Source: Thermodesulfobacteriota bacterium (GTDB lineage: Bacteria; Desulfobacterota_D; UBA1144; Nemesobacterales; JAJCZQ01). From it: a DNA stretch of 64,000 nt. Within the stretch, counting starts at the first letter, position 1; every line of letters begins with the position of its first letter. The stretch lies in contig OZ244044.1 of the NCBI GenBank assembly GCA_965215275.1, positions 864,001 to 928,000 on the forward strand, read 5' to 3'. This document shows positions 1 to 64,000 of the stretch, piece by piece. The notes under the pieces were generated by a model. It ran no database searches and had not been told where the DNA came from. It saw only the letters and a list, made by a program, of their open reading frames with translations. The position numbers and the translations under genes are program-made.

Positions 1-429
1 GAAGACTATAATGAAAATTTTGACGTTGATACCGTACTGTACGACGGTATCGCGGACCTTCTGGACGTGCTTTCAAGTAAATCGGTAAAACTTTCGATCC
101 TTACCAACAAGCCTTATAAAATAGCTATTAAGTTCCTGGACTCCATATTATCTCACTGGAACTTTGATATCGTGGTAGGACAGAAGGACGGACTGCCTAA
201 AAAACCCGACCCTGCCGGGGCGTTCTTTGTATCTGAAAGATTAACCGTTGCCCACGAGAAGATAGTGTATCTGGGCGATTCGGGAATAGACATGCAGACC
301 GCTGTCTCTGCCGGTATGCTGCCAGTGGGCGTTCTATGGGGATTCAGGAACAGGGACGAACTGCTGAAGAACGGTGCAAAGTATCTGATAAAAAAACCTC
401 TGGAAATTAACGACCTGGTCACATTCTGA
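1..429 (+). CDS. HAD-family phosphatase (phosphoglycolate phosphatase-like), 5'-truncated by the window edge
   Basis: Frame open from base 1; motifs ILTNK, KKPDP, YLGDSGIDM, GVLWGF. Confidence 0.85.
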   Translation, partial: EDYNENFDVDTVLYDGIADLLDVLSSKSVKLSILTNKPYKIAIKFLDSILSHWNFDIVVGQKDGLPKKPDPAGAFFVSERLTVAHEKIVYLGDSGIDMQTAVSAGMLPVGVLWGFRNRDELLKNGAKYLIKKPLEINDLVTF

Positions 430-431
430 AC

Positions 432-1589
432 ATGAAAAACGGAAAGAACCTATCCGATATAAAGCTGGGCATACTGGGCGGGGGACAACTCGGCAAGATG
501 CTCTGCCTGGCGGCAGGTAACTGGAACCTGAACACCACCGTGCTCGATCCTTCACAGGACTGTCCCGCCTCAACGGTATGCACGGAGTTCATAAAGGGAA
601 ATTTCAGGGAATACGACCCCGTGAACGCCCTTGGCAAAAAGATAGATACCGTCACGATCGAGATCGAGCACGTGAACGTTGAGGCCCTTCGTTCCCTGAA
701 GGAACAAGGGACCGACGTCAGACCATCACCGGAAATTATCTCCGTAATTAAAGATAAAGGACTTCAGAAGACCTTTTACCACAAGAACGACCTTCCCACT
801 GCTGATTTTTCTATATACGAGAGTAAAGCCCAGGTGATGGAAAAGATTCATAAGGGTGAGATCAGGCTGCCATTTGTACAGAAGCTTTGCAGAGATGGTT
901 ACGACGGAAGAGGGGTTCTGGTCGTCAGTTCTGAAAACAAGCTGAAGGACCTTATGGACCATAGCTGTATTATTGAGGACCTGGTTCATATCGACAAGGA
1001 GTTATCCGTGATCGTTGCCCGAAATAAACTTGAAGAAGTGAAATGCTTCGATCCGGTTGAAATGATCTTTGACCAGGAGGCAAACCTGGTCGATTATCTG
1101 GTAAGCCCCGCGGACATAAGCGGCGACTTATCGCAGAAGGCCCAGGACCTGGCAGAAAGAACGGTAAAGGCATTTGATCTTTACGGAATACTGTCGGTTG
1201 AAATGTTCCTGACCCGAGAGGGTGAGATACTTATCAATGAAGTTGCCCCAAGACCTCACAACAGCGGACATCACAGTATTGAATCGTGCATTACTTCACA
1301 GTACGAACAGCACTTACGGTCGCTTCTGGATCTGCCCCTTGGCAGCACTGATATAAAATCTCCCTCTGTTATGCTTAATGTACTGGGGTCCCGGGGACAC
1401 GAAGGACCGGTCATATATGAAGGATTGAACGACTGTCTGAAAGTTGAAGGGGCCAGCTTTCACCTGTACGGGAAAACAGTAACAAAACCATTCAGAAAAA
1501 TGGGGCATGTGACGATACTGGATACAAATACTGAAAGTGCAATTGATAAAGCACGCTACATTAAACGGAATTTAAAGGTGACGACATGA
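432..1589 (+). CDS. purK: N5-carboxyaminoimidazole ribonucleotide synthase
   Basis: GILGGGQLGKM, GYDGRG, NEVAPRPHNSGH, RKMGHVT; next to purE. Confidence 0.96.
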   Translation: MKNGKNLSDIKLGILGGGQLGKMLCLAAGNWNLNTTVLDPSQDCPASTVCTEFIKGNFREYDPVNALGKKIDTVTIEIEHVNVEALRSLKEQGTDVRPSPEIISVIKDKGLQKTFYHKNDLPTADFSIYESKAQVMEKIHKGEIRLPFVQKLCRDGYDGRGVLVVSSENKLKDLMDHSCIIEDLVHIDKELSVIVARNKLEEVKCFDPVEMIFDQEANLVDYLVSPADISGDLSQKAQDLAERTVKAFDLYGILSVEMFLTREGEILINEVAPRPHNSGHHSIESCITSQYEQHLRSLLDLPLGSTDIKSPSVMLNVLGSRGHEGPVIYEGLNDCLKVEGASFHLYGKTVTKPFRKMGHVTILDTNTESAIDKARYIKRNLKVTT

Positions 1590-2080
1590 AAAAAGCATGT
1601 GTTAGCATTGTAATGGGGTCCGACTCGGACCTGGAAGTAATGAAAAAAGCAGGTGAGTTCCTTGACGAAATGGAGGTGCCAAATGAAATTACCATAGTTT
1701 CTGCTCACCGAACCCCTGATCGTCTGTTCAACTTCGCTAAGAACGCCGAAAAAAACGGTATAAAAGTCATAATCGCAGGAGCAGGCGGAGCAGCACATCT
1801 GCCTGGAATGATCGCTTCTATTGCGTCTATTCCGGTGATCGGTGTTCCCATAAAATCCTCAAACTCGATCGATGGATGGGATTCGGTGCTGTCCATCCTG
1901 CAGATGCCGGCAGGTGTGCCGGTGGCAACCGTTGCACTTAACGGAGGAAGGAACGCCGGAATTCTTGCCGCTCAGATACTTGGTGCTTCGGACCAGAAAC
2001 TGAGAGAAAAAATAACGGATTTTAAAAAAAAGCTGTCCGACGATGTTATTGAAAAAGTTAAAAAACTAAAAAAAGATTAA
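1586..2080 (+). CDS. purE: N5-CAIR mutase
   Basis: IVMGSDSD, VSAHRTP, AGAGGAAHLPGM, QMPAGVPVATV. Confidence 0.97.
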   Translation: MKKACVSIVMGSDSDLEVMKKAGEFLDEMEVPNEITIVSAHRTPDRLFNFAKNAEKNGIKVIIAGAGGAAHLPGMIASIASIPVIGVPIKSSNSIDGWDSVLSILQMPAGVPVATVALNGGRNAGILAAQILGASDQKLREKITDFKKKLSDDVIEKVKKLKKD

Positions 2081-2129
2081 AATCATGTTAATATAGCTTA
2101 GTATCTGATCAATTCACCAAGGTTAAATT

Positions 2130-2318
2130 ATGACAGATAAAGAAAAGAAAAACGATGAAAAAACAGAAGAAGAAGTTCTTCTCACCTTCCTTACAAGAGT
2201 TAAAGACGACCAATACGCCCCTGTTGAAAAAAGTTCTTTAAAATATGCAAGACTTTCTGATCTGGACGATCCACATGATCTTACAGAAGAAGAACATTAT
2301 GAATACGGCGTCAGTTAA
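2130..2318 (+). CDS. small acidic hypothetical protein
   Basis: 62-aa ORF with AAGG upstream; no family recognised. Confidence 0.4.
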   Translation: MTDKEKKNDEKTEEEVLLTFLTRVKDDQYAPVEKSSLKYARLSDLDDPHDLTEEEHYEYGVS

Positions 2319-2432
2319 TTCACGCTAAGCTGCACTTTAACAAGACGGTTCTATTGAGAATCCGTGTTTGTGGTCACATAAATAATCTGAACAATCATTA
2401 TCGTATTATTAGATTATTTGCAGGAAATCATT

Positions 2433-2936
2433 ATGGCTAAATACAAAGAACTGTCTAAAGATCTATCTGATATAGCAGAGTATTTTATATACCTGTCCAA
2501 CAAGGATGACAGGTATATGACCAGCTTGAAACTGCAAAAGTTAGTTTACTATGCTCAAGCGTGGAACCTGGTATTTAACAATAAGCGATTATTCAAGGAC
2601 ACCATAGAAGCGTGGATACACGGCCCTGCAGTTTATAGCTTATGGAAAGAATATAAAGAGTTCGGATTTGAAAAAATAAGGGTGGATATATCAGATGATT
2701 TTAACTTCTCTGAAAAGACCAAAGAAATACTTGACGAAGTCTGGGACATTTATGGTGGTTTTGACTCAAGGTATTTAGAAGAACTTGTTCATTATGAAAG
2801 ACCCTGGCAGGATGCAAGAGGAAAATTTGACTGTAACGAAACTTCACATGCAAGAATTACTGCTGTATCAATGAAAAAGTATTATCGTAACAGATACAAT
2901 ACAGCAAAGTCAGAAAGGCAGGACCTGAATCGTTAG
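2433..2936 (+). CDS. Panacea (DUF4065/GepA/SocA-like) antitoxin
   Basis: LKLQKLVYYAQ, IEAWIHGP, HYERPW; start placed at MAKYK by analogy with the paralogues at 7214 and 13140. Confidence 0.88.
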   Translation: MAKYKELSKDLSDIAEYFIYLSNKDDRYMTSLKLQKLVYYAQAWNLVFNNKRLFKDTIEAWIHGPAVYSLWKEYKEFGFEKIRVDISDDFNFSEKTKEILDEVWDIYGGFDSRYLEELVHYERPWQDARGKFDCNETSHARITAVSMKKYYRNRYNTAKSERQDLNR

Positions 2937-3143
2937 AGATCTGTAATAAAAACACAGGATCAGTCTATAAGATCGATATCCTTAAACTTTTTAGATGATA
3001 AGCTGTATTAATTGTTGGAGAATTATATATTTAACTGAACAGAAATAAAATATGGACCTTGTATGTTTATAGTTATTAACTGAGTATGAGACATTGTTTA
3101 TACACTTGACATTCGTTCATAATATAATGTAAAGTAAAAAACC

Positions 3144-5154
3144 ATGAATATGAACATCTTATTTAGAATAATCCCCCCCCCCATCTAAGTTAATAATATC
3201 CTTTTTCTTTCTTCTGTGCCTTGTATCCATTGAGGCATATGGCCAGCTCAATAACTGTGACACCAGTACGACCGCTTTCAATGATCCCTTATACGGCTGT
3301 CAGTGGCATCTGAAAAATACAGGACAGCTCGGGACTGTAACTGCCTCTGGAGAAGATATAAACATAGAAGGGGTATGGGATGATAATGTATTTGGTGCCG
3401 GAATTAACGTGGCGGTGGTAGATGATGGTATGCAAACGGGTCATGAGGACCTTGCTGATAATGTAAATACCAGCCTGAACCACGATTATTCAGGGAACAA
3501 TGACGTATACGACCCTTCAAAAACTCGTGGAACACGTGTATCGGGAGTTATAGCAGGAGCGGGAGATAACAGCCTTGGAGTAAGGGGCACAGCACCGCAG
3601 GCAGGCATCTATAGTTATAATTTAGCTGGTAACTTGAATAACGCTAACGCAAAGGATGCCATGATCCGTAATAGAGATACAACGGCTGTATCCATCAACA
3701 ACTGGGGACCGAATGACCTGCCTCTTCTCAGGGAGACTTCATCAGAGTGGGAGGAAGGAGTGGGAACGGGTATAAGTGAAGGGTTTGGTGGTAAAGGGGT
3801 ATTTTACGTGTGGGCTGCTGGAGATGGCAGCCGCGACCAGGCTAATTTTGATGAGTATTCCAACTACTACGCTGTAACCACCGTATGTTCGGTAGATGGA
3901 GAAGGAAGTAATAGTTCTTTTTCAGAAGAGGGAGTAAATCTTTGGGTATGTGCTCCAGGTGAACGTATAACAACTACTGATAATAACGATAGATATGTTT
4001 TTGATGCAAGAGGGACAGCATATTCAGCAGCGCAGGTTTCAGGTGTGGCGGCACTGATGAGAGAAGTAAACGGTAACCTTAGCTGGAGAGACCTTAAGCT
4101 GATACTTGCAGCTTCAGCTCGTAAGAACGACGCTTCTGACACGGGCTGGGAGACAGGAGCACATAAATATGGTTCTGATTCAGAAAGTTATAATTATAAT
4201 CCCAAATATGGTTTTGGTGTGGTAGATGCTGAAGCAGCAGCAGGACTTGCTGAAAGCTGGACCAATGTTCCAATGATGAGAACTCAGACCGCTTCCTCTG
4301 GGACTATTGATATGGCAATCCCCGACCACAACAATGGAGTAGACGGAGAAGCTACTGCCATACTGACAGTACCAGATACTTCTCTTTCTTTTACAGAGTT
4401 TATAGAGATAGAGCTTAATTTCTCTCACACATACTTTCCGGACCTGAACATACAGATAACCTCTCCTGACGGTACTGTGTCGCAACTTAGTAATAGATAT
4501 ATAGCAGACGCTTTATCATATGTAGTTAGTAATACACTCACCAGGAGCGACTTTGCGTACACAAACAAAACTCATCGTTTTGGTTCAGCCAGACACCTTG
4601 GAGAAGGTCCTGCCGGAGAATGGACTTTGAGAATATCTGACACTGCTAATGGAGATTCAGGGACTTTACACTCATGGAGCATTAAAGCCTATGGACATAG
4701 TACGGCACCAAGCTTTGACGGTGAGACGATAGATGATCAGGAGTATTTTACGGGTACAGCAGTAACAGAAACGCTGCCTGCTGCAACAGGAGGGGATGGA
4801 ACATTAACATACAGTTTAACACCTGCATTACCAACTGGATTGAATTTTAACGCATCTACCCGAGAGATAAGCGGAACACCCACCAGTGTATCATCGTCTG
4901 ATACTTACATGTATACGGTAACAGATGATGATGGGGATATGGCTGAGTTGAGTTTCACGATCAGGGTAGTGAATCGTCCTGCTCCGTTACCACCAAGACA
5001 AACACCAGGTACTGATGCTGGCGGTGGAGGAGGATGTACGATCTCCGATCAGAACGAAGCTGTTCCTGATATGCTCACAGCATTGGCATCTCTGATGCTG
5101 ATACCCTTATCAGTATTGATCAGAAGGAAGATAAGGTCTCAGATAAGTAATTAA
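3144..5154 (+). CDS. Secreted kexin/furin-like S8 subtilase homologue with P-domain, Ig-like domain and GlyGly-Cys/TM C-terminal anchor; frameshifted at a poly-C tract, catalytic residues degenerate
   Basis: The frame of ORF 3409 is open back to 3172 and encodes a signal peptide and DPLYGCQWHLKNTGQ...VAVVDDG; ATG 3144 joins it only with C9 or C12; GEWTLRISD P-domain; GGGGGC+TM+RRK tail. Confidence 0.8.
3173..3182 (+). repeat. poly-C (C10) tract in the 5' coding region of the subtilase
   Basis: ATCCCCCCCCCCATCTAA read directly. Confidence 0.9.
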
Positions 5155-5409
5155 TAACTTACTCCTTTCCAGGACACTTAACTATCTGAGATATTTCCGT
5201 CAGATATAATTTCGTTAAAAACATCGTCTTTGTTCATTTGGAATAAGTTACATATACTATTCCCAGTTGTTGCTTGATATTCATGTAAGAATATCAGTAA
5301 CAATCTTTTAAGATTCTCTCTAACCTCAAGTTCACTCCACATAGGGGACCTGTCAGGAACGGGTTTGCGTCTCGATCAGACGTTTAAGTCTTATAACAAA
5401 CGAGGGGTT

Positions 5410-5664
5410 TCAATCAGCAGTTTCGTTCATTCTTTTGGTATAGTACTTTTTCATAGTATCTGTAGAAATTTCAATACTGCATGTTTCATCTATATCAAGC
5501 CCCATACGTGCCTCCTGCCAAGGTTCCTCATAGTGTGTGAAGTTCTAGGTATCGTGCATCGTAACCGCCATAAGCCGCCCATACATCATCTAAATGAAGT
5601 TTAAATATCCTTTGGCAGATCTTCTGCTGACGGTTCATTAAATGACGTTTCTATTGTTTTAAAA
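5410..5664 (-). pseudogene. 3' half of the Panacea gene split by the TnpB element
   Basis: Minus strand reads FKTIETSFNEP...LDDVWAAYGGYDARYLE / THYEEPWQEAR...TMKKYY with two small frameshifts; continues the 5' half at 6986-7214. Confidence 0.85.
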
Positions 5665-5732
5665 GGGAATTATAGTGAATAGTTGACAGAAAGAAAAATT
5701 GATAAACAGGTCAGAAATGGTAGTATTATAGT

Positions 5733-6956
5733 ATGGTTAGAACGATTACAAGAACTGTAAAGGCAGATAGTGTTTTTCATAAAAGGCTGGATGAATTCTT
5801 ACAACAGCTTACCGACCTGTATAACGGAGCTTTATATCACAGATTAAGATCTTATGACTGGTATGAAAAAACTATCTCTAAATACGAACAGTTTAACGAA
5901 CTAACTGAGGTCCGAGAGCAAGACAAGGAATTTGAAAAGTTTAATGTTACAGCTCAAAGGAGCGTTCTGGAAAGACTGGATAATGCATACAGTCCTTATT
6001 TGAACTATTTAAAGAATAAAAAAGCAGGTAAGAAGGTCAGGAAGGTGGGCAGACCAAAATACAAAGGTCCAAACAGACCTGTCAGAAGTTTTGAAACAAA
6101 CAATTATAAAAATATTGAAAAGATCGGCAGAAGAACGTATTTAACGATAAAGGGAGTTGGCAGATTATCTTTCAAAGGTAGTATGCCTGACGGAGTTGTT
6201 TTAAAACAACCTAAAACAACAATAAGGATAGTTAAAACAGCTATAAGAATAAAGATCCAGTTTCTATGTAAGATTACCAGCGAAAAGAAAAGACCTATGG
6301 ACAGGTCCATAGGGATCGATCTTGGAATTATAAACAGAATGGCTTTTTCAGATGGAACTAAAATACCAGGAGTTCGGTTGAATAGAAAGGAACTGAAAAG
6401 AAAGCAGAGAATTGTTTCAAGAGCGGTAAAAGGTTCTGACAGCAGAAAGAAGAAAGTTTTATCGTTAGCAAAGGAATGGGAACGAACTACTGATCGTGAA
6501 AATAATGCTATACACAGATTAACAACAGAGATTGTAAAGAAATGTAATCATATAAAATTGGAAGATTTAAAGATTCAAAATATGGTAAAGAACAGGTACT
6601 TAGCAAAATCCATAACGGAACAGCAATGGGGGAAGATTAAAACACAACTTGACTACAAAGCCGAGATAGCTGGAGGCAGGCTGGTTTTAGTTAAACATCA
6701 TTATACAACAAGAGCTTGTTCTGAATGCGGAAAGGTAAATCCAAAACTGCCTCTGTCTGAAAGAGTATTCAGCTGTATGTATTGCGGTTATTCAGAAGAC
6801 AGGGATATAAATGCAGGTAAAAATATCAATACTCTTAATGAAGGAGACTTCATATCGGGTGGGAATAAGGTAGAAATACTCCCGATGAGTGCTAAGAGTA
6901 TCAGATCAAAAGAGATCGGGGATAGAGGAACTCTGCACTCAGAACAGTACGAGTAG
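5733..6956 (+). CDS. tnpB: RNA-guided endonuclease TnpB
   Basis: RuvC-I GIDLG, RuvC-II LEDL, Zn ribbon CSECG...CMYCG, RuvC-III DRDINA; N-terminal LYN..L helix. Confidence 0.93.
   Translation: MVRTITRTVKADSVFHKRLDEFLQQLTDLYNGALYHRLRSYDWYEKTISKYEQFNELTEVREQDKEFEKFNVTAQRSVLERLDNAYSPYLNYLKNKKAGKKVRKVGRPKYKGPNRPVRSFETNNYKNIEKIGRRTYLTIKGVGRLSFKGSMPDGVVLKQPKTTIRIVKTAIRIKIQFLCKITSEKKRPMDRSIGIDLGIINRMAFSDGTKIPGVRLNRKELKRKQRIVSRAVKGSDSRKKKVLSLAKEWERTTDRENNAIHRLTTEIVKKCNHIKLEDLKIQNMVKNRYLAKSITEQQWGKIKTQLDYKAEIAGGRLVLVKHHYTTRACSECGKVNPKLPLSERVFSCMYCGYSEDRDINAGKNINTLNEGDFISGGNKVEILPMSAKSIRSKEIGDRGTLHSEQYE
6850..6951 (+). ncRNA. candidate omegaRNA scaffold overlapping the tnpB 3' end
   Basis: Potential pairings ATCGGG/CCCGAT, TGAGTGC/GCACTCA, AGAG/CTCT; terminal 19-mer repeated at 26699; boundaries are estimates. 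Confidence 0.5.
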
Positions 6957-6985
6957 TTGTTTGTCAGCTATTCACTATAATTCCC

Positions 6986-7214
6986 TTTTAAATCCAGAAC
7001 GTTTGTATTTTTTGTACAAACTTCTTACAGCAGGACCATGTATCCATGCTTCGATCGGGGCGTCATACAGTTTTCTGTTAAAAAATACTAAATGCCATGC
7101 TTGGGCATAATATACCAACTTCTGCAGTTTTAAGTTGGTAATGTGTCTGTCAGACTTATTGGACAGGTATATAAAATACTCTGCAATATCGGATAACTCC
7201 TGATATTTAGCCAT
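6986..7214 (-). pseudogene. 5' half of the split Panacea antitoxin gene
   Basis: MAKYQELSDIAEYFIYLSN...LKLQKLVYYAQ...EAWIHGP, cut off at the TIR. Confidence 0.88.
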
Positions 7215-7274
7215 AATATGTTCTTACAAAATAATCTTATAATACAATAAAGTACGTAACTTCCTTGCTTTAAG

Positions 7275-7658
7275 CTACTGTATTTCAGACTTGTTTTTTT
7301 CTGTTTTGTCTTCCTCGGACATTATCCGCTTAATGGCCTCATTGTACAGCTCTATATATTCCTCAATGCGGTTATGTATGGTTTTCTCCATTGTCTCAAG
7401 TTTGTCCGCATATTTATCGGTAAGTTTTATCTGAAGTTCAGCAAGCTGTCTGAGCTCCTCTTTCGAAGTGTTCTGCTCCAGTACTTCAGTGATAATCTCA
7501 ATAATTTTAGGATACAGATACGGAGCATTGTCCTGCATCTGAGCTTCAAGAGAGGATTCCCAGGTAAAGTACTTGTGCATAGCGAAGTTAAAAGGGTCTA
7601 TCTTCATACTTTTTCTTAGCTCTATTATCTTCTTTATAATATCAGCGGTATCTTTCAT
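7275..7658 (-). CDS. hypothetical helical protein
   Basis: 127-aa ORF with GGTG upstream; lies upstream of the split Panacea gene. Confidence 0.5.
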   Translation of the reverse strand: MKDTADIIKKIIELRKSMKIDPFNFAMHKYFTWESSLEAQMQDNAPYLYPKIIEIITEVLEQNTSKEELRQLAELQIKLTDKYADKLETMEKTIHNRIEEYIELYNEAIKRIMSEEDKTEKNKSEIQ

Positions 7659-7753
7659 TTCATCACCAGCGTTATAAGACTATAAACAATTTAACACTCT
7701 TCTGATACCATACAACCATAAACTAAAAATAATCCGGTTATTCCAGCGACCGG

Positions 7754-10138
7754 TTAATATACGGTCACTTCTGGCTCCTCCGAGGTCAATTTCAACTTTT
7801 TACCCTTGTGAAACAAAGAGACTTCTTCACCTTTGGTCAATCTGTACTTTACTTTCTTTCTTGTGATCTCCACGCTTATCGTGCAACTTCTGAACGTTAC
7901 GGAAAACTTCAATTTCTTTATCTGTGGAGGGATACTGGGGGCAAACCCGAGCGTTCCTCCGTTACTTGTCATTCCGGCAAAACCAAAAACAAACACCATC
8001 CATGTCCCCGCCATAGAAGCGATGTGGCATCCATCTTCAACGTTACCGGACACATCGGCAAGGTCCATCAACGCGGATTGTCCCGCGTACAGGAACGATC
8101 TGTCATGATACCCTATCTTTGAAGCCATTATGCTCTGAATTGGCACTGACAGAGAGGAATCACCCGTTGTGATCGGATCATAGTAGTCAAAGTTTTTCTT
8201 CATATCGTTTTTGGAAAACCTGTGGTTCAGAAGGAACATCGTCAGTACAACGTCAGCCTGTTTTATCACCCTATGTCTGTAGATCACTAACGGGTGAAAG
8301 TTCAGCAGCAGGGGATACTTGTCCACAGGAGTGTTCTCAAAGTCCCATTCCTCCTTGCTGAGAAACTCGTCGTCCTGAGGATGTATCTTCATTTTCTCAT
8401 CATAGGGGATGTACATGCTGTCCACTGCCTTCTTCCAGATATCCAGTTCGGAAACGTCGAATTTCGTCTTATACACAAGGCTTTCAAATATCTCAGGTTC
8501 CGTTCTCTGCATCTTTTCGATGGTTTCTATCGCAAACCTCATATTCTCCTGTGCCATTAAGTTCGTATACAGATTGTTGTTAACCACCGTGTTATATTCA
8601 TCGGGTCCCGTTACGCCATTAATACAGAACTTTCCATTCCTCTTTTTTGAATAAAATCCCAGGTCCGCCCAGAGCCTTGACGTCTCCACCAGCATTTCCG
8701 CACCGTACTCAAAAAGGAAACCATTGTCCCCGGTGGCATTAACGTACTTCTTCAGTGCGTAAATTATATCGGCGTTTATGTGGTACTGAGCGGTGCCCGC
8801 TGCATAGTAAGCAGAGGCTTCTTCGCCGTTTATCGTTCGCCACGGGAACATCGCTCCTTTCTGATTCAGTCTTCTGGCGTATTCCCTTGCCTTATCCAGC
8901 ATGCCGTGGCGAAAGGTCAGAAGGTTCTTTGCTATCTTGGAGTTCGTGTAAACAAGGAAAGGCATAAGGAATATCTCTATATCCCAGAAGTAATGCCCTT
9001 CATACGCCTGTCCGGTAAGTCCCTTGGCAGGAACCCCCGCAGTCTTGACCATTGCGGTCGCCTGACAAATGTTAAACAGATTAAACCTTAACGCCTGCTG
9101 AAGTTGCTCCGTGGACAGGTCGGAATCCGCCCTCGACTTGTAAAGCATGACCTCGACGTCGCTTCTTTTCCAGAAATCATCAAGGTACTTCTGCTGTCCC
9201 TTGAGCAGGTCGTCAAAACCGAACTTCTTCGTTCTGCTGAGTGCCCTTTTTGCCCTGACGGCGAGTTCGTCCGGAGTGTGTGGCGCCGTTATCGTGGTGT
9301 GATAGGTCATGTATTTGGTCAGATCGATAGGTTCTCCCTTCCGGGCGTCGACCATATAGGTAACCTCTCCCCTGTTCTCTTCACATCCGCTTGAGTGAGA
9401 ATACGCACATCTGGTCTCAAGTTCATGATCTATACCCGCTGCAAGTCCCAGGCCGCTGTTCTTTGCAAAATGGCATAATACCAGTCTTGTATCATCCGCA
9501 TAATGCAGTGAGGGCTGAAGGACCCTGTATCCAAACCTTCTTGACAGCCTCGGGTCTGATTTCTTTTTATTTCCGTTGTCCGGACAGATGCTGTTGTTGA
9601 CGATATCAGAGGTTATGACCACCGGTGCATCCGCGTTCAGTACGGTCACGCTGTAGGAGATCGCAGCAAGATGACGATGTTGAAAAGATATGAGCCGTTT
9701 TGATCTGATAAGTACCTTTTTCCCTGAAGCCAGCTGCCATATTACCTCTCTGTCGAGCGTACCGCGCCTCATGTCCAGTACCCGTTCAAACTTCAGAAGT
9801 TTGGCCGTGGGAAGATAAAAAGGCTCGTCATCAACGTAGAGCCTTATTATCTTTGAATCCGTTACGTTTATGATCGTCTGACCGGTCTGGGCAAATCCGT
9901 AGGCTTTCTCACCATAGATTATCGGCCAGGATTCGTAAAATCCATTTACAAAGGTCCCGTTTTCAAAGCAGGGTTTTCCTTCTTCAAAAACGCCTCGCAT
10001 TCCAAGATAGCCGTTGGACATAGAAAATATGGTCTCAGTGCGGTTGAGCAGTTCAGGATAAAACTTCTTCTCTATGATCTTCCAGGGGTCCGGGGGATAG
10101 ATGTGTCTGGGCAGCTCGGTTATTCTTCCATGTATCAT
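7754..10138 (-). CDS. Glycoside hydrolase family 65 disaccharide phosphorylase (trehalose/maltose/kojibiose type)
   Basis: NGYLGMRG, AKGLTGQAYEGHYFWD, GPDEY, KQADV, GDSSLS. Confidence 0.93.
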   Translation of the reverse strand: MIHGRITELPRHIYPPDPWKIIEKKFYPELLNRTETIFSMSNGYLGMRGVFEEGKPCFENGTFVNGFYESWPIIYGEKAYGFAQTGQTIINVTDSKIIRLYVDDEPFYLPTAKLLKFERVLDMRRGTLDREVIWQLASGKKVLIRSKRLISFQHRHLAAISYSVTVLNADAPVVITSDIVNNSICPDNGNKKKSDPRLSRRFGYRVLQPSLHYADDTRLVLCHFAKNSGLGLAAGIDHELETRCAYSHSSGCEENRGEVTYMVDARKGEPIDLTKYMTYHTTITAPHTPDELAVRAKRALSRTKKFGFDDLLKGQQKYLDDFWKRSDVEVMLYKSRADSDLSTEQLQQALRFNLFNICQATAMVKTAGVPAKGLTGQAYEGHYFWDIEIFLMPFLVYTNSKIAKNLLTFRHGMLDKAREYARRLNQKGAMFPWRTINGEEASAYYAAGTAQYHINADIIYALKKYVNATGDNGFLFEYGAEMLVETSRLWADLGFYSKKRNGKFCINGVTGPDEYNTVVNNNLYTNLMAQENMRFAIETIEKMQRTEPEIFESLVYKTKFDVSELDIWKKAVDSMYIPYDEKMKIHPQDDEFLSKEEWDFENTPVDKYPLLLNFHPLVIYRHRVIKQADVVLTMFLLNHRFSKNDMKKNFDYYDPITTGDSSLSVPIQSIMASKIGYHDRSFLYAGQSALMDLADVSGNVEDGCHIASMAGTWMVFVFGFAGMTSNGGTLGFAPSIPPQIKKLKFSVTFRSCTISVEITRKKVKYRLTKGEEVSLFHKGKKLKLTSEEPEVTVY

Positions 10139-10211
10139 CTCGGTATTCCTTCCAGGTCCGTTAACGTCAGCCTATATTTATAATTCAGTTTTTTCTGATT
10201 TCAAATGATTC

Positions 10212-10964
10212 TTACAAGACGAACTCTCCCAGGTCCTTAACCACCACGTCCGCCCCGTTAGATAACAGTTCACGCTCGTTACCTTTTCTTGCAATACCTA
10301 TTACCAGTCCGAAACTGCCGTTCCTGCCGGCCTGAACGCCCGATATGGCATCCTCTATTACGACCGCCCTGTCCGGTCTGACCTCCAGCTGCTTTGCAGC
10401 CTCAAGGTACGGGTCGGGTGAAGGTTTTCCTTTAAGTCTTTTCTGTGCTGCAGTTTTGCCGTCAACCCTTACGGGAAAAAGACAGGTGATCCCCACAGAA
10501 CTTAAGACAGCTTCGCAGTTACGGCTTGAGGATACGACCGCCGCTTTAATACCCGACCCCGTTATGCTTTTTACAAATCTCAGAGAACTTTGATATACTT
10601 CGACCTTACCGTCCCGTATGGCATCGTTAACCAGCTCGTTCTTTCTGTTCCCAATCCCATAAACGCTATCCTGCGAGGGAGAAAAGTCATGAGAACCTTC
10701 TTCCAGGCTTATATCGCGAGAACTTAAAAAATCCCTTACGCCCTGATACCTCGGCTTGCCATCAACGTAGAGCAGATAGTCCGACTTAATATCAAATGGT
10801 CTGAACTTACTGCCGGTCCTTTCCGCGTGACCTTTTAAAAATTCATCAAAGGTCAGTTTCCAGCAGGAGGCGTGTATCCGTGCAGAGTCCGTTATCACTC
10901 CATCAAGGTCGAACAAAGCCGCGTCAAACTTCTCAGGTGTTACCGGATTTTCAATTTTTGCCAT
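10212..10964 (-). CDS. beta-phosphoglucomutase-family HAD hydrolase
   Basis: FDLDGVITD, VDGKPRY, GKPSPD, IEDAISGV; next to GH65. Confidence 0.88.
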   Translation of the reverse strand: MAKIENPVTPEKFDAALFDLDGVITDSARIHASCWKLTFDEFLKGHAERTGSKFRPFDIKSDYLLYVDGKPRYQGVRDFLSSRDISLEEGSHDFSPSQDSVYGIGNRKNELVNDAIRDGKVEVYQSSLRFVKSITGSGIKAAVVSSSRNCEAVLSSVGITCLFPVRVDGKTAAQKRLKGKPSPDPYLEAAKQLEVRPDRAVVIEDAISGVQAGRNGSFGLVIGIARKGNERELLSNGADVVVKDLGEFVL

Positions 10965-11280
10965 AAAAATCTTTCTCTGTATTTATACTGAAACGAACGA
11001 GTGGAACGTGTCCCTGTACGAGTCTAATATAGCTGAAATATTCTCATTATACCGCAGTTTTATTCGTTCCTGCCGGTCCGGTCTGCTGGCTCCAGCAGGT
11101 GTCCTGACTTTACAGAACTTATGGGACAAAGTTCTGATCCTTTATCGTATAAAACCCAATGCAGAATTTATATGAGGTTTACTTATTTCACCGATCAGCT
11201 TGCACTCGCTGATCAAATTGTTGTATCATAATAGTCAGTTAACGGACAGGAACGGGTATCGTTCCGGGGAGAAAAAAACT

Positions 11281-12042
11281 ATGAGACTTAAAGATAAAAC
11301 CGCCCTGATAACCGGCGGCAGTGAGGGAATTGGAAGATCAACGGCACTGCTTTTCTGCAGGGAAGGAGCAAAGGTTGGAATTATGTCAAGAACTCCTAAA
11401 AATCTTAAAAAAGTCGTTTCAGAAGCAGAGGGAAAAGGAGAGATAAAGGCATTTACAGGAGACGTTTCAAAAGAAAAGGACGTTAAGAAGACAGTAAATA
11501 AATTCTATAAACAGTTTGGCAAAATCGATATTTTATTCAACAACGCCGGGATCCTCGAAGGTGGAACGGTAGTTACGACCTCAAATGAAGTCTGGGATAA
11601 AACGATGGATATAAACGTAAAAGGCGTCTTTTTAATGAGCAAGTACGTCGTACCCCTGATGGCAAAGCACGGCGGAGGTTCCATAATAAACAACTCAAGC
11701 GTTCTGGGAATAGTGGGAATGGAAGGCTGCATGGCTTATAACGCCTCAAAAGGTGCCGTGCGGCAGATCACACGAAGTATGGCACTTGATCATGCAAAGG
11801 ATGATATAAGGGTAAATTCCATCTGTCCCGGCTACATAAAAACAAAGATGGACGTTGAATTCATGGGGAATCCTCCGGACGCGGAGGAACAGCTTGACAA
11901 GATAGCAGCCGATATGATCCCAATGGTCAGAAGGGCTGAACCGATCGAAGTTGCACAGTCAGTGCTTTTTCTCGCTTCGGACGAATCAAAATACATAACG
12001 GGTTCCGACCTGGTGATCGATGGTGGATGGACGGTCCTGTAA
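11281..12042 (+). CDS. short-chain dehydrogenase/reductase
   Basis: TGGSEGIG, NNAG, YNASKG, DGG; probable start MRLKDK. Confidence 0.92.
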   Translation: MRLKDKTALITGGSEGIGRSTALLFCREGAKVGIMSRTPKNLKKVVSEAEGKGEIKAFTGDVSKEKDVKKTVNKFYKQFGKIDILFNNAGILEGGTVVTTSNEVWDKTMDINVKGVFLMSKYVVPLMAKHGGGSIINNSSVLGIVGMEGCMAYNASKGAVRQITRSMALDHAKDDIRVNSICPGYIKTKMDVEFMGNPPDAEEQLDKIAADMIPMVRRAEPIEVAQSVLFLASDESKYITGSDLVIDGGWTVL

Positions 12043-12179
12043 AGGTATCCGGACTGATTATCGGACCGTGTCTATGCTGAAACGAATTCAGGTTTTAACA
12101 AGAATTAGATAGAAATTATATAACTATTTGGTTTTATCAGTTTTTACAGTATTACCACATATAACCCGATTATACATGT

Positions 12180-12630
12180 TTATCTTCTGTTCTTATCAGT
12201 CTCAAAGTGGCTTTTAGTTATTGCCACTATATAAACTGTTGCTAATTTAGTAAAATAAAATATTCTTTCTGTTTTACCTATTATTAACTCTTCTAATTGA
12301 ACAGATTTGTCCAAACCTTTAAACAATGGAGCATAATCGTTTATCCCTTTCACTTTCTTATTTTTGTTACTTATAAATTCATGAAATGGGTTATCTGAAA
12401 TATACTCTGTTGCTTGTATTTGATTGATTATGTTTGTTATTCTATTTGTTTCCTTTTCAGTAAAGTGGTCTATCTGACTTATTTTGTCATTATGGAATTT
12501 ATCATTATCAACTTGCCAGTATCTAATCTCATTAGGTTTGTTGGTAGGGTAAGCAACAGTTCTAATAATAGATTTTCTATTATTAGCATGAATCTCTTTA
12601 GATAGACTAATTCTGTGTTTTTTTATTACA
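12180..12630 (-). pseudogene. decayed putative toxin downstream of Panacea (RelE-like C-terminus)
   Basis: Fragments YAPLFKGLDKSVQLEELIIGKTERIFYF / YIVAITKSHFETDKNRR* broken by stops and frameshifts. Confidence 0.45.
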
Positions 12631-12636
12631 GATTTT

Positions 12637-13140
12637 TTAACGATTTAGATTCTGCCTTTCTATCTTTGCTGTATTGTATCTATTACGATAATACTCTTTC
12701 ATTGATACAGCAGTAATTCTTGCATCTGAAACTTCTTTACAGTCAAGTTTTCCTCTTGCATCCTGCCAAGGTCTTTCGTAATGAGTAAGTTCTTCTAAAT
12801 ACCTTGCGTCAAAACCACCATAAACATCCCAAACTTCGTCAAGTATTTCCTTGGTCTTTTCAGAGAAGTTAAAATTGTTTACTACATTTACTTCTATTCG
12901 TCCAAATTTAAACTTATTGTATTTTTTCCACAAAGCATATACAACTGGGCCGTGTATCCACGCTTCTATAGGGTCTTTGAATAACCGTTTATGGTTAAAT
13001 ACCAGATTCCACGCTTGAGCATAATAAACTAACTTTTGCAGTTTTAAGTTAGTCATATACTTGTCATCCTTGTTGGATAGGTATATAAAGTACTCCGCTA
13101 TATCAGATAATTCTTTAGATAATTTTTTAGATTTAGCCAT
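12637..13140 (-). CDS. Panacea (DUF4065) antitoxin
   Basis: Close paralogue of 2433-2936 with the same motifs. Confidence 0.88.
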   Translation of the reverse strand: MAKSKKLSKELSDIAEYFIYLSNKDDKYMTNLKLQKLVYYAQAWNLVFNHKRLFKDPIEAWIHGPVVYALWKKYNKFKFGRIEVNVVNNFNFSEKTKEILDEVWDVYGGFDARYLEELTHYERPWQDARGKLDCKEVSDARITAVSMKEYYRNRYNTAKIERQNLNR

Positions 13141-13359
13141 AACAATCTCCTATAAATAATCTCACAATACAATAACAATTATTTAGATTATTTATAGAAT
13201 TATAATAGCAACTGTGAAATTTCTGTCAACCACTTGTTGCGTCAGTTTTACTAAATTAGAAATTTATATATTTAAGTTCATAAACCGAACATTAAAAAAT
13301 TTCATGCGTTCATATTAGTAAAAGGAGTTAAAAAATACTTGTTAATGCTAAAAACAAAA

Positions 13360-13480
13360 TAAACATGGCAAATCGGGTTTATTACCATTCAATATCTCTT
13401 CTAATGTTAATATCTGAATTTTAGGAAATGCTCTGTTATTTGAAAGTATAACTTCTCTTTACAACTCCAATTTCCAAACG
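13360..13480 (-). pseudogene. C-terminal relic of a DNA methyltransferase/Mrr-type fusion
   Basis: FPKIQILTLEEILNGNKPDLP on the minus strand with no intact ORF. Confidence 0.4.
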
Positions 13481-13679
13481 AAAACATTTTCACCTCGTCT
13501 TTGCAGAACATTATCACCAAAACCCGTTAAAAATCCCTTAACAGACTATCTTTATTGAAAAGACATCTTATCTGCATCACCTTTCACAATTGAAAAGTAG
13601 TGTTGCCGTACATAAAATAAATCATAAAATGTGGTATTATGATTTTATAGGTTTTGATAAGTAAACAGGTCATATCAAA

Positions 13680-15206
13680 ATGAACAGAACGAGCTTAACA
13701 ACAACCTTGAAGACCTCTCAAGTTCAAAGACCTAAACTAACTCAAGAGGCACAGCTGTTTATAAAACTGATACAGATGAACTCTGTGGAACTTAGCAGTT
13801 ATATAGAAGATCAGCTGGCCGAAAACCCCGTTCTTGAGGAAGCAAATGAAGAGGAAGAAAACCATCTTGATAATAACTTTGGAGAAACGTCGGTCTTTAA
13901 CTCCGATAATTCAGTTGACGACCACAAAGATGACCTGCTCTCTATCTTTTCAAAGATCGAAGAGATAGAAAAAGTAGAAGGTTACCTGACCCACTCGCCT
14001 GATCTCTTTACGGACAATACCGAAGAAGAAACGCCCTGGGAAAGCATGGTTCCAAAATCACAATCCCTGTATGAATACATAAACTGGCAGCTTGACGTAT
14101 CAGACCTCACTGACCACGAACGCAGAATAGCCAGATTGATAATAGGGAACATCAACGAAGATGGATATCTGGAAACAAGTACAGACGACCTGATCGTATT
14201 CTGTGTTACAGATCAGACGATCAAAAAATATAAGAACGGCGTACCGGAGCATATAAGCAAAAAAGATATACTGGACGTTTTGCACAAGGTCCAGACCACT
14301 TTCGACCCCGTGGGAATAGCTTCAACCTCTCTGGAGCAGTGCCTGAAAATACAGGCACGTCAGCTTGGATACACGGACGATTCACTAATGATCAGGATCA
14401 TTGACGATCACCTTGAAGAGATCAGCAGAGATAAATACGAGAAAGTTTCAGAATCCCTTTCAGTGGACGTAAGTGAGATAAAAAAACTCCATAAGGTCAT
14501 ATCAAGTCTGGAATCCAAGCCGGGAAGACCCTTTTACGAAAAAGACGATCAGAAGGTCATCGTACCTGAATTTTTCCTGTATAAGATCAAAGACGAGTTT
14601 CAGATACAGTTCAACAAAACCTTTCCCAAGCTGATAATAAGCAGGTACTACCGCAATCTGCTCAGGGATCAGACAAATTTAAATTCCGATACGAAAAAAT
14701 ATATAAAGGAAAAACTGGATAACGCAAGAAGCGTCCTAAGGTGCTTTGAAGAGCGAGAGACGGTATTAAGAAAAGTGGTTGAACGGATCACGGAAACGCA
14801 AAAAGAATATTTAGAGCTTAAGGAAGAGCATCTGAAACCGTTAAGCCTGAAGGACATTGCAGGATCAGCGGGCGTTCATATATCAACGGTCAGCAGAATA
14901 ACAAGGAACAGGTACATCCAGACCCCGAGGGGGGTCATCGAGTTAAAGGCACTTCTTTCAAGAGGAGTTGATACTCCTGCGGGCAGCAAGGTCTCGTCCG
15001 GGAAGGTCAAATCGATCATTAAAGACCTGATATCGAGAGAAAATCCAGAAAACCCCTTCTCTGACCAGTACATATCAGAAGCTCTCGAGAACAGGAACGT
15101 TAAAGTGTCAAGGAGAACTGTTGCAAAGTACAGAACTATGCTTAAAATACCATCTTCATCAAAAAGAACCAAAAAAACGGAGAACCGATATGAAAGTCAA
15201 GGTTAA
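13680..15206 (+). CDS. rpoN: RNA polymerase sigma-54
   Basis: LAENPVLE, HISTVSR HTH, RpoN box SRRTVAKYR. Confidence 0.96.
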   Translation: MNRTSLTTTLKTSQVQRPKLTQEAQLFIKLIQMNSVELSSYIEDQLAENPVLEEANEEEENHLDNNFGETSVFNSDNSVDDHKDDLLSIFSKIEEIEKVEGYLTHSPDLFTDNTEEETPWESMVPKSQSLYEYINWQLDVSDLTDHERRIARLIIGNINEDGYLETSTDDLIVFCVTDQTIKKYKNGVPEHISKKDILDVLHKVQTTFDPVGIASTSLEQCLKIQARQLGYTDDSLMIRIIDDHLEEISRDKYEKVSESLSVDVSEIKKLHKVISSLESKPGRPFYEKDDQKVIVPEFFLYKIKDEFQIQFNKTFPKLIISRYYRNLLRDQTNLNSDTKKYIKEKLDNARSVLRCFEERETVLRKVVERITETQKEYLELKEEHLKPLSLKDIAGSAGVHISTVSRITRNRYIQTPRGVIELKALLSRGVDTPAGSKVSSGKVKSIIKDLISRENPENPFSDQYISEALENRNVKVSRRTVAKYRTMLKIPSSSKRTKKTENRYESQG

Positions 15207-15735
15207 CGTCACAACGAGACATCTGAACGACAGGAACAGGTCCAGTCAGCTGAGAAAGCATGCAATGAAAAAGCTGCCAAGGGTCGAAAGGTATATGAAC
15301 GTTGATTACGAACCGAGCGATATAAAGCTGATACTTGAAACTGAGAACTTCAGGAACATTGCAGAAATAATAGTGAACGACGGGAACTTTAAAACAACGG
15401 CTACCGTTATCGATGAAGATCATTTTGCATCGATCGATAAGGTAGTTGATATAGTGATCAAGCAGTTAAGACGGAACCAGGATAAGGTAAACTCGGGTAA
15501 AAGGAGAAGCTTACGCAATCAGAAAATAAGAAGCCGCGGTGAACAGGAGAGGCATAATATCAGTAAGATCACGGTAGAAAAACTGCCTTTAAAACCAATG
15601 TCCACGGTCGAGGCAAGACTTCAGCTGGATATCTCCAGCCATGACTTCGTTGCGTTCAGGAACAGTGAAGAGAATGGAACGGTCAACGTGCTGTATAAAG
15701 ATAAAAAGTCAGAGATATTTCTCTTAAAACCATAA
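15190..15735 (+). CDS. hpf: ribosome hibernation promoting factor (long HPF)
   Basis: S30AE-like N-domain plus KPMSTVEARLQL...VNVLYK; follows rpoN. Confidence 0.85.
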   Translation: MKVKVNVTTRHLNDRNRSSQLRKHAMKKLPRVERYMNVDYEPSDIKLILETENFRNIAEIIVNDGNFKTTATVIDEDHFASIDKVVDIVIKQLRRNQDKVNSGKRRSLRNQKIRSRGEQERHNISKITVEKLPLKPMSTVEARLQLDISSHDFVAFRNSEENGTVNVLYKDKKSEIFLLKP

Positions 15736-15736
15736 T

Positions 15737-16192
15737 ATGAAGATCGCCGAACTGATAAAGGACAATTCAATAATATTAGACCTGCAGGCCACTTCAAAGC
15801 AGCAGGTACTTGAAGAGATCTCGGAATTTACAGCAGGCAGGTCCAACCTGAACCAGGTAAAAATACTGGACGTGCTGAAAGAAAGGGAGAACGTCTGCAG
15901 CACTGCACTTGACGAAGGAGTAGCGGTCCCTCATGGCAAACTGCCGGGTATAAACCGCATCATCTGTACAATCGCAAGAAGCAGTAAGGGAATTGACTTT
16001 GATTCCCTGGATGCAAAACCGACTCATATCTTTATCCTGATGCTTTCTCCGGAAAATTCATCTGGACGTCATATACAGGCCCTTTCCGTAATATCAAGGG
16101 TCTTTAAGAAACTGAGCCTGCGGGAAGGTATACTTAAAGCAGGTTCAGAAGATGAAGTTTATAATTTGATAATAAAGGAAGATGACCAGTAA
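15737..16192 (+). CDS. ptsN: PTS EIIA(Ntr)
   Basis: ERE..STA..GVAVPH, GIDFDSLD. Confidence 0.9.
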   Translation: MKIAELIKDNSIILDLQATSKQQVLEEISEFTAGRSNLNQVKILDVLKERENVCSTALDEGVAVPHGKLPGINRIICTIARSSKGIDFDSLDAKPTHIFILMLSPENSSGRHIQALSVISRVFKKLSLREGILKAGSEDEVYNLIIKEDDQ

Positions 16193-17108
16193 GCGTAATC
16201 ACGGTCTCACGGTCGGGAAATTCACAGACACGTACCGTGAGAAGCTGCAGATAGAAAATCTGTACAACCAGAGAAAATTAAACAGGAAAACCATACTGTC
16301 CTCAGTACAAAGACTGTATATCAGATCGCTGCAAAAAAGATCGGACGTTGAAGAAAACAGTATTCAGGTACTGGGAAAGACCGTGATCTCTCATATAAAC
16401 GCCCTTTCCAGACCCCGCAGGGAAAAAACCTTTAAATTCCTTTCGGAACAGAAAATAGCTTTTTTCATCCTTTCACAGGATACGGGTACCGACAGGGACA
16501 TTATATCTCACTTTAAGGAATTCGGCCTGCCTCTGCTCGCTTCCAGTATCCCCGTAAATAAGCTGATCACAGAGATCAATAAAATAATAAAGAACGTACT
16601 GGCACCAATGAAGACCTATCATGGCGTGCTTATGGATATAAACCGCCTTGGAGTATTGATACTGGGAAAAAGCGGTATAGGAAAAAGCGAATGTGCACTG
16701 GACCTTATCATAGGAGGGTCCAGGTTAATTGCCGACGACGTGATTGAGATCAGACGAACGCCTCAGTCAAAACTCGTTGGAACCGGCCCAGAAAACATCA
16801 AGTACTTAATGGAGATAAGAGGAATCGGGATCGTCAATATAAAGGACCTGTTCGGTGCCGCCTCGGTTATGGATAAAAGGGAGATAGACATGGTGGTTGA
16901 GCTTGACCACTGGAACACCGACACGGAGTATGAACGACTGGGAACCGAGACCATCTCGTATAATATATTAGACGTGGAAATCCCCTACGTCGTGATCCCT
17001 GTAAGTCCCGGAAGGAACATTGCCACGGTCGTGGAGGTGGCAGTAAGGAACCAGATCCTTAAAAACAGCAAAGAATACTCCGCTATCGAACAGATATGGA
17101 AATATTGA
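16182..17108 (+). CDS. hprK: HPr kinase/phosphorylase
   Basis: GKSGIGKSE, LIADD, MEIRGIG, PGRN. Confidence 0.95.
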   Translation: MTSKRNHGLTVGKFTDTYREKLQIENLYNQRKLNRKTILSSVQRLYIRSLQKRSDVEENSIQVLGKTVISHINALSRPRREKTFKFLSEQKIAFFILSQDTGTDRDIISHFKEFGLPLLASSIPVNKLITEINKIIKNVLAPMKTYHGVLMDINRLGVLILGKSGIGKSECALDLIIGGSRLIADDVIEIRRTPQSKLVGTGPENIKYLMEIRGIGIVNIKDLFGAASVMDKREIDMVVELDHWNTDTEYERLGTETISYNILDVEIPYVVIPVSPGRNIATVVEVAVRNQILKNSKEYSAIEQIWKY

Positions 17109-17947
17109 TCTTAAGTGGACTGTCAGGTTCCGGTAAAAGTACGGCAATAAAGTTCCTGGAGGATATTGGCTACTTCTGCATTGATAATCTTCCAACTCCC
17201 TTAACGACCAAGTTCATAGACTTCTGCAAAGACTCTGATGCTGATTTTACAAAAATAGCACTGGGGATCGATATCAGGATTCAGGACAGAGAAACCTTAA
17301 AGGACTTCCCTAAACTCATTCAACTGATCAAACGGGAGATCGCAAACGTCAAGATCATGTTTCTGGAATCAACGACCGAAGTACTGATAAAAAGGTATAA
17401 AGAGACAAGAAGAAAGCATCCACTGTCCAACGATGGAGATATAGTTGAAAACGTGGAAAAAGAAAGAAAACTGCTTGCGAGAATCAAAGAGGCTTCCAAC
17501 TACTTAATAGACACTTCCGAGTATAACGTTTATGAACTGCGAGATCACATTAACTCTATATTCCTCAATATAGATACGGACAGAGTATCACTTAGCATAA
17601 CGTCCTTTGGCTTCAAGCACGGCTATCCCATAGACGCCGATATAGTCATGGATGCACGGTTCTTACCTAACCCTTACTTTATTGATTCCTTAAAGGACCT
17701 GAACGGTAACGATCCAGAGATAAAGGAGTTCGTGCTGTCACGCAGTGAAACCGGAGATTTTATTGAAAAAATATCCGACTTACTTACGTTTTTAATTCCA
17801 AAGTATAAAAACGTGGGAAAATCTTATGTAAATTTAGCGATCGGTTGCACCGGGGGTAAACACAGGTCCGTTGTAATTGCAAATGTGCTTGCAGAAAGCT
17901 TCAAACATATTGAACCTCTGGTAAAACACAGAGATATTAGTAAATAG
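17096..17947 (+). CDS. rapZ: RNase adapter RapZ/YvcJ
   Basis: GLSGSGKS, IDNLP, RFLPNPY, GCTGGKHRSV. Confidence 0.95.
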   Translation: MEILILSGLSGSGKSTAIKFLEDIGYFCIDNLPTPLTTKFIDFCKDSDADFTKIALGIDIRIQDRETLKDFPKLIQLIKREIANVKIMFLESTTEVLIKRYKETRRKHPLSNDGDIVENVEKERKLLARIKEASNYLIDTSEYNVYELRDHINSIFLNIDTDRVSLSITSFGFKHGYPIDADIVMDARFLPNPYFIDSLKDLNGNDPEIKEFVLSRSETGDFIEKISDLLTFLIPKYKNVGKSYVNLAIGCTGGKHRSVVIANVLAESFKHIEPLVKHRDISK

Positions 17948-18432
17948 GGAATTTTCCTTTTTAGCTGACATACTCCACTTTACTCTTTTTTTTCTTCTTT
18001 GTTATCTTCGTCAATTTCTTCGTCATAAGATCCTGGTTCAAAACAGAAAAACCAACTTTATAGTCACACTGCAGTCCAGAACTTGCTCCTCGTCCCTTAA
18101 AGTCATGTTAAAATTGTAGAGTTAGAACTAAAAGTGTATTACAGGAAACTAATATTCCTCTGCTTAAATGGTTATTAGCAGTGTATTTAATAACTACTAA
18201 CTTAAAGGGAGTGCAAATTAGAAGGGGATTTACAGGTAACACAGAAGACAAGCCTGGTTCTTGAATCATGGAATAAGAAAATCATTAAGCAACCAGTCAG
18301 ATACAAAGACGTTAGAACTTATTGAGATTGATTAGACTTGTATGGGCGGTTTAGAAAAGAATAAACACAAATGCGAGGAGTTAATGAGCTGAAAAGGTTG
18401 ACTAATCATTCATGGTTTGATATAAGTTTATT

Positions 18433-19026
18433 ATGGAACGGAAGGGTCTTAAATGTATAATAGATAGTTTGTTAACTGTTTTTATATTTATATACCTTGT
18501 GCTTGGTATATGTGTTTTTGGTATAGCGACTTATTATAATTATTATGAGGAATTAGAAAAAAATTTAGTTGCGTTTGTATTATTAGCAACGTCAATAGTC
18601 GCTGCTGCATTTTTATTTATCAGAATATATATAGATAACCAATTAAGTATAAAGGAGAAGGAAATGTTGAAAGAATATTCAGACAAGGTTGAAGAAGTTA
18701 AAAAGGATATTACTGAAAGATTGACTTTTCAGTTGTCTTCTCAGTTGTCTTCTCAGTCGGAAGATATGAACAAAAAACTTGCTTCTCAATCGGAAGATAT
18801 GAACAAAAAATTTGCTTCTCAATTGGAAGATATGAACAAAAAACTTGTTTCTCAATCGGAAGATATGAACAAAAAATTTGCTTCTCAATTGGAAGATATG
18901 AACAAAAAACTTGTTTCTCAATCGGAAGATATGAACAAAAAATTTGTTTCTCAATCGGAAGATATAAACGAATTGATTAGAGTTTTCAATGATTTTATTA
19001 AGAGTAAAAGAGAAAATAGCAGTTAG
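18433..19026 (+). CDS. 2-TM membrane protein with tandem-repeat coiled coil; paralogue of 47279-47764
   Basis: Shared RIYIDNQLSIKEKEMLKEYSDKVEEVKKD; TTGACT..TATAAG promoter-like sequence upstream. Confidence 0.7.
   Translation: MERKGLKCIIDSLLTVFIFIYLVLGICVFGIATYYNYYEELEKNLVAFVLLATSIVAAAFLFIRIYIDNQLSIKEKEMLKEYSDKVEEVKKDITERLTFQLSSQLSSQSEDMNKKLASQSEDMNKKFASQLEDMNKKLVSQSEDMNKKFASQLEDMNKKLVSQSEDMNKKFVSQSEDINELIRVFNDFIKSKRENSS
18751..18969 (+). repeat. 33-bp coding tandem repeat (about 6.5 copies, SQSEDMNKKFA)
   Basis: Visible in DNA and protein. Confidence 0.9.
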
Positions 19027-19215
19027 TAAACAAGGCTAATAAAAACCCAGTAATTATCCTGTTACCTTTTCTCTGATAATTATCAGAGAAGTCTGTATCT
19101 ACTCATCTATTTTGTATATTTATATAGAAGGTAATGATGTTCAAAACCAAAATGCTCATCTCGAAAGAGCAGAATAAATATAGGTAATTACCCTGTTTAG
19201 CTGACATACCCCAAT

Positions 19216-19425
19216 CTACTCTTCTTTTTCTCCTTTGTTATACTCGTCAATTTCTTCGTCATAAAACCTTGGTTCAAAATCCGTTTTACCCATCAGGATC
19301 TTAACAACATCATCAAATACTATTTCATTCATTTCAGGTACTTTGCCTTGCTCTTTATACCTTTCAAATTTACTTTTCTTTGACATTTTGTTGGGATTGC
19401 CAGAAGGATTGATTTTATCTTTCAT
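19216..19425 (-). CDS. small IS-terminal passenger protein
   Basis: Stop lies just inside the TIR; its 3' end is duplicated at about 17980-18045 (FEPGSYDEEIDEDNKEEKKE*). Confidence 0.55.
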   Translation of the reverse strand: MKDKINPSGNPNKMSKKSKFERYKEQGKVPEMNEIVFDDVVKILMGKTDFEPRFYDEEIDEYNKGEKEE

Positions 19426-19457
19426 TTCTTTAATTATTTATTCAATAAATAAAACCA

Positions 19458-20408
19458 TTATGTTTTCTTGTCATTAACCATATGTACTAAACCCCTTTGA
19501 CCTTTTTCCAAACATATCTGCAGAACTTGTGTTGTGAAGACTGAATATTTGATTGACCACGGACCTTCTTGTGAATATTTTATGTTCGTTAATGGAACTT
19601 CTTGTAACAATTTAACTGTTTCCGGTCTCATATTAACTAATAAAATATTATTATCAGGAAGTAAATCAGCTATTTTAATATCTTCTATTCTTTCATCAAT
19701 AGCTAAAATACAGTCCCTAATGGTGTTACATTTTGTACTGTTATTGCAATATTTATTCAGTAATTTTTTATATGCAGGTGGAATATATATTACAAACGGT
19801 CCAGAGAGGTTTTCCATCTCTTCCTTCATATTTGATATGTCTTTTATAATACCATCTGGAGTCTTAGCAGAATCTGACCAGTTCTTTTCACCTTCAAATT
19901 TAACCTCACTTCTGTGTGGATGATTTATATAGCTGTAAAATTTTTTGCCTGCATATTCACAAGTCTTGTTGGTAAATAACATCTCTTCTAAGGACTCAAG
20001 TACCTTTTTTGCGGCTCTTTCCGTCTTGGTAGTATCTAATACTAATCCCCTATTTCTGTTAGTTTCCAATTCTCTGGTATTCAAAGAATAAAGTTCTTCA
20101 TCAGTAGGCAGTGGGATGGTGTCCATGTCCCCTAAATTATAAACCAATCCAGCATTCTTAAGATCGTTTATCCCACTTTCTTCGGTTTCCACATCCCTGA
20201 TAACCTTGTCTAATTTTATCCATTCATCCTTTCTTAAATTTGCATTACCAACTTGCTCAACATAGTAGTTCCTAGTATCACTTCTATCTCCACTTCCTTT
20301 ATACACGCTAATATACGCTTTACAATCATCCCCAATCCAAGGACGTAGTTTGTGTAAATATTTAGATTGTATTAACTTATTAACATCTGCAGCTGTTATA
20401 TTCATCAT
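19458..20408 (-). CDS. orphan phage major capsid protein (HK97 fold, linocin/encapsulin-related), internally shortened
   Basis: LRPWIG, NANLRKDEWIKLD, GINDL, LDTT..ERAAKKV.E.LE.MLF, YSYINHP, GPFVIYIP, LPDNNILLVNM, GLVH; paralogue of 55085-56104. Confidence 0.75.
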   Translation of the reverse strand: MMNITAADVNKLIQSKYLHKLRPWIGDDCKAYISVYKGSGDRSDTRNYYVEQVGNANLRKDEWIKLDKVIRDVETEESGINDLKNAGLVYNLGDMDTIPLPTDEELYSLNTRELETNRNRGLVLDTTKTERAAKKVLESLEEMLFTNKTCEYAGKKFYSYINHPHRSEVKFEGEKNWSDSAKTPDGIIKDISNMKEEMENLSGPFVIYIPPAYKKLLNKYCNNSTKCNTIRDCILAIDERIEDIKIADLLPDNNILLVNMRPETVKLLQEVPLTNIKYSQEGPWSIKYSVFTTQVLQICLEKGQRGLVHMVNDKKT

Positions 20409-20450
20409 TTTCTTTCTCCTTATCCTTTCTTACATTTTATTTTATTTGTA

Positions 20451-20708
20451 TCAAACATCTAGCTTCAGAAAAGGCATAGTCTTATGACTAGCTTCCTTTG
20501 TATTTACACTTTCGCTAAAATTAAAGTAATACCTATTTTGCTTCAGGCAACCCCTTCTTACGAGATTTTTGTTAATTGATATAAATTGTCTTTCATCTCC
20601 CCACATTAACCTTTCAAAGTGTTTCCTGCATCTCTCTTCCGTATAAAAGTTCTCTGTAAACTCATAAAAACTAATTCTTTGACGGGCTCTTTTTGATAAT
20701 CTACCCAC
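20451..20708 (-). pseudogene. N-terminal stub of IS1595-family transposase fused to unrelated sequence
   Basis: ISFYEFTENFYTEERCRKHFERLMWG parallels ISLVKLFRKFPSDAVAEEWFVKQRWG of 49430; ends before the Zn ribbon. Confidence 0.7.
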
Positions 20709-20807
20709 AATAGTGTAATCTCTTTTTTTATAAGTAACTACAATACATACGCTACTTAGGGGTTATCAACTAAAAAGGATAATTACCAACAAACAAGAGA
20801 AGAAAAA

Positions 20808-21239
20808 TTGATTGGAATAGTCGTTGTTGCTCATGGAAATTTAGCAGATGAATTAATATCAGCGGTAAAATTCGTTTTATCCCAAGAACCTTCTGTCAAA
20901 TTTGCAGGCGTGTCGTTAGAACAGTCATCCACAGGATCTGACAACTATGAAGAAATAATCGACAACTCTATCAAGTCAGTAGACGAAGGTGGAGGAGTTT
21001 TATTAGTTACTGATATGTTCGGAGGAACTCCTTCCAATATCAGTTTGACGTTCCTGGACAAGAAAAATATCGAGGTAATATCAGGAGTAAACCTCCCAAT
21101 GCTTTTAAAGCTGTCAACACTAAAGAGCAGCGTTAAGATCAAAGAAGCCATCAAGATTGCAGAAAAAGCTGGAAAAGATAATATTATTGTCGCCAGCAAG
21201 CTCTTAAGCAAGAACAAGGAGCAGAACGCAAAGGAATAA
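20808..21239 (+). CDS. PTS mannose/fructose-type EIIA
   Basis: IGIVVVAHG, DMFGGTPSN, GVNLPML. Confidence 0.92.
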   Translation: MIGIVVVAHGNLADELISAVKFVLSQEPSVKFAGVSLEQSSTGSDNYEEIIDNSIKSVDEGGGVLLVTDMFGGTPSNISLTFLDKKNIEVISGVNLPMLLKLSTLKSSVKIKEAIKIAEKAGKDNIIVASKLLSKNKEQNAKE

Positions 21240-21241
21240 AC

Positions 21242-21568
21242 ATGAGAGTTGACGAATACGATAAAGTCGTTGAAAAGTGGAGCGATTATCTGCTCAGGGG
21301 TCCTCTTGAGGGTTATAAACTTGAAATTGACCCTGGTATCTCCAGGGAACTTGCAGCCATTGCTCTTTTCCTGGATATGCAGACCGTTCGTGCATCAGGG
21401 GACGTTGAAGAATTTTACGAAGGATACAGAAAAGCTGCAACCGATGTTTTAGAGTTCATCGGAGTTACTCTTGCTCAGGATGATGAGATGAAAATCATAA
21501 GGATCGACGTTTCCGCTAACACCGCCAACCTGCAGGAACAGTTAAAAGAGCATATCTGGGGGGAATAA
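21242..21568 (+). CDS. hypothetical protein
   Basis: 108-aa ORF 2 bp after EIIA, core-like composition. Confidence 0.7.
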   Translation: MRVDEYDKVVEKWSDYLLRGPLEGYKLEIDPGISRELAAIALFLDMQTVRASGDVEEFYEGYRKAATDVLEFIGVTLAQDDEMKIIRIDVSANTANLQEQLKEHIWGE

Positions 21569-21610
21569 CATTCCCGCTTCCATATCTTATATCCTTCAAA
21601 GTACTTATCT

Positions 21611-22405
21611 ATGAACGTTCTTGAAAGTTTTGACCTGTTCCTGCTTGATATGGACGGAGTAATATACACGGGCAGCCACCCTGTGCCCGGGTCTGTCGAG
21701 ACGATAAACCATTTATACAGCAAAAATAAAAAGATTATCTTTCTGACAAATAATCCATCTGGTTCAAATACCGAGTATAAGAGAAAGCTAAAGAACATAG
21801 GTATAAAGGCGGACATTAACCAGATAATTACCTCTGCCACGAGCCTCTGTCACTACCTTACGGGGGGCAGGCTCAGGAACATAAACACCAGATCAGCCTA
21901 CGTTATTGGAAGTAAGCATTTAAAAAACTCCGTTGCCAGGACGGGAGTTAAGTCAGTCTCCACTGCCGCAGACAGTGCGAACTATGTTATTATGGGTGGA
22001 CATAAAAATTTTAATTACAGTGAGATCGAGCACGCATCGCGGTTTATAAGAAACGGGGCAAGACTGATCGCCACAAACCGTGACCCTTATTATCCGTCAA
22101 AGGATGGATTTTCCCCGGGAACCGGGGCACTGCTTTCTTCCATAGAAATATCCGGAGGAACAAAAGCACTGATAACGGGTAAACCTGAAAAACATATCTT
22201 TCATCTATCCCTTAAACTTGCAGGGGTCAGAAAAAACAGGGCTGTAATAATTGGAGATAACCTTAAAACAGATATACTTGGAGGTATTAATTACGGTATC
22301 TATACCGTTCTGACCTTAAGCGGGGTAACTGATAAAAAGGAACTACAAAAGAGCAGCATTAAACCGGATAAGGTCATCAAGAGGCTCTCTTCCTTAATAG
22401 ACTGA
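21611..22405 (+). CDS. HAD-IIA (NagD-like) hydrolase
   Basis: DMDGVIY, LTNN, ATNRD, GKP, IGDNLKTDI. Confidence 0.9.
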   Translation: MNVLESFDLFLLDMDGVIYTGSHPVPGSVETINHLYSKNKKIIFLTNNPSGSNTEYKRKLKNIGIKADINQIITSATSLCHYLTGGRLRNINTRSAYVIGSKHLKNSVARTGVKSVSTAADSANYVIMGGHKNFNYSEIEHASRFIRNGARLIATNRDPYYPSKDGFSPGTGALLSSIEISGGTKALITGKPEKHIFHLSLKLAGVRKNRAVIIGDNLKTDILGGINYGIYTVLTLSGVTDKKELQKSSIKPDKVIKRLSSLID

Positions 22406-22423
22406 TCTGACATGATAAACAAA

Positions 22424-22630
22424 GGGAATTATATACTGTTTGCACTAGAGGTGTTTCAGGATTGACTGCTGAATTCACTATTTTAGCTGGTGGTTTAGAA
22501 TTTTTCTTATCCCATCTACGGCACACTACAGGTGGGAAAGAGCGTAACAAACATAGTAGCAGGAAGTAAAGGCAAGTAGAGGTTCAGTTGGTAAAGTTCC
22601 AGTAGTGGGAATTAAAGATAAGAAAACCCA
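22424..22630. mobile_element. IS1595 relic: TIR-like end plus a transposase core fragment
   Basis: GGGAATTATATACTG at 22424; 22531-22630 reads GGKERNKH..RGSVGKVPVVGIKDKKT, like GGKERNKH..GVKSIIVGMKNRET in 49430. Confidence 0.65.
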
Positions 22631-22707
22631 GAAAGTAAAAACTCTCTTCACTGGATCGTGATGAAAAACATAAAGCTGGATCAACCATTATTACATAATG
22701 TTAAAAG

Positions 22708-22947
22708 GTGAGTGCAATGAATAATTCAGAAAACAAAGTTTTAGATCAGGATGTTAAAGACATTGATTCCTCAATTACTTTTCGTTGTAATGAAGAAGGC
22801 GAAGTTGTTATGTCCCTGGATCAGTTCACTTCACTTATGGAAACCCTTTATCTGTTAAAAAGCCCTGCTAATGCGGCACGTTTATCAAAGTCCATAAAAC
22901 AGTATCGTGCGGGCAAAACCAAACGGCATGAATTAATTGATGATTGA
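22708..22947 (+). CDS. yefM: YefM/Phd-family antitoxin (N-terminus divergent)
   Basis: VVMSL..SLMETLYLLKSPANAARL..SI. Confidence 0.75.
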   Translation: MSAMNNSENKVLDQDVKDIDSSITFRCNEEGEVVMSLDQFTSLMETLYLLKSPANAARLSKSIKQYRAGKTKRHELIDD

Positions 22948-22987
22948 TATTTCATGGACGGACGAAACACGAGAGGAATATCTATAA
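22940..22987 (+). pseudogene. stub of YoeB/Txe toxin
   Basis: MIDISWTDETREEYL* overlaps the yefM stop and ends after 15 codons. Confidence 0.55.
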
Positions 22988-23067
22988 TTATCCTTGATCC
23001 TTCCAGGGGGTTTACCAGACCTGCCAGTTAAAATTCCAAGCTATATCCTGTTGGTCCAATCATTGGT

Positions 23068-24072
23068 TCAAGGTATGTACAGACCCATTTTTTCGATCAT
23101 TTCCCCCATGTTCTGCTTTGCTGTCTGAACGGCTTTCTGGGTTCCCTGGTAAAGTATCTCTCTTACCTGCTCAGGTTTTGACTCATAGGCTTTTCTTCTC
23201 TCAATGTAAGGTTCCAGCATCTTATTAATGGCCTTTGACAGTTTATTCTTGACCTCAACGTCCCCTACTGTTCCCGACCGGTACCTTTTTTTAAGGTCCT
23301 CGACTTCATCCACGTCCGTGTTAAATGCATCGTGGTAGATAAACACTGGGTTTCCCTCGACCGTCCCAGGTATATCAGCTCTTACACGCTTCGGGTCAGT
23401 AAACATCCCCATTACTTTTTTCTGAACGGATTCAGGGTCGTCAGATATATATATACAGTTATCAAGGCTTTTGCTCATCTTTCTGTTACCGTCAGTACCG
23501 ACCAGCCTTGACGTCTGACTGATCACCGGATCAGGTTCCTCAAAAAATTCACCATACAGATAATTGAACCTTCTGGCGAGTTCCCTTGTCAGTTCAAGGT
23601 GACTCAGCTGATCCTCTCCGATTGGTACCTTGGTAGCTTTGAACATCAGTATATCAGCAGCCATTAATATCGGATACCCGAGCAGGCCTACCGAATAGTT
23701 CTCCCCTACTCCCATATCCTGTATCTTTTCCTTCAAAGTGGGGATCCTTTCCGACCTCGGTACCGTGCAGAACATTGAAAGTATCGTGGACAGCTGAGAT
23801 ATGTAAGGCACCTGAGATTGAACGTAAAAGGTGGACCTTTCAGGGTCCATACCAACGCTCAGCCAGTCCAAGACCATCTGGATAGTGTTCTGCTCAACTT
23901 CTTTGATCTTATCATAATGGGTGGTCAGCATGTGAAGGTCTGCCACAAGAAAAAAGCATTCGTAATCAGTCTGATACTTCACTCTGTTCTCCAGCGACCC
24001 GACAAGGTGACCCAGGTGAAGTCGTCCAGTCGGTCTGTCCCCGGTTACAAGTATTTTCTTATCTGACGACAT
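23068..24072 (-). CDS. trpS: tryptophanyl-tRNA synthetase
   Basis: TGDRPTGRLHLGH, YPILMAADI, GEDQ, KMSKS. Confidence 0.96.
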   Translation of the reverse strand: MSSDKKILVTGDRPTGRLHLGHLVGSLENRVKYQTDYECFFLVADLHMLTTHYDKIKEVEQNTIQMVLDWLSVGMDPERSTFYVQSQVPYISQLSTILSMFCTVPRSERIPTLKEKIQDMGVGENYSVGLLGYPILMAADILMFKATKVPIGEDQLSHLELTRELARRFNYLYGEFFEEPDPVISQTSRLVGTDGNRKMSKSLDNCIYISDDPESVQKKVMGMFTDPKRVRADIPGTVEGNPVFIYHDAFNTDVDEVEDLKKRYRSGTVGDVEVKNKLSKAINKMLEPYIERRKAYESKPEQVREILYQGTQKAVQTAKQNMGEMIEKMGLYIP

Positions 24073-24434
24073 ATCTTCGTTAATTTTCTACCTTCCCTCT
24101 GATATGAACTGGATTACAGTAAAAATGATCAGGATCTTTACGGTACTGGTCGTACATCGGCTGGAAGGAATTCAAGGTTATGGAATTGTAACGGTTTTTG
24201 ATAATTATACAACAGGATATTAAACCTGTTTTTACCAGACCACACACTTGCGATGAAGATCAGTTCCAGACATAAAGTCCCAATATACAACCCTTTATAT
24301 GGGAATTATGTATAAAAAAAAGAAGGGGACTATATACTTTAGTACCCAAAATGAATAATAAATGCCTTACGGCATTTGATATCTTTATATATTAGTATAT
24401 GGATTAAAAAAGTATTTTAAAGGAGAAAATGTAA

Positions 24435-25001
24435 ATGAGTAATGCTAATAAACATAACAAACTTCCTGGTTCGGATTATAATAGTATAATAAAATCTCTT
24501 ATTCGTGCTACTGAGTCAATTCCAGAGTATAATGAATATACAAAAGAAGCGGAGAAAATTTTAGAAAATCCTATACCTATTGGATATGATGTAAAGGAAG
24601 GGTGGAGGCTACATAACTATTTTCAGGATAAAAGAGTTGTTGAAAAAGTGTATGGGATGAATTTTTTAGAACAGTACTATATGAGTGAAGAAAATGGAAC
24701 TTGGATGCCAGGTATGCTGAAAAGAATTGAAGTTATAAAAGATGAATGTCCTGTTATTTATAAAAACCTTAAAGAAGATGGGTATTTATCAGGTTTTATG
24801 TATCTTATTTATTATATTGCTGTTTTTGGAAAGATTAAAAAATCTAAAAGAAATATTAGAAAATCTAAAAGGGATAAGTTTTATAATATATTTGCGACTT
24901 ATGTACATAAGTCTGTAAATGGCGATAAAGAAGATGTAAATATGGAGATAGAAAATCTTATGAATATAATGATGGAGGATGGGTATGGTGGATTAGAGTA
25001 G
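24435..25001 (+). CDS. hypothetical protein between repeats 1 and 2
   Basis: 188-aa AT-rich ORF, RBS AAGGAG. Confidence 0.65.
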   Translation: MSNANKHNKLPGSDYNSIIKSLIRATESIPEYNEYTKEAEKILENPIPIGYDVKEGWRLHNYFQDKRVVEKVYGMNFLEQYYMSEENGTWMPGMLKRIEVIKDECPVIYKNLKEDGYLSGFMYLIYYIAVFGKIKKSKRNIRKSKRDKFYNIFATYVHKSVNGDKEDVNMEIENLMNIMMEDGYGGLE

Positions 25002-25056
25002 GAGATGAGTTATATAATAAAGGAAGGGGACTATATACTTTAGTACCCAAGATAGT

Positions 25057-25218
25057 TTAATCTTTTGATCTACTTAACTTTTTTCTTTTTTCGTTTTCTT
25101 TTAATTTTCTTTGAGTTCTATGTTTTTTAGATAGTTCTATTTGGGGAGCGAACATTATTTTTATTGCTTCATCAAATGTTGCATCTAACGGGGGAATTAT
25201 CTTTTGCTTTCTACCCAT
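25057..25218 (-). CDS. small IS-terminal protein (53 aa, MGRKQKIIPPLDATFDEAIKIMF...)
   Basis: Below the ORF-track cutoff; stop lies 6 bp from repeat 2; P..x.FD..vK motif shared with 19216-19425. Confidence 0.5.
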   Translation of the reverse strand: MGRKQKIIPPLDATFDEAIKIMFAPQIELSKKHRTQRKLKENEKRKKLSRSKD

Positions 25219-25245
25219 TGTAAAAGCCTTTTTTATTCATACTTT

Positions 25246-25992
25246 TTAAACTTTAATTTTTTTATCTAAAAACGGACTTTGGTATACTCCGCCATTTTCT
25301 CTAATACTTGAAATAAACCAATCCATAACATATTTTACCTCTTTAACCACAGGGTCGATACCTTTTTTCTCAATAAAGTTCTCTCCTACATCTACACCAA
25401 GCACCGGACATCTGCCTACAATTTCATTATCTTCGTTAATATAGGTAAATATCTTATATCCTTTATGTTTACCGTGATATTGTATATCTCTTATATCTTC
25501 TAACTCTTCAACATAAAACTCTTTTGTAGCATCCATGCCATACTTATCTTTAAACTCTTTCTTCACATCTGCCATAGATGGATTATCAAACTCATTTACA
25601 ACATCTAAATTAGTGTTATTCATATATGCCTCCCTAAGATATTTTTTTGCTTTTTTACTACGCTCTATATTATTTTCTTTATCTAATCTTAATATCTCGC
25701 TTTTAAAATATTTCCATTCACTGATCATTTTTTTAACCATATCTTCTCCATCTTGTTTAGATATAGTAGTATTTAGATGGGGATAATTTTCATGTTCAGC
25801 CCGCCTATGTCCACCTTTACCTCGATCATCATATATTATAAACCCCACTGCTTTAAGTCTTTTAATATACTCCCTTACTTTCATTATGGCACTTCCCTCA
25901 TATATCTGCTCAACTAATGTTGGACCACGCTCATAAATCTGTTGAATTCTTGTTAGTTTATTATTTTCTTCCATATTCTTTCCTTTTATCAA
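25246..25992 (-). CDS. HicA-like / HicB-like fusion protein
   Basis: MKVREYIKRLKAVGF...RGKGGHR..H..YP (HicA); YKIFTYINEDNEIVGRCPVL...KEVKYVMDWFI...ENG...SP (HicB). Confidence 0.6.
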   Translation of the reverse strand: MIKGKNMEENNKLTRIQQIYERGPTLVEQIYEGSAIMKVREYIKRLKAVGFIIYDDRGKGGHRRAEHENYPHLNTTISKQDGEDMVKKMISEWKYFKSEILRLDKENNIERSKKAKKYLREAYMNNTNLDVVNEFDNPSMADVKKEFKDKYGMDATKEFYVEELEDIRDIQYHGKHKGYKIFTYINEDNEIVGRCPVLGVDVGENFIEKKGIDPVVKEVKYVMDWFISSIRENGGVYQSPFLDKKIKV

Positions 25993-26023
25993 TTTTCTCT
26001 ATATGATTCAATAACCTTTATCC

Positions 26024-26476
26024 TTATATATAATAGAACAAATCAAAATCAATTAATTTACCAATTATTTTATAAACATTTAATTGCTCTGGATTTTTAT
26101 AATCATACTCGTTTATTTCTTTTTTTAATGTTGCTAAATCCGAGTCTATAACCCACTCATCAACCCGTTCATATTTTTGATGTATATAACTCTCTGTTTC
26201 TCTGTAATTCTCTTTTAATACTTTATACACTATTTTATTAGAACCTAACGGGTCAAATGCAGATTGAATTCTTCTTTCTGGATTTGCTGATATACCTACT
26301 TTAAACCAATCTTTTAACTTTACATTATCGGAATTAACAGCAATATATACATATTTCTTATCTACATAGGATTTACCCTGATCCGTTCTTTCTGGTGGGT
26401 CTGTATGAAACCCTATTTGATCAAAGTTAAACATATTTGAAACATATTTGAAACATATTTGAAACCTCTTTTTCAA
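26024..26476 (-). pseudogene. T5orf172/GIY-YIG-like domain, probably the detached C-terminus of a methyltransferase fusion
   Basis: KKYVYI..N...FKVG....PERR...E..IH..Y....EWV matches the tail of 33334-34791; N-terminus formed by an 11-bp x3 repeat. Confidence 0.6.
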
Positions 26477-26493
26477 TCCTTTCTTTAACTAAA

Positions 26494-26741
26494 GGGGACT
26501 ATATACTTTAGTACCCAAAAAGAATAATCCCTGCATCCTGACGTGATCATTATCATTGTAAGAAAGGAAAGAAAAAGACGTTATACCTGACACTAAAGCA
26601 GAAACAGAAGAAGACGGGACGACAATTCCTGATCAGATGGTGTACACGACAGGAAAACCAATAACGCTGCATGAGGAAATGGCAGTGAGAGAAGTATCCT
26701 GCACTCAGAACAGTACGCTCTTTTTTAAAGTATATAAGTCC
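26494..26741 (+). mobile_element. internally deleted TIR mini-element retaining a tnpB/omegaRNA 3' motif
   Basis: Left end GGGGACTATATACTTTA, inverted TAAAGTATATAAGTCC at 26726-26741; CTGCACTCAGAACAGTACG identical to 6933-6951; no target duplication seen. Confidence 0.55.
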
Positions 26742-26911
26742 GTTTTTATTTACTATTCTGAAGGAAAATGCTAAACTATTTCAGCAGTAAGGTAATTATA
26801 TTGGGTCATTGAACGCAAATAACACCAGTTACCTGAGGGTTTTCTTGCTGGTTCTGTTCTTTTTGCAATACCCTACCGCCTGCAGGCAAACTCAAAGGCA
26901 ATACCAAAATT

Positions 26912-27916
26912 ATGAACGGTATAGTAACCCTGGATGAATTTATTATACGGAGACAGAGAGATTTTAAGTACTCCACTGGGGAATTTTCAAGATTATTAAG
27001 AGATATAGGCTTTGCCTCCAAGCTGGTTCACAGAGAGGTGAACAAAGCAGGACTCGTCAAAGAAATAATCGGCAAGACCGGAGGGATAAACGTTCAGGGA
27101 GAAGAAGTCCAGAAGCTGGATGAATACGCCAACACCCGGTTCACAGAGGCCTTGAAACTTGGTGAGGAATGTGCAGGTATCTGCACCGAAGAGATGAAAA
27201 ACTTTATTCCTCTTGAAGGTAAGAATTCCAGAAGTTCCAAGTATGTAATCGTTATGGACCCACTTGACGGTTCTTCAAATATCGACGTGAACGTATCCGT
27301 TGGCACGATCTTCGCTCTTTACAGAAGACGGTCCAAAACTGATGAAGTGTGTCAGATAGAGGATTTTTTACAGCCGGGAACAAAACAGGTAGCAGCTGGA
27401 TACATTATCTATGGTTCATCAACGATGCTCGTATATACCGCAGGGCGTGGCGTGAACGGATTTACGCTGGACCCTTCAATAGGAGAGTTCTGCCTGTCTC
27501 ATCCTGATATTAAAATACCTGAAGATGCAAACCTGTATTCGTTCAATTACGGGAATTTCCCGAATTTTTACGAGGACGTAAAACAGTACATAGCAGAATC
27601 ATTTGGTTCTTCTGATAAAAATCCTCGTATCTCATACAGGTACATCGGTTCCATGGTTGCGGACATTCACAGAAACATGCTGAAGGGAGGTATTTTTATG
27701 TACCCTGCCACTTCGGATTCCCCGCAGGGTAAGCTGAGACTTTTATATGAGTGCAATCCCATGGCCTTTATAGTCGAGCAGGCTGGCGGAACAGCGATCA
27801 ACGGCACGGACAGGATACTTGATATAAAACCGACCAAGCTGCATCAAAGAACCCCTTTTTATGCTGGTTCCCGGAACATGGTTGAAAGGGTAAAGAAGTT
27901 CGTAAGCACTGCCTGA
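26912..27916 (+). CDS. fbp: fructose-1,6-bisphosphatase class 1
   Basis: GEEVQKLD, DPLDGSSN, RYIGSMVAD, KLRLLYE. Confidence 0.97.
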   Translation: MNGIVTLDEFIIRRQRDFKYSTGEFSRLLRDIGFASKLVHREVNKAGLVKEIIGKTGGINVQGEEVQKLDEYANTRFTEALKLGEECAGICTEEMKNFIPLEGKNSRSSKYVIVMDPLDGSSNIDVNVSVGTIFALYRRRSKTDEVCQIEDFLQPGTKQVAAGYIIYGSSTMLVYTAGRGVNGFTLDPSIGEFCLSHPDIKIPEDANLYSFNYGNFPNFYEDVKQYIAESFGSSDKNPRISYRYIGSMVADIHRNMLKGGIFMYPATSDSPQGKLRLLYECNPMAFIVEQAGGTAINGTDRILDIKPTKLHQRTPFYAGSRNMVERVKKFVSTA

Positions 27917-27927
27917 TCTTAAATTCC

Positions 27928-28815
27928 ATGTCAGATAAAACTCTGTTAAGGACAGATTTTAAAAACGTTCCACCACCCGTGAGAGGAAAGGTCAGGGACG
28001 TTTTTCAACTGAACGATAACAGGCTCCTGATCGTTACGACCGACAGGATATCTGCCTATGACCATATTCTTCCAAACGGTATTCCAGATAAAGGTATAGT
28101 GCTGAATAAAATATCGGAATTCTGGTTTTATAAAACAAGGGACATGATAAAAAACCACCTCATATCGACCGATCCCAGGGACTATCCCGCAGAATTCCAG
28201 CCATATACGGAACAGCTGCTGAACAGAAGTATGATGGTGATAAAAACTCGACCGCTTCCCATAGAGTGCGTGGTCAGAGGGTATATTTCAGGTTCGGGAT
28301 GGACAGAATATAAAAACACCGGCAGGATCTGCGGTACTGATCTGCCTTCGGGCTTAACGGAGTCTTCAAAGCTGCAGACCCCTATATTTACTCCATCCAC
28401 AAAAGCCACTGGCGGCCAGCATGATGAAAATATCTCCTACGAAGAAGCCGCGGAGATGATTGGTGAAGACCTGGCAATGCAGGTTCGTGATCTCAGCATT
28501 GAGATATATGTAAAAGCAAGTGAGATCGCCTGTAAAAAAGGCATTATAATTGCAGATACGAAGTTTGAATTCGGCACCGACGCAGGTGGCAAGCTGATGC
28601 TCATAGATGAAGTGCTTACACCAGATTCCTCAAGGTTCTGGCCGAAAGAAGATTACTCTCCCGGAAGACCGCAGAAGAGCTTTGATAAACAGTTCGTAAG
28701 AGATCATTTAAACTCGGTCGGCTGGGACAGAAAACCACCTGCCCCGAAACTTCCCGAAGAAGTGGTAAATAAAACAAAAGAAAAGTACGTATCAATGCTG
28801 AACCTCTTCAGATGA
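27928..28815 (+). CDS. purC: SAICAR synthetase
   Basis: GKVRD, DRISAYD, ECVVRGY, ADTKFEFG, DEVLTPDSSRFW. Confidence 0.97.
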   Translation: MSDKTLLRTDFKNVPPPVRGKVRDVFQLNDNRLLIVTTDRISAYDHILPNGIPDKGIVLNKISEFWFYKTRDMIKNHLISTDPRDYPAEFQPYTEQLLNRSMMVIKTRPLPIECVVRGYISGSGWTEYKNTGRICGTDLPSGLTESSKLQTPIFTPSTKATGGQHDENISYEEAAEMIGEDLAMQVRDLSIEIYVKASEIACKKGIIIADTKFEFGTDAGGKLMLIDEVLTPDSSRFWPKEDYSPGRPQKSFDKQFVRDHLNSVGWDRKPPAPKLPEEVVNKTKEKYVSMLNLFR

Positions 28816-29645
28816 AAAACGGATCAACGATAAGCATTTTAGGATGCGGCTGGCTGGGACTTCCACTGGGAATCTTTCTTTATGAAAAAGGATACAGCGT
28901 CAAAGGTTCCACAACGGATGAGCAGAAGTTAGCATCCATAAAAGAAAGTAACATCAAGCCGTATCTTTTAGTACTGGAACCCGGGATAAACTGCGAAAGG
29001 AAAACGGATTTCTTTGACACTGATGTACTAATCATAAATATACCTCCACCTCGCAGAGAAGACGTGGTGGAATATCACTTTCTGCAGATAAAAAGCCTGA
29101 TAAAAGAATGTATAAATGCCGGGGTAAAGAAAGTCCTGTTCGTAAGTTCCACTTCGGTGTATCCCGAAACGAACAAAGTGGTTTATGAAAGTGAGACGCT
29201 TGCTCCGGGTAAACCTCCAAGTAAATCTTCAGGGACCGCATTAAAACGGGTTGAAAATATGCTTCTGGACGCATCTGCATTTCAGACCACGATCCTCCGC
29301 CTTGCAGGACTTATCGGCTACGACAGAAATCCGAGGAACTTTCTGAAAAAACGAAGGGTCATACATAAAACAGACGCCCCCGTTAACCTGGTGCACAGAG
29401 ATGACTGCATCAATGTGATCTACAGGGTTATTAAAAACAACGTATGGGGAGAGATTTACAATGTGTGTTGTGACAGACATCCAACAAGAGCTGCCTTTTA
29501 CAGGAACGAGGCTGAAAAGGCAAATATGGAAAAGCTCAAGATAGAGTTTAAAGAACCGGTCAGTTATAAGATCGTAAGCAATAAAAAACTGAAAAAAGAA
29601 CTTGGCTACAAGTTTATCTATCCCGACCCTCTGAAACTCAACTAA
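28812..29645 (+). CDS. NAD-dependent epimerase/atypical SDR (YeeZ-like)
   Basis: ILGCGWLG, SSTSVY, LRLAGL, VNLVHRDD. Confidence 0.85.
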   Translation: MKNGSTISILGCGWLGLPLGIFLYEKGYSVKGSTTDEQKLASIKESNIKPYLLVLEPGINCERKTDFFDTDVLIINIPPPRREDVVEYHFLQIKSLIKECINAGVKKVLFVSSTSVYPETNKVVYESETLAPGKPPSKSSGTALKRVENMLLDASAFQTTILRLAGLIGYDRNPRNFLKKRRVIHKTDAPVNLVHRDDCINVIYRVIKNNVWGEIYNVCCDRHPTRAAFYRNEAEKANMEKLKIEFKEPVSYKIVSNKKLKKELGYKFIYPDPLKLN

Positions 29646-29746
29646 AATAAAGCAAATAACGAAATACTTTTTAAAACTTCACTTGTCAGTATTATAAACT
29701 CTCATATAAAATAAACAGATTAAACGTTTTCAGAGGTTTTCATTCA

Positions 29747-31036
29747 ATGCCAGAACTAAGAATTATCAGAAATTACGTCGGAGTTGAAAACTCGCACGAA
29801 TTAAGTTCATACCTTGACAGAGATGGCTATAAGGCCTTTAAAAAAGCTCTGGACATGGAGCAGGAAGAAATAATCAATACTATTAAAAAATCCGGTCTTA
29901 GGGGCAGAGGAGGAGCAGGATTTCCCACCGGTATGAAATGGAGCTTTATCCCACGGGATGCAGATAAACCCATCTACCTGTGCTGCAACGCCGATGAAAG
30001 CGAACCGGGAAGTTTTAAAGACAGAGAGATACTTGAGCGTGACCCTCACCAGATGATCGAAGGGATAGCGATCGCCTGTTATGCGATCAATTCACACAGA
30101 GGCTACATCTATATACGGGGAGAGATGCCTTACGGGGCAAAAATAATCCAGGGAGCCATTGACGAGGCATACAGAGAAGGCTATCTGGGAAAGAATATAT
30201 TTAACTCGGGATTTGACCTTGACGTTTCCCTGTACAGAGGAGCAGGAGCCTATATATGTGGAGAGGAAACCGGCCTTCTGGAATCAATTGAAGGAAAAAA
30301 CGGTGAACCAAGACCAAAGCCCCCATTTCCTGCACAGATAGGACTTTTCGGTTGTCCGACCATCGTTAACAACGTTGAGACCCTGGCCGCTGTACCTCAC
30401 ATTATAAACAAAGGTCCTGAATGGTTCTCAGCGATTGGAACACCTAAAAACACCGGAACAAAAATTTATGGACTTAGCGGATGTATAAATAATCCCGGAC
30501 TTTTTGAACTGCCGCTTGGAATTACTATAAGAGAGTTGATCGATGAATACGGAAAAGGGGTAACAAAGGGTAAAAAGGTCAAAGCGATCTCTCCCGGTGG
30601 GTCTTCTTCAGCGGTCTTAACGGCTGACGACCTTGATTTGCCACTGGATTTCGATACTATGGCAAAAGCAGGGTCAATGCTTGGAACCGCAGGAGTAACC
30701 GTTATGGACGAATCTGTCTGTATGGTAAGGGTTGCTCATAATTTAGCTCATTTCTACAGAGATGAGTCCTGCGGTCAGTGCGTACAGTGCAGAGAAGGAA
30801 CATGGTGGCTTGAAAAGATGCTGCGCGAGATCGAAAAAGGAAAAGGATCTCTGGAACACATTGATATAATACTCAGTGCCTGTTCCCAGATGAGAGGAAC
30901 AACCATCTGTGCCCTTGCCGACGGATGTGCAATGCCTGTTGAGTCGCTCGTAAGGAATTTCAGGGACGAGTTTGAAGAACACATCAAGCAAGGCAGGTGT
31001 CCCTTTGATGATCCTTATATGGGTGACTGGAATTAG
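29747..31036 (+). CDS. nuoF: NADH-quinone oxidoreductase subunit F
   Basis: GLRGRGGAGFPTG, NADESEPG, GAGAYICGEET, ESCGQC..CREG. Confidence 0.95.
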   Translation: MPELRIIRNYVGVENSHELSSYLDRDGYKAFKKALDMEQEEIINTIKKSGLRGRGGAGFPTGMKWSFIPRDADKPIYLCCNADESEPGSFKDREILERDPHQMIEGIAIACYAINSHRGYIYIRGEMPYGAKIIQGAIDEAYREGYLGKNIFNSGFDLDVSLYRGAGAYICGEETGLLESIEGKNGEPRPKPPFPAQIGLFGCPTIVNNVETLAAVPHIINKGPEWFSAIGTPKNTGTKIYGLSGCINNPGLFELPLGITIRELIDEYGKGVTKGKKVKAISPGGSSSAVLTADDLDLPLDFDTMAKAGSMLGTAGVTVMDESVCMVRVAHNLAHFYRDESCGQCVQCREGTWWLEKMLREIEKGKGSLEHIDIILSACSQMRGTTICALADGCAMPVESLVRNFRDEFEEHIKQGRCPFDDPYMGDWN

Positions 31037-31290
31037 ACGGTTTCATATCTCTTCGGAACTTCTCTTTTTATGATTTTGCAAACCCTTTCACAGGTCCGCT
31101 TTCTACCAACTTTTTTATTGAAGTGTTTTTCACCCGTATTTTTTAAGAAGAGGATTATATACTGCTTGATCTAGAAGCAGAGATTATACAACAAGTATCT
31201 ATCTGCCATTTTACATGATCCGTTTGGCAATTTTGTCAAGCTCTTTATAATTCTCAATTATATATGATATGAACGGAGTTGGATAAACCT

Positions 31291-33267
31291 ATGAGTGATA
31301 AACTACAAGAATTTCAGAACAACGCAGGCAAACTTATTAGAGAGAAAAATTGGGATGAACTAATTTCGGAATGTACTGAAATTATACGATTAGAAACTGA
31401 TGAAACGATAAAAGCACTAATATACAACTACCGTGGCTATGCATACAATGAGAAGGGAGAGTATGACCTTGCAATTGCGGATTATACCGAGTCAATAAAG
31501 TTAAAACCGAGTGCTTCTGCATACAGCAATCGTGGCAGTGCATACAATTGGAAGGGGGATTATGATAGTGCGATCAAAGATTGTACGGAGTCAATAAAGT
31601 TAAAACCAAATGATTCAGCATACAGCAACCGTGGTTGTGCATACACTGGAAAGGGAGATTATGACAGTGCGATCAAAGATTATACCGAGTCAATAAAGTT
31701 AAAACCGAATGCTCCAGCATACAGCAACCGTGGCAGTGCATACAATTGGAAGAGAGATTATGACAGTGCGATCAAAGATTGTACGGAGTCAATAAAGTTA
31801 AAACCGAATGCTCCAGCATACAGCAACCGTGGCAGTGCATATAATGGAAAGGGAGATTATGACAGTGCGATCAAAGATTTTAATGATGCTATAAAATTAG
31901 AACCGAAAAATGCAAGTTTCTACAACAATCGCGGTGCTGTCTATTTTTATAAAGGGGATTATAACCGTGCAATTGAAAATTTTGACAATGCTATAAATTT
32001 AGAACCGGAAAATGCAAGTTTCTACAATAATCGCGGCAATTCATATTTTCATAAAAGGAATTATGCTCGTGCAATTGAAGATTATACGGAGTCAATAAAG
32101 TTAAAACCAAATGATCCAGCATACAGCAACCGTGGCAGTGCATACAATGAAAAAGGAGATTATGACAGTGCGTTCCAAGACCTTATGAAAGTTGTTGATA
32201 ATAAAGTATTAAAGTCAACATATCCGCTTGTTTATATAACTTCTAAAATTAAATACATAACTTCAGACCATGAAGAACAAAGCAAGCTATTTAAATATTT
32301 CTCCAAATTGAGAACTGCAATAGAAAAAATACGAAAAAAAATATTTGATAAATCAAAAAACACTGAAGAGGTCGCACACTATACGTCTCTTCATGTGCTG
32401 AAGTGTCTTGCTAACAAAAAGTCTTTTCGACTCTACAATGCAGCATATATGAACGACCCTGAAGAAGGGTGGATTCTTTTTGAGATAATGAAAGACAAAT
32501 TTAAAATGGACGTGAAAGAATATTTCTACAAAAGAAATGCAGAAAAGTTCAATCTTTCTCCAGCATATATCGGCAGTTTTGTCGAAGTAACTCCGCCAAA
32601 ACCGGAAAAAGACGAGTTGTTTTTCTGGTGCACGTACGGAAAACATGATAACGAAAAAGCGACGGGAACTTGTCTGATATTCAAAACAGGACAGTTTGCC
32701 AAAGAAGTTTCTCAAGTAATAGGTACCATGTCCCAATTACAAGGAAATAAAAATACTGAATCAGAACAAAAGCCCCCACCAGAACTTTATAAAGTTTTCT
32801 ATAAAAATGACATTGAATATGAAGAAGATATGTTAAAAGCTCTGGAAGAGTTAGCACTAGCGCTACCTCTTGAAGACATAAAGGAATTATGTGATAAACA
32901 TGCAAACAAAAAAGAACTTATAATCAGACTTGTGCAGGAAATGCTTGACAGTATCCGTTTTCTCTTTAAAGCAAACCATTACAAAGAAGAGCGAGAGGTC
33001 CGAGTTGCTAAAATGTTTTATGATGTGAAACCTGAAGCAGCAGAATTAGAGCATACAGATGGTAAAGAACTATCTGAACATAAAGTTGACATGAAACAAA
33101 TCCCCCCGAGGTCTTATTTGGAAATGCCAAGTAATATCCTCCCCAGAGAAGTAATTCTCGGACCTAATTCAAGCAACATATCCAAATGGAGGCAATTGTT
33201 GAAGGAAAAAGGAATAAATGCTGAGGTTAAAAAATCTAATATTAAATTTGGGAACAATCGTCAATAA
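31291..33267 (+). CDS. TPR-repeat protein with DUF2971-like C-terminal domain
   Basis: About 8 TPRs (AYSNRG.AY..KGDYD.AI.D); HYTS, RLYNA.YMNDPEEG, FK..HY.EEREVR, ILGP. Confidence 0.8.
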   Translation: MSDKLQEFQNNAGKLIREKNWDELISECTEIIRLETDETIKALIYNYRGYAYNEKGEYDLAIADYTESIKLKPSASAYSNRGSAYNWKGDYDSAIKDCTESIKLKPNDSAYSNRGCAYTGKGDYDSAIKDYTESIKLKPNAPAYSNRGSAYNWKRDYDSAIKDCTESIKLKPNAPAYSNRGSAYNGKGDYDSAIKDFNDAIKLEPKNASFYNNRGAVYFYKGDYNRAIENFDNAINLEPENASFYNNRGNSYFHKRNYARAIEDYTESIKLKPNDPAYSNRGSAYNEKGDYDSAFQDLMKVVDNKVLKSTYPLVYITSKIKYITSDHEEQSKLFKYFSKLRTAIEKIRKKIFDKSKNTEEVAHYTSLHVLKCLANKKSFRLYNAAYMNDPEEGWILFEIMKDKFKMDVKEYFYKRNAEKFNLSPAYIGSFVEVTPPKPEKDELFFWCTYGKHDNEKATGTCLIFKTGQFAKEVSQVIGTMSQLQGNKNTESEQKPPPELYKVFYKNDIEYEEDMLKALEELALALPLEDIKELCDKHANKKELIIRLVQEMLDSIRFLFKANHYKEEREVRVAKMFYDVKPEAAELEHTDGKELSEHKVDMKQIPPRSYLEMPSNILPREVILGPNSSNISKWRQLLKEKGINAEVKKSNIKFGNNRQ

Positions 33268-33333
33268 TACAACTCAAAAACGATCAAGAAAACAAAAATT
33301 ATATACTTTAGTGCCGAAAACTAATATAACTAT

Positions 33334-34791
33334 TTAATTTTGCTGGTTGTTATTTTTTGCTTTGTCAGTGGTATTTTTCTGCTTGGGTTTATATGTTTCT
33401 ATATCCTGAATAATGTCATTCAGATCTGCCTTTACCCATTCGTGGGCTGCTTTGTACTTATTGAGAATATGTTTTTCTATCTCTCTGAACCGAAGAGTTA
33501 ACTTGCGGTATTCTATTTTAAAACCTCGGAAAGGTCCTGATGTTTGAAATACATTCAATCTCACTTCCAGGTTCATTGTTACTCCTACCTTGTACAACCC
33601 GGAAAACAGTGGATTTGATATTACATATACGAATTTTTTCTTTGGTGGAGATTTTTTTCTTTTTGGTAGATAAGTTAAATGGTTTATTTTTGCTTTATTC
33701 AATCTCTTTTTAGCTAACTTATATGCATCCTCGGTTATATCAATACCGATCCACCGCCTACCTAATTCCTCTGCGGTTTCACAAGTCGTTGCAAGTCCAC
33801 AAAACGGGTCCAAAACTACATCATCTTTATTTGAAGATGTTTTTATTATTCTTTCTAATAGAGCTAAAGGCTTCTGAGTTGAGTAGCCCAAATATTCGTT
33901 AGATTTAGAGTTCAGACTTGGTATTTCCCAGATATCTCCCAACGGCTTACCATGGTCTTCATCTGAATATTTTTTATAATATGGATGTTCTGTCTTTGTC
34001 CAGTAAATAAGATAAGGATTCTTTTTTATACGTTCATCAAAAGTTTCCTGAGTCCATGTCCAACCACGTTCAGAAATAACTCGCTTGCCTTGTATTACTC
34101 TGGCTTCACTACTATTACTTGGATTTGAATATTTCTCTAAAGGAATTTTTTTATAACGTCTACCGGTTTCTTTTTCTGTATGTGGAAATTCCTTTTCTCT
34201 TTCCTCATCAGAAAGTGGTTCATATTGTAAATTAAAATGAACTTTAGTCTTTCTCTTAGCATAAATGAATATACGGTCTGTAATCTCATCATAGCTAGAA
34301 TTTGAACTATTTGCGTCGTGTTTTTTCCACAAAATTTCATTAATAAACCTCTTTTCTCCAAATATGCGGTCTAACAGCAATTTTAAATAATGGCTTATGG
34401 CTGCATCACAGTGTAAATAGATTGAACCCGTGTTCTTCAACACTCTATGTATTTCTATTAACCTTATTGCCATATAGCATAGATAGCAGTAGATATCGGA
34501 CTTTTGACCTCCTTCCATCTTTTTCACACCTTCCAGGAACTTATATAAATCGTGATGGTCTTGATCTTCTTTAAATTCCTTGACCCACTCATCCTTAAAG
34601 TCTTCTTCCCTGAGTATATCCTTAAATTTTGATTTTCTTACACTGCGTTTAGTTGGAGCAGTAAACATACTTTTTTTATTAAACGGAGGGTCTAAATAAA
34701 CCAGATCTATACATTCATCGTTTATATTCTGTAATACTTCAAGATTATCGTGACAGAAAATGGTTCTGTTCTTTACGTTTAAATTTGCCAT
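33334..34791 (-). CDS. N6/N4 DNA methyltransferase (beta class) fused to a T5orf172/GIY-YIG-like domain
   Basis: YLDPPF before TQKP and LDPFCG; tail FVYVISNP..YKVG.T..L..RL..FQT..P..HEWV. Confidence 0.88.
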   Translation of the reverse strand: MANLNVKNRTIFCHDNLEVLQNINDECIDLVYLDPPFNKKSMFTAPTKRSVRKSKFKDILREEDFKDEWVKEFKEDQDHHDLYKFLEGVKKMEGGQKSDIYCYLCYMAIRLIEIHRVLKNTGSIYLHCDAAISHYLKLLLDRIFGEKRFINEILWKKHDANSSNSSYDEITDRIFIYAKRKTKVHFNLQYEPLSDEEREKEFPHTEKETGRRYKKIPLEKYSNPSNSSEARVIQGKRVISERGWTWTQETFDERIKKNPYLIYWTKTEHPYYKKYSDEDHGKPLGDIWEIPSLNSKSNEYLGYSTQKPLALLERIIKTSSNKDDVVLDPFCGLATTCETAEELGRRWIGIDITEDAYKLAKKRLNKAKINHLTYLPKRKKSPPKKKFVYVISNPLFSGLYKVGVTMNLEVRLNVFQTSGPFRGFKIEYRKLTLRFREIEKHILNKYKAAHEWVKADLNDIIQDIETYKPKQKNTTDKAKNNNQQN

Positions 34792-34792
34792 T

Positions 34793-35130
34793 TTAACTGA
34801 GCAACTCCTTATACTTTATTTTCTTACTTCTTAACTCTTCAATCACATTAGAAAAATACATACATAAATTGACAGATATTTGTTCATGAACATGGTCATC
34901 CCAAGAACGTCTATTCTGAAACTTCACTCTAGAAGCTATACTGCCCGGTGCAGCACAAAATCCCTGATCGTTATTGAACGGCAGGTATATTGCTGTTAAA
35001 TTACAACTATTACTATTTATTGCTCGTAAAGGTCCTAAGTGAAATAAAGTTCTGTTATTCCAGTTAGGTGGTGTGATATTTGTTACAGGTTTTGTTGTGT
35101 GTGTGTGTGGGGGGGGGGGGGGATTCGCAT
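34793..35130 (-). pseudogene. degenerate methyltransferase N-terminus forming a leader ORF, out of frame at a simple-sequence repeat
   Basis: PNWNNRTLFH..LRAINSNS.NL....LPFN...KFQNRRSW; TAA ends 1 nt before the MTase ATG. Confidence 0.55.
35097..35122. repeat. (GT)6 + G14 simple-sequence repeat
   Basis: Read directly. Confidence 0.9.
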
Positions 35131-35139
35131 TGTTATAAT

Positions 35140-35168
35140 ATTATACTTGTATCCCAACCGAATGTCAA
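35140..35168 (-). promoter_or_regulatory. consensus sigma70 promoter
   Basis: TTGACA-17 nt-TATAAT on the minus strand, just upstream of ATG 35130. Confidence 0.8.
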
Positions 35169-35227
35169 CAGTATTTCCCTTTATGGCAGGTTATGTGTTT
35201 AATCCCTTTTAAGAACAGTATTGCAGC

Positions 35228-35523
35228 CTACTAGTCTAAATGACAATTCTACTGGTCTAAATGACAATTCTACTGGTCTAAATGACAATTCTACTGGTCT
35301 AAATGACAATTCTACTGGTCTAAATGACAATTCTACTGGTCTAAATGACAATTCTACTGGTCTAAATGACAATTCTACTGGTCTAAATGACAATTCTACT
35401 GGTCTAAATGACAATTCTACTGGTCTAAATGACAATTCTACTGGTCTAAATGACAATTCTACTGGTCTAAATGACAATTCTACTGGTCTAAATGACAATT
35501 CTACTGGTCTAAATGACAATTCT
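35228..35523. repeat. 21-bp tandem repeat x14 (CTACTGGTCTAAATGACAATT)
   Basis: Near-perfect head-to-tail copies with no spacers. Confidence 0.97.
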
Positions 35524-35553
35524 GCTGTTCATAAGTGGCATTTCAGCAAACAA

Positions 35554-36465
35554 CTACATAAAAATAACCTTATCCACCGGTAATTCAGGATGCACTGCAA
35601 TATCAATTACCAAAGAGAGCATTACTGCAAGCATATAAATTATGGACGCCGTAAACGCCTCTCCATAGCTCTTACCGTCATAAACGCTTTTTACGACCTT
35701 GTATTCAAAGTAGGAACCCACTATCAATGCAAATATAGCAAAATAAGCAGATGCTAAACCCGTCAGCCAGAAAGAAAGAGTTAAAGGGATCAAGGTCAAT
35801 GAATATAAAAGTATCAATATATTCGTATACCTGGCACCAAAAGCCACGGGCATTACAGGTATTCCGGCCTGCTTATACTGATCCTTGTACTTCTGTGCAA
35901 GTGCCCAGAAATGAGGAGGCTGCCACAGCATCATAAAGATAAAAAGAATAAGCACGTTAAGATCAAGTTCAGGACTGACGGCACTGTAACCGATCAGTAC
36001 CGGTAACGCTCCAGGGATACCTCCGAGTATAGTTCCAAAAGGGGAATTCCTTTTTAAAAAAAGCGTATAGAGGATCGTATAACTCAGTACGGCAAGAAGG
36101 ATCAGAACTGCATTTACGTAATTTAAATAGTAAAGAGAGATAAACAGTGAAACAAGTATCATCAAAACGGAAACCGTCAGAACGTTAGTGGTACCCAGCG
36201 TCTCCAGAGCCTCCACGCGGCTTGTCAGCCTTTCCATCTTTTTATCTATGTTCCTGTCAAGAAGGTTGTTCAGAACCGCGGAACCTGCAGCACTTAACAG
36301 CAGGGATATTATCCCGAACAGCGTAAAGTAGAGCGACGGTATGCCCTTTGCAGCTATCACCATACCGGTGTAACCCGTGAACGCCACGCTCGTTATTATT
36401 CCCGGCTTGGAAAGCAGGAGGGCGGAGACGGCGATCTTGCCCGGGCTGGTCCTTGGTTTTTCCAT
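35554..36465 (-). CDS. ctaB: protoheme IX farnesyltransferase
   Basis: KPGI, DRNID..M.R, GGIPGALP, WQPPHF. Confidence 0.93.
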   Translation of the reverse strand: MEKPRTSPGKIAVSALLLSKPGIITSVAFTGYTGMVIAAKGIPSLYFTLFGIISLLLSAAGSAVLNNLLDRNIDKKMERLTSRVEALETLGTTNVLTVSVLMILVSLFISLYYLNYVNAVLILLAVLSYTILYTLFLKRNSPFGTILGGIPGALPVLIGYSAVSPELDLNVLILFIFMMLWQPPHFWALAQKYKDQYKQAGIPVMPVAFGARYTNILILLYSLTLIPLTLSFWLTGLASAYFAIFALIVGSYFEYKVVKSVYDGKSYGEAFTASIIYMLAVMLSLVIDIAVHPELPVDKVIFM

Positions 36466-37328
36466 CAGTCACTTCTGTAAGACAGTTTTTCCAGATATTT
36501 AAACCAGATAAACAAGGTCAGACAAAGTATTATCAGTCCGGTCGAAAGATGAAGTGCTGTTATATAAAAAGCCAGCTTGCTCAGTACCACGAACATGCCC
36601 AGTGCTATCTGAACGAAGATAAACAGAAGTATCAGCTTTAAATACGGGACCGCCAGTTCATATGCCTTTCTGCTCCGGGACAGTATAAAGAGTATCAGAA
36701 AGACCGCACAGATAATATAGGCAGCTACCCTGTGAGAAAAATGTATCAGGACGGGACCGGTCAACGACGGAGGTATCCAGAATCCGAGACACTTTGGAAA
36801 ATCAGGACAGGCAAGACCCGCGGAAGAGTGCCTTACATAGGCACCAAGTATCGACTGGACAGTTATCAGGACACAGAGTACAAAGAATATCCCGGCAGGT
36901 CCGGACAGATCGAACTTCGGCTTTCTTGCCTCGCCGTCAAAGAAAGCCATATAGAACGTAAGTGAAAAGATGATCACGGCGTTGGCAAAATGCAGCGTCG
37001 TAAGATCTACCGGCAGTTTAAAAAGCACCACAAGTCCGCCCAGAACTATCTGTATGAGCAGTAACAGAACGCACGCAACGGGAACCAGCTTAAAATACGA
37101 CGTGTACCTTATCAGCCTTTTATAGCTCAAGGCTATGATCAGAATGGAGGTCAGGCCGCCGATCACCCTGTGAAGGAACTCCAGATATATATCCCATCTG
37201 AACGGAGGTATGTACTCCCCGTAGCACAGCGGCCAGTCAGGACATGCAAGGCCTACCTTAAGACCCGCCACTACGTTTCCCCAGACCAACAGTATAAAAA
37301 GTGCCACGAGGGCTGCTTTAGCAAGCAT
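36465..37328 (-). CDS. ctaA: heme A synthase
   Basis: GLACPDWPLC, EFLHR, second GLACPDFP. Confidence 0.92.
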   Translation of the reverse strand: MLAKAALVALFILLVWGNVVAGLKVGLACPDWPLCYGEYIPPFRWDIYLEFLHRVIGGLTSILIIALSYKRLIRYTSYFKLVPVACVLLLLIQIVLGGLVVLFKLPVDLTTLHFANAVIIFSLTFYMAFFDGEARKPKFDLSGPAGIFFVLCVLITVQSILGAYVRHSSAGLACPDFPKCLGFWIPPSLTGPVLIHFSHRVAAYIICAVFLILFILSRSRKAYELAVPYLKLILLFIFVQIALGMFVVLSKLAFYITALHLSTGLIILCLTLFIWFKYLEKLSYRSD

Positions 37329-37329
37329 A

Positions 37330-37650
37330 CTAAGAAATAGCCGGAACTCTTGTAAAAACCTCCATGATCGTCGTTACGATCAGAAGGATAAGCAGGAACA
37401 CGGGATAAATAGCGTAAACCCAGGTCAGTTTATCCTCGAATTTCAGATGCATGAAGTAGTAGGCAACTATCGAGGCCTTAACGGAAGCGATCACCATTGC
37501 AATTATTAGATTAATGACCCTGCCAAGGTCTATCTCAAGAGCGGTATAAACGGTCACGGCGGTCAGGATGGTAAGGGCCAGCCAGACTATGATCAAGGTA
37601 GAAGGACCTATCTCATGATGATCTTTACTGTCGTGTGTGTCAGTGCTCAT
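37330..37650 (-). CDS. ctaF: cytochrome c oxidase subunit IV
   Basis: KA.IV.YYFMHLK; position in operon. Confidence 0.85.
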   Translation of the reverse strand: MSTDTHDSKDHHEIGPSTLIIVWLALTILTAVTVYTALEIDLGRVINLIIAMVIASVKASIVAYYFMHLKFEDKLTWVYAIYPVFLLILLIVTTIMEVFTRVPAIS

Positions 37651-37662
37651 TGTTCCTCCCGT

Positions 37663-38262
37663 CTAACCAATTAAATAAAGAAGCGGAAACAGATATATCC
37701 ATATCAGATCAACCAGATGCCAGTACAGGCCGCCGACCTCGACCGGCGTGTAGTACTCTTTGCTGAACTTTCCCTTATGTGCAAGGAACGCCACCACGGC
37801 CAGAATAACTATACCGGCGAACACGTGAAGCATATGAAGACCCGTCATCAGGAAGTAAAGTGCAAAGAATATGTTCGTGCCGGGATATATATGATGGCTG
37901 AACTTGGCACCATATTCAAAGTACTTAACTCCCCCGAACGCAAGTCCGCAGAGGATCGTAATCACCATGAACAGAACGACCTTTTTACTGTCGCCCCTCT
38001 TGGCGGCCCAGACCGCTATTGCCATGGTCATACTGCTGAAAATAAGAATAACGGTATTTATCGCCCCTTTTGTAACGTCCAGTTTTTCATGCTGCTCAAT
38101 GAACATCTCCGGGAACTTGGCCCTGAAGATCGCATAAGCGGCGAACAGACCTCCGAAAAGAAGTATCTCCGTTCCCAGGAATAACCACATCCCGAGCTTG
38201 GATGAATTGTATTCAACTACCGGGTCCAGTTCATGTTCCGTATGATGAGCAGTTTGTTCCAT
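37663..38262 (-). CDS. ctaE: cytochrome c oxidase subunit III
   Basis: LGMWLFL.TE, TGLH..HV, LYWHLVD. Confidence 0.94.
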   Translation of the reverse strand: MEQTAHHTEHELDPVVEYNSSKLGMWLFLGTEILLFGGLFAAYAIFRAKFPEMFIEQHEKLDVTKGAINTVILIFSSMTMAIAVWAAKRGDSKKVVLFMVITILCGLAFGGVKYFEYGAKFSHHIYPGTNIFFALYFLMTGLHMLHVFAGIVILAVVAFLAHKGKFSKEYYTPVEVGGLYWHLVDLIWIYLFPLLYLIG

Positions 38263-38287
38263 TTTACATTAAAGCCCCTTTTCCTTT

Positions 38288-39895
38288 TTAGCTTGGTCTC
38301 TTTCCATATCCGTAAGTCCAGTCGTTAACGACAGGTATTTCATCAAAGTTCTCATGCGGCGGGGGAGAAGCCATCTGCCACTCCAGGGACAGTGAACCGT
38401 ATGAATTATCCGGAGCCTTCTCCTTACTGAAAAGACAGGCGATGAGATTGACCGTCATCAGGAACACGCCCACTGCCAGTATCCATGAACCGTACGTTGA
38501 GAGTTCATGAAGGCTCTGGAACTCAGCAGGATAGCTGGCGTACCTTCTCGGCATTCCCTGCATCCCCATAAAGAACTGAGGAAAGAACGTAACGTTAAAA
38601 CCCACAAAGATCAGAAACCACGAGATCTTGGCGGTCAGTTCATTATAGACCTTTCCGAACCATTTCTGATACCAGAAGTGAAGGGCACCAAAAAAGCCGA
38701 ACACCGTCCCGCCTATCATCACGTAGTGCATGTGAGCGACCACGAAGTACGTGTCATGCAGATGAACGTCCACTGCAAGTGCACCCAGGTAAACACCCGT
38801 CAGTCCTCCCACGGTGAACAGGAATATAAAGGAAAGTGCATAAAGCATAGGTGACTCCAGCGAGATCGAACCCTTATACAGGGTCGCCACCCAGTTGAAC
38901 ACCTTTATCGCAGTCGGAATGGCCACGAGCATGGTCAGGAAAGAGAATATAGCGGCAGCGGTCTGCGATATACCGCTTACGAACAGGTGATGAAGCCACA
39001 CGAAGAAACTTATTATAGCTATTGCAAAACTCGAATAGGCGATCGCCTTGTATCCGAAGATCGGCTTTCTGGCAAAGACGGGAATGATCTCCGATATGAT
39101 GCCGAACGCGGGTATGACCATAATGTAGACCGCCGGATGCGAATAGAACCAGAAGAAGTTCTGGAACAGTATAGGGTCCCCTCCCTTTGCCGGATCAAAA
39201 AATCCTATGTCCAGCACTCTTTCAGCTATAAGCAGCAGAAGCGTGATACCTACCACCGGGGTTGCCAAGAGCTGCAGTATCGCCGTGGCGTAAGAGGCCC
39301 ATATGAACAGCGGCAGCCTTCCCCAGGTCATACCGGGAGCACGCAGTTTATGTATAGTGACTATGAAGTTAAGTCCGGTCAGGATGGACGAAAAGCCCAG
39401 TACGAACACCCCCAGAGTTATCAGCACCACATCCGTACGGCTCTGAACGCTGTAAGGTGTATAGAACGTCCATCCGGTATCCGCCGGCTGAAGCAAGGCA
39501 AAGAGCAGAATAAGGGTACCAAGAAGATACACCCAGTAGCTTCCAAGGTTCAGCTTCGGAAAGGCAACGTCCCGTGCACCTATCATGAGCGGTATGAGGA
39601 AGTTACCCAGACTGGCCGCAACTCCCGGAACGATAAAAAAGAACACCATAAGTGAACCGTGCATGGTAAAAAAGACGTTATAGGTGTCCTGACTTACAAA
39701 GTCCGCCTCCGGGGTCAGCAGTTCATACCTCATTAAAAGTGCAAAAACTCCCGCAACGAGAAAAAAGAAGGAGATCGTAAGCAGATATAAAATGCCTATA
39801 CGTTTGTGATCGGTGGTCAGCATCCACGATCTGAACCCTCTCGGTTCGTAAAACGAAGGCTGACTTACTGCTTCACCAGCTGCGCTGTTTGCCAT
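38288..39895 (-). CDS. ctaD: cytochrome c oxidase subunit I
   Basis: DHKRIG, WFYSHPAVY, WLHH, HDTYFVVAHMHY. Confidence 0.97.
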   Translation of the reverse strand: MANSAAGEAVSQPSFYEPRGFRSWMLTTDHKRIGILYLLTISFFFLVAGVFALLMRYELLTPEADFVSQDTYNVFFTMHGSLMVFFFIVPGVAASLGNFLIPLMIGARDVAFPKLNLGSYWVYLLGTLILLFALLQPADTGWTFYTPYSVQSRTDVVLITLGVFVLGFSSILTGLNFIVTIHKLRAPGMTWGRLPLFIWASYATAILQLLATPVVGITLLLLIAERVLDIGFFDPAKGGDPILFQNFFWFYSHPAVYIMVIPAFGIISEIIPVFARKPIFGYKAIAYSSFAIAIISFFVWLHHLFVSGISQTAAAIFSFLTMLVAIPTAIKVFNWVATLYKGSISLESPMLYALSFIFLFTVGGLTGVYLGALAVDVHLHDTYFVVAHMHYVMIGGTVFGFFGALHFWYQKWFGKVYNELTAKISWFLIFVGFNVTFFPQFFMGMQGMPRRYASYPAEFQSLHELSTYGSWILAVGVFLMTVNLIACLFSKEKAPDNSYGSLSLEWQMASPPPHENFDEIPVVNDWTYGYGKRPS

Positions 39896-39913
39896 AGTGC
39901 TCCTCCCTTGTAT

Positions 39914-40858
39914 TTATTTGAGGGTTTTAATGTATTCAATGACATGAGTAATTTCCTCATCACTTAATATACCTTTAAAAGAGGGCATAACTGGTGCATA
40001 TCCCTCTACCATTTGTTCATTGGGATTTAAAATGGATTCCCTTATATAGTTTTCGTCCACGACCACGATGTCCCCGCTCTGCAGCCTTTCGGTCGTGCCG
40101 AAGACGGCTTTAAACGTAGGTCCTACCCCAGCCGACCCGTCAATGCTGTGACAGGCACCGCAGCCCCTGTTGTCGTACAGTCTGCGACCGCTCTCGGCAG
40201 GTGACAGGCTAACCGACAGCATATCCCCGGATTCTATCCCAGTGCCTTTGTCCCATATGGCAAAGGCTTCAGGGCTCAGTACCTTGACCCTGGCGACCAT
40301 ATTGGAATGGCTCGTTCCGCAGTACTCGGCACAGAAAAGGTCGAATGTCCCGACCTTCGTGGGAGTAAACCACAACTGCGAGTAAACGCCGGGAAGAATG
40401 TCCTGTTTTACCCTGAAATCAGGTACGAAAAAACTGTGGATCACGTCCTCCGATCTCATGACCATCTTCACGGGAACGTTCTGCTGGACGTAAAGTTCGT
40501 TAATGGTCTTTCTGCCGTTGTAATAGTCAAACTCCCAGAGCCACTGTCTTGCGGTAACGTTCACCTCAATGGCGTCTGCGGGCGGGTTGCGCATCTCCCT
40601 GAACTGAAGGTATCCCCATGCAAAGATGACCATAAGGATAACCGAAGGGATAATGGTCCATATGACCTCAAGCATCTCGTTGCCGGTAATGTACGGCGTT
40701 TCATCGCTGTCGGACCTTCTTCTGTACTTTATCGCGAAAAACACTAAAAAAGCCGATATAAGAAAGAAGAAGAAAACCGATATAACGGTTACGAACAGGA
40801 TTACATTATCTACTCCACTGGCCAAATTGGATGCATTATCAGGTAACCAGTCAAACAT
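39914..40858 (-). CDS. ctaC: cytochrome c oxidase subunit II with fused cytochrome c
   Basis: DVIHSF, CAEYCG..H..M, CGACH. Confidence 0.95.
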   Translation of the reverse strand: MFDWLPDNASNLASGVDNVILFVTVISVFFFFLISAFLVFFAIKYRRRSDSDETPYITGNEMLEVIWTIIPSVILMVIFAWGYLQFREMRNPPADAIEVNVTARQWLWEFDYYNGRKTINELYVQQNVPVKMVMRSEDVIHSFFVPDFRVKQDILPGVYSQLWFTPTKVGTFDLFCAEYCGTSHSNMVARVKVLSPEAFAIWDKGTGIESGDMLSVSLSPAESGRRLYDNRGCGACHSIDGSAGVGPTFKAVFGTTERLQSGDIVVVDENYIRESILNPNEQMVEGYAPVMPSFKGILSDEEITHVIEYIKTLK

Positions 40859-40900
40859 CGTTAATCAATCAACCTCAACTTTATAAAGATATATAAGTAA

Positions 40901-41755
40901 TTAATTCGTCTTTTTTTCTCTTATCCAGAAAAAAGCAAGAAAACCGGATAAAGCGAACAAGGTAACCATTCCACCGGCTTTTACAATATTAAGCGCCTTA
41001 AGTGCATATTTTTTCCCGACGGGATCGAACTGATAGCAGAAGAGAAGCACCCTGTTGCTCAGTGAATTCTTACCGATCTTGCCATCAGACGCCTCTATAA
41101 GTGCCAGTTTATAATCCCGGGGATCATGCTGAATTCCGTACAGGTATCGTGATATCCTGCCTTCAGGGGTAAGAACGATCAGAGCGGAAGGGTGCGCAAA
41201 TTCATGACCATCCTTTATGAACTTATATCCCATCGAGCCCGTCAGCTCTATTATACTGTCCTTATCTCCGGTCAGGAAAGTCCAGCCTGAATCCGAACCC
41301 CCGGAGCGTTCCGCAAGTTCGTCAAGATACTTCTGCGACCTGCTCTTTGCGAGCAGATGGTCATCTTCCGGGTTAAAACTTATCGACAGTACCCTGTAGT
41401 CCGTACCCGTTCTGAAGTCCCTGGATCCCTGTATGGCCTTGCTCATGCCCTCAAGTGCAAAACCGCACACCCGCGGACAGCTCAGGTACATCATGTTTAT
41501 CACTACCGGCTTATCATCAAAATAGCTTCCCAGAGTAACGGCCTTACCGTTATGGTCCGTAAAGACAAGGTCCAGGTTTATGGCCTCGTTCAGCTTTTCA
41601 TCGATCCCCACAAGGGAAACGTCCTTTACGTTGGAAAGTCCATGGGCGCCTGAACCCGCAAGCGTCGCACAGAAAAAAGCGATCAGCAAAATACTCAATA
41701 TCCGTAAAGAATTAAGATCAAACATGTGTTTCGAACCAGTACCATCAGATAACAA
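40901..41755 (-). CDS. SCO1/SenC copper chaperone
   Basis: CPRVC, FAHP, ISRYLYG; start uncertain. Confidence 0.88.
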   Translation of the reverse strand: MLSDGTGSKHMFDLNSLRILSILLIAFFCATLAGSGAHGLSNVKDVSLVGIDEKLNEAINLDLVFTDHNGKAVTLGSYFDDKPVVINMMYLSCPRVCGFALEGMSKAIQGSRDFRTGTDYRVLSISFNPEDDHLLAKSRSQKYLDELAERSGGSDSGWTFLTGDKDSIIELTGSMGYKFIKDGHEFAHPSALIVLTPEGRISRYLYGIQHDPRDYKLALIEASDGKIGKNSLSNRVLLFCYQFDPVGKKYALKALNIVKAGGMVTLFALSGFLAFFWIREKKTN

Positions 41756-41954
41756 AACTTAAATCACCTCAGCGATCCGGTTCTTACCTTACCTTATCTG
41801 AAACTTGCCGGCCGATACTGTCCCCCTCTCTCACCAGACCGGACATATTATGCGTATAATTTATCCGAGATGACGACGCTGTCAAGTAAAAACAGCAGGA
41901 ACCGGACGGACAGGACCCATCAGCCCGTCCGTGTCAGCCGTGAACCCTTTCCTT

Positions 41955-43079
41955 TTATTGATCGATCACGATAGCCTCTCTGGCAGAGGGAAATTCCCTT
42001 ATCTTGATCCCTAAAACGATCCCGACCGCTATAAAGGCAGTAACGACCGATGACCCTCCATAGCTGAAGAACAGTAAAGGCACACCGATTACGGGCAGAA
42101 GCCCAAGGACCATGCCGACGTTAAGGCATGCATGCCAGAAAAAGAGCATAGCTACGCCCAGAGAGGTCACCATCGAGAACTTATCCCTTGCGGAACTTGC
42201 CACGTCAACTATAAAAAGAAGGAGCAGAAAATAGATCACCAGTACAGAAGCCGCACCTGCAAAACCCCATTCCTCTGCAAGGACGGAGAAGGCAAAGTCC
42301 GTTCTCTGTTCAGGTATGAACCTGAGCTGGGACTGCGTGCCGGAACCAAACCCCTTGCCTTTCAGTTTACCCGAACCGACAGCGATCTGGGACTGCAGGG
42401 AGTTATATCCCGCCCCATGAGGGTCCTGCAGTGGATCGACAAAGGTCAGTATCCTTTCCCTCTGATAGTCCTTAAAAAAGAAATGCCAGGTAGGTACGGA
42501 TACAAGGACCAGCATGGCCAGGAGCATCAGAAGGGACCTTCTTTCTATCCCTATAAAGACCAGAAGCGACCCGAATATCAGCAGTATCACCAGCAGAGTG
42601 CCAAAATCAGGCTGTATGACCATAAGCACGCAGACAGGCACGATGAAAGATATAGGCTCTATCAGATTACCCAGGCTGAAAGACCCGTCCTTAAAACTGT
42701 TATGATAGAACCGGGCAAGGACCAGTATCACGGCGATCTTCACGAACTCGGAAGGCTGAACCGACAGACTTCCGACGGTTATCCAGCTCCTAGAACCAGA
42801 CACCTCCTTACCGAACACGATCACAACGACCAGCGCAAGTACGGAAATAAAGTACATGTGAAGGACGTATCTCCTTACAGTGCCCGCGGAGATGAACGCC
42901 ATCGCCGTCATTGCGGCTATACCAACGCCGAACCATATAAGCTGCTTTTTAAAAATGTAAAATCCTGAGTGAAGCGATATGCTGTAAAGATTAACTGCTC
43001 CAAGTGCCGACAGGAGCAACGGCAGGACTATGACCGGCCAGGTAAAGTTCTTCAGGATCCTCCTGTTTAACATGGACAT
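41955..43079 (-). CDS. rodA: rod shape-determining protein RodA
   Basis: QPSEFVK, QPDFGT, AVGSG, SYGGSS. Confidence 0.95.
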   Translation of the reverse strand: MSMLNRRILKNFTWPVIVLPLLLSALGAVNLYSISLHSGFYIFKKQLIWFGVGIAAMTAMAFISAGTVRRYVLHMYFISVLALVVVIVFGKEVSGSRSWITVGSLSVQPSEFVKIAVILVLARFYHNSFKDGSFSLGNLIEPISFIVPVCVLMVIQPDFGTLLVILLIFGSLLVFIGIERRSLLMLLAMLVLVSVPTWHFFFKDYQRERILTFVDPLQDPHGAGYNSLQSQIAVGSGKLKGKGFGSGTQSQLRFIPEQRTDFAFSVLAEEWGFAGAASVLVIYFLLLLFIVDVASSARDKFSMVTSLGVAMLFFWHACLNVGMVLGLLPVIGVPLLFFSYGGSSVVTAFIAVGIVLGIKIREFPSAREAIVIDQ

Positions 43080-43086
43080 TTTTCAG

Positions 43087-44892
43087 TTACCTTCCGCTCG
43101 TCGTTCTGATCTGCCGATACTTCTCGATCACCTTTTTTGCAACGGGAGCGGCAACCCTTCCTCCCTTACCTCCATGCTCTATCAGAACGGTCACGGCGAT
43201 CTCCGGGGACCGTGCGGGATAGTATGAAGTAAACCACGCGTGGTCTTCGTGGATCGGATTATCGGTCTGCAGTTCACGCGAGACGACCTGAGAGGTCCCC
43301 GTTTTACCAGCCACCATGTTCCTGCCTACCATTGCCCGTGAACCCGTACCAAGTATATCATTTACCGCCCCGACGAGAGAGTTCTGCAGATGCTGCAGTT
43401 CCTGATCGTCAAAGGGAAGCCTGTTTACGACCTCAGGTGAAAAAAGCCGGGTCCTTTCACCTTCACTCGAAACGACCTCACGGACTATCTGAGGCCTGAG
43501 CAGTACCCCTCCATTAGCAACAGCCGCCGTCATCATCGCCACCTGAAGGGGAGTGACCGTTAAGTACCCCTGCCCTATGGAAGCGATAATGGTCTCACCC
43601 GGATACCATATTTCCTTATGTACCCTGTTCTTCCAGGATCTGGTCGGCACAAGTCCGTCCTCTTCGCTGATCTCGATACCCGTCGCTTTTCCAAAGCCAA
43701 AGAGCCTTGCGTACTCCGAGAGCGTATCTATACCGAGCTTTTCACCAAGGGTGTAGAAAAAGACGTCACAGGACTGCACCATGGCCGAATGCATATTTAC
43801 CCACCCATGTCCCGAGTGCTTCCAGCAGCGGAACTTCTTTTCGCCAAAGGAGTAATGACCGGGACAGAGGAACTCCGTCTCGGGGGTAATTATCTTTTCT
43901 CTGAGACCGGCCAGTGCCGTGACGATCTTAAAGACCGAACCGGGCAGGTATACTCCCTGAGCTGATCTGTTAAGCATTGGTTTGGACGGGTCGTTCACCA
44001 GTTCGTTCCATTTCTGAAAATCGATCCCTCCAACGAAGCTGTCAGGCGTGAACGAGGGACTTGCGGCCATTGCCAGAATACCTCCCGTGTTCACGTCCAC
44101 CACGATAACGGAACCTATTTTACCGGAATCCGACAGCATTTCTTCAGCGACCTTCTGCAGGCCGGAATCAACCGTCAGGAACACGTCACTGCCGGAGATG
44201 GTCTCTTTATTCGGGAACTGGACCTGAAAAAGGTTCGACTGAACCTCCCGTCCCATTACGTCAACGGTCTGATACTTTATACCGCTCGTTCCTCTCAGTA
44301 TGTCCTCTCTGCTCTTTTCTATTCCCGTTTTTCCCAAAATGGAAACGAACGCCGTGTCAGGATGGACCCGAAGGTCTTCTTCAGTGGGCTTTCCCAGGTA
44401 ACCAAGGATAAATGCTCCCAGTTTACCTCCGGGATAATCTCTTAAATAGCTCACCTCTATTGCCACGCCCGAGAGCATTGGCTTGATGGTCTCGATCGCG
44501 ATCAGTGCGTCCCTGCCGATGTCCCTTGCGATGGTTACCGGAAAAAAGGAATTCTGCTCCTTGGCTTCCACTATGCGTTTTGCTATCTCCTGCTGACTTT
44601 CATCAAGATAAGAGGAGATCAGCTCCGAGACGGCATCCGGGTCGCTTATCTCTTTAGGGAATATCTTTACGTTAAAAGAGGCCCTGTCCACGACCAGTGG
44701 CTCACCGTTCCTGTCAAAGATGCTGCCCCTTGGAGCAAATTCCTTAATTACCCGTATACGATTCTGTACCGAGAACTTCTCGTAGTCATCCCCTTTAAGG
44801 ATCTGCAGGTACACAAGCCTCAGCATAAAGACCAGAAATATGCTCCCTATCAGTATTATGGAGATAAAGAATTTACTTTTGTATTCTCGCAT
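43087..44892 (-). CDS. mrdA: penicillin-binding protein 2
   Basis: PGSVFK, SCD, KTGT; within mre operon. Confidence 0.95.
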   Translation of the reverse strand: MREYKSKFFISIILIGSIFLVFMLRLVYLQILKGDDYEKFSVQNRIRVIKEFAPRGSIFDRNGEPLVVDRASFNVKIFPKEISDPDAVSELISSYLDESQQEIAKRIVEAKEQNSFFPVTIARDIGRDALIAIETIKPMLSGVAIEVSYLRDYPGGKLGAFILGYLGKPTEEDLRVHPDTAFVSILGKTGIEKSREDILRGTSGIKYQTVDVMGREVQSNLFQVQFPNKETISGSDVFLTVDSGLQKVAEEMLSDSGKIGSVIVVDVNTGGILAMAASPSFTPDSFVGGIDFQKWNELVNDPSKPMLNRSAQGVYLPGSVFKIVTALAGLREKIITPETEFLCPGHYSFGEKKFRCWKHSGHGWVNMHSAMVQSCDVFFYTLGEKLGIDTLSEYARLFGFGKATGIEISEEDGLVPTRSWKNRVHKEIWYPGETIIASIGQGYLTVTPLQVAMMTAAVANGGVLLRPQIVREVVSSEGERTRLFSPEVVNRLPFDDQELQHLQNSLVGAVNDILGTGSRAMVGRNMVAGKTGTSQVVSRELQTDNPIHEDHAWFTSYYPARSPEIAVTVLIEHGGKGGRVAAPVAKKVIEKYRQIRTTSGR

Positions 44893-45364
44893 TTATCCTG
44901 TCGAACAGTTCAAAGGCCAGCACACCCACCAGGGAATTACTGATCACCTGGGTTAATATGATACCGGCAGAGATGTTGAATCCATCTGCAAGCTGTACAA
45001 GGACCACCAGCCAGACAAAAAACCACACGTATACGGTACCCAGAGAAAGTGCAAGCAGCTTTGATAAAACATCTTCAAAATCAAAATAGTCCGTCACTCT
45101 TTTTAATATAACAAAAAGGCTCAGCCTTGAAAAAGTATTGAAGCCGATCGCATAACCCGACGACATATCCGCCAGATAACCGTTCAGTATCACTATCAGT
45201 ATACCAAACGGCAGATTTCTGCTTATGGATATATAGATCACCAGTATGAGGTTCAGGTCCGGAACGTAGCGGTTATCTATCAGCGGAAAGAACAGACTGG
45301 ACTGCAGAACGTTAATGGCAAGACTGAAGAGTACCAAAGCAGCAAAGATCAGTGCTTTTTTCAT
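44873..45364 (-). CDS. mreD: rod shape-determining protein MreD
   Basis: Hydrophobic, PDL.LILV, upstream of mrdA. Confidence 0.8.
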   Translation of the reverse strand: MKKALIFAALVLFSLAINVLQSSLFFPLIDNRYVPDLNLILVIYISISRNLPFGILIVILNGYLADMSSGYAIGFNTFSRLSLFVILKRVTDYFDFEDVLSKLLALSLGTVYVWFFVWLVVLVQLADGFNISAGIILTQVISNSLVGVLAFELFDRINARIQK

Positions 45365-45598
45365 TTCCTGTACCGACCGGTCTGAGGACCGTATACACCA
45401 GTAATCAGGATAATCAGAAAATTAAACATTTAAAGTTTAGTATTCCTTCCTGTAAACCGGCTCCAGTATCCTGTACCACTTTCTCTGCCAAAAGAAACAG
45501 TATCACCTGCAGCATATTTTAAGTCTTCAGTGGTTTGCTCAAATTACCCGGGTTCCGTTCTGGCATCTGTGAATTATGGATCTATCTTTACAGCCTGG

Positions 45599-46021
45599 TC
45601 AAGGTCCCTGTTTGCTTCTCTGTAAGGTTCCTCCTGCTGTCGTTATATTTATCCAGCTGCCCAAGATGGGATCTATCTCCTCCTCTCTGGTTGTACTCGT
45701 TCGAGAATTACGGATAGCTGTTGATAAAACTTTAGTAAAACTCCGTATATGCATTTTGTGGACCTTTTCTTTTGTGCTCCTACAAACCCATGAATATCGC
45801 TGCAGATGATTCTCGTTGATATATTGTGAGGTTTTTTCAGATGATCCAATATGTCCTTCAGTCCTGCTGGAACACGAACTGCCTTTTATGGTTATTAAAA
45901 TCCTTTTGGCAGCTGGATAAAACATCCTTCTGATCGGTGGTGTGTTCTGCTGGAACGTACTGTTCTGTAATTCGGTATTAAAACGACAGAAATAACTTCC
46001 ATGAACAGGACCACCCCTCAC
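45599..46021 (-). pseudogene. highly decayed IS1595 transposase C-terminus
   Basis: YINENHLQRY resembles the IS1595 HL.RY motif; remainder scrambled. Confidence 0.35.
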
Positions 46022-46118
46022 GTACCAGCAACTAAAGAGGAACTATCTACAACTTTCTTACAACCTGACCATGATACAGTTCAGGACAAGAGATAAAAAA
46101 GGATAAACGGTATCTTGT

Positions 46119-46685
46119 TCACTGAGGTATATTCTTCTCTTGCTTCAATTTTCTTGATTCATCCATTTTTAATCTATTTCTTTTGATTAAATCCATTAAT
46201 CTATCTCTTTTTCTCATTCCTTCTAATAAGAATTCTCCGATTTTGCTCCTTTCTTCGGGAAATTTTGTATCAGGACGCTCTTCTTTATATAACTGTTCTA
46301 ACTCAGAAAACTTATCAAGATGATCAGGTATAGAAGCAAAGAACTCGTTAGCATCCTTTATTATATTCTGCTTACTGTCTTGCAGCATTTTCAATAACCT
46401 CAGCTGTTGAGCAGAAGGGAGATCTTCTAGTTTTCCTGTCAAGTTCTCTTCTAATCTATTAATATCACTATCTAATTTATCTAACTTATTCAGGTCAGTA
46501 GAACGGCGTTTAGTAAGAGCAATAAGTGATGAATAAGAACTTTTTACTAAAACCATGCTTAATTTATTCATATTAGCTTTTTCTATATTATCTTCATAGT
46601 CTTTAATCATTCCATACGTTATTTCATCAAGAGCAGCTTTGAGCCTGCTATCATTTGAAACTATACCCATTGAAATTAAATCCAT
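46119..46685 (-). CDS. hypothetical coiled-coil protein
   Basis: 188 aa, RBS GAGG, behind leader module A. Confidence 0.65.
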   Translation of the reverse strand: MDLISMGIVSNDSRLKAALDEITYGMIKDYEDNIEKANMNKLSMVLVKSSYSSLIALTKRRSTDLNKLDKLDSDINRLEENLTGKLEDLPSAQQLRLLKMLQDSKQNIIKDANEFFASIPDHLDKFSELEQLYKEERPDTKFPEERSKIGEFLLEGMRKRDRLMDLIKRNRLKMDESRKLKQEKNIPQ

Positions 46686-47278
46686 AACAATTTACCTCTC
46701 TATTAATTTAGTTACTTCATTTCTACGATCAGTTTTCATCTTGACCATATATTCTGTGCTGTCTGATACCACCACATAGAGGGGCAAAAACTCATATTTA
46801 TTGAAAATATTACCATATATAGTAACCGAAATTCATGAACTTATCAAGCTTTTTTCGGTTACTGGACATCAGAGCATATGATCATCTTAAATATATTTAT
46901 GTAAAGAAAAAGAAGGGAAGTATGATGACAGCAAGAAGATCATATCAGAAGGGTTAGTATTCCCTATAGATGAGAATATTGGGTTAAATAAAGAACTATA
47001 TAATGAAAAGGATCTGAGTCTGCTGTTAAGAAAATATGTTTATTTTCAAAGGGGTTATAATATCCTGTTTATCTGATAAAGCACATTATATTCCCTGAAT
47101 CTAATTACTTCATTAACATCATCATTGTTATTAAATCTTTAAACACAATATCGCTTACTTTTGAACGTGTAAATAAACCTTCCTTGTGCAGGTATTCCAT
47201 TATCTCTAAAATCTTTTCTTTGCTCATTCCAGTTCATTACAGAAACGGTCGGATCAAACATTTGTTTAGTCTTGTTCA

Positions 47279-47764
47279 TTAACTCCCATTTTTTTCTTTT
47301 TTGATCAAGTCATCTAAACTTTTAACAATATTTACAATGAGTTCCATCTGTGTATTAAGTTGGTTTATGTCTGTAGTAAGTTGGCTTATGTCCGTATTAA
47401 GTTGGCTTATGTTTGCCGACTGAGTGGCAAACTTTTTGTTTATATCTTCCGACTGAGAAGACAACTGAAAAACCAATTTTTCAGCAAAATCTTTTTTAAC
47501 TTCCTCAACCTTGTCTGAATATTCTTTTAACATTTCCTTCTCCTTGATACTTAATTGGTTGTCTATGTATATCCTAACAAATAAAAACACACCACCAACT
47601 ATTGATGTTGCTAATACCACAAACGCAATTAAATCTTCTTCTAATAGGTCAGAATAATTACAATAAATATATCTACCGAAAACATATATACCAAGTATAA
47701 GATATAAGAATACTAATTTAGCTGTCCAAAGGTCTATTATATTTCTAATATTTTTACGATTCAT
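47279..47764 (-). CDS. 2-TM coiled-coil protein, paralogue of 18433-19026
   Basis: Near-identical core; heptad 21-bp repeat (NISQLNT) in place of the 33-bp expansion. Confidence 0.7.
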   Translation of the reverse strand: MNRKNIRNIIDLWTAKLVFLYLILGIYVFGRYIYCNYSDLLEEDLIAFVVLATSIVGGVFLFVRIYIDNQLSIKEKEMLKEYSDKVEEVKKDFAEKLVFQLSSQSEDINKKFATQSANISQLNTDISQLTTDINQLNTQMELIVNIVKSLDDLIKKEKNGS

Positions 47765-47916
47765 AATACCATTTATTGCTTGATATGTTGAGTAATTTCT
47801 GTACTAAAGCATATTATTCTCTAATTTAATTACTTCATTTCTACGATTTGATACACAATCTGTTGTTTATATACTTTCTCAAGATGACTTAATCTCTTTT
47901 GGTTTGTTATCATCTA

Positions 47917-48237
47917 TTAATGCACATGCGTGGGTTCAGACATATTTAATGGTTTCAACTTGTCGTCTTTTACATTACTATAATTCTGTAATGTAAACTC
48001 ATTTACCAGATTAGTATGTATTGAATATATACTCCCTGTTTTACTTTCTCTCCAAGTAAGCCATTTATTTTCATCATCCATTGTGATATAACCACGTCTT
48101 CTTGTCTTCACATAATCCCTTTTATGAAAGGTTAAAGTACTAAAACCATCATTGGCATTATAATAAACAACCAATACATCATATTTTCCACTTTTAAATA
48201 CCTCTACTGCTTCCTTTAGACTTGCTACTTGGTTCAT
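47917..48237 (-). CDS. hypothetical protein
   Basis: RBS AAGGAGG before MNQVAS; behind a partial promoter module. Confidence 0.6.
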   Translation of the reverse strand: MNQVASLKEAVEVFKSGKYDVLVVYYNANDGFSTLTFHKRDYVKTRRRGYITMDDENKWLTWRESKTGSIYSIHTNLVNEFTLQNYSNVKDDKLKPLNMSEPTHVH

Positions 48238-48411
48238 TACACGTGCTTCCTCCTTAAACAAATAACAAACAGTATACAGTAACCAAAATTCACGAACTTA
48301 TCAAGCTTTTTCGGTTATTGTATATCAGAGCATATGATCACCAAACAAAATGTATTTAGGGATTTAAAATCAACTCAGGATGAGTTGATCTATATATATC
48401 TATAATTATTT

Positions 48412-49155
48412 TCAACAATCCAGTTCAAACATACGAATTGCTTGTTGTGTATCCTTAACCTTTATAAACAATTCTATTGATGCTCTGATTATTTCTTGGT
48501 CATCATTACTTTCGCAATCACTCATAAAAGGATGTTCTTCTTCTACATAACAAATATCTAAAAAATCTTTATTAATCACTAATATTTCATCTTCAGATAC
48601 CGCTGAATAATCACATAACATATCGGTTAATATCATATTATCATCTTGATCATATAACTGAAATTTTTTAGAAAATGAAAAACGGTATTCGTAATTTATA
48701 TCTTGTTTACACTCAGACTTAATCTGTTTACTAAAATGTCTTTCACTCTTATAGTTTAGAACTAAAACATATTTAGATTTAAGATTTAGATATTCAGAAT
48801 CTAATTGTAATTTATCTTGTGGATTTAATGTTGTTTTACCAGAATAAACAGCATGTTCTTTAATCATTTTAAAGAAAGTATTAAATAGTTTATGATTAAA
48901 TCTTGATTTAAAAATTTTATCAAAACTTATATATGTTGTATTAACTCTTTTACCTTCATAAACTGTATTTGGTTCTAATAAATCAGATATCTTTGTATCT
49001 GGAGGAAAAGGAAACCTATCCGCAACAGTTTTAACATCATCACTACTTTCATAATTATCTATATCATCCTTACTTATGGGTTTTGGATCTAAACCTACAT
49101 CTGATAAAATAGATTTCTTTATAAAGTCATTAATATCTAAATATAAATCTAACAT
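48412..49155 (-). CDS. hypothetical protein, possible degenerate phage capsid (DUF5309/SU10-like C-terminus)
   Basis: EDEILVINKDFLDICYV...PF...IIRASIELFIKVKD..AI; hairpin ATCAACTCA/TGAGTTGAT downstream. Confidence 0.4.
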   Translation of the reverse strand: MLDLYLDINDFIKKSILSDVGLDPKPISKDDIDNYESSDDVKTVADRFPFPPDTKISDLLEPNTVYEGKRVNTTYISFDKIFKSRFNHKLFNTFFKMIKEHAVYSGKTTLNPQDKLQLDSEYLNLKSKYVLVLNYKSERHFSKQIKSECKQDINYEYRFSFSKKFQLYDQDDNMILTDMLCDYSAVSEDEILVINKDFLDICYVEEEHPFMSDCESNDDQEIIRASIELFIKVKDTQQAIRMFELDC

Positions 49156-49328
49156 TACTTTAATCTCCTAATTTAATTATTTCATTTCTACGATCAGCTT
49201 TCATTTTCATCTTGACCATATATTCTTTTCTATCTGACACCACCACATATAGTGGCAAAAACTCATATCTACTGAAAATACCACTATATACAGTAACCGA
49301 TATTCAGGAACTTATCAAGTTTTTTTTC

Positions 49329-50509
49329 GGGGGATATACAATAATGACGAAACTCCAAATAAATAGTTGACAAACTGTAGTTTTGTCACTATTACAGGTA
49401 AGAAAGTTAAATAATTGTGAGGGAGTTATATGTCAAAGAAAGCACCTGGGAAATCATACAGGAAAGGGATATCGTTAGTAAAGTTATTCAGGAAATTCCC
49501 TTCTGATGCTGTTGCAGAGGAATGGTTTGTAAAACAGAGGTGGGGAAAGGAACCCGTTTGTCCGTATTGTGGGACAAAAAACGTTCAAACAGGGACTGGT
49601 CATAAGACCATGCCGTACAGGTGCAGAGAAAAAGGATGTTCAAAATGGTTCAGTGTAAGGAGCAGGACAGTTATGCAGTCTTCTAATATCAAGTATCAGG
49701 CTTGGGCAGTGGCTATATATCTTTTTACCACGTCATTAAAGGGAGTATCAAGTATGAAGCTGCATAGAGATCTGGATATTACGCATAGGTCAGCATGGCA
49801 TTTATCGCATCGTATCAGAGAGGCATGGAACAGAGAAGAACTGCAAGTGTTTACAGGTTCCGTGGAGGCAGATGAGACGTTTACAGGTGGAAAAGAGAGA
49901 AACAAGCATAACAACAAGCGTAGTCATACACGAGGACCTGGAGTGAAGTCCATTATTGTAGGAATGAAGAACAGAGAGACAAACAGGGTAATAGCACAAC
50001 CAGTTTCTGAACGGAGTAAAGAGGAAATACAGGGTTTTATAGTTAAGAACGCAGGTCGGGGAGTAAAAATATATACCGATGATCATAAAAGCTATACCGG
50101 GTTGTTGCCTTATGACCATGAGAGCGTGAATCATAGTGTAAGGGAGTACGTTAAAGAGCAGGCACATGTAAACGGAGTGGAATCGTTCTAGGCAATGTAT
50201 GGAAAAACCTTGCCTTATAAAGAACTGATAAGGTAAGATGAATAATGTTATAGGATAAAAAACAGACAAAAAAATAAAAGAAACTTACAATGACGGACAA
50301 GAAATAATAATAGAGATCTTACTAGGAAGTTATGAACCAACAGAAGAAGAGAAAGAGCATCCGTTTGCTATTGATACAACTCCGCAAAAGTTAGCAAAAG
50401 CTATCCTCCAACCTGTCAACGTTAAAAAGAAGGATGTAAAGAAACACATTGCTGAACGTTCAAAAAACAAGAAATAATCCAGGCTTCGTCACTATTGTAT
50501 ATAATTCCC
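49329..50509 (+). mobile_element. IS1595-family insertion sequence (defective)
   Basis: Inverted ends sharing ATATACAATA(A/G)TGACGAA (49329-49351, 50485-50509); truncates leader module C. Confidence 0.85.
49430..50236 (+). pseudogene. IS1595-family DDE transposase with TAG at the FW position and a C-terminal deletion
   Basis: CPYCG..YRC....C Zn ribbon, GVSSMKLHRDL, VEADET, IYTD, HVNGVESF* then GKTLPYKELIR*. Confidence 0.9.
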
Positions 50510-50555
50510 AAAATTAGATTAGATTTGTTCTATTATAAAATCAGGAGATTTTAAA

Positions 50556-51179
50556 ATGTGTTATGAAGTTCCAGGTGGTTGGTTTCATAATCAAGATTTG
50601 TTAGATGTATATAAAGAAATTGATGTGTCAACATTATATCCATTTTTAGAAGAATTAAGAAAAAAGGTAGATGATAACAACGATTTAAAGCTAAATGAAG
50701 AGGTAAACCGTGAACTTTATAACTTTGTTCATTCAACAATCAATAAACAATTTTCAGTAGAAGTAAGAGACTTGACTTTGTTGTTATATCTTAAATTATT
50801 TAAACTTCCTATAGATGAAGTTCCTGAAACACATTTTCAGTTAAATGATGGGGATAAGTATAATCTATGTGGTCAGATAAAACATATATGGTTTAGAGAT
50901 GATATTTCTATTGATAAAAAATTTGATATAGTTGAGTTTGTAATTCAATCGTTTCGGGATAAAGATCGTAAGGAATATGTTATAAAAGGTTTTAGGGATT
51001 TATTTGAAAAAGAAGATGCATTTTATAAAGATGATAATTCCCGTTTTAATATATCTTTTAATTGGAAATCTATATTAAGAAAAATTTTATTATTAAGATA
51101 TTTACCTATTGATTTATGGGAAAAATTCCGTGAACATTTAAATCCTGATGCATGTATTTATAATAAACAAAGGGAATAA
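50556..51179 (+). CDS. hypothetical protein
   Basis: 207-aa AT-rich ORF, RBS AGGAG. Confidence 0.6.
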   Translation: MCYEVPGGWFHNQDLLDVYKEIDVSTLYPFLEELRKKVDDNNDLKLNEEVNRELYNFVHSTINKQFSVEVRDLTLLLYLKLFKLPIDEVPETHFQLNDGDKYNLCGQIKHIWFRDDISIDKKFDIVEFVIQSFRDKDRKEYVIKGFRDLFEKEDAFYKDDNSRFNISFNWKSILRKILLLRYLPIDLWEKFREHLNPDACIYNKQRE

Positions 51180-51264
51180 TATAATCATATTTTTAAAGGG
51201 GTTATAGTATCCTGTTTATCTGATAAAACGCATTATATTCCCTTTGTTATCCATAAATACCCTT

Positions 51265-51395
51265 TTGACGGAGTTTTCATATTGTGATAGAATATCCGAT
51301 ACACATAATGACCTCCGGGAGCGTGTAATTTAAAGTCATATTTCTACCTCCATTAGTTAATCTGATCGTATTTACACGCTCCCAACTCTTCTTTT
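51265..51395 (+). promoter_or_regulatory. sigma70-like promoter followed by a 12-bp stem (candidate sRNA)
   Basis: TTGACG-17-TAGAAT with TG extension; GGGAGCGTGTAA (51317-51328) / TTACACGCTCCC (51372-51383). Confidence 0.45.
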
Positions 51396-51426
51396 ATTCA
51401 GCCTTTCTGCAAAAAACCTTAATCCG

Positions 51427-52230
51427 TCAGAGGTTCTGTTTGACGATCAGGACCTCTTCAAGGGAATTTACCGGAACTTCAGGGAACAACCTGGCTTTGA
51501 ACAGACCACCTTGTTTTTCCATACTTTCCACTTTTCCGATCAGCATTCCCTTCGGTAATCCATCTTTACCGGACGTTATCACCACGTCTCCCGTTCTTGC
51601 ACTTGACCCGCTTTCCAGATATTCCAGCACGCATCCGCTCCCGGCACCCTTGACTATACCCCTTGCTCTGGTCCGCTGAACTATTGCATCAACGGCACTT
51701 ATAGGGTCCGTGATAAGGATCACGTGAGAACTCGTGCCGTTCACCAGAAACACCTTGCCTACTATACCTGCCTGGGTCGTGACCGGCATTCCCGGATGTA
51801 TACCATGGCTCTCTCCCCTGTCTACTATCAGGAATTCCGACCGAAAAGGTAAAAGACCTCCTCCGATCACGTTTGCCGTAACGACCTCGTAGGAACTTTC
51901 GGACATAAAACCCAGCAGTTCCCTCAACCTTCTGTTCTGTATCTGTATTTCTTCCATACTTAAAAGATCCGCCTGAAGCTTGAGGTTTTTGCTTTTTAAA
52001 GTTCTGTTTTCCTGTTCTTTGTCTTTTAAGATCAGATAGTCCGACCAGACGTTCTTCACGGATGACTTGATACCGTGAATGGCCGCGTACACGTAGTGGT
52101 TAACGCTCATAACCCCTTTGTAAACAGGGTCCCCTTTCCTGTCATCTTCATAGATAAAAGGAAAGACCTGCACGGCACAAAAGAAGAACAGAAAGGATAT
52201 TATCAGAGGATGGTTCTTTATAAATCCCAT
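51427..52230 (-). CDS. mreC: rod shape-determining protein MreC
   Basis: NRRLRELL, DRG...GI..GMPV, GD.VITSG. Confidence 0.92.
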   Translation of the reverse strand: MGFIKNHPLIISFLFFFCAVQVFPFIYEDDRKGDPVYKGVMSVNHYVYAAIHGIKSSVKNVWSDYLILKDKEQENRTLKSKNLKLQADLLSMEEIQIQNRRLRELLGFMSESSYEVVTANVIGGGLLPFRSEFLIVDRGESHGIHPGMPVTTQAGIVGKVFLVNGTSSHVILITDPISAVDAIVQRTRARGIVKGAGSGCVLEYLESGSSARTGDVVITSGKDGLPKGMLIGKVESMEKQGGLFKARLFPEVPVNSLEEVLIVKQNL

Positions 52231-52240
52231 ATTGTACTTT

Positions 52241-53293
52241 TCAGCTGATGCTCACCGCTTTTAACAGGTCTATTTTATCCAGAGCCTTTCCTGACCCCAG
52301 GACCACGCACTGCAGTGGATTTTCAGCAACAATGACGTGAACTCCAGTTTCAAGATTAATAAGTTCATCCAGTCCGTTGATAAGTGCACCTCCACCTGCC
52401 AGTACTATCCCTGAATCGATTATATCTGCCGCGAGCTCGGGTGGTGTTCTCTCAAGCGTCTGCTTTATGGCGTCCACTATTGCTTTGACAGGTTCTGAGA
52501 TCGCCTCTCTGACCGAGTCTGCGGTAAGTTCGAGAGTGATGGGGTTTCCGGTCTGTATATTTCTTCCCCTGACCTCCATTGATCTTGCACCCGTTATTTT
52601 ACCGTCCGCGGCCTGTATGGCACTGCCGATCTTTTTCTTTATACCCTCCGCCGTTCTCTCCCCTATCAGCACGCCGTTGTTCCTCTTCACGAACTGAACG
52701 ATGGATTCATTTAACTTATCCCCACCAACCTTAATGGACTTGCTGACCACTATTGCTGAAAGGGCAATTACCGCAATACCCGTGGTCCCGCCACCTATAT
52801 CAACGACCATGTTCCCCTCGGGTTCGGTCACGGTAAGTCCGGAACCCAGAGCGGCAGACACGGTCTCTTCTATTAAAAAGACCTCCCTGGCTCCCGCGGA
52901 CTCGGCAGATTCCTGAACGGCTCTTTTTTCAACTTCCGTTATACCTATCGGAACTGAAATAACTACCCGCGGTCTGACCAGACTTTTACGATTATTATGG
53001 GTTTTTGTAATAAAGTACTCGATCATCTTCTGGGCAACCTCAAAATCTGCGATCACCCCGTCGCGAAGCGGTCTTATGGCCTCTATTAACTTTGGCGTTC
53101 TGCCGACCATCTCGTACGCTTCCATGCCCACGGCAATGACCTTCCTCTGCCCTCCGCCTTTATTCTTAATTGCCACCACGGAAGGTTCGTTGGCAACCAC
53201 CCCCTTTCCTTTTATGTAAACGAGCGTATTTGCCGTGCCGAGGTCAATGGCAAGGTCATTTGAAAAAAGCCCCAGAATTGAATTGATAATCAA
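52241..53293 (-). CDS. mreB: actin-like MreB
   Basis: IDLGTANT, DGVIADF, VVDIGGGTT, PPELAADI. Confidence 0.97.
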   Translation of the reverse strand: MIINSILGLFSNDLAIDLGTANTLVYIKGKGVVANEPSVVAIKNKGGGQRKVIAVGMEAYEMVGRTPKLIEAIRPLRDGVIADFEVAQKMIEYFITKTHNNRKSLVRPRVVISVPIGITEVEKRAVQESAESAGAREVFLIEETVSAALGSGLTVTEPEGNMVVDIGGGTTGIAVIALSAIVVSKSIKVGGDKLNESIVQFVKRNNGVLIGERTAEGIKKKIGSAIQAADGKITGARSMEVRGRNIQTGNPITLELTADSVREAISEPVKAIVDAIKQTLERTPPELAADIIDSGIVLAGGGALINGLDELINLETGVHVIVAENPLQCVVLGSGKALDKIDLLKAVSIS

Positions 53294-53453
53294 TGATGTT
53301 TCTCCCTTACTTCAAGATGAAATCAATAAGATTGAGATCGTGCATCTTAGCCAGTAATTCAACCTTAAGAACGGACGATGTTCATCATAAAAATAATATT
53401 ATGTACGCTCATTAAAATCAAGATAAAAGCGGTACATTTAAGAAAAATTTTCT

Positions 53454-54476
53454 TTACACGAAGTTATCTACAAAAGGCAGAGTGCAGACGGACGCCTTTA
53501 TATAAAGACCATCTGACAGATCTGCTATATTTACTTTCAGCGAATCTTCATTGAACTCCCTTCTTATATAACCGGTCGCTATTACCCTGTTAAGCGTGGG
53601 TGAGTAGGTGCATGAAGTCAGTTTTCCGGCTTTTTTACCTTCCACGAATATCTCGCTTCCCGGCTCAGGGACCTTTTTAAGTCCATCGACCTTAAAACCC
53701 ACCAGATGCCAGTTCACCCTGCCTCTCCACTTTATCCTTGCAATAACCTCCTGTCCTATGTAGCACCCTTTTTCAAAATCCAGTGCTTTCCACAGACCTG
53801 CCTCTATGGGGATCGTATTTTCATCCATATCCTTTCCCAGAACGGGAATGCCCGCTTCTATCCTCAGAACTTCCATAGCTTCTGAACCGAACGGCCTGAA
53901 ACCATCTACGGACGAACTGCCGATCATATCAGACCATATATCCTTACCCTCGTTCTTGTCAGCATATATATCATAACCCGTTTCACCCGTACGGTTGATC
54001 TTTATGATCAGAGCCGTACCGTCACCTTCTGATCTTACGGAATCAAATTCATTCAGCGGTTCCCGTACTGTATCAAAGATCTGTTTTATAACGTGAACTG
54101 CATCAGGTCCGCAGACATGAAACAGGCTCAATTTCTGAGTAACGTCTTCTATGTCTGCTCTGTAGGAAAGGCGATATTTTAACAGATATTTATAAAACTC
54201 CTCGGTAACATGAGGCTCGAGATCAAGTATTACATTGTCTCTCAGCTTATGGACCTTCATATCGGCGATCATCTTCCCCTTGGGCGTAAGTGACGTGGCG
54301 TAAACCCCTTCAGATGTTTTCAGCTTAATAACGTCATTGGTCAGCATTCCCTGAAGGAGTTTCAGATGTTCCTCTCCCGACAGCTTTAATTTACCCCTTT
54401 GAGAAAGGTCGATGATCCCAGCACTATTTCTGACGCTTTCTACCTCACTTGAAATATCCGTATACAAGCTGTTCAT
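53454..54476 (-). CDS. ygfZ: YgfZ/GcvT-family folate-binding protein
   Basis: KGCYIGQE, LRIEAG. Confidence 0.85.
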   Translation of the reverse strand: MNSLYTDISSEVESVRNSAGIIDLSQRGKLKLSGEEHLKLLQGMLTNDVIKLKTSEGVYATSLTPKGKMIADMKVHKLRDNVILDLEPHVTEEFYKYLLKYRLSYRADIEDVTQKLSLFHVCGPDAVHVIKQIFDTVREPLNEFDSVRSEGDGTALIIKINRTGETGYDIYADKNEGKDIWSDMIGSSSVDGFRPFGSEAMEVLRIEAGIPVLGKDMDENTIPIEAGLWKALDFEKGCYIGQEVIARIKWRGRVNWHLVGFKVDGLKKVPEPGSEIFVEGKKAGKLTSCTYSPTLNRVIATGYIRREFNEDSLKVNIADLSDGLYIKASVCTLPFVDNFV

Positions 54477-54759
54477 GATCGTATTTTAACTGGAATTATA
54501 CTCAAGATAAGAATAAAAAAGGGATTACATACTTTGTTATCCAAAGTAACTTAACTGTGAAGTTTTATTAGTTTGTTTTTATTACTTTTTACGAAGTTAT
54601 CCTTGTCTTTCATAAATCCAAATGGGAAATATTATCTGCGAAAGTGTGTCAATATAGCACAAAGCATTGATGACAAACCCTAATAATGCTTTAAGTGAAT
54701 TTGATGTTGAGAGATGTGCTGAGACTGCAGGAAGGCATTTTTTAACTTACGAAATAACT

Positions 54760-55065
54760 GGACCGTTTCTTATTGCTATACAGAAGTCCTGTTATATGTG
54801 TTAGTCTCAAAATCAGTCCCCATTAAGTCAAAAACCTCTTAAGTAATGTTCCTCTCCATACCTAACTTCCTTGAACCTTTAATATTTAAGATAAACAACT
54901 GATAACACCTTTACCGTCTAATGTAGTCAGTATCAATAGTCTCCCTAATGAAACTCGGTCCACTGATAGTCATAATTTGTGCAAGATATTTCGGTACTGG
55001 TTAGTAGTACTGTTCAATCTAAATAACTTTGCACCCATTCCTGCAGTAGGATCATTTAAAGCCAT
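54760..55065 (-). pseudogene. decayed phage major tail (tube) gene
   Basis: MALNDPTAGMGAKLFR / LAQIMTISGPSFIRETIDT / TTLD / FDLMGTDFE in shifting frames; 3' boundary approximate. Confidence 0.55.
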
Positions 55066-55084
55066 TATGCTTTTCTCCTGTTAA

Positions 55085-56104
55085 TTAGCTCATGTGTACT
55101 ATACCAATCGGGTCATTTGCGTTCGAATGTATCTGCGGAACCTGTATTGTAAAGACTATATATTTTGTTAACCACTGAATGTTAGTTAACGGAACCACTT
55201 CTAACAATCTAACAGTATCCTTAGACATATTAACTAATAGAACATTATCAGCTGGGAGTAAATCAGCGATTCTAATGTTGCTTATTTCTTTTCTATCAAT
55301 AATATATTTCCTGATAGTATTTCTTATTTTCTTGTAATATCTATCCAATACAGTAGCATATGCTGGCGGGATATACATTACAAACGGTCCATAGAAATGG
55401 TTGCCTATCATTGCTTCTTTCATACCTAATACATCTTGTATAATACCATGTTCAGTCTTATCAGGAGCTAACCAATTCATTCCACCTTCAAAATTAGCCT
55501 CCGTATTCCTGTTCGGATGATTTATATAGCTGTAAATATCTCGACCTGCATATTTATAAGTATTGTCGGTAAATAATATCTTGTCTAAGGACTTATATAT
55601 CTTTTTTATGGCCATTTCCACCATTATGATGTCTATTGCAACCCCTAAACTTCTGTTGTTTGCCAATGCTCTGATATTAAGGTTGCAACAAGAGTAAGTA
55701 ATAGGTAACGGTCCCCTATCTAGTTCGTCACATGGTGGTACACCATCCATGTGAAGTTGAGTTGCAAGAGCATCCCTAATATCAGACCATTCAGACACTG
55801 TATCCACCATACCCCCTAAATTACGAACCAACTCATAATTTATAAGATCATTTATTCCGCTATGGTAATCCTTCTTTTTAAAGTCTTTTAAACACCTATC
55901 TAATTCTGCCCATTCGGCCTTTCTGAAAACTGCGTTACAAGTTTGCTCATCAGAGTAGTTTTCAGTATCTTTTCGGTCCCCAGTTCCTTTTTTATCATAC
56001 ACTTTAATATACGCTCTACCATCGTTCCCAATCCAGGGACGTAGTTCGTGTATACTTTTAGATTGTATTAACTCATTAACATCCACATCTGTTATGTTCC
56101 CCAT
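55085..56104 (-). CDS. phage major capsid protein (HK97 fold, linocin/encapsulin-related)
   Basis: LRPWIG.DGRAYI, FRKAEWAELD, LPITY, YSYINHPNRN, HFYGPFVMYIP, LPADNVLLVNM, IQVPQIHS, GIVH. Confidence 0.8.
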   Translation of the reverse strand: MGNITDVDVNELIQSKSIHELRPWIGNDGRAYIKVYDKKGTGDRKDTENYSDEQTCNAVFRKAEWAELDRCLKDFKKKDYHSGINDLINYELVRNLGGMVDTVSEWSDIRDALATQLHMDGVPPCDELDRGPLPITYSCCNLNIRALANNRSLGVAIDIIMVEMAIKKIYKSLDKILFTDNTYKYAGRDIYSYINHPNRNTEANFEGGMNWLAPDKTEHGIIQDVLGMKEAMIGNHFYGPFVMYIPPAYATVLDRYYKKIRNTIRKYIIDRKEISNIRIADLLPADNVLLVNMSKDTVRLLEVVPLTNIQWLTKYIVFTIQVPQIHSNANDPIGIVHMS

Positions 56105-56132
56105 TTTCTTTCTTCTTGTCCTCCTTTATGTT

Positions 56133-56433
56133 CTATTTTTCTGTATCAAATTCTCTTGCTATACCTACAATTTCCCCAATGTGTTTCTGTGTTATTTCAT
56201 TGTCGTCTTCAGGCTTATCTAAATATCCACCACCTATAGAAATAAGTGCGTCTCCTTTCTTGATCGTCTGTAAAACTCCTGTAATTGCATACACTTGGTC
56301 TTCAGAACAAGGAAACCATACCTTGACTTTATCGTTAGCTGAATAGGCGTCCTTTTATTTTATTTTGTGTTTTTAAATCCTCTGACTTATCACGCGTCAC
56401 ACAAAACCTGACTTTAATCGTGTTGTAAACCAT
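56133..56433 (-). pseudogene. decayed phage head-decoration-like gene upstream of the capsid
   Basis: RBS AGGAGG; MVYNTIKV, then a frameshift to DAYSANDKVKVWFP...VYAI...GD.L.S.G.G.L...IVGIARE. Confidence 0.5.
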
Positions 56434-56488
56434 TATGATCTACCTCCTTCTTTATTTCCTTGTTTACCCAAATTAAAATCATCACCAT

Positions 56489-56524
56489 AAAAAAAGGGTA
56501 ACCACAAAAATGGCTACCCTTTTA
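56489..56524. terminator. intrinsic terminator after the porin-like gene
   Basis: AAAAAGGGTAACCA-loop-TGGCTACCCTTTT. Confidence 0.75.
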
Positions 56525-56559
56525 ATTTTAATTCAGTTCTTGTAAAACCGCTCTGTTCT

Positions 56560-58251
56560 CTATTTAAAGAACTGGTCAATTGACACAAGCAATTTACCCT
56601 GCACGGCAAACGGCAGATCACCGGCCTCACCTTCACCACAGTCAGTGACATCACCACACGATATCCTGGCCTGAGCTTCCAGAAGATCGGTCAGACCGTC
56701 ACCGGCAAGTATCACGCTGCCTATAAGGTCAAAAGTCACACCCGGGTAGATGCTCCAACTCAACGTACCTTCAACTTCCGTTCCAAGAAAACCGTCAACT
56801 TCTACGCCAGCCTCCATAATACCGTCTGTCTCGTTGTTCCAAGCCATAAGGACCTGTGGAGTGAACATCAACGTATCGTTCAGTTTAACCGTGCTGTAAA
56901 CCCTTGCATAGTAGGCGTTCTGAACGCTTGACTCGTTCCTTGCCACAACACCACCTGCGGATTGATAGATATTCGGGATCATATGTTTGAAGAGAAGGTT
57001 GTCCAGATTGTAAGCAGGACTGAAAACAATGATGTTGCCCTCTATTTCATCATCGACAGCAGTAGTACCACTATCACCATCGGCCCATCCGATTTCAGCT
57101 CCAACCACGCTTACCGGCATGCTCGGATACATTTCACCGCGAACGGCCCATATCATCTGGTTCCCTATATCGGTTTCATCTGCCGTTCCAAAGTTCTCCA
57201 GAGTACCAAAACCACCCTGAATTTCACCGATAACTCTCCACATATCGGTCTTAAGGTCAAATAACCCGGAATAAAGCGTAAAACGAGCCAGATCACCTGC
57301 CGGGGTATGTAACCGTTCCCCAATTGTTGGTACACAACCATCGTCTGGAATTGCTGAACCATCACCACATAACGCCGCCGTATAAGAATCTGCTCCAAAG
57401 GAGAAGTTATCCTGATGGATATACGGGAACAAGTAACCACCAACCGTCACGTTGATCCCCGAAACATCCGGATTATTATATATGACCGCAGCTGCCAGTA
57501 TATCGTAAGCGTTACCGGTTCCGGAAACCAAGCTGTTACCTCCGGTAATGATATCACTTACAACCACGGCGGTTACACTCGAGTTTCCAAATGGGAACGT
57601 TTTAAGCCATAAAAACCTGTCAACCAGAAATCCCAGGTCGGAATGCGGGTCCCATCCACCATTTGCCAGAAGTCCAAGACCCCAGTCAAAAGGCTGACGG
57701 CCAATCCTTACAAAACCCATATTATCAGGAAGGACCATATCAACGTGAAGCATACGGATCTCTAAAAATCCATTATCATCAGTAGCACTAGCTCCGGTCA
57801 ACAGAGGACCTCTCACCCTGTCCTGATTGGAAAGTGCGGAATTGACACGGGTCGCCCCTTCTCCGGCACCAGCACCCAACAGGTCTGAACTCAGTCCACC
57901 CCAAAGATTATTGCTGAAAACGTCAATCTGCGTTCTGATAGTTACAGCGTCGCTCAGAACCAGCTGGGGAGTTAAACGAAAAGTAGTATCAGCAAACAAG
58001 ACCTGATCACCATCATCTTCGAACCCCAAAACCATTGCTCCCGTTTCACCAAGAGCACTTACGTAGGTAGCACCGCTTATAAGGCGAACTCTCTGACGGA
58101 AGTAGCTTGGAAAACCACCCAGATTCAACGAAACACCTTCCGCCTGAACTTTTCCGCCTGAACCCCCTGAACCCGCCTGAACTGAAGTGGTCGGGACGGC
58201 AAAAAAGCCTAAACTCATAAAAAGAACCAAAAACCATTTGGCTATTTTCAT
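56560..58251 (-). CDS. outer-membrane beta-barrel/porin-like protein
   Basis: Signal peptide, IGRQPFDWGLGL, GTEVEG, aromatic C-terminus. Confidence 0.75.
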   Translation of the reverse strand: MKIAKWFLVLFMSLGFFAVPTTSVQAGSGGSGGKVQAEGVSLNLGGFPSYFRQRVRLISGATYVSALGETGAMVLGFEDDGDQVLFADTTFRLTPQLVLSDAVTIRTQIDVFSNNLWGGLSSDLLGAGAGEGATRVNSALSNQDRVRGPLLTGASATDDNGFLEIRMLHVDMVLPDNMGFVRIGRQPFDWGLGLLANGGWDPHSDLGFLVDRFLWLKTFPFGNSSVTAVVVSDIITGGNSLVSGTGNAYDILAAAVIYNNPDVSGINVTVGGYLFPYIHQDNFSFGADSYTAALCGDGSAIPDDGCVPTIGERLHTPAGDLARFTLYSGLFDLKTDMWRVIGEIQGGFGTLENFGTADETDIGNQMIWAVRGEMYPSMPVSVVGAEIGWADGDSGTTAVDDEIEGNIIVFSPAYNLDNLLFKHMIPNIYQSAGGVVARNESSVQNAYYARVYSTVKLNDTLMFTPQVLMAWNNETDGIMEAGVEVDGFLGTEVEGTLSWSIYPGVTFDLIGSVILAGDGLTDLLEAQARISCGDVTDCGEGEAGDLPFAVQGKLLVSIDQFFK

Positions 58252-58298
58252 CTCTCCTTAACCTCCTTAAAAATTGTATAATTTACCATTTTACACAG

Positions 58299-58327
58299 AT
58301 TGTAAACAAAACGTATAAATGTGTCAA
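58299..58327 (-). promoter_or_regulatory. sigma70 promoter
   Basis: TTGACA-17-TACAAT upstream of RBS AAGGAG(G). Confidence 0.65.
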
Positions 58328-58377
58328 GCATTATTTTTCAGATAAGCATACACAACAGATCCATGTAAAAAAACATT

Positions 58378-58417
58378 GAGTAAAAGACCAGGTCCTGACG
58401 ACCCGGCCTTTTACTCT
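58378..58417. terminator. hairpin between the two porin genes
   Basis: GAGTAAAAG...CTTTTACTC inverted repeat. Confidence 0.5.
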
Positions 58418-58459
58418 GGAAATATTAAAGAGATAAAAGAGACGTGTCAAGTGCTGCTT

Positions 58460-59821
58460 TTAAAAATAAGCCTGGAACTGTACTCTGAAACGGCTTTCAT
58501 CGACCTCGTCACCGGCAGCATCCTCATCCGTTATACGAGAGAAATCAGCCTGGAACTTAAGTCTGTGATCCTGGCTAAAATAGTAGCTTATACCACCGGT
58601 CCATTCAGTGCTGGATGCATCTCCATCCAATGCCAGGTCATCATCATACTCTAACACAGCGTATCTGGCCCCTATCTCCAGGGTCATGGGAATGACGAAA
58701 AAACCACCCTGAAACCTGAAACCATGGTCGTAGGTCTTATCTTCGGTCATATCATCACCCGAAGGATCGGCCCACATACCAACGTATTCAGCTTCCAGGT
58801 TCCCCATCGGATGCACAAAAGAAACGTCAGCGGTCCAGGCCGTCATAGTAACTGACGTGGCGTTGGTAAAATCCCTGGACCTCCTGTCAAATAATTTACT
58901 GTCGGTCTCATCAAAGGGATTACCATCATCATTTATATCAGTATCTAAATAGGCAAATCCGGTTCCCAGCTGCAATCTCATTTCCTTTGCAAAGTTCGGT
59001 TTGATCTTCAACCCCGTTTCAAATGGATTTACCATTACCCTTCCAGCCCAGAGAAAACTGGAATCTTTCCCGTTCTCATCACCCTCGTCGGCATTTCTTC
59101 CCTCACCCTGGAAAGCACCGATATGATATCCGAACATCTTGCCGGATTTACCTGCAAAACTGACGCCTATGTCCCTTCCAAACGCAAACTGATTTACGAT
59201 AGACCTGGCGACAAACTGCAGCGCCGAACTTGAGTTACCTTCTTCCCTGTTAAAAGGTACTTTGTACTGTCCAAAGGCCGGGCTGAACATCTTATTGTAG
59301 GCGATCTTAAACTTCAGGTCCCTGAGTTCAGCATCCTTATCACTTGCATCTATCTGGAGTTTATACTTAAACCAGGGTGCAATAGCGTTCCCGTCCCATA
59401 CCAGTCTGACTCTTGGAAAATCCCACTCGGTAGTTTTAGCCTCGTCGTCCACGTCCGTCACGGTTGCTCTGAACTGACCGAGAAGTCTGAGTCTCATCTT
59501 ATATGCTCCATCATCTGACTTCCAGGTGAGACCGCTTCCTTTTTTGATCTTGCCTTTAATACCCCTTTTCCAGTCAGATCCGGAAGCAGACTTAACACCG
59601 GTCCCCCTGGAATATCTACCCTGAACCTCTTCCTCAAGCTGATTGATCCTTTCCTGCATCATCTGCATCTGCCTCTTCATGTTCCTGATCTGGTAAGATG
59701 CTCCGGCTACGTTGTAACCTTGATCGCTTTGCGCCCTGGCAAAGTCAACGCTGAAACCGGCTACAAGAACGACAAGTAAAAAAGTCAAAACATTGGTAAC
59801 GCTATCCCTGATCTGCATCAA
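58460..59821 (-). CDS. phosphate-selective porin (OprO/OprP-like)
   Basis: Signal plus coiled coil, GQYKVPF.RE...SS, GRDIG, C-terminal F; divergent from phoBR. Confidence 0.8.
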   Translation of the reverse strand: MMQIRDSVTNVLTFLLVVLVAGFSVDFARAQSDQGYNVAGASYQIRNMKRQMQMMQERINQLEEEVQGRYSRGTGVKSASGSDWKRGIKGKIKKGSGLTWKSDDGAYKMRLRLLGQFRATVTDVDDEAKTTEWDFPRVRLVWDGNAIAPWFKYKLQIDASDKDAELRDLKFKIAYNKMFSPAFGQYKVPFNREEGNSSSALQFVARSIVNQFAFGRDIGVSFAGKSGKMFGYHIGAFQGEGRNADEGDENGKDSSFLWAGRVMVNPFETGLKIKPNFAKEMRLQLGTGFAYLDTDINDDGNPFDETDSKLFDRRSRDFTNATSVTMTAWTADVSFVHPMGNLEAEYVGMWADPSGDDMTEDKTYDHGFRFQGGFFVIPMTLEIGARYAVLEYDDDLALDGDASSTEWTGGISYYFSQDHRLKFQADFSRITDEDAAGDEVDESRFRVQFQAYF

Positions 59822-60044
59822 TTGATCCTCCTGCTGTAATTTGCTGCCTATGATACTAATTTCATATTATAAAGTAATTGTGAAACAAATATTAATTTAC
59901 CGTTAAGTCTGATCGTAATTGAAAGATCGTCAGCAAAGGTCAGCAGGTTTTATGTTAGAATTGTCATTAATATATAAAGGTCGGGGTATCCGATGATCCA
60001 TACATGAGTAAACCCCGCGACGGGAGCAGAGAGGAAAAAGGCCA

Positions 60045-60731
60045 ATGGAAAAACTGATAGCAGTGGTAGATGACGAAAAGGACATAGTCGATCTTGTAAA
60101 GCATCACCTTAAAAGAGAAGGGTACAGGACCAAGGGATTTTACAACAGCAGAGACTTCCTGCTGTTCATCGAGTCCATTATCCCGGACCTTCTTATTCTG
60201 GATATAATGCTTCCGGGAATGGACGGTCTTGAGGTCTGTAAACTGCTGAAAGGTAAAAAGTCCACTTCCTCGGTCCCTATAATAATGCTGACCGCAAAAG
60301 GAACGGAAGCGGACATCGTGGTAGGACTTGAGATGGGAGCAGATGACTACATGATAAAACCGTTCAGTCCGAGAGAACTGGTCGCAAGGGTCAAGACCGT
60401 CCTGAGACGCTCGGGTAAAAAAGAGACTGAAAAAGAACTGGTAACGCTCGGGGACCTGTCCATCAACGCCCAGAGGTACGAGGTTTACGTAAAGAGCAGG
60501 AAAATAGACCTGACCACGACCGAGTTCAAGATACTGGAATCCCTGGTGAACGGCAGCGGCAGGGTTTTTACCAGAGACCAGCTCCTCAAGCAGAAAAGGC
60601 TCTGGGGAGATGATAAGCTCATATACGACAGAACGATAGACGTTCATATTAAAAACCTGAGGGACAAGCTGGGCAGTTCAGGTAAAATGATAAAAACAGT
60701 AAGAAGTATAGGTTATAAACTGGACGTTTAA
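60045..60731 (+). CDS. phoB: OmpR-family response regulator (PhoB/PhoP-like)
   Basis: VDDE, LDIMLPG, KPFSPREL, RTIDVHI; context with PhoR and porin. Confidence 0.8.
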   Translation: MEKLIAVVDDEKDIVDLVKHHLKREGYRTKGFYNSRDFLLFIESIIPDLLILDIMLPGMDGLEVCKLLKGKKSTSSVPIIMLTAKGTEADIVVGLEMGADDYMIKPFSPRELVARVKTVLRRSGKKETEKELVTLGDLSINAQRYEVYVKSRKIDLTTTEFKILESLVNGSGRVFTRDQLLKQKRLWGDDKLIYDRTIDVHIKNLRDKLGSSGKMIKTVRSIGYKLDV

Positions 60732-60735
60732 AAAG

Positions 60736-62115
60736 TTGAGGCTATTTAGAAAAAACCTGATCTTTATCTTTACGCTCATAATATTAATACCGTTTGCACT
60801 TTCTTTTCTGTCCGATACGAAATATAATAATCTGGTTTTTGTCGTTGGAGCAGCACTTCTGCTGTTCGCACTTCTGCTGTGCTACCGTCTGGAAAGGACG
60901 ATCGGGACCGCTCTTGAAAAGATCGCCGACTTTTCCAGCACGATATCAGAGGGGAAGTTCAGTTCAAAGACGTTCGATCGTTCGCTCGACTATCTGAACC
61001 CCGCCCTGTCGTCAACGTTCGATAACCTTTCAAAAAAACTCAAAAGCACCTTTGCTGACATCAGCAGGGAAAAGAACGAACTTGAGGCTATACTGGACGC
61101 AATAAACGAAGGGGTTATCGTGATATCCGAAAACAGAGAGGTCGCTCTGGTGAACAAATCCGCTATGTCCATGTTCGGTCTTGCCAGAGATCACATAGGC
61201 AAGCCCTACTGGGAAGTGCTGAGGAACAAGCAGCTGAACGAGATGCTCTCTGATACTTTCGAGGAACAGAAAGGGATACAGAAAAAAATAAGCATTATTT
61301 ATCCTGAAGACAGGAGCTACGCTGCAAACACCATCCTGCTGGATAAACCTTCAAAAGAGGTTATCGCCGTTCTGTTCGATATTACCGAGTTCAATAAACT
61401 GGAGAAGATCAAAGCTGATTTCGTTGCAAACGTTTCTCATGAGCTGAAGACGCCACTGACGTCCATTAAAGGCTATACCGAAACCATAGAGGACAACGCG
61501 TACGAGAACAGGGAAGAACTGATGCAGTTTATGAAGATCATCTCACGAAACACGAACAGGCTTATAAGTATCGTTTCAGACCTGTTGATACTTTCAGAAC
61601 TGGAAGGGAAATATACCTACTCTTCCGATGATCCGGATCAGAACTTCGAAAGGGTTAATATGAACGAGATAATCGTCCAGACCACAGCATCACTGAAAAC
61701 GGAGTATCCTGATAAGCCTATACGCAGAAAAATGGACCTGATGGAAGGTCTGCCGACGGTCTATGGGATCAAGTTCTTTTTAGAACAGATGCTTACAAAC
61801 CTGATAGACAACGCCATCAAGTACAATAAACCCGGAGGGGAAATAAATATAACCTCGTTCCTGAACGGAACGTCAGTTGTAGTCAAGATCGCGGATACAG
61901 GTATAGGGGTCCCGAAGGAACATCAGACCAGGGTCTTTGAAAGATTTTACAGAGTGGATAAGGACAGGTCCCGTGAAGTAGGTGGAACTGGATTGGGACT
62001 GAGTATTGTAAAGCACATTGTGCTTGTGCACGGAGGCAGTATTGAACTTAAAAGCGAGCCGGGAGCGGGTAGTGAATTTATAATAGAACTGCCGATAAAC
62101 GCAAATGCAGGATGA
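60736..62115 (+). CDS. phoR: PhoR-like PAS histidine kinase
   Basis: DFVANVSHELKTPLT, NAIKY, FERFYRVDK.RSR..GGTGLGL. Confidence 0.85.
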   Translation: MRLFRKNLIFIFTLIILIPFALSFLSDTKYNNLVFVVGAALLLFALLLCYRLERTIGTALEKIADFSSTISEGKFSSKTFDRSLDYLNPALSSTFDNLSKKLKSTFADISREKNELEAILDAINEGVIVISENREVALVNKSAMSMFGLARDHIGKPYWEVLRNKQLNEMLSDTFEEQKGIQKKISIIYPEDRSYAANTILLDKPSKEVIAVLFDITEFNKLEKIKADFVANVSHELKTPLTSIKGYTETIEDNAYENREELMQFMKIISRNTNRLISIVSDLLILSELEGKYTYSSDDPDQNFERVNMNEIIVQTTASLKTEYPDKPIRRKMDLMEGLPTVYGIKFFLEQMLTNLIDNAIKYNKPGGEINITSFLNGTSVVVKIADTGIGVPKEHQTRVFERFYRVDKDRSREVGGTGLGLSIVKHIVLVHGGSIELKSEPGAGSEFIIELPINANAG

Positions 62116-62291
62116 ATTTGATTATTTAAGAAAAGAATTTCTTACATATGTTTATAAAAGGTAAAGATGAACTCCTCTGCCTGCAAACACTAATTATACA
62201 GTATCAGGAAAAGCATGCCACGCTTTGTCAGTTTATTGAAAGTACAGAGTAAAATTTGATGTTTATTGAATAATTGCTACAATAGTATTTT

Positions 62292-62876
62292 ATGGAAATA
62301 ATTAGCGAAAGATCAGAGATTAAAGATTGCCAGACAGTCCTCACTGATAGCCTAGAAAAAAACCTTACTGAACATTTACCACATCTATCAGGTTTACCAA
62401 AGAAAATTAAGGGACAATCCCGAGAAGTTGCTGATAGCGCCATTCACAATGGCCGTCTATGGTTTGCTTTTAAAGATAAACACAAACATCGTTACTGGAA
62501 CGCATTCGGTCTGACAACAAGCTATAGTAAAAAAGAAGGTTATATTATAATAGCAGAAATTAATTCTCCAAGAGAGGGTATAAGCGACTCGCCAGTAGGC
62601 CCATTTGGCGTTTTTGCTAAGGATAAGGATAAAAAACGATATATTCTGCACCGAGGGAAGTTTAGAGAATATCATCAAGACATTAGTGAAGACAAATCCT
62701 TACACTGGTGGAGAAACAACTACGACTCCTCTGAATTGTCTGAATTGAGCGATAATCAAGAAGCCATATTAATCAGTTCCCTAGAAGATGGCAGTTCACT
62801 GGTCAAAAATATCACGTCGTTTATAAAAAAAGTCCGCGATTTAAAAAACCATCTTCATAAATTCCCTGACAATTAA
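62292..62876 (+). CDS. hypothetical protein resembling N-terminal domains of restriction-type nucleases
   Basis: RYWNAFG, EIN.P, G.FA.D, HRG motifs; no nuclease domain attached. Confidence 0.5.
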   Translation: MEIISERSEIKDCQTVLTDSLEKNLTEHLPHLSGLPKKIKGQSREVADSAIHNGRLWFAFKDKHKHRYWNAFGLTTSYSKKEGYIIIAEINSPREGISDSPVGPFGVFAKDKDKKRYILHRGKFREYHQDISEDKSLHWWRNNYDSSELSELSDNQEAILISSLEDGSSLVKNITSFIKKVRDLKNHLHKFPDN

Positions 62877-63011
62877 AAACTATTGAATCTGTCCCGTTTT
62901 TAATACAGAAGTTAGAAACAACATCCCTAAAACTACACCTCCTAAAAAGTGTTTCATTATAAAAACCTTCTGAATTGCCCTTAGCTGCAATCCTTAACAT
63001 AAGGAATAAAG

Positions 63012-63275
63012 CTATATCAAATAGTTTAGTAAACTATTATCCTTTTCCCTTTGTTCTTTTTCATAAACATCAGATACACCATCGGACTTGTCAGGTTTGG
63101 CGAGTGCTTTTCTAAAAGTCTGGTTTTTATCTTTGTAAACATCTCTTATAGCATCACTGCTAAAACCCCATATATCCGGCTTGGTATAGAACAGTATTGT
63201 ATCGTACTTTCTTGGAAACCACCGATTAGTATTTGATGGTCCGGTGTATAAAACCATATCAGGAAGGTCTGTCAA
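63012..63275 (-). pseudogene. internal fragment of a DNA methyltransferase
   Basis: YTGPSN..RWFPRK.DTILFYTK...F.SDAIR. Confidence 0.5.
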
Positions 63276-63837
63276 TCAAATACTTAAACTGAAGTTTATC
63301 TCCCCTAGTGGATATTTTCAGCATTTGATCTGGTAAGTTATGTAAATCTGAATTACCCATAATGTTTCTAGTTGGTTTTTTGTTCACGCCAATGTTTACT
63401 ATACTTACAAAACGTTCTTCGTATTCTTCCAAAAACTGCGGCTGTGACCAGAATTCTCTACCAATGGATTTACAATAAGCCATAAAGCACCGTGCTCCCT
63501 TTAACTGTTGTCTGATAATTTGATTATCTTGATTTGAATTGCTTCTCTTCATCTCTATGTAAATAATCCAAGCGACTGTGTCATTACTGGCAACAAGAAC
63601 AAAATCGGCTCGTTTACATTCTCCTTTATTATTCTTAAAGATCTTTGTTGGTGCCTCGAAGTTCTTGTCCACATTAATCGCAATAATGTTATTCGGTACG
63701 TTGTTTATTTTAAGAACATACTTTTTTTCATTCCCGGATTCTTTCAAGGTTACAGTATTCTTACCATAATTACGCTCAATCTTGGCACATGCTTCGTCCT
63801 TGATTAAATCATTTAATAACTTCAAATCATCTGCCAT
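63259..63837 (-). CDS. putative PD-(D/E)XK-like protein partnered with an upstream ATPase
   Basis: KRADFVLV...IYIEMK...QLKGA. Confidence 0.55.
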   Translation of the reverse strand: MADDLKLLNDLIKDEACAKIERNYGKNTVTLKESGNEKKYVLKINNVPNNIIAINVDKNFEAPTKIFKNNKGECKRADFVLVASNDTVAWIIYIEMKRSNSNQDNQIIRQQLKGARCFMAYCKSIGREFWSQPQFLEEYEERFVSIVNIGVNKKPTRNIMGNSDLHNLPDQMLKISTRGDKLQFKYLIDRPS

Positions 63838-63840
63838 CCA

Positions 63841-64000
63841 TTATTCTCCCCATATTATATCTTCTTGAATTTCATTCATTTTGTTAATCGTTTCGTCGAA
63901 AGTACTTACCTCAATACCGTTTTGTTGATCTATATCCGCTCCTACAAGAGTATAGTGGCGGCTTTTCCTTTTATTTTTACCTAAGGTCACAAGTGCTTTT
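63841..64000 (-). CDS. 3' end of a probable AAA/ABC-type ATPase (partial)
   Basis: TLVGADIDQQNGIEVSTFDETINKMNEIQEDIIWGE*; the rest is outside the window. Confidence 0.4.
   Translation of the reverse strand, partial: KALVTLGKNKRKSRHYTLVGADIDQQNGIEVSTFDETINKMNEIQEDIIWGE

Follow-up and report, generated by a model that had tools for sequence, protein, structure and literature searches.

A predicted RNA-guided nuclease gene, tnpB, between IS1595-type ends: a cassette likely moved in trans in a Thermodesulfobacteriota genome

Based on the analysis of a 64,000-nucleotide stretch of contig OZ244044.1 (the window), it was concluded that the 1321-bp element at window positions 5665-6985, with tnpB as its sole gene, is a non-autonomous cassette of the IS1595 type, likely mobilised in trans by an IS1595 transposase that another part of the genome encodes. 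Judged from its sequence, the TnpB is predicted to be an RNA-guided nuclease, and the G or TG directly 5' of the left target duplication is likely its TAM. We proposed that the IS1595 transposase inserts the cassette at A/T-rich sites, with the guide written anew, and that TnpB cuts TAM-bearing empty alleles, so that repair spreads or restores the insertions; this course of events is considered probable. The features on which the proposal rests are listed below in window coordinates.

5425-5656, reverse strand: 3' part of the Panacea gene with two frame changes, found as tblastn pieces in frames -1 and -2
5655-5656, forward strand: TG, candidate TAM, directly 5' of the left duplication
5657-5664, forward strand: left copy of the 8-bp target duplication
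5665-5688, forward strand: left inverted repeat (TIR) of IS1595 type, 23/24 identical to the right TIR; similar ends occur on IS1595 transposase elements
5699-5726, forward strand: site resembling a promoter (TTGATA, 16 nt, TG-TAGTAT), six bases upstream of the start codon, a consensus match only
5733-6956, forward strand: tnpB, 407 aa, with PF01385 and PF07282 matches
6854-6985, forward strand: predicted omegaRNA scaffold, overlapping the tnpB end and taking in the right TIR
6854-6859/6881-6886 (stem), 6861-6866 (loop GGGAAT) and 6887-6892/6935-6940 (stem), forward strand: predicted scaffold parts, from alignment A1
6962-6985, reverse strand: right TIR, the last six bases of which are predicted to close a pseudoknot
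6986-6993, forward strand: right copy of the 8-bp duplication, the predicted first 8 guide bases
6986-7001, forward strand: predicted guide, composed of the duplication and the right flank; its length is assumed from ISDra2
6986-7214, reverse strand: 5' part of the Panacea (SocA-like) gene, PF13274 at E 7e-11, 70% to the paralog at 12637-13140
19183-20787, reverse strand: decayed IS1595-type element with a transposase N-terminal stub (20451-20708, E 2e-14) and a DUF6260/encapsulin-like passenger

The initial annotation had described tnpB as the only gene between 24-bp inverted repeats flanked by a near-perfect 8-bp duplication, and both statements held. The repeats were identical at 23 of 24 positions with no other gene inside, and the duplication copies (TTTTAAAA on the left and TTTTAAAT on the right) agreed at 7 of 8 bases. 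An empty allele without exactly 1321 + 8 bases was recovered from DNA run X10, in which 5656 was joined to 6986 and 1329 bases (the element and one 8-bp copy) were skipped; the support was one contig with a short side of 53 bases and a likeness of 88. For the window element and for the majority of its sister copies, 8 was the best register of the duplication. The window copy alone would also have allowed a 6-bp palindromic reading with ends of 25 bp, which was rejected in view of the sister-copy registers and the empty site.

The Panacea gene that the element was said to split was indeed found in two parts: positions 6975-7214 matched PF13274 positions 1-46, and the rest of the coding sequence lay at 5425-5593. 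Indels against run X10 were seen in the 3' stretch, and its spread over two further frames shows that the gene has degenerated further since it was interrupted. Three Panacea (PF13274) paralogs were observed within 11 kb (2418-2936, 12637-13140 and 5425-7214), two of them intact and 85% alike.

The features of IS1595 that were examined, i.e., TIRs of ~25 bp (24 bp here), an 8-bp duplication and ends common to PF12762-transposase elements, were all present. The element contains no DDE transposase of its own and is thus not an autonomous IS1595. Its TIRs and duplication set it apart from the layouts of IS200/IS605 (including IS1341) and IS607. A genome search for the Y1 HUH transposase gave nothing inside the element, and the single weak hit obtained (26 bits, at 1883440) had no tnpB gene next to it; PF00239, sought for an IS607 serine recombinase or resolvase, had 0 matches in the genome. 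No IS605-type hairpins were detected inside the ends by folding: the left 71 nt remained unfolded and the right 54 nt gave -2 kcal/mol (z -0.11). Hairpin ends of this type at varying positions had been named beforehand as the sign of a one-off nested insertion; none were found, and both the distance from TIR to start codon and that from scaffold to TIR were nearly constant.

The three RuvC acidic motifs reported for tnpB were located at D196, E277 and D358, together with a zinc finger of two CxxC pairs (329, 348); E277 stands 52 residues before the zinc finger, which is its usual place. The protein matched the ISDra2 TnpB at E 4e-30. The catalytic residues were kept in all intact copies shown, and dN/dS values of 0.15-0.31 were obtained for five copies (first 360 codons); by these ratios, tnpB is under purifying selection. 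Promoter-like consensus sites numbered 6 against 5.6 in shuffles, and a TATAAT was present at equal spacing in the copies of g10, a genus of a sister family in the same order; the tnpB transcript is likely leaderless.

Further copies of the TIR-tnpB-TIR arrangement were looked for in the same genome by BLAST, and seven full copies at different sites were found beyond that of the window, at 85-95% identity. Family A hence comprises eight full copies (85-100% identity) at unrelated sites, and also a 326-bp derivative. Its duplications were 8/8 in four copies, 7/8 in two, 6/8 in one and 4/8 in one, and 8/8 in the derivative. Six of the eight frames were open (404-407 aa) and two were frameshifted. 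Eleven more near-full-length tnpB genes, this being the number found with the window query, constituted families B, C and D (28-45% identity) and were likewise bounded by ends of this type; curation did not extend to a split remnant near 801000-805000 or to some fragments. Duplications of at least 7/8 were recorded for 13 of the 21 curated tnpB elements versus 4 of 420 mismatched left/right pairs. None in family C exceeded 6/8: its elements at 82022, 772121, 1041602 and 1695227 have intact 463-aa genes, good ends and duplications of 1, 4, 6 and 1 of 8, respectively, which suggests rearrangement between copies.

Some tnpB elements are clustered, at 1616480-1619604 and 1624475-1626004, with two back to back, 16 bases apart; within these clusters, one family-A copy lies ~210 bases inside a family-B-type left end. 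Short derivatives with the scaffold and ends and with little or no tnpB were observed at 1742862-1743187, 1953215-1953763, ~494620-494800, 1484743-1484960 and 1886800-1886978. Such scaffold-bearing derivatives could provide guides to TnpB made elsewhere.

The genome was found to contain 28 IS1595 transposase (PF12762) matches and ~196 IS1595-type ends, versus 4 on one shuffled strand. Elements of 1317 bp encoding a 313-aa transposase had the same kind of ends and 8-bp duplications, their ends agreeing with family A at 16-17 of 24 positions; for the intact transposases of 307-326 aa the agreement was 12-18 of 24. The transposase element closest to family A (1100815-1102101, ends 18-21/24) was frameshifted, and among the intact transposases found in this genome, none had ends that matched family A at more than 18/24. 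The g10 tnpB ends agreed with transposase-element ends at 18-24 of 24 positions, and one g10 transposase element (L389) had an end identical (24/24) to three tnpB elements. The two genes were never together: 0 of 32 transposase elements held tnpB and 0 of 29 g10 tnpB elements held an IS1595 transposase. Since no element holds both, movement would have to occur in trans. The earlier proposal of a DDE transposon family that carries TnpB and mobilises it in trans is therefore supported by the family copies, the g10 design, the IS1595 ends and the lack of a shared element.

The initial annotation had also linked the window TIR to the end at 19183. The 18/24 match (to the right TIR; 17/24 to the left TIR) and the IS1595 stub were confirmed, while a helper role was not, because the transposase is only a stub; the 19183 element is a dead relative and not the helper. 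It has no remaining duplication (TAAATATA / AACAAACA), and ends nearer to the window TIR (21-22/24) exist elsewhere. A second copy of the 19183-20787 element was noted at ~55179-56139, 35.6 kb downstream and 74-82% identical, a lone copy of its end at 17944-18043, and further IS1595-type ends in the window at 24323, 25024, 26492 and 50509. Coding tandem repeats were also present at 18433-19026 (33 bases), 31411-32240 (99 bases) and 35165-35605 (21 bases).

The g10 transposase elements L310, L333/L375 and L355 (...GTTGACA ends), from three genomes, had the duplication (A/G)AATGTTT followed by CACGTGAAAC. Their common site is a palindrome, which we take to be a parS site, and these elements are possibly site-targeting.

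Members of IS1595 are described as having ends of 25 bp and duplications of 8 bp and as possibly moving by way of a circular form, with a transposition that "might be replicative" (PMC5704250). If the donor copy is retained, few excision scars may be expected.

Related TnpB proteins, ~40% to that of the window, were found in 23 of 36 genomes of genus g10, so the TIR-bounded design extends beyond this genome. Both ends and the duplication were called in 29 of 63 g10 tnpB loci. A second TIR-borne clade is made up of family D of this genome and 60 matches in 23 g10 genomes, with the same layout in 14 of the 30 loci examined. In a FastTree tree (59/95 rows), the two TIR-borne groups formed separate clades (support 99 and 100) with non-TIR proteins between them, on a weak backbone; because these two well-supported clades are parted by non-TIR proteins, the tree suggests that TnpB was captured between TIRs at least twice. 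Closer to the window, a search with its TnpB protein gave no match in the family's 4 remaining genomes (completeness 80-99%), and a nucleotide search with the RNA region in 120 genomes of the class gave a match in this genome only. A repeat search among the listed matches of 80 loci (genome contigs, up to 48% identity, short pieces) revealed no TIR pair of this kind. The scaffold motif combined with the TIR end pattern was also searched in metagenome contigs; 119 loci were obtained, 0 of which had a TnpB or transposase match, and these were attributed to chance.

These relatives bear on whether the window merely records an IS605/IS1341 element that nested once in an IS1595 MITE. In favour of such an event, most family-A copies have GTCAA in the inner TIR, a word that resembles the right end of IS605. 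The ends hold no hairpins, the other families and the g10 copies without GTCAA keep the layout, and the design is common to two clades and >20 genomes. A one-off nesting is thereby refuted, with next to no probability left to it; nesting of this kind may have been the origin of the captures. GTCAA inside the TIR was likewise rejected as an IS605 right end, the same layout being found in families and g10 copies that do not have the word.

The predicted omegaRNA scaffold was examined in alignment A1, consisting of the window and 36 g10 rows. Covariation was detected in stems 1, 3 and 4, i.e., three helices with double-sided changes at 10 of 23 pairs. Paired cells amounted to 95.9% and 0 of 500 shuffles were as high, for a structure that was drawn from the same sequences and with kin that inflate such scores. 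No Rfam family matched window positions 5000-8000, with E values of up to 1 allowed.

The GGGAAU of the first loop is complementary to the AUUCCC at 6980-6985, the six terminal bases of the right end. In A1, four GGGA/UCCC pairs were kept in 36-37 of 37 rows, and the fifth and sixth in 30 and 23 of 37, respectively. No double-sided change was seen among the pseudoknot pairs of A1; such invariance is expected anyway, as the TIR tip is fixed by the transposase. In family C, the loop GGGAC occurred with a GUCCC end in 3 of 4 elements, which amounts to one double-sided change. Both TIR clades have the loop GGGAA(U), whereas the loops of non-TIR relatives read GGAAC, GGACU or GGGAU, and these relatives end with TCAC after a hairpin that TIR elements do not have.

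In the ISDra2 RNA, the first loop is paired with bases -5 to -3 and, non-canonically, with -6 and -2 (PMC10097598); a preprint describes the pseudoknot as general to IS605 and IS607 RNAs (PMC10690162). The loop-tip complement found here falls in the ISDra2 pseudoknot register, which would make 6985 the last base of the scaffold and place guide base +1 at the duplication. By this analogy, the duplication likely forms the start of the guide. The window guide had no other match of ≥12 bases in the genome. For the predicted guides as a whole, second matches of this length behind the motif were limited to 12-base ones for D714634 (behind GA) and A1624687 (behind ATCA), both differing from the family motif by two bases.

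It was also considered whether the guide might be the fixed outer part of the TIR, so that TnpB would bind or cut sibling IS1595 ends as a form of competition or regulation. Only 9-12 variable bases lie between the conserved GAACAG motif and the TIR, and the ~196 TIR-like ends would provide targets. An active nuclease would, for its part, meet dozens of such targets, the scaffold would, judging by the loop complement, end at the TIR tip, and the motif 8 bases outside the left end would be left unexplained. We regard this arrangement as very unlikely and proceed with a guide that starts at the duplication.

If the guide starts there, the TAM would lie directly 5' of the left duplication copy. 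The base at this position (-1) was G in 8 of 9 family-A elements, and TG was present in 7 of 9; the ninth has TG in a 7-bp register. Among 13 duplication-bounded elements of this genome without tnpB, G was found on 0 of 26 sides, all being A or T (Fisher p 4e-7), and an independent search likewise gave A or T on 16 of 16 control sides. In g10, G preceded the duplication at 27 of 28 distinct sites; it occurred at 7 of 28 when the right side was read in mirror image, and at 9 of 31 transposase elements (Fisher p 8e-8). Families B, C and D had A at -1 in 11 of 11 elements versus 14 of 26 in controls (p 0.007), with TA in 7 of 11. In the second g10 clade, position -2 was G in 10 of 12 elements, and position -1 was a purine in all 12. 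The g10 counts cover the loci in which ends and duplication were called, namely 29 of 63 tnpB, 32 of 63 control and 14 of 30 second-clade loci, the other 34, 31 and 16 being excluded. The flank motif is thus one-sided and differs by TnpB clade. Its place beside the element suggests that the predicted nuclease still cuts empty sites.

According to the preferred scheme, the transposase would act on the TIRs and insert the cassette into A/T-rich 8-mers. A transcript from the left-end promoter would run through the right TIR into the flank; its GGGAAU loop would pair with the AUUCCC of the TIR tip, in place of the GUUCAC/GUUCAA end of IS605, and the first duplication base would become guide +1. 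An empty allele, composed of TG, the duplication and the right flank, would be cut. A filled allele would escape, its right junction having no TAM and its left junction matching the guide at only 8 bases. Repair of the break from the filled allele would spread or restore TAM-flanked insertions, and the motif would consequently be expected at nearly all surviving copies and not at IS1595 insertions without tnpB.

The same motif could also be made at insertion, if the TnpB-RNA complex or a TAM-binding surface steered or licensed the IS1595 transposase next to a TAM. An enrichment of 27 of 28 is high for a product of post-insertion selection, the motif goes with the TnpB clade, and it was kept in the two frameshifted copies of the eight in family A and also in the 326-bp derivative; all three observations would fit steering. 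RNA-guided transposons use dead effectors, whereas the catalytic residues are retained here in every intact copy shown. Further, the predicted guides match no other insertion site, and tnpB and the transposase are never in one element. Steering was accordingly judged unlikely. In its fullest form, TnpB and the IS1595 transposase of another element would be a working pair, in which TAM recognition steers the landing and the duplication seeds the next guide; motif-directed integration and homing would thereby be combined in two genes of a few hundred residues, captured at least twice in the order. This is put forward as a speculation of similarly low probability.

A one-sided target preference of a particular helper transposase would also place a motif at one flank, with TnpB as a plain passenger or with its TAM adapted to that preference. 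The absence of an intact transposase with ends above 18/24 from the matches in this genome leaves room for such a helper, and the first duplication base, T in 9 of 9 family-A right copies, may reflect a preference of the transposase. Transposase elements with the same or close ends are nevertheless mixed at -1: G occurred in the 9 of 31 mentioned above, the five G078 transposase copies had G, G, T, A and A, and the elements of this genome with ...GTTGACA ends had A or T. The dN/dS values argue against a passive passenger. A helper preference therefore appears improbable, and cutting of empty alleles followed by repair is retained as the preferred explanation.

Whether TnpB acts after insertion (homing) or at insertion (steering) can be tested, since the natural insertions number in the dozens and are accompanied by an empty allele, transposase-only controls and candidate helpers whose ends are identical. 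The flanks predict TAMs of 1-2 bases (TG, NG, GR, A) for nucleases of ~400 residues, which, if true, would widen the targeting range. A guide-RNA scaffold refitted to a foreign transposon end would moreover be a prokaryotic parallel to the capture of Fanzor.

That prokaryotic DDE transposons recruit TnpB has been published before. Altae-Tran 2023 describes six DDE-linked TnpB branches (DDE-1 to DDE-6) with inverted ends and proposes that solo tnpB is moved in trans (PMC10691335), and a review names ISL2, IS630 and IS1031 as DDE partners of TnpB (PMC13565253). IS1595 is not named as a partner in the main text of PMC10691335 (0 occurrences) and appears once in a profile list of the supplement; the figures or additional files may name it. 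Our literature searches, judged largely by titles, yielded no paper on a TnpB-IS1595 pairing, and the accessible part of PMC7835479 holds nothing on the mechanism. The 2026 review regards TnpB as rare among prokaryotic DDE transposons, questions its benefit there and calls for mechanistic studies of such systems (PMC13565253). The cassette itself is well supported; its distinctive points are IS1595 as the carrier, a candidate TAM outside the duplication and the duplication as the predicted guide seed.

The elements described here resemble branches DDE-1 to DDE-6 in having TnpB between inverted repeats, ends like those of transposase elements and a proposed movement in trans. The DDE association in that study requires a transposase within 1 kb (PMC10691335), whereas the present elements have none within this distance. 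DDE-5 is the closest in geometry: its TA motif is located 8 bp upstream of the end (PMC10691335 supplement), as is the motif here, and TA was found in 7 of 11 elements of families B, C and D. In contrast, family A has TG (7/9) and the usual catalytic site, and DDE-5 is listed among the branches with a rearranged catalytic site (PMC10691335).

The IS1595 passenger elements MTnSag1 and tISCpe8 share TIRs of ~25 bp, an 8-bp duplication and a passenger gene with the window element (PMC5704250). The passenger differs here in being a nuclease, and the right TIR is predicted to form part of its RNA; the element has no transposase of its own, and its one-sided flank motif is absent from transposase elements.

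ISDra2 TnpB-omegaRNA (Nakagawa 2023, PMC10097598; PDB 8bf8/8h1j) provides a homologous protein, an RNA overlapping the tnpB 3' end, a first loop that pairs with the last element bases, a guide from the flank and a TAM 5' of the site, the RNA, its pairing, the guide and the TAM being predicted here. Unlike ISDra2, the present element has neither an HUH transposase nor hairpin ends, its duplication would form the guide seed, and the candidate TAM consists of 1-2 bases as opposed to TTGAT. Fanzor1 in eukaryotic DDE transposons is likewise a TnpB-family nuclease recruited by TIR/TSD transposons; there, the 5' duplication lies in the TAM, the 3' duplication lies in the scaffold and the pseudoknot is lost (PMC13565253). 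In the elements of this study, by contrast, the motif and the duplication do not overlap, and retention of the pseudoknot is predicted.

Follow-up and report, generated by a model that had tools for sequence, protein, structure and literature searches.

In the single-contig genome (1.99 Mb) of a Thermodesulfobacteriota bacterium, a major capsid gene originating from a dead prophage lies within a crippled IS1595 element, and its product, P0002, a protein that has lost a loop and conserved its core, may act as a poison of head assembly against related phages. We put forward this reading tentatively, holding it somewhat short of an even chance on the evidence of the sequence. The original prediction had considered a decoy capsid for antiphage defence or a domesticated nanocompartment, and the decoy idea would be the best reading so far. 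The window, as used here, is the whole stretch of 64,000 nucleotides that was analysed (C1:864001-928000); positions refer to it unless preceded by the name of the contig, C1.

The capsid gene and the element that carries it

The capsid ORF, on the minus strand at 19458..20408, encodes 316 aa without interruption and was assigned by homology, modelling and structure alignment to the HK97-fold major capsid proteins, minus 36 residues of the E-loop region. P0002 scores 33.2 bits against PF19774 (DUF6260; cut-off 26.6), matches phrog_771/264 and obtains an Atlas score of 0.98. The DUF6260/phrog_771 relatives of P0002 and of its only paralogue in the genome, P0001, are proteins of 350-380 aa with ~40-45% identity to them. 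The AlphaFold model of P0002 has a pLDDT of 89 and that of P0001 of 82.5, both being built on family alignments and hence biased towards the family fold. In VIA-align, P0002 aligned with the encapsulin 9i8e (Z 21.8, rmsd 2.1, 243 residues aligned) and with the Sf11 capsid (Z 18.0, rmsd 3.3, 236 aligned), and in Foldseek/VIA the models of both copies match HK97-fold shells, the Family 1 encapsulins being the best of them. P0002 shares with the DUF6260 capsids a clear homology and, as far as the models predict it, the fold of the HK97 A- and P-domains.

What P0002 does not have is the full E-loop of this family. The E-loop region is 45-46 residues long in 107 of 107 relatives but shortened to 39 in P0001 and to 10 in P0002, which makes the deletion in P0002 one of 29 codons with respect to the paralogue and of 36 residues with respect to the family, P0001 itself being 6-7 residues short. 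A wider alignment (148 full-length rows of 153) gives 12 residues for P0002, 41 for P0001 and 47-50 for the other 146 rows. The deleted segment aligns to the encapsulin hairpin that follows the first helix, which we take, from knowledge of the HK97 fold, to be the E-loop.

The gene also stands apart from any head module. In the DUF6260 loci with at least 500 nt of upstream sequence (108 of the 111 fetched), a decoration or protease gene lies 5' of the capsid gene in 108 of 108, a decoration gene in 107 of them, and the PHROGs labels of an example module read portal, head morphogenesis, protease and decoration. The copy at 19458 has neither portal, protease nor decoration gene beside it, and the one at 55085 is preceded, in the place usual for the family, by nothing but a decoration gene that is broken. 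No portal, protease or terminase gene was found genome-wide with the queries used, the result for the portal coming from tblastn with family portals, as a phrog_146 search matched no control genome either. An uninterrupted capsid-like ORF of 316 aa, an in-frame loss of about 30 residues that was probably the E-loop, and the lack of portal, terminase and protease genes nearby had all been predicted from the DNA letters, and all three hold.

The capsid gene is part of an insert with a GC content of 31.7% that separates rapZ from the PTS IIA gene, which are neighbours in the five relatives checked (G001-G005). Read along the minus strand, the element consists of the left terminal inverted repeat (TIR) at 20787, an 85-codon ORF, P0002, a 69-aa ORF and the right repeat at 19183. 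The left TIR (20760..20787, minus strand) is of IS1595 type, and the pairing with the inner right TIR (19183..19210, plus strand), already proposed, stands in alignment with 19/22 and 22/28 bases matching. The left TIR also matches 19/22 bases at 17947, where an outer right TIR is found together with a small-ORF remnant (17947..18043, plus strand; 86% identity to 19180-19279 over 100 bp). A genome-wide scan allowing up to 5 mismatches returned 18 sites, and just three of them, 17947, 19183 and 20787, lie within 3 mismatches.

Elements of the IS1595 family are expected to leave a target duplication of 8 bp. Compared with the empty site in G001, exactly 8 extra bases are present; the 8-mers flanking 17947 and 20787 (17939..17946 on the plus strand, at the rapZ stop, and 20788-20795) match at 5/8 positions, as a decayed duplication, versus 4/8 for those that go with 19183. 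What inserted was thus most probably the whole of 17947-20787, an IS1595 derivative that is nested and has decayed and whose outer ends fit the target duplication better than the inner end at 19183, up to which the element had originally been drawn.

The transposase that precedes the capsid gene is a stub (20595..20708, minus strand) of about 38 codons, cut off at W-G-D ahead of the zinc ribbon. It was recognised by tblastn to four transposase copies and by a profile made from 10 transposases of the same genome, positions 5-41 of which it matches (E 1.9e-5); only these ~38 codons of the 85-aa ORF match. Transposase searches located another broken IS1595 remnant on the opposite strand (18121..18368, plus strand). 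The small terminal ORF of 69 aa (19216..19425, minus strand) has three related remnants elsewhere in the genome, and an intact transposase at C1:436579 is followed by a small ORF in the equivalent position. The element is single-copy in the genome, without the further copies that would indicate current mobility.

Between the two right ends lie a 135-bp repeat (19049..19182; 86% to C1:277181-277313) and an ORF of 197 aa (18433..19026, plus strand) that encodes a membrane and coiled-coil protein and contains 33-bp repeats. The latter belongs to a family of nine ORFs, small, AT-rich and of membrane/coiled-coil type, of which some carry internal repeats of 33 bp; the other members lie at 47279-47764 and at seven further genome sites. 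No family match above cut-off was obtained for these nine ORFs, their weak ZorA and tape-measure matches being attributed to the coiled coil.

The DNA immediately upstream of the capsid gene has two components. The nearer one, a leader of phage origin, is treated below with its source. The farther one (20507..20592, minus strand) duplicates 88 bp of sequence from upstream of the host gene lon; this copy is 94% identical to C1:1327622-1327709 and co-oriented with the capsid gene, sits inside the transposase stub and ends 99 bp before the capsid start, the source ending 85 bp before the lon start. It holds a promoter-like motif, TTGCCT-16-TACTTT, and since the lon upstream regions of G001 and G002 conserve TTGCCT..TA, the copying went from host to element. 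With a divergence of about 6%, the piece is far more recent than the duplication of the capsid gene (dS 0.69). A role as a promoter is counted against by several observations: the motif fits the sigma-70 consensus at only 7/12 positions and escaped the promoter scan, the copied piece does not include the TGTATAAT site that is conserved at lon, and this is one of 33 short two-copy repeats in the genome. Sigma-70 scans showed no excess over shuffles (7 vs 8.3; 3 vs 9.0).

The idea of a truncated transposase followed directly by a capsid gene, captured behind the transposase promoter, consequently survives in part. The IS1595 match and the capture of a gene-sized piece stand, but the transposase is reduced to ~38 codons and interrupted by the lon copy, and it is this copy, within the stub, that lies just upstream of the captured piece, so that the capsid gene does not simply follow the transposase promoter.

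An assembly artefact was excluded by a 1281-bp contig of another study, identical to the relic described below with 0 differences, and by identical pieces of the element in four other studies. Those pieces, free of differences, occur at low depth in studies carrying different organism labels. In contigs from 8 of 16 sequencing runs, whatever matched was either identical or could be put down to cross-mapping by the paralogue and by related small ORFs, and yielded no polymorphism.

Prophage relic and selection on the two copies

P0001, the intact capsid paralogue of 339 aa and source copy (55085..56104, minus strand; 47% identity to P0002), belongs to a prophage relic, a 2-kb insert flanked by TIGR04551 and ygfZ, which G001 and G002 lack between the corresponding host genes. 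Upstream of P0001 lies a broken head decoration gene (56151..56433, minus strand; profile E 2.4e-16, positions 64-137), with its start in another frame and an in-frame stop, and downstream a broken major tail (tube) gene (54788..55065, minus strand; profile E 1e-13), with two in-frame stops and its start likewise in another frame. The relic (54490-56490) begins directly after a host terminator, with no inverted repeats seen, and retains just the genes of the three bulk self-assembling virion proteins, decoration, capsid and tail tube; connector, protease and portal are gone.

Phage DNA accompanies the capsid gene of the element on both sides. The leader (20409..20462, minus strand) corresponds to the end of the decoration gene region plus a ribosome-binding site (20412-20421) and aligns to 56105-56166 with a score of 52, reached by 0 of 5000 AT-rich null windows, which confirms the resemblance over ~55 bp noticed from the letters. 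Downstream, 19450..19468 (minus strand) preserves what is left of the start of the tail tube gene, its ribosome-binding site and first codons, with 18/20 bases common to the relic, a score reached by 0.3% of 5000 null windows. In every phage locus where both could be seen (32 of 32), the capsid and tail genes lie 1.8-7.9 kb apart. As a junction of capsid stop and tube start is common to the two copies, the source is the relic at 55085 or its direct ancestor and, the 54 upstream bases being shared too, the relic had already collapsed when the gene-sized piece entered the IS.

A tree places both copies in one clade (SH-aLRT 99), on branches of 1.29 and 1.62 as compared with a median of 0.36; this was a quick tree, made with 60 of 109 rows and carrying long-branch and composition warnings. 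Independent capture from two phages is rejected by the shared tube junction together with the joint clade, the latter with the long-branch caveat. The original prediction that both copies derive from a related phage was right as to the phage major capsid origin, but the IS copy was taken from the relic in the same chromosome, or from its direct ancestor.

Between P0001 and P0002, dN/dS is 0.55 (30 bootstraps, 0.39-0.81; dN 0.38, dS 0.69; 298 codon pairs), an average over the whole history of both copies, and departs from the neutral value of 1 (2dL 9.2), as had been anticipated. Phage capsid pairs of the family have a dN/dS of at most 0.089 in 28 of 29 pairs with dS of at least 0.05, several of them saturated in dS, and the exception has a dS of 0.01; the ratio between the two copies is at least six-fold higher. 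Among 118 family-conserved columns, 41 and 48 are changed in P0001 and P0002, respectively, in comparison with a median of 3 and a maximum of 17 in 107 relatives, and these departures argue that the virion duty is gone. Nearly all the divergence between the two copies accordingly arose outside virion constraint.

The constraint that remains follows the fold. By site class, dN/dS is 0.34 in the core, 0.28 at Gly/Pro, 0.54 at conserved polar and 0.76 at variable positions (2dL 17.0, 3 df). Residues are hydrophobic at 72 of 77 core positions, where 50 would be expected under neutrality and 59 under a uniform ratio of 0.55 (1000 simulations each), and about half of the conserved polar residues have been lost. 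Purifying selection has thus acted on the hydrophobic core and on Gly/Pro, and weakly on conserved polar residues. Both capsid ORFs are free of stops and every gap between them keeps the frame, and both flanking genes of the relic are broken; in a neutral simulation, the chance of no stop was at most 0.002 per copy at 0.17 substitutions/site. Pure neutral decay is rejected by this simulation and by the core-biased constraint, and a folded protein was thus selected for after the end of virion duty.

A value of 0.55 is nevertheless not special in this genome, where other duplicates evolve alike. In 79 other paralogue pairs with dS of 0.2-1.2 (out of 135 fitted), which were chosen as open ORFs and hence share the same bias, the median dN/dS is 0.39, and 16 of the 79 reach at least 0.55. 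The amino-acid composition of the copies has also shifted towards K/N/I/C and away from G/A, as in AT-biased relaxation.

Candidate functions of the loop-less capsid

The history proposed for the element, whose steps are visible in the sequence or closely inferred from it, is the following. A phage of the DUF6260 family integrated between TIGR04551 and ygfZ and shrank to decoration, capsid and tube; a gene-sized piece, comprising leader, capsid ORF and tube start, was then copied into an element of IS1595 type within the rpoN operon. The phage genes on either side decayed, both capsid ORFs remaining open, and the IS copy lost its 36 E-loop residues. More recently, the copy of the lon upstream region arrived before the capsid start. 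P0002 would be expressed at a steady level and, upon infection by a phage of the same family, would enter its capsomers through the retained A- and P-domains. Without the E-loop tying capsomers together, heads would be malformed and fewer infectious progeny would be produced.

This scheme draws on what has been described for HK97-fold proteins elsewhere. The E-loop makes inter-capsomer contacts in D3/HK97 heads (PMC12749128), and the A-domains pack within capsomers (PMC8569155). The clearest precedent is Ccm of the SaPIs, a capsid homologue of ~20% identity that enters phage assembly and cuts the titre (PMC5052747, PMC8569155); Ccm alone lowers the titre of the helper phage 10^3-10^4-fold, and the mutations that let the phage escape fall in the capsid (PMC5052747). 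The reading of P0002 as an assembly poison is favoured by this precedent, by the dN/dS of 0.55 in place of the far lower values of phage pairs, by the core constraint and the open frames, and by a complete, ordinary head module of the DUF6260 family in a genome of the same order (G094). That module lies on a 50-kb contig (G094:C225) whose first 20 kb contain no host gene, so that its assignment to the host rests on binning.

Several observations disfavour the same reading. Other duplicates have a similar dN/dS, the composition has drifted in an AT-type manner, and the element is known from one species only; an identity of ~40-45% to phage capsids, added to the loss of about half the conserved polar residues, means that co-assembly may fail; and the promoter motif in the lon piece is weak. 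PADLOC models gave no match for the capsid element. A predicted complex of P0002 with the phage capsid of G094 (score 0.00, mark 0.32) has no bearing either way.

Among 120 genomes of the class, the family profile was matched only by the host (G000) and G094. No orphan capsid copy was found in the 119 other genomes of the class or among 1.84 billion representative sequences, and no close relatives of either copy in viral contigs (searched with P0001), metagenome contigs (searched with the two-copy alignment), protein clusters or 40 relatives. A literature search, which left subscription journals largely outside its reach, returned no report of an IS-borne or E-loop-less capsid, nor of DUF6260 in such a role.

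The alternative that survives best, even though we regard it as rather unlikely, is slow decay: both ORFs would be prophage leftovers under a weak, function-blind selection, for instance against misfolded or truncated products in a transcribed operon, and would have been shuffled by the traffic of IS1595 elements and short duplications. A genome with 34 transposase matches and 33 short two-copy repeats, duplicates of similar dN/dS genome-wide, the long branches and skewed composition of the copies, and their confinement to a single species would all be in keeping with it. Harder to reconcile are two ORFs of more than 300 codons that have kept clear of stops and frameshifts at a dS of 0.69 next to shorter neighbours that are broken, a constraint that tracks the fold, and a captured piece that is almost exactly one gene plus its ribosome-binding site. 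Moreover, the direction of the element opposes that of the rpoN operon, so read-through from the operon would be antisense.

An improbable explanation is that of a nascent encapsulin, in which the host would keep the capsid as a compartment, with P0001 as the shell and P0002 as a minor subunit, pore former or free capsomer. For both models the closest structural matches are Family 1 encapsulins, no protein of the genome exceeds the Pfam cut-off for encapsulins, and domestication of prophage capsids has been proposed as the origin of encapsulins, a defective Sulfolobus prophage providing a transitional case (PMC8346489). The likeness to encapsulins is, however, a property of the whole phage family and not of these copies. 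P0002 falls far below the curated family scores (18.2 in NCBIfam encap_f1, cut-off 100; 19.8 in PF04454, cut-off 24.3), no cargo gene lies beside either copy, and 0 of 1572 ORFs end in the targeting motif, a simple C-terminal pattern that may miss divergent peptides. The E-loop regions of both copies are damaged (39 and 10 residues versus 45-46) and, this loop being a conserved feature of the shell-forming encapsulin families 1-3 (PMC11664910), its loss together with the missing cargo motif makes a nanocompartment less likely for P0002.

More improbable still would be a decoy outside the shells, that is, a folded monomer or capsomer titrating a partner, be it a phage scaffold, protease or decoration protein, or a host immune protein that senses capsids. 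Truncated HK97-fold proteins that form dimers instead of shells exist (Family 4; PMC11664910), and a conserved core with a turned-over polar surface could be what such a protein looks like; no partner gene was identified near either copy, though, and the loss of surface conservation fits decay equally well. Packaging of the element or of host DNA with helper-phage machinery, as capsid homologues do in SaPIbov5 (PMC8569155), is very improbable in view of the lack of integrase, replication and terminase genes in element and relic, the failure to find portal, protease and terminase genes in the genome, and a single-copy element with no cognate transposase ends elsewhere.

The assembly poison, if that is what P0002 is, would work like Ccm. 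In SaPIbov5, Ccm (a homologue of the phi12 capsid) is likewise encoded outside the phage, is unable to build shells alone and enters phage assembly, with a block to the phage (PMC5052747, PMC8569155), an outcome that by analogy is proposed for P0002. As in that system, P0002 is a homologue of the capsid of a phage infecting the host group, as attested by the relic and by the module in G094. In contrast, Ccm has an E-loop and serves a replicating satellite in making small capsids, whereas P0002 has its E-loop deleted and is carried by a non-autonomous IS remnant with nothing to package, not by a phage satellite.

The carrier is similar to the tIS of the IS1595 family (10.1101/2021.05.26.445724) in its paired IS1595-type ends, its 8-bp target footprint (with the outer pair of ends) and a passenger between transposase and right end. 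Contrary to these, it has a 38-codon stub in place of an intact DDE transposase, its ends are nested and decayed, and its passenger is a virion structural gene from the same chromosome. With Family 1 encapsulins and the transitional Sulfolobus system (PMC8346489, PMC11664910), the likeness is limited to the closest solved folds and to prophage-capsid domestication as a proposed origin; P0002 has no E-loop and no cargo operon, and has the extra N-terminal region of its phage family. The defence systems Tab and Tai (PMC10884400, PMC11364771) would provide an analogy in outcome, as they protect at the population level by spoiling virion assembly; they act on tails and are not described as copies of structural proteins. 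The P0002 element works, if at all, like Ccm, yet it is no member of the Ccm system, of the encapsulins or of the working tIS.

A further step would be to see in P0002 a restriction factor that the cell has made its own from a captured capsid, duplicated, deprived of its inter-capsomer loop so as to be a chain terminator of head assembly, placed on IS ends and provided with a housekeeping promoter, which on present sequence evidence is doubtful. If true, this would give bacteria an equivalent of the host restriction factors derived from the capsids of viruses, and would catch capsid domestication under way in the phage lineage whose structure comes closest to Family 1 encapsulins. Early steps toward sabotage capsids or encapsulins are seldom seen, and here a single chromosome shows how the module was lost, the gene duplicated, virion constraint lost while the fold persisted, the loop deleted and host upstream DNA acquired. 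The pair of P0001 and P0002 offers a direct test of whether an HK97 protein without E-loop folds, forms capsomers and poisons assembly in trans. Should P0002 be functionless, it would show for how long a useless gene can seem selected where most duplicates have a dN/dS near 0.4.

Other features of the window and its genome

Most duplicated genes of this genome have a dN/dS of 0.3-0.5 (79 pairs), and its expanded families include one of 64 members, 18 TPR proteins, 28 IS1595 transposases and 17 TnpB-like proteins. One IS1595 transposase copy in the window (49430-50191) ends at 253 aa, its sister copies reaching 313 aa; a PADLOC match to PDC-S32 (50556-51179, E 1e-7) adjoins an IS1595 transposase. 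A second PADLOC match, to PDC-M47B (63259-63837, E 4e-62), falls within 62292-63837. Two Panacea/SocA-like antitoxin genes (2418-2936 and 12637-13140), 81% identical, belong to a four-copy family. At 25246-26476, a HicA-like domain is fused to a member of a six-copy AT-rich family, next to a T5orf172 gene; the low-GC island in which they lie has a small ORF of IS1595 type as well (25057-25218). A T5orf172 domain is also found at the C-terminus of a 485-aa DNA methyltransferase encoded at 33334-34791.
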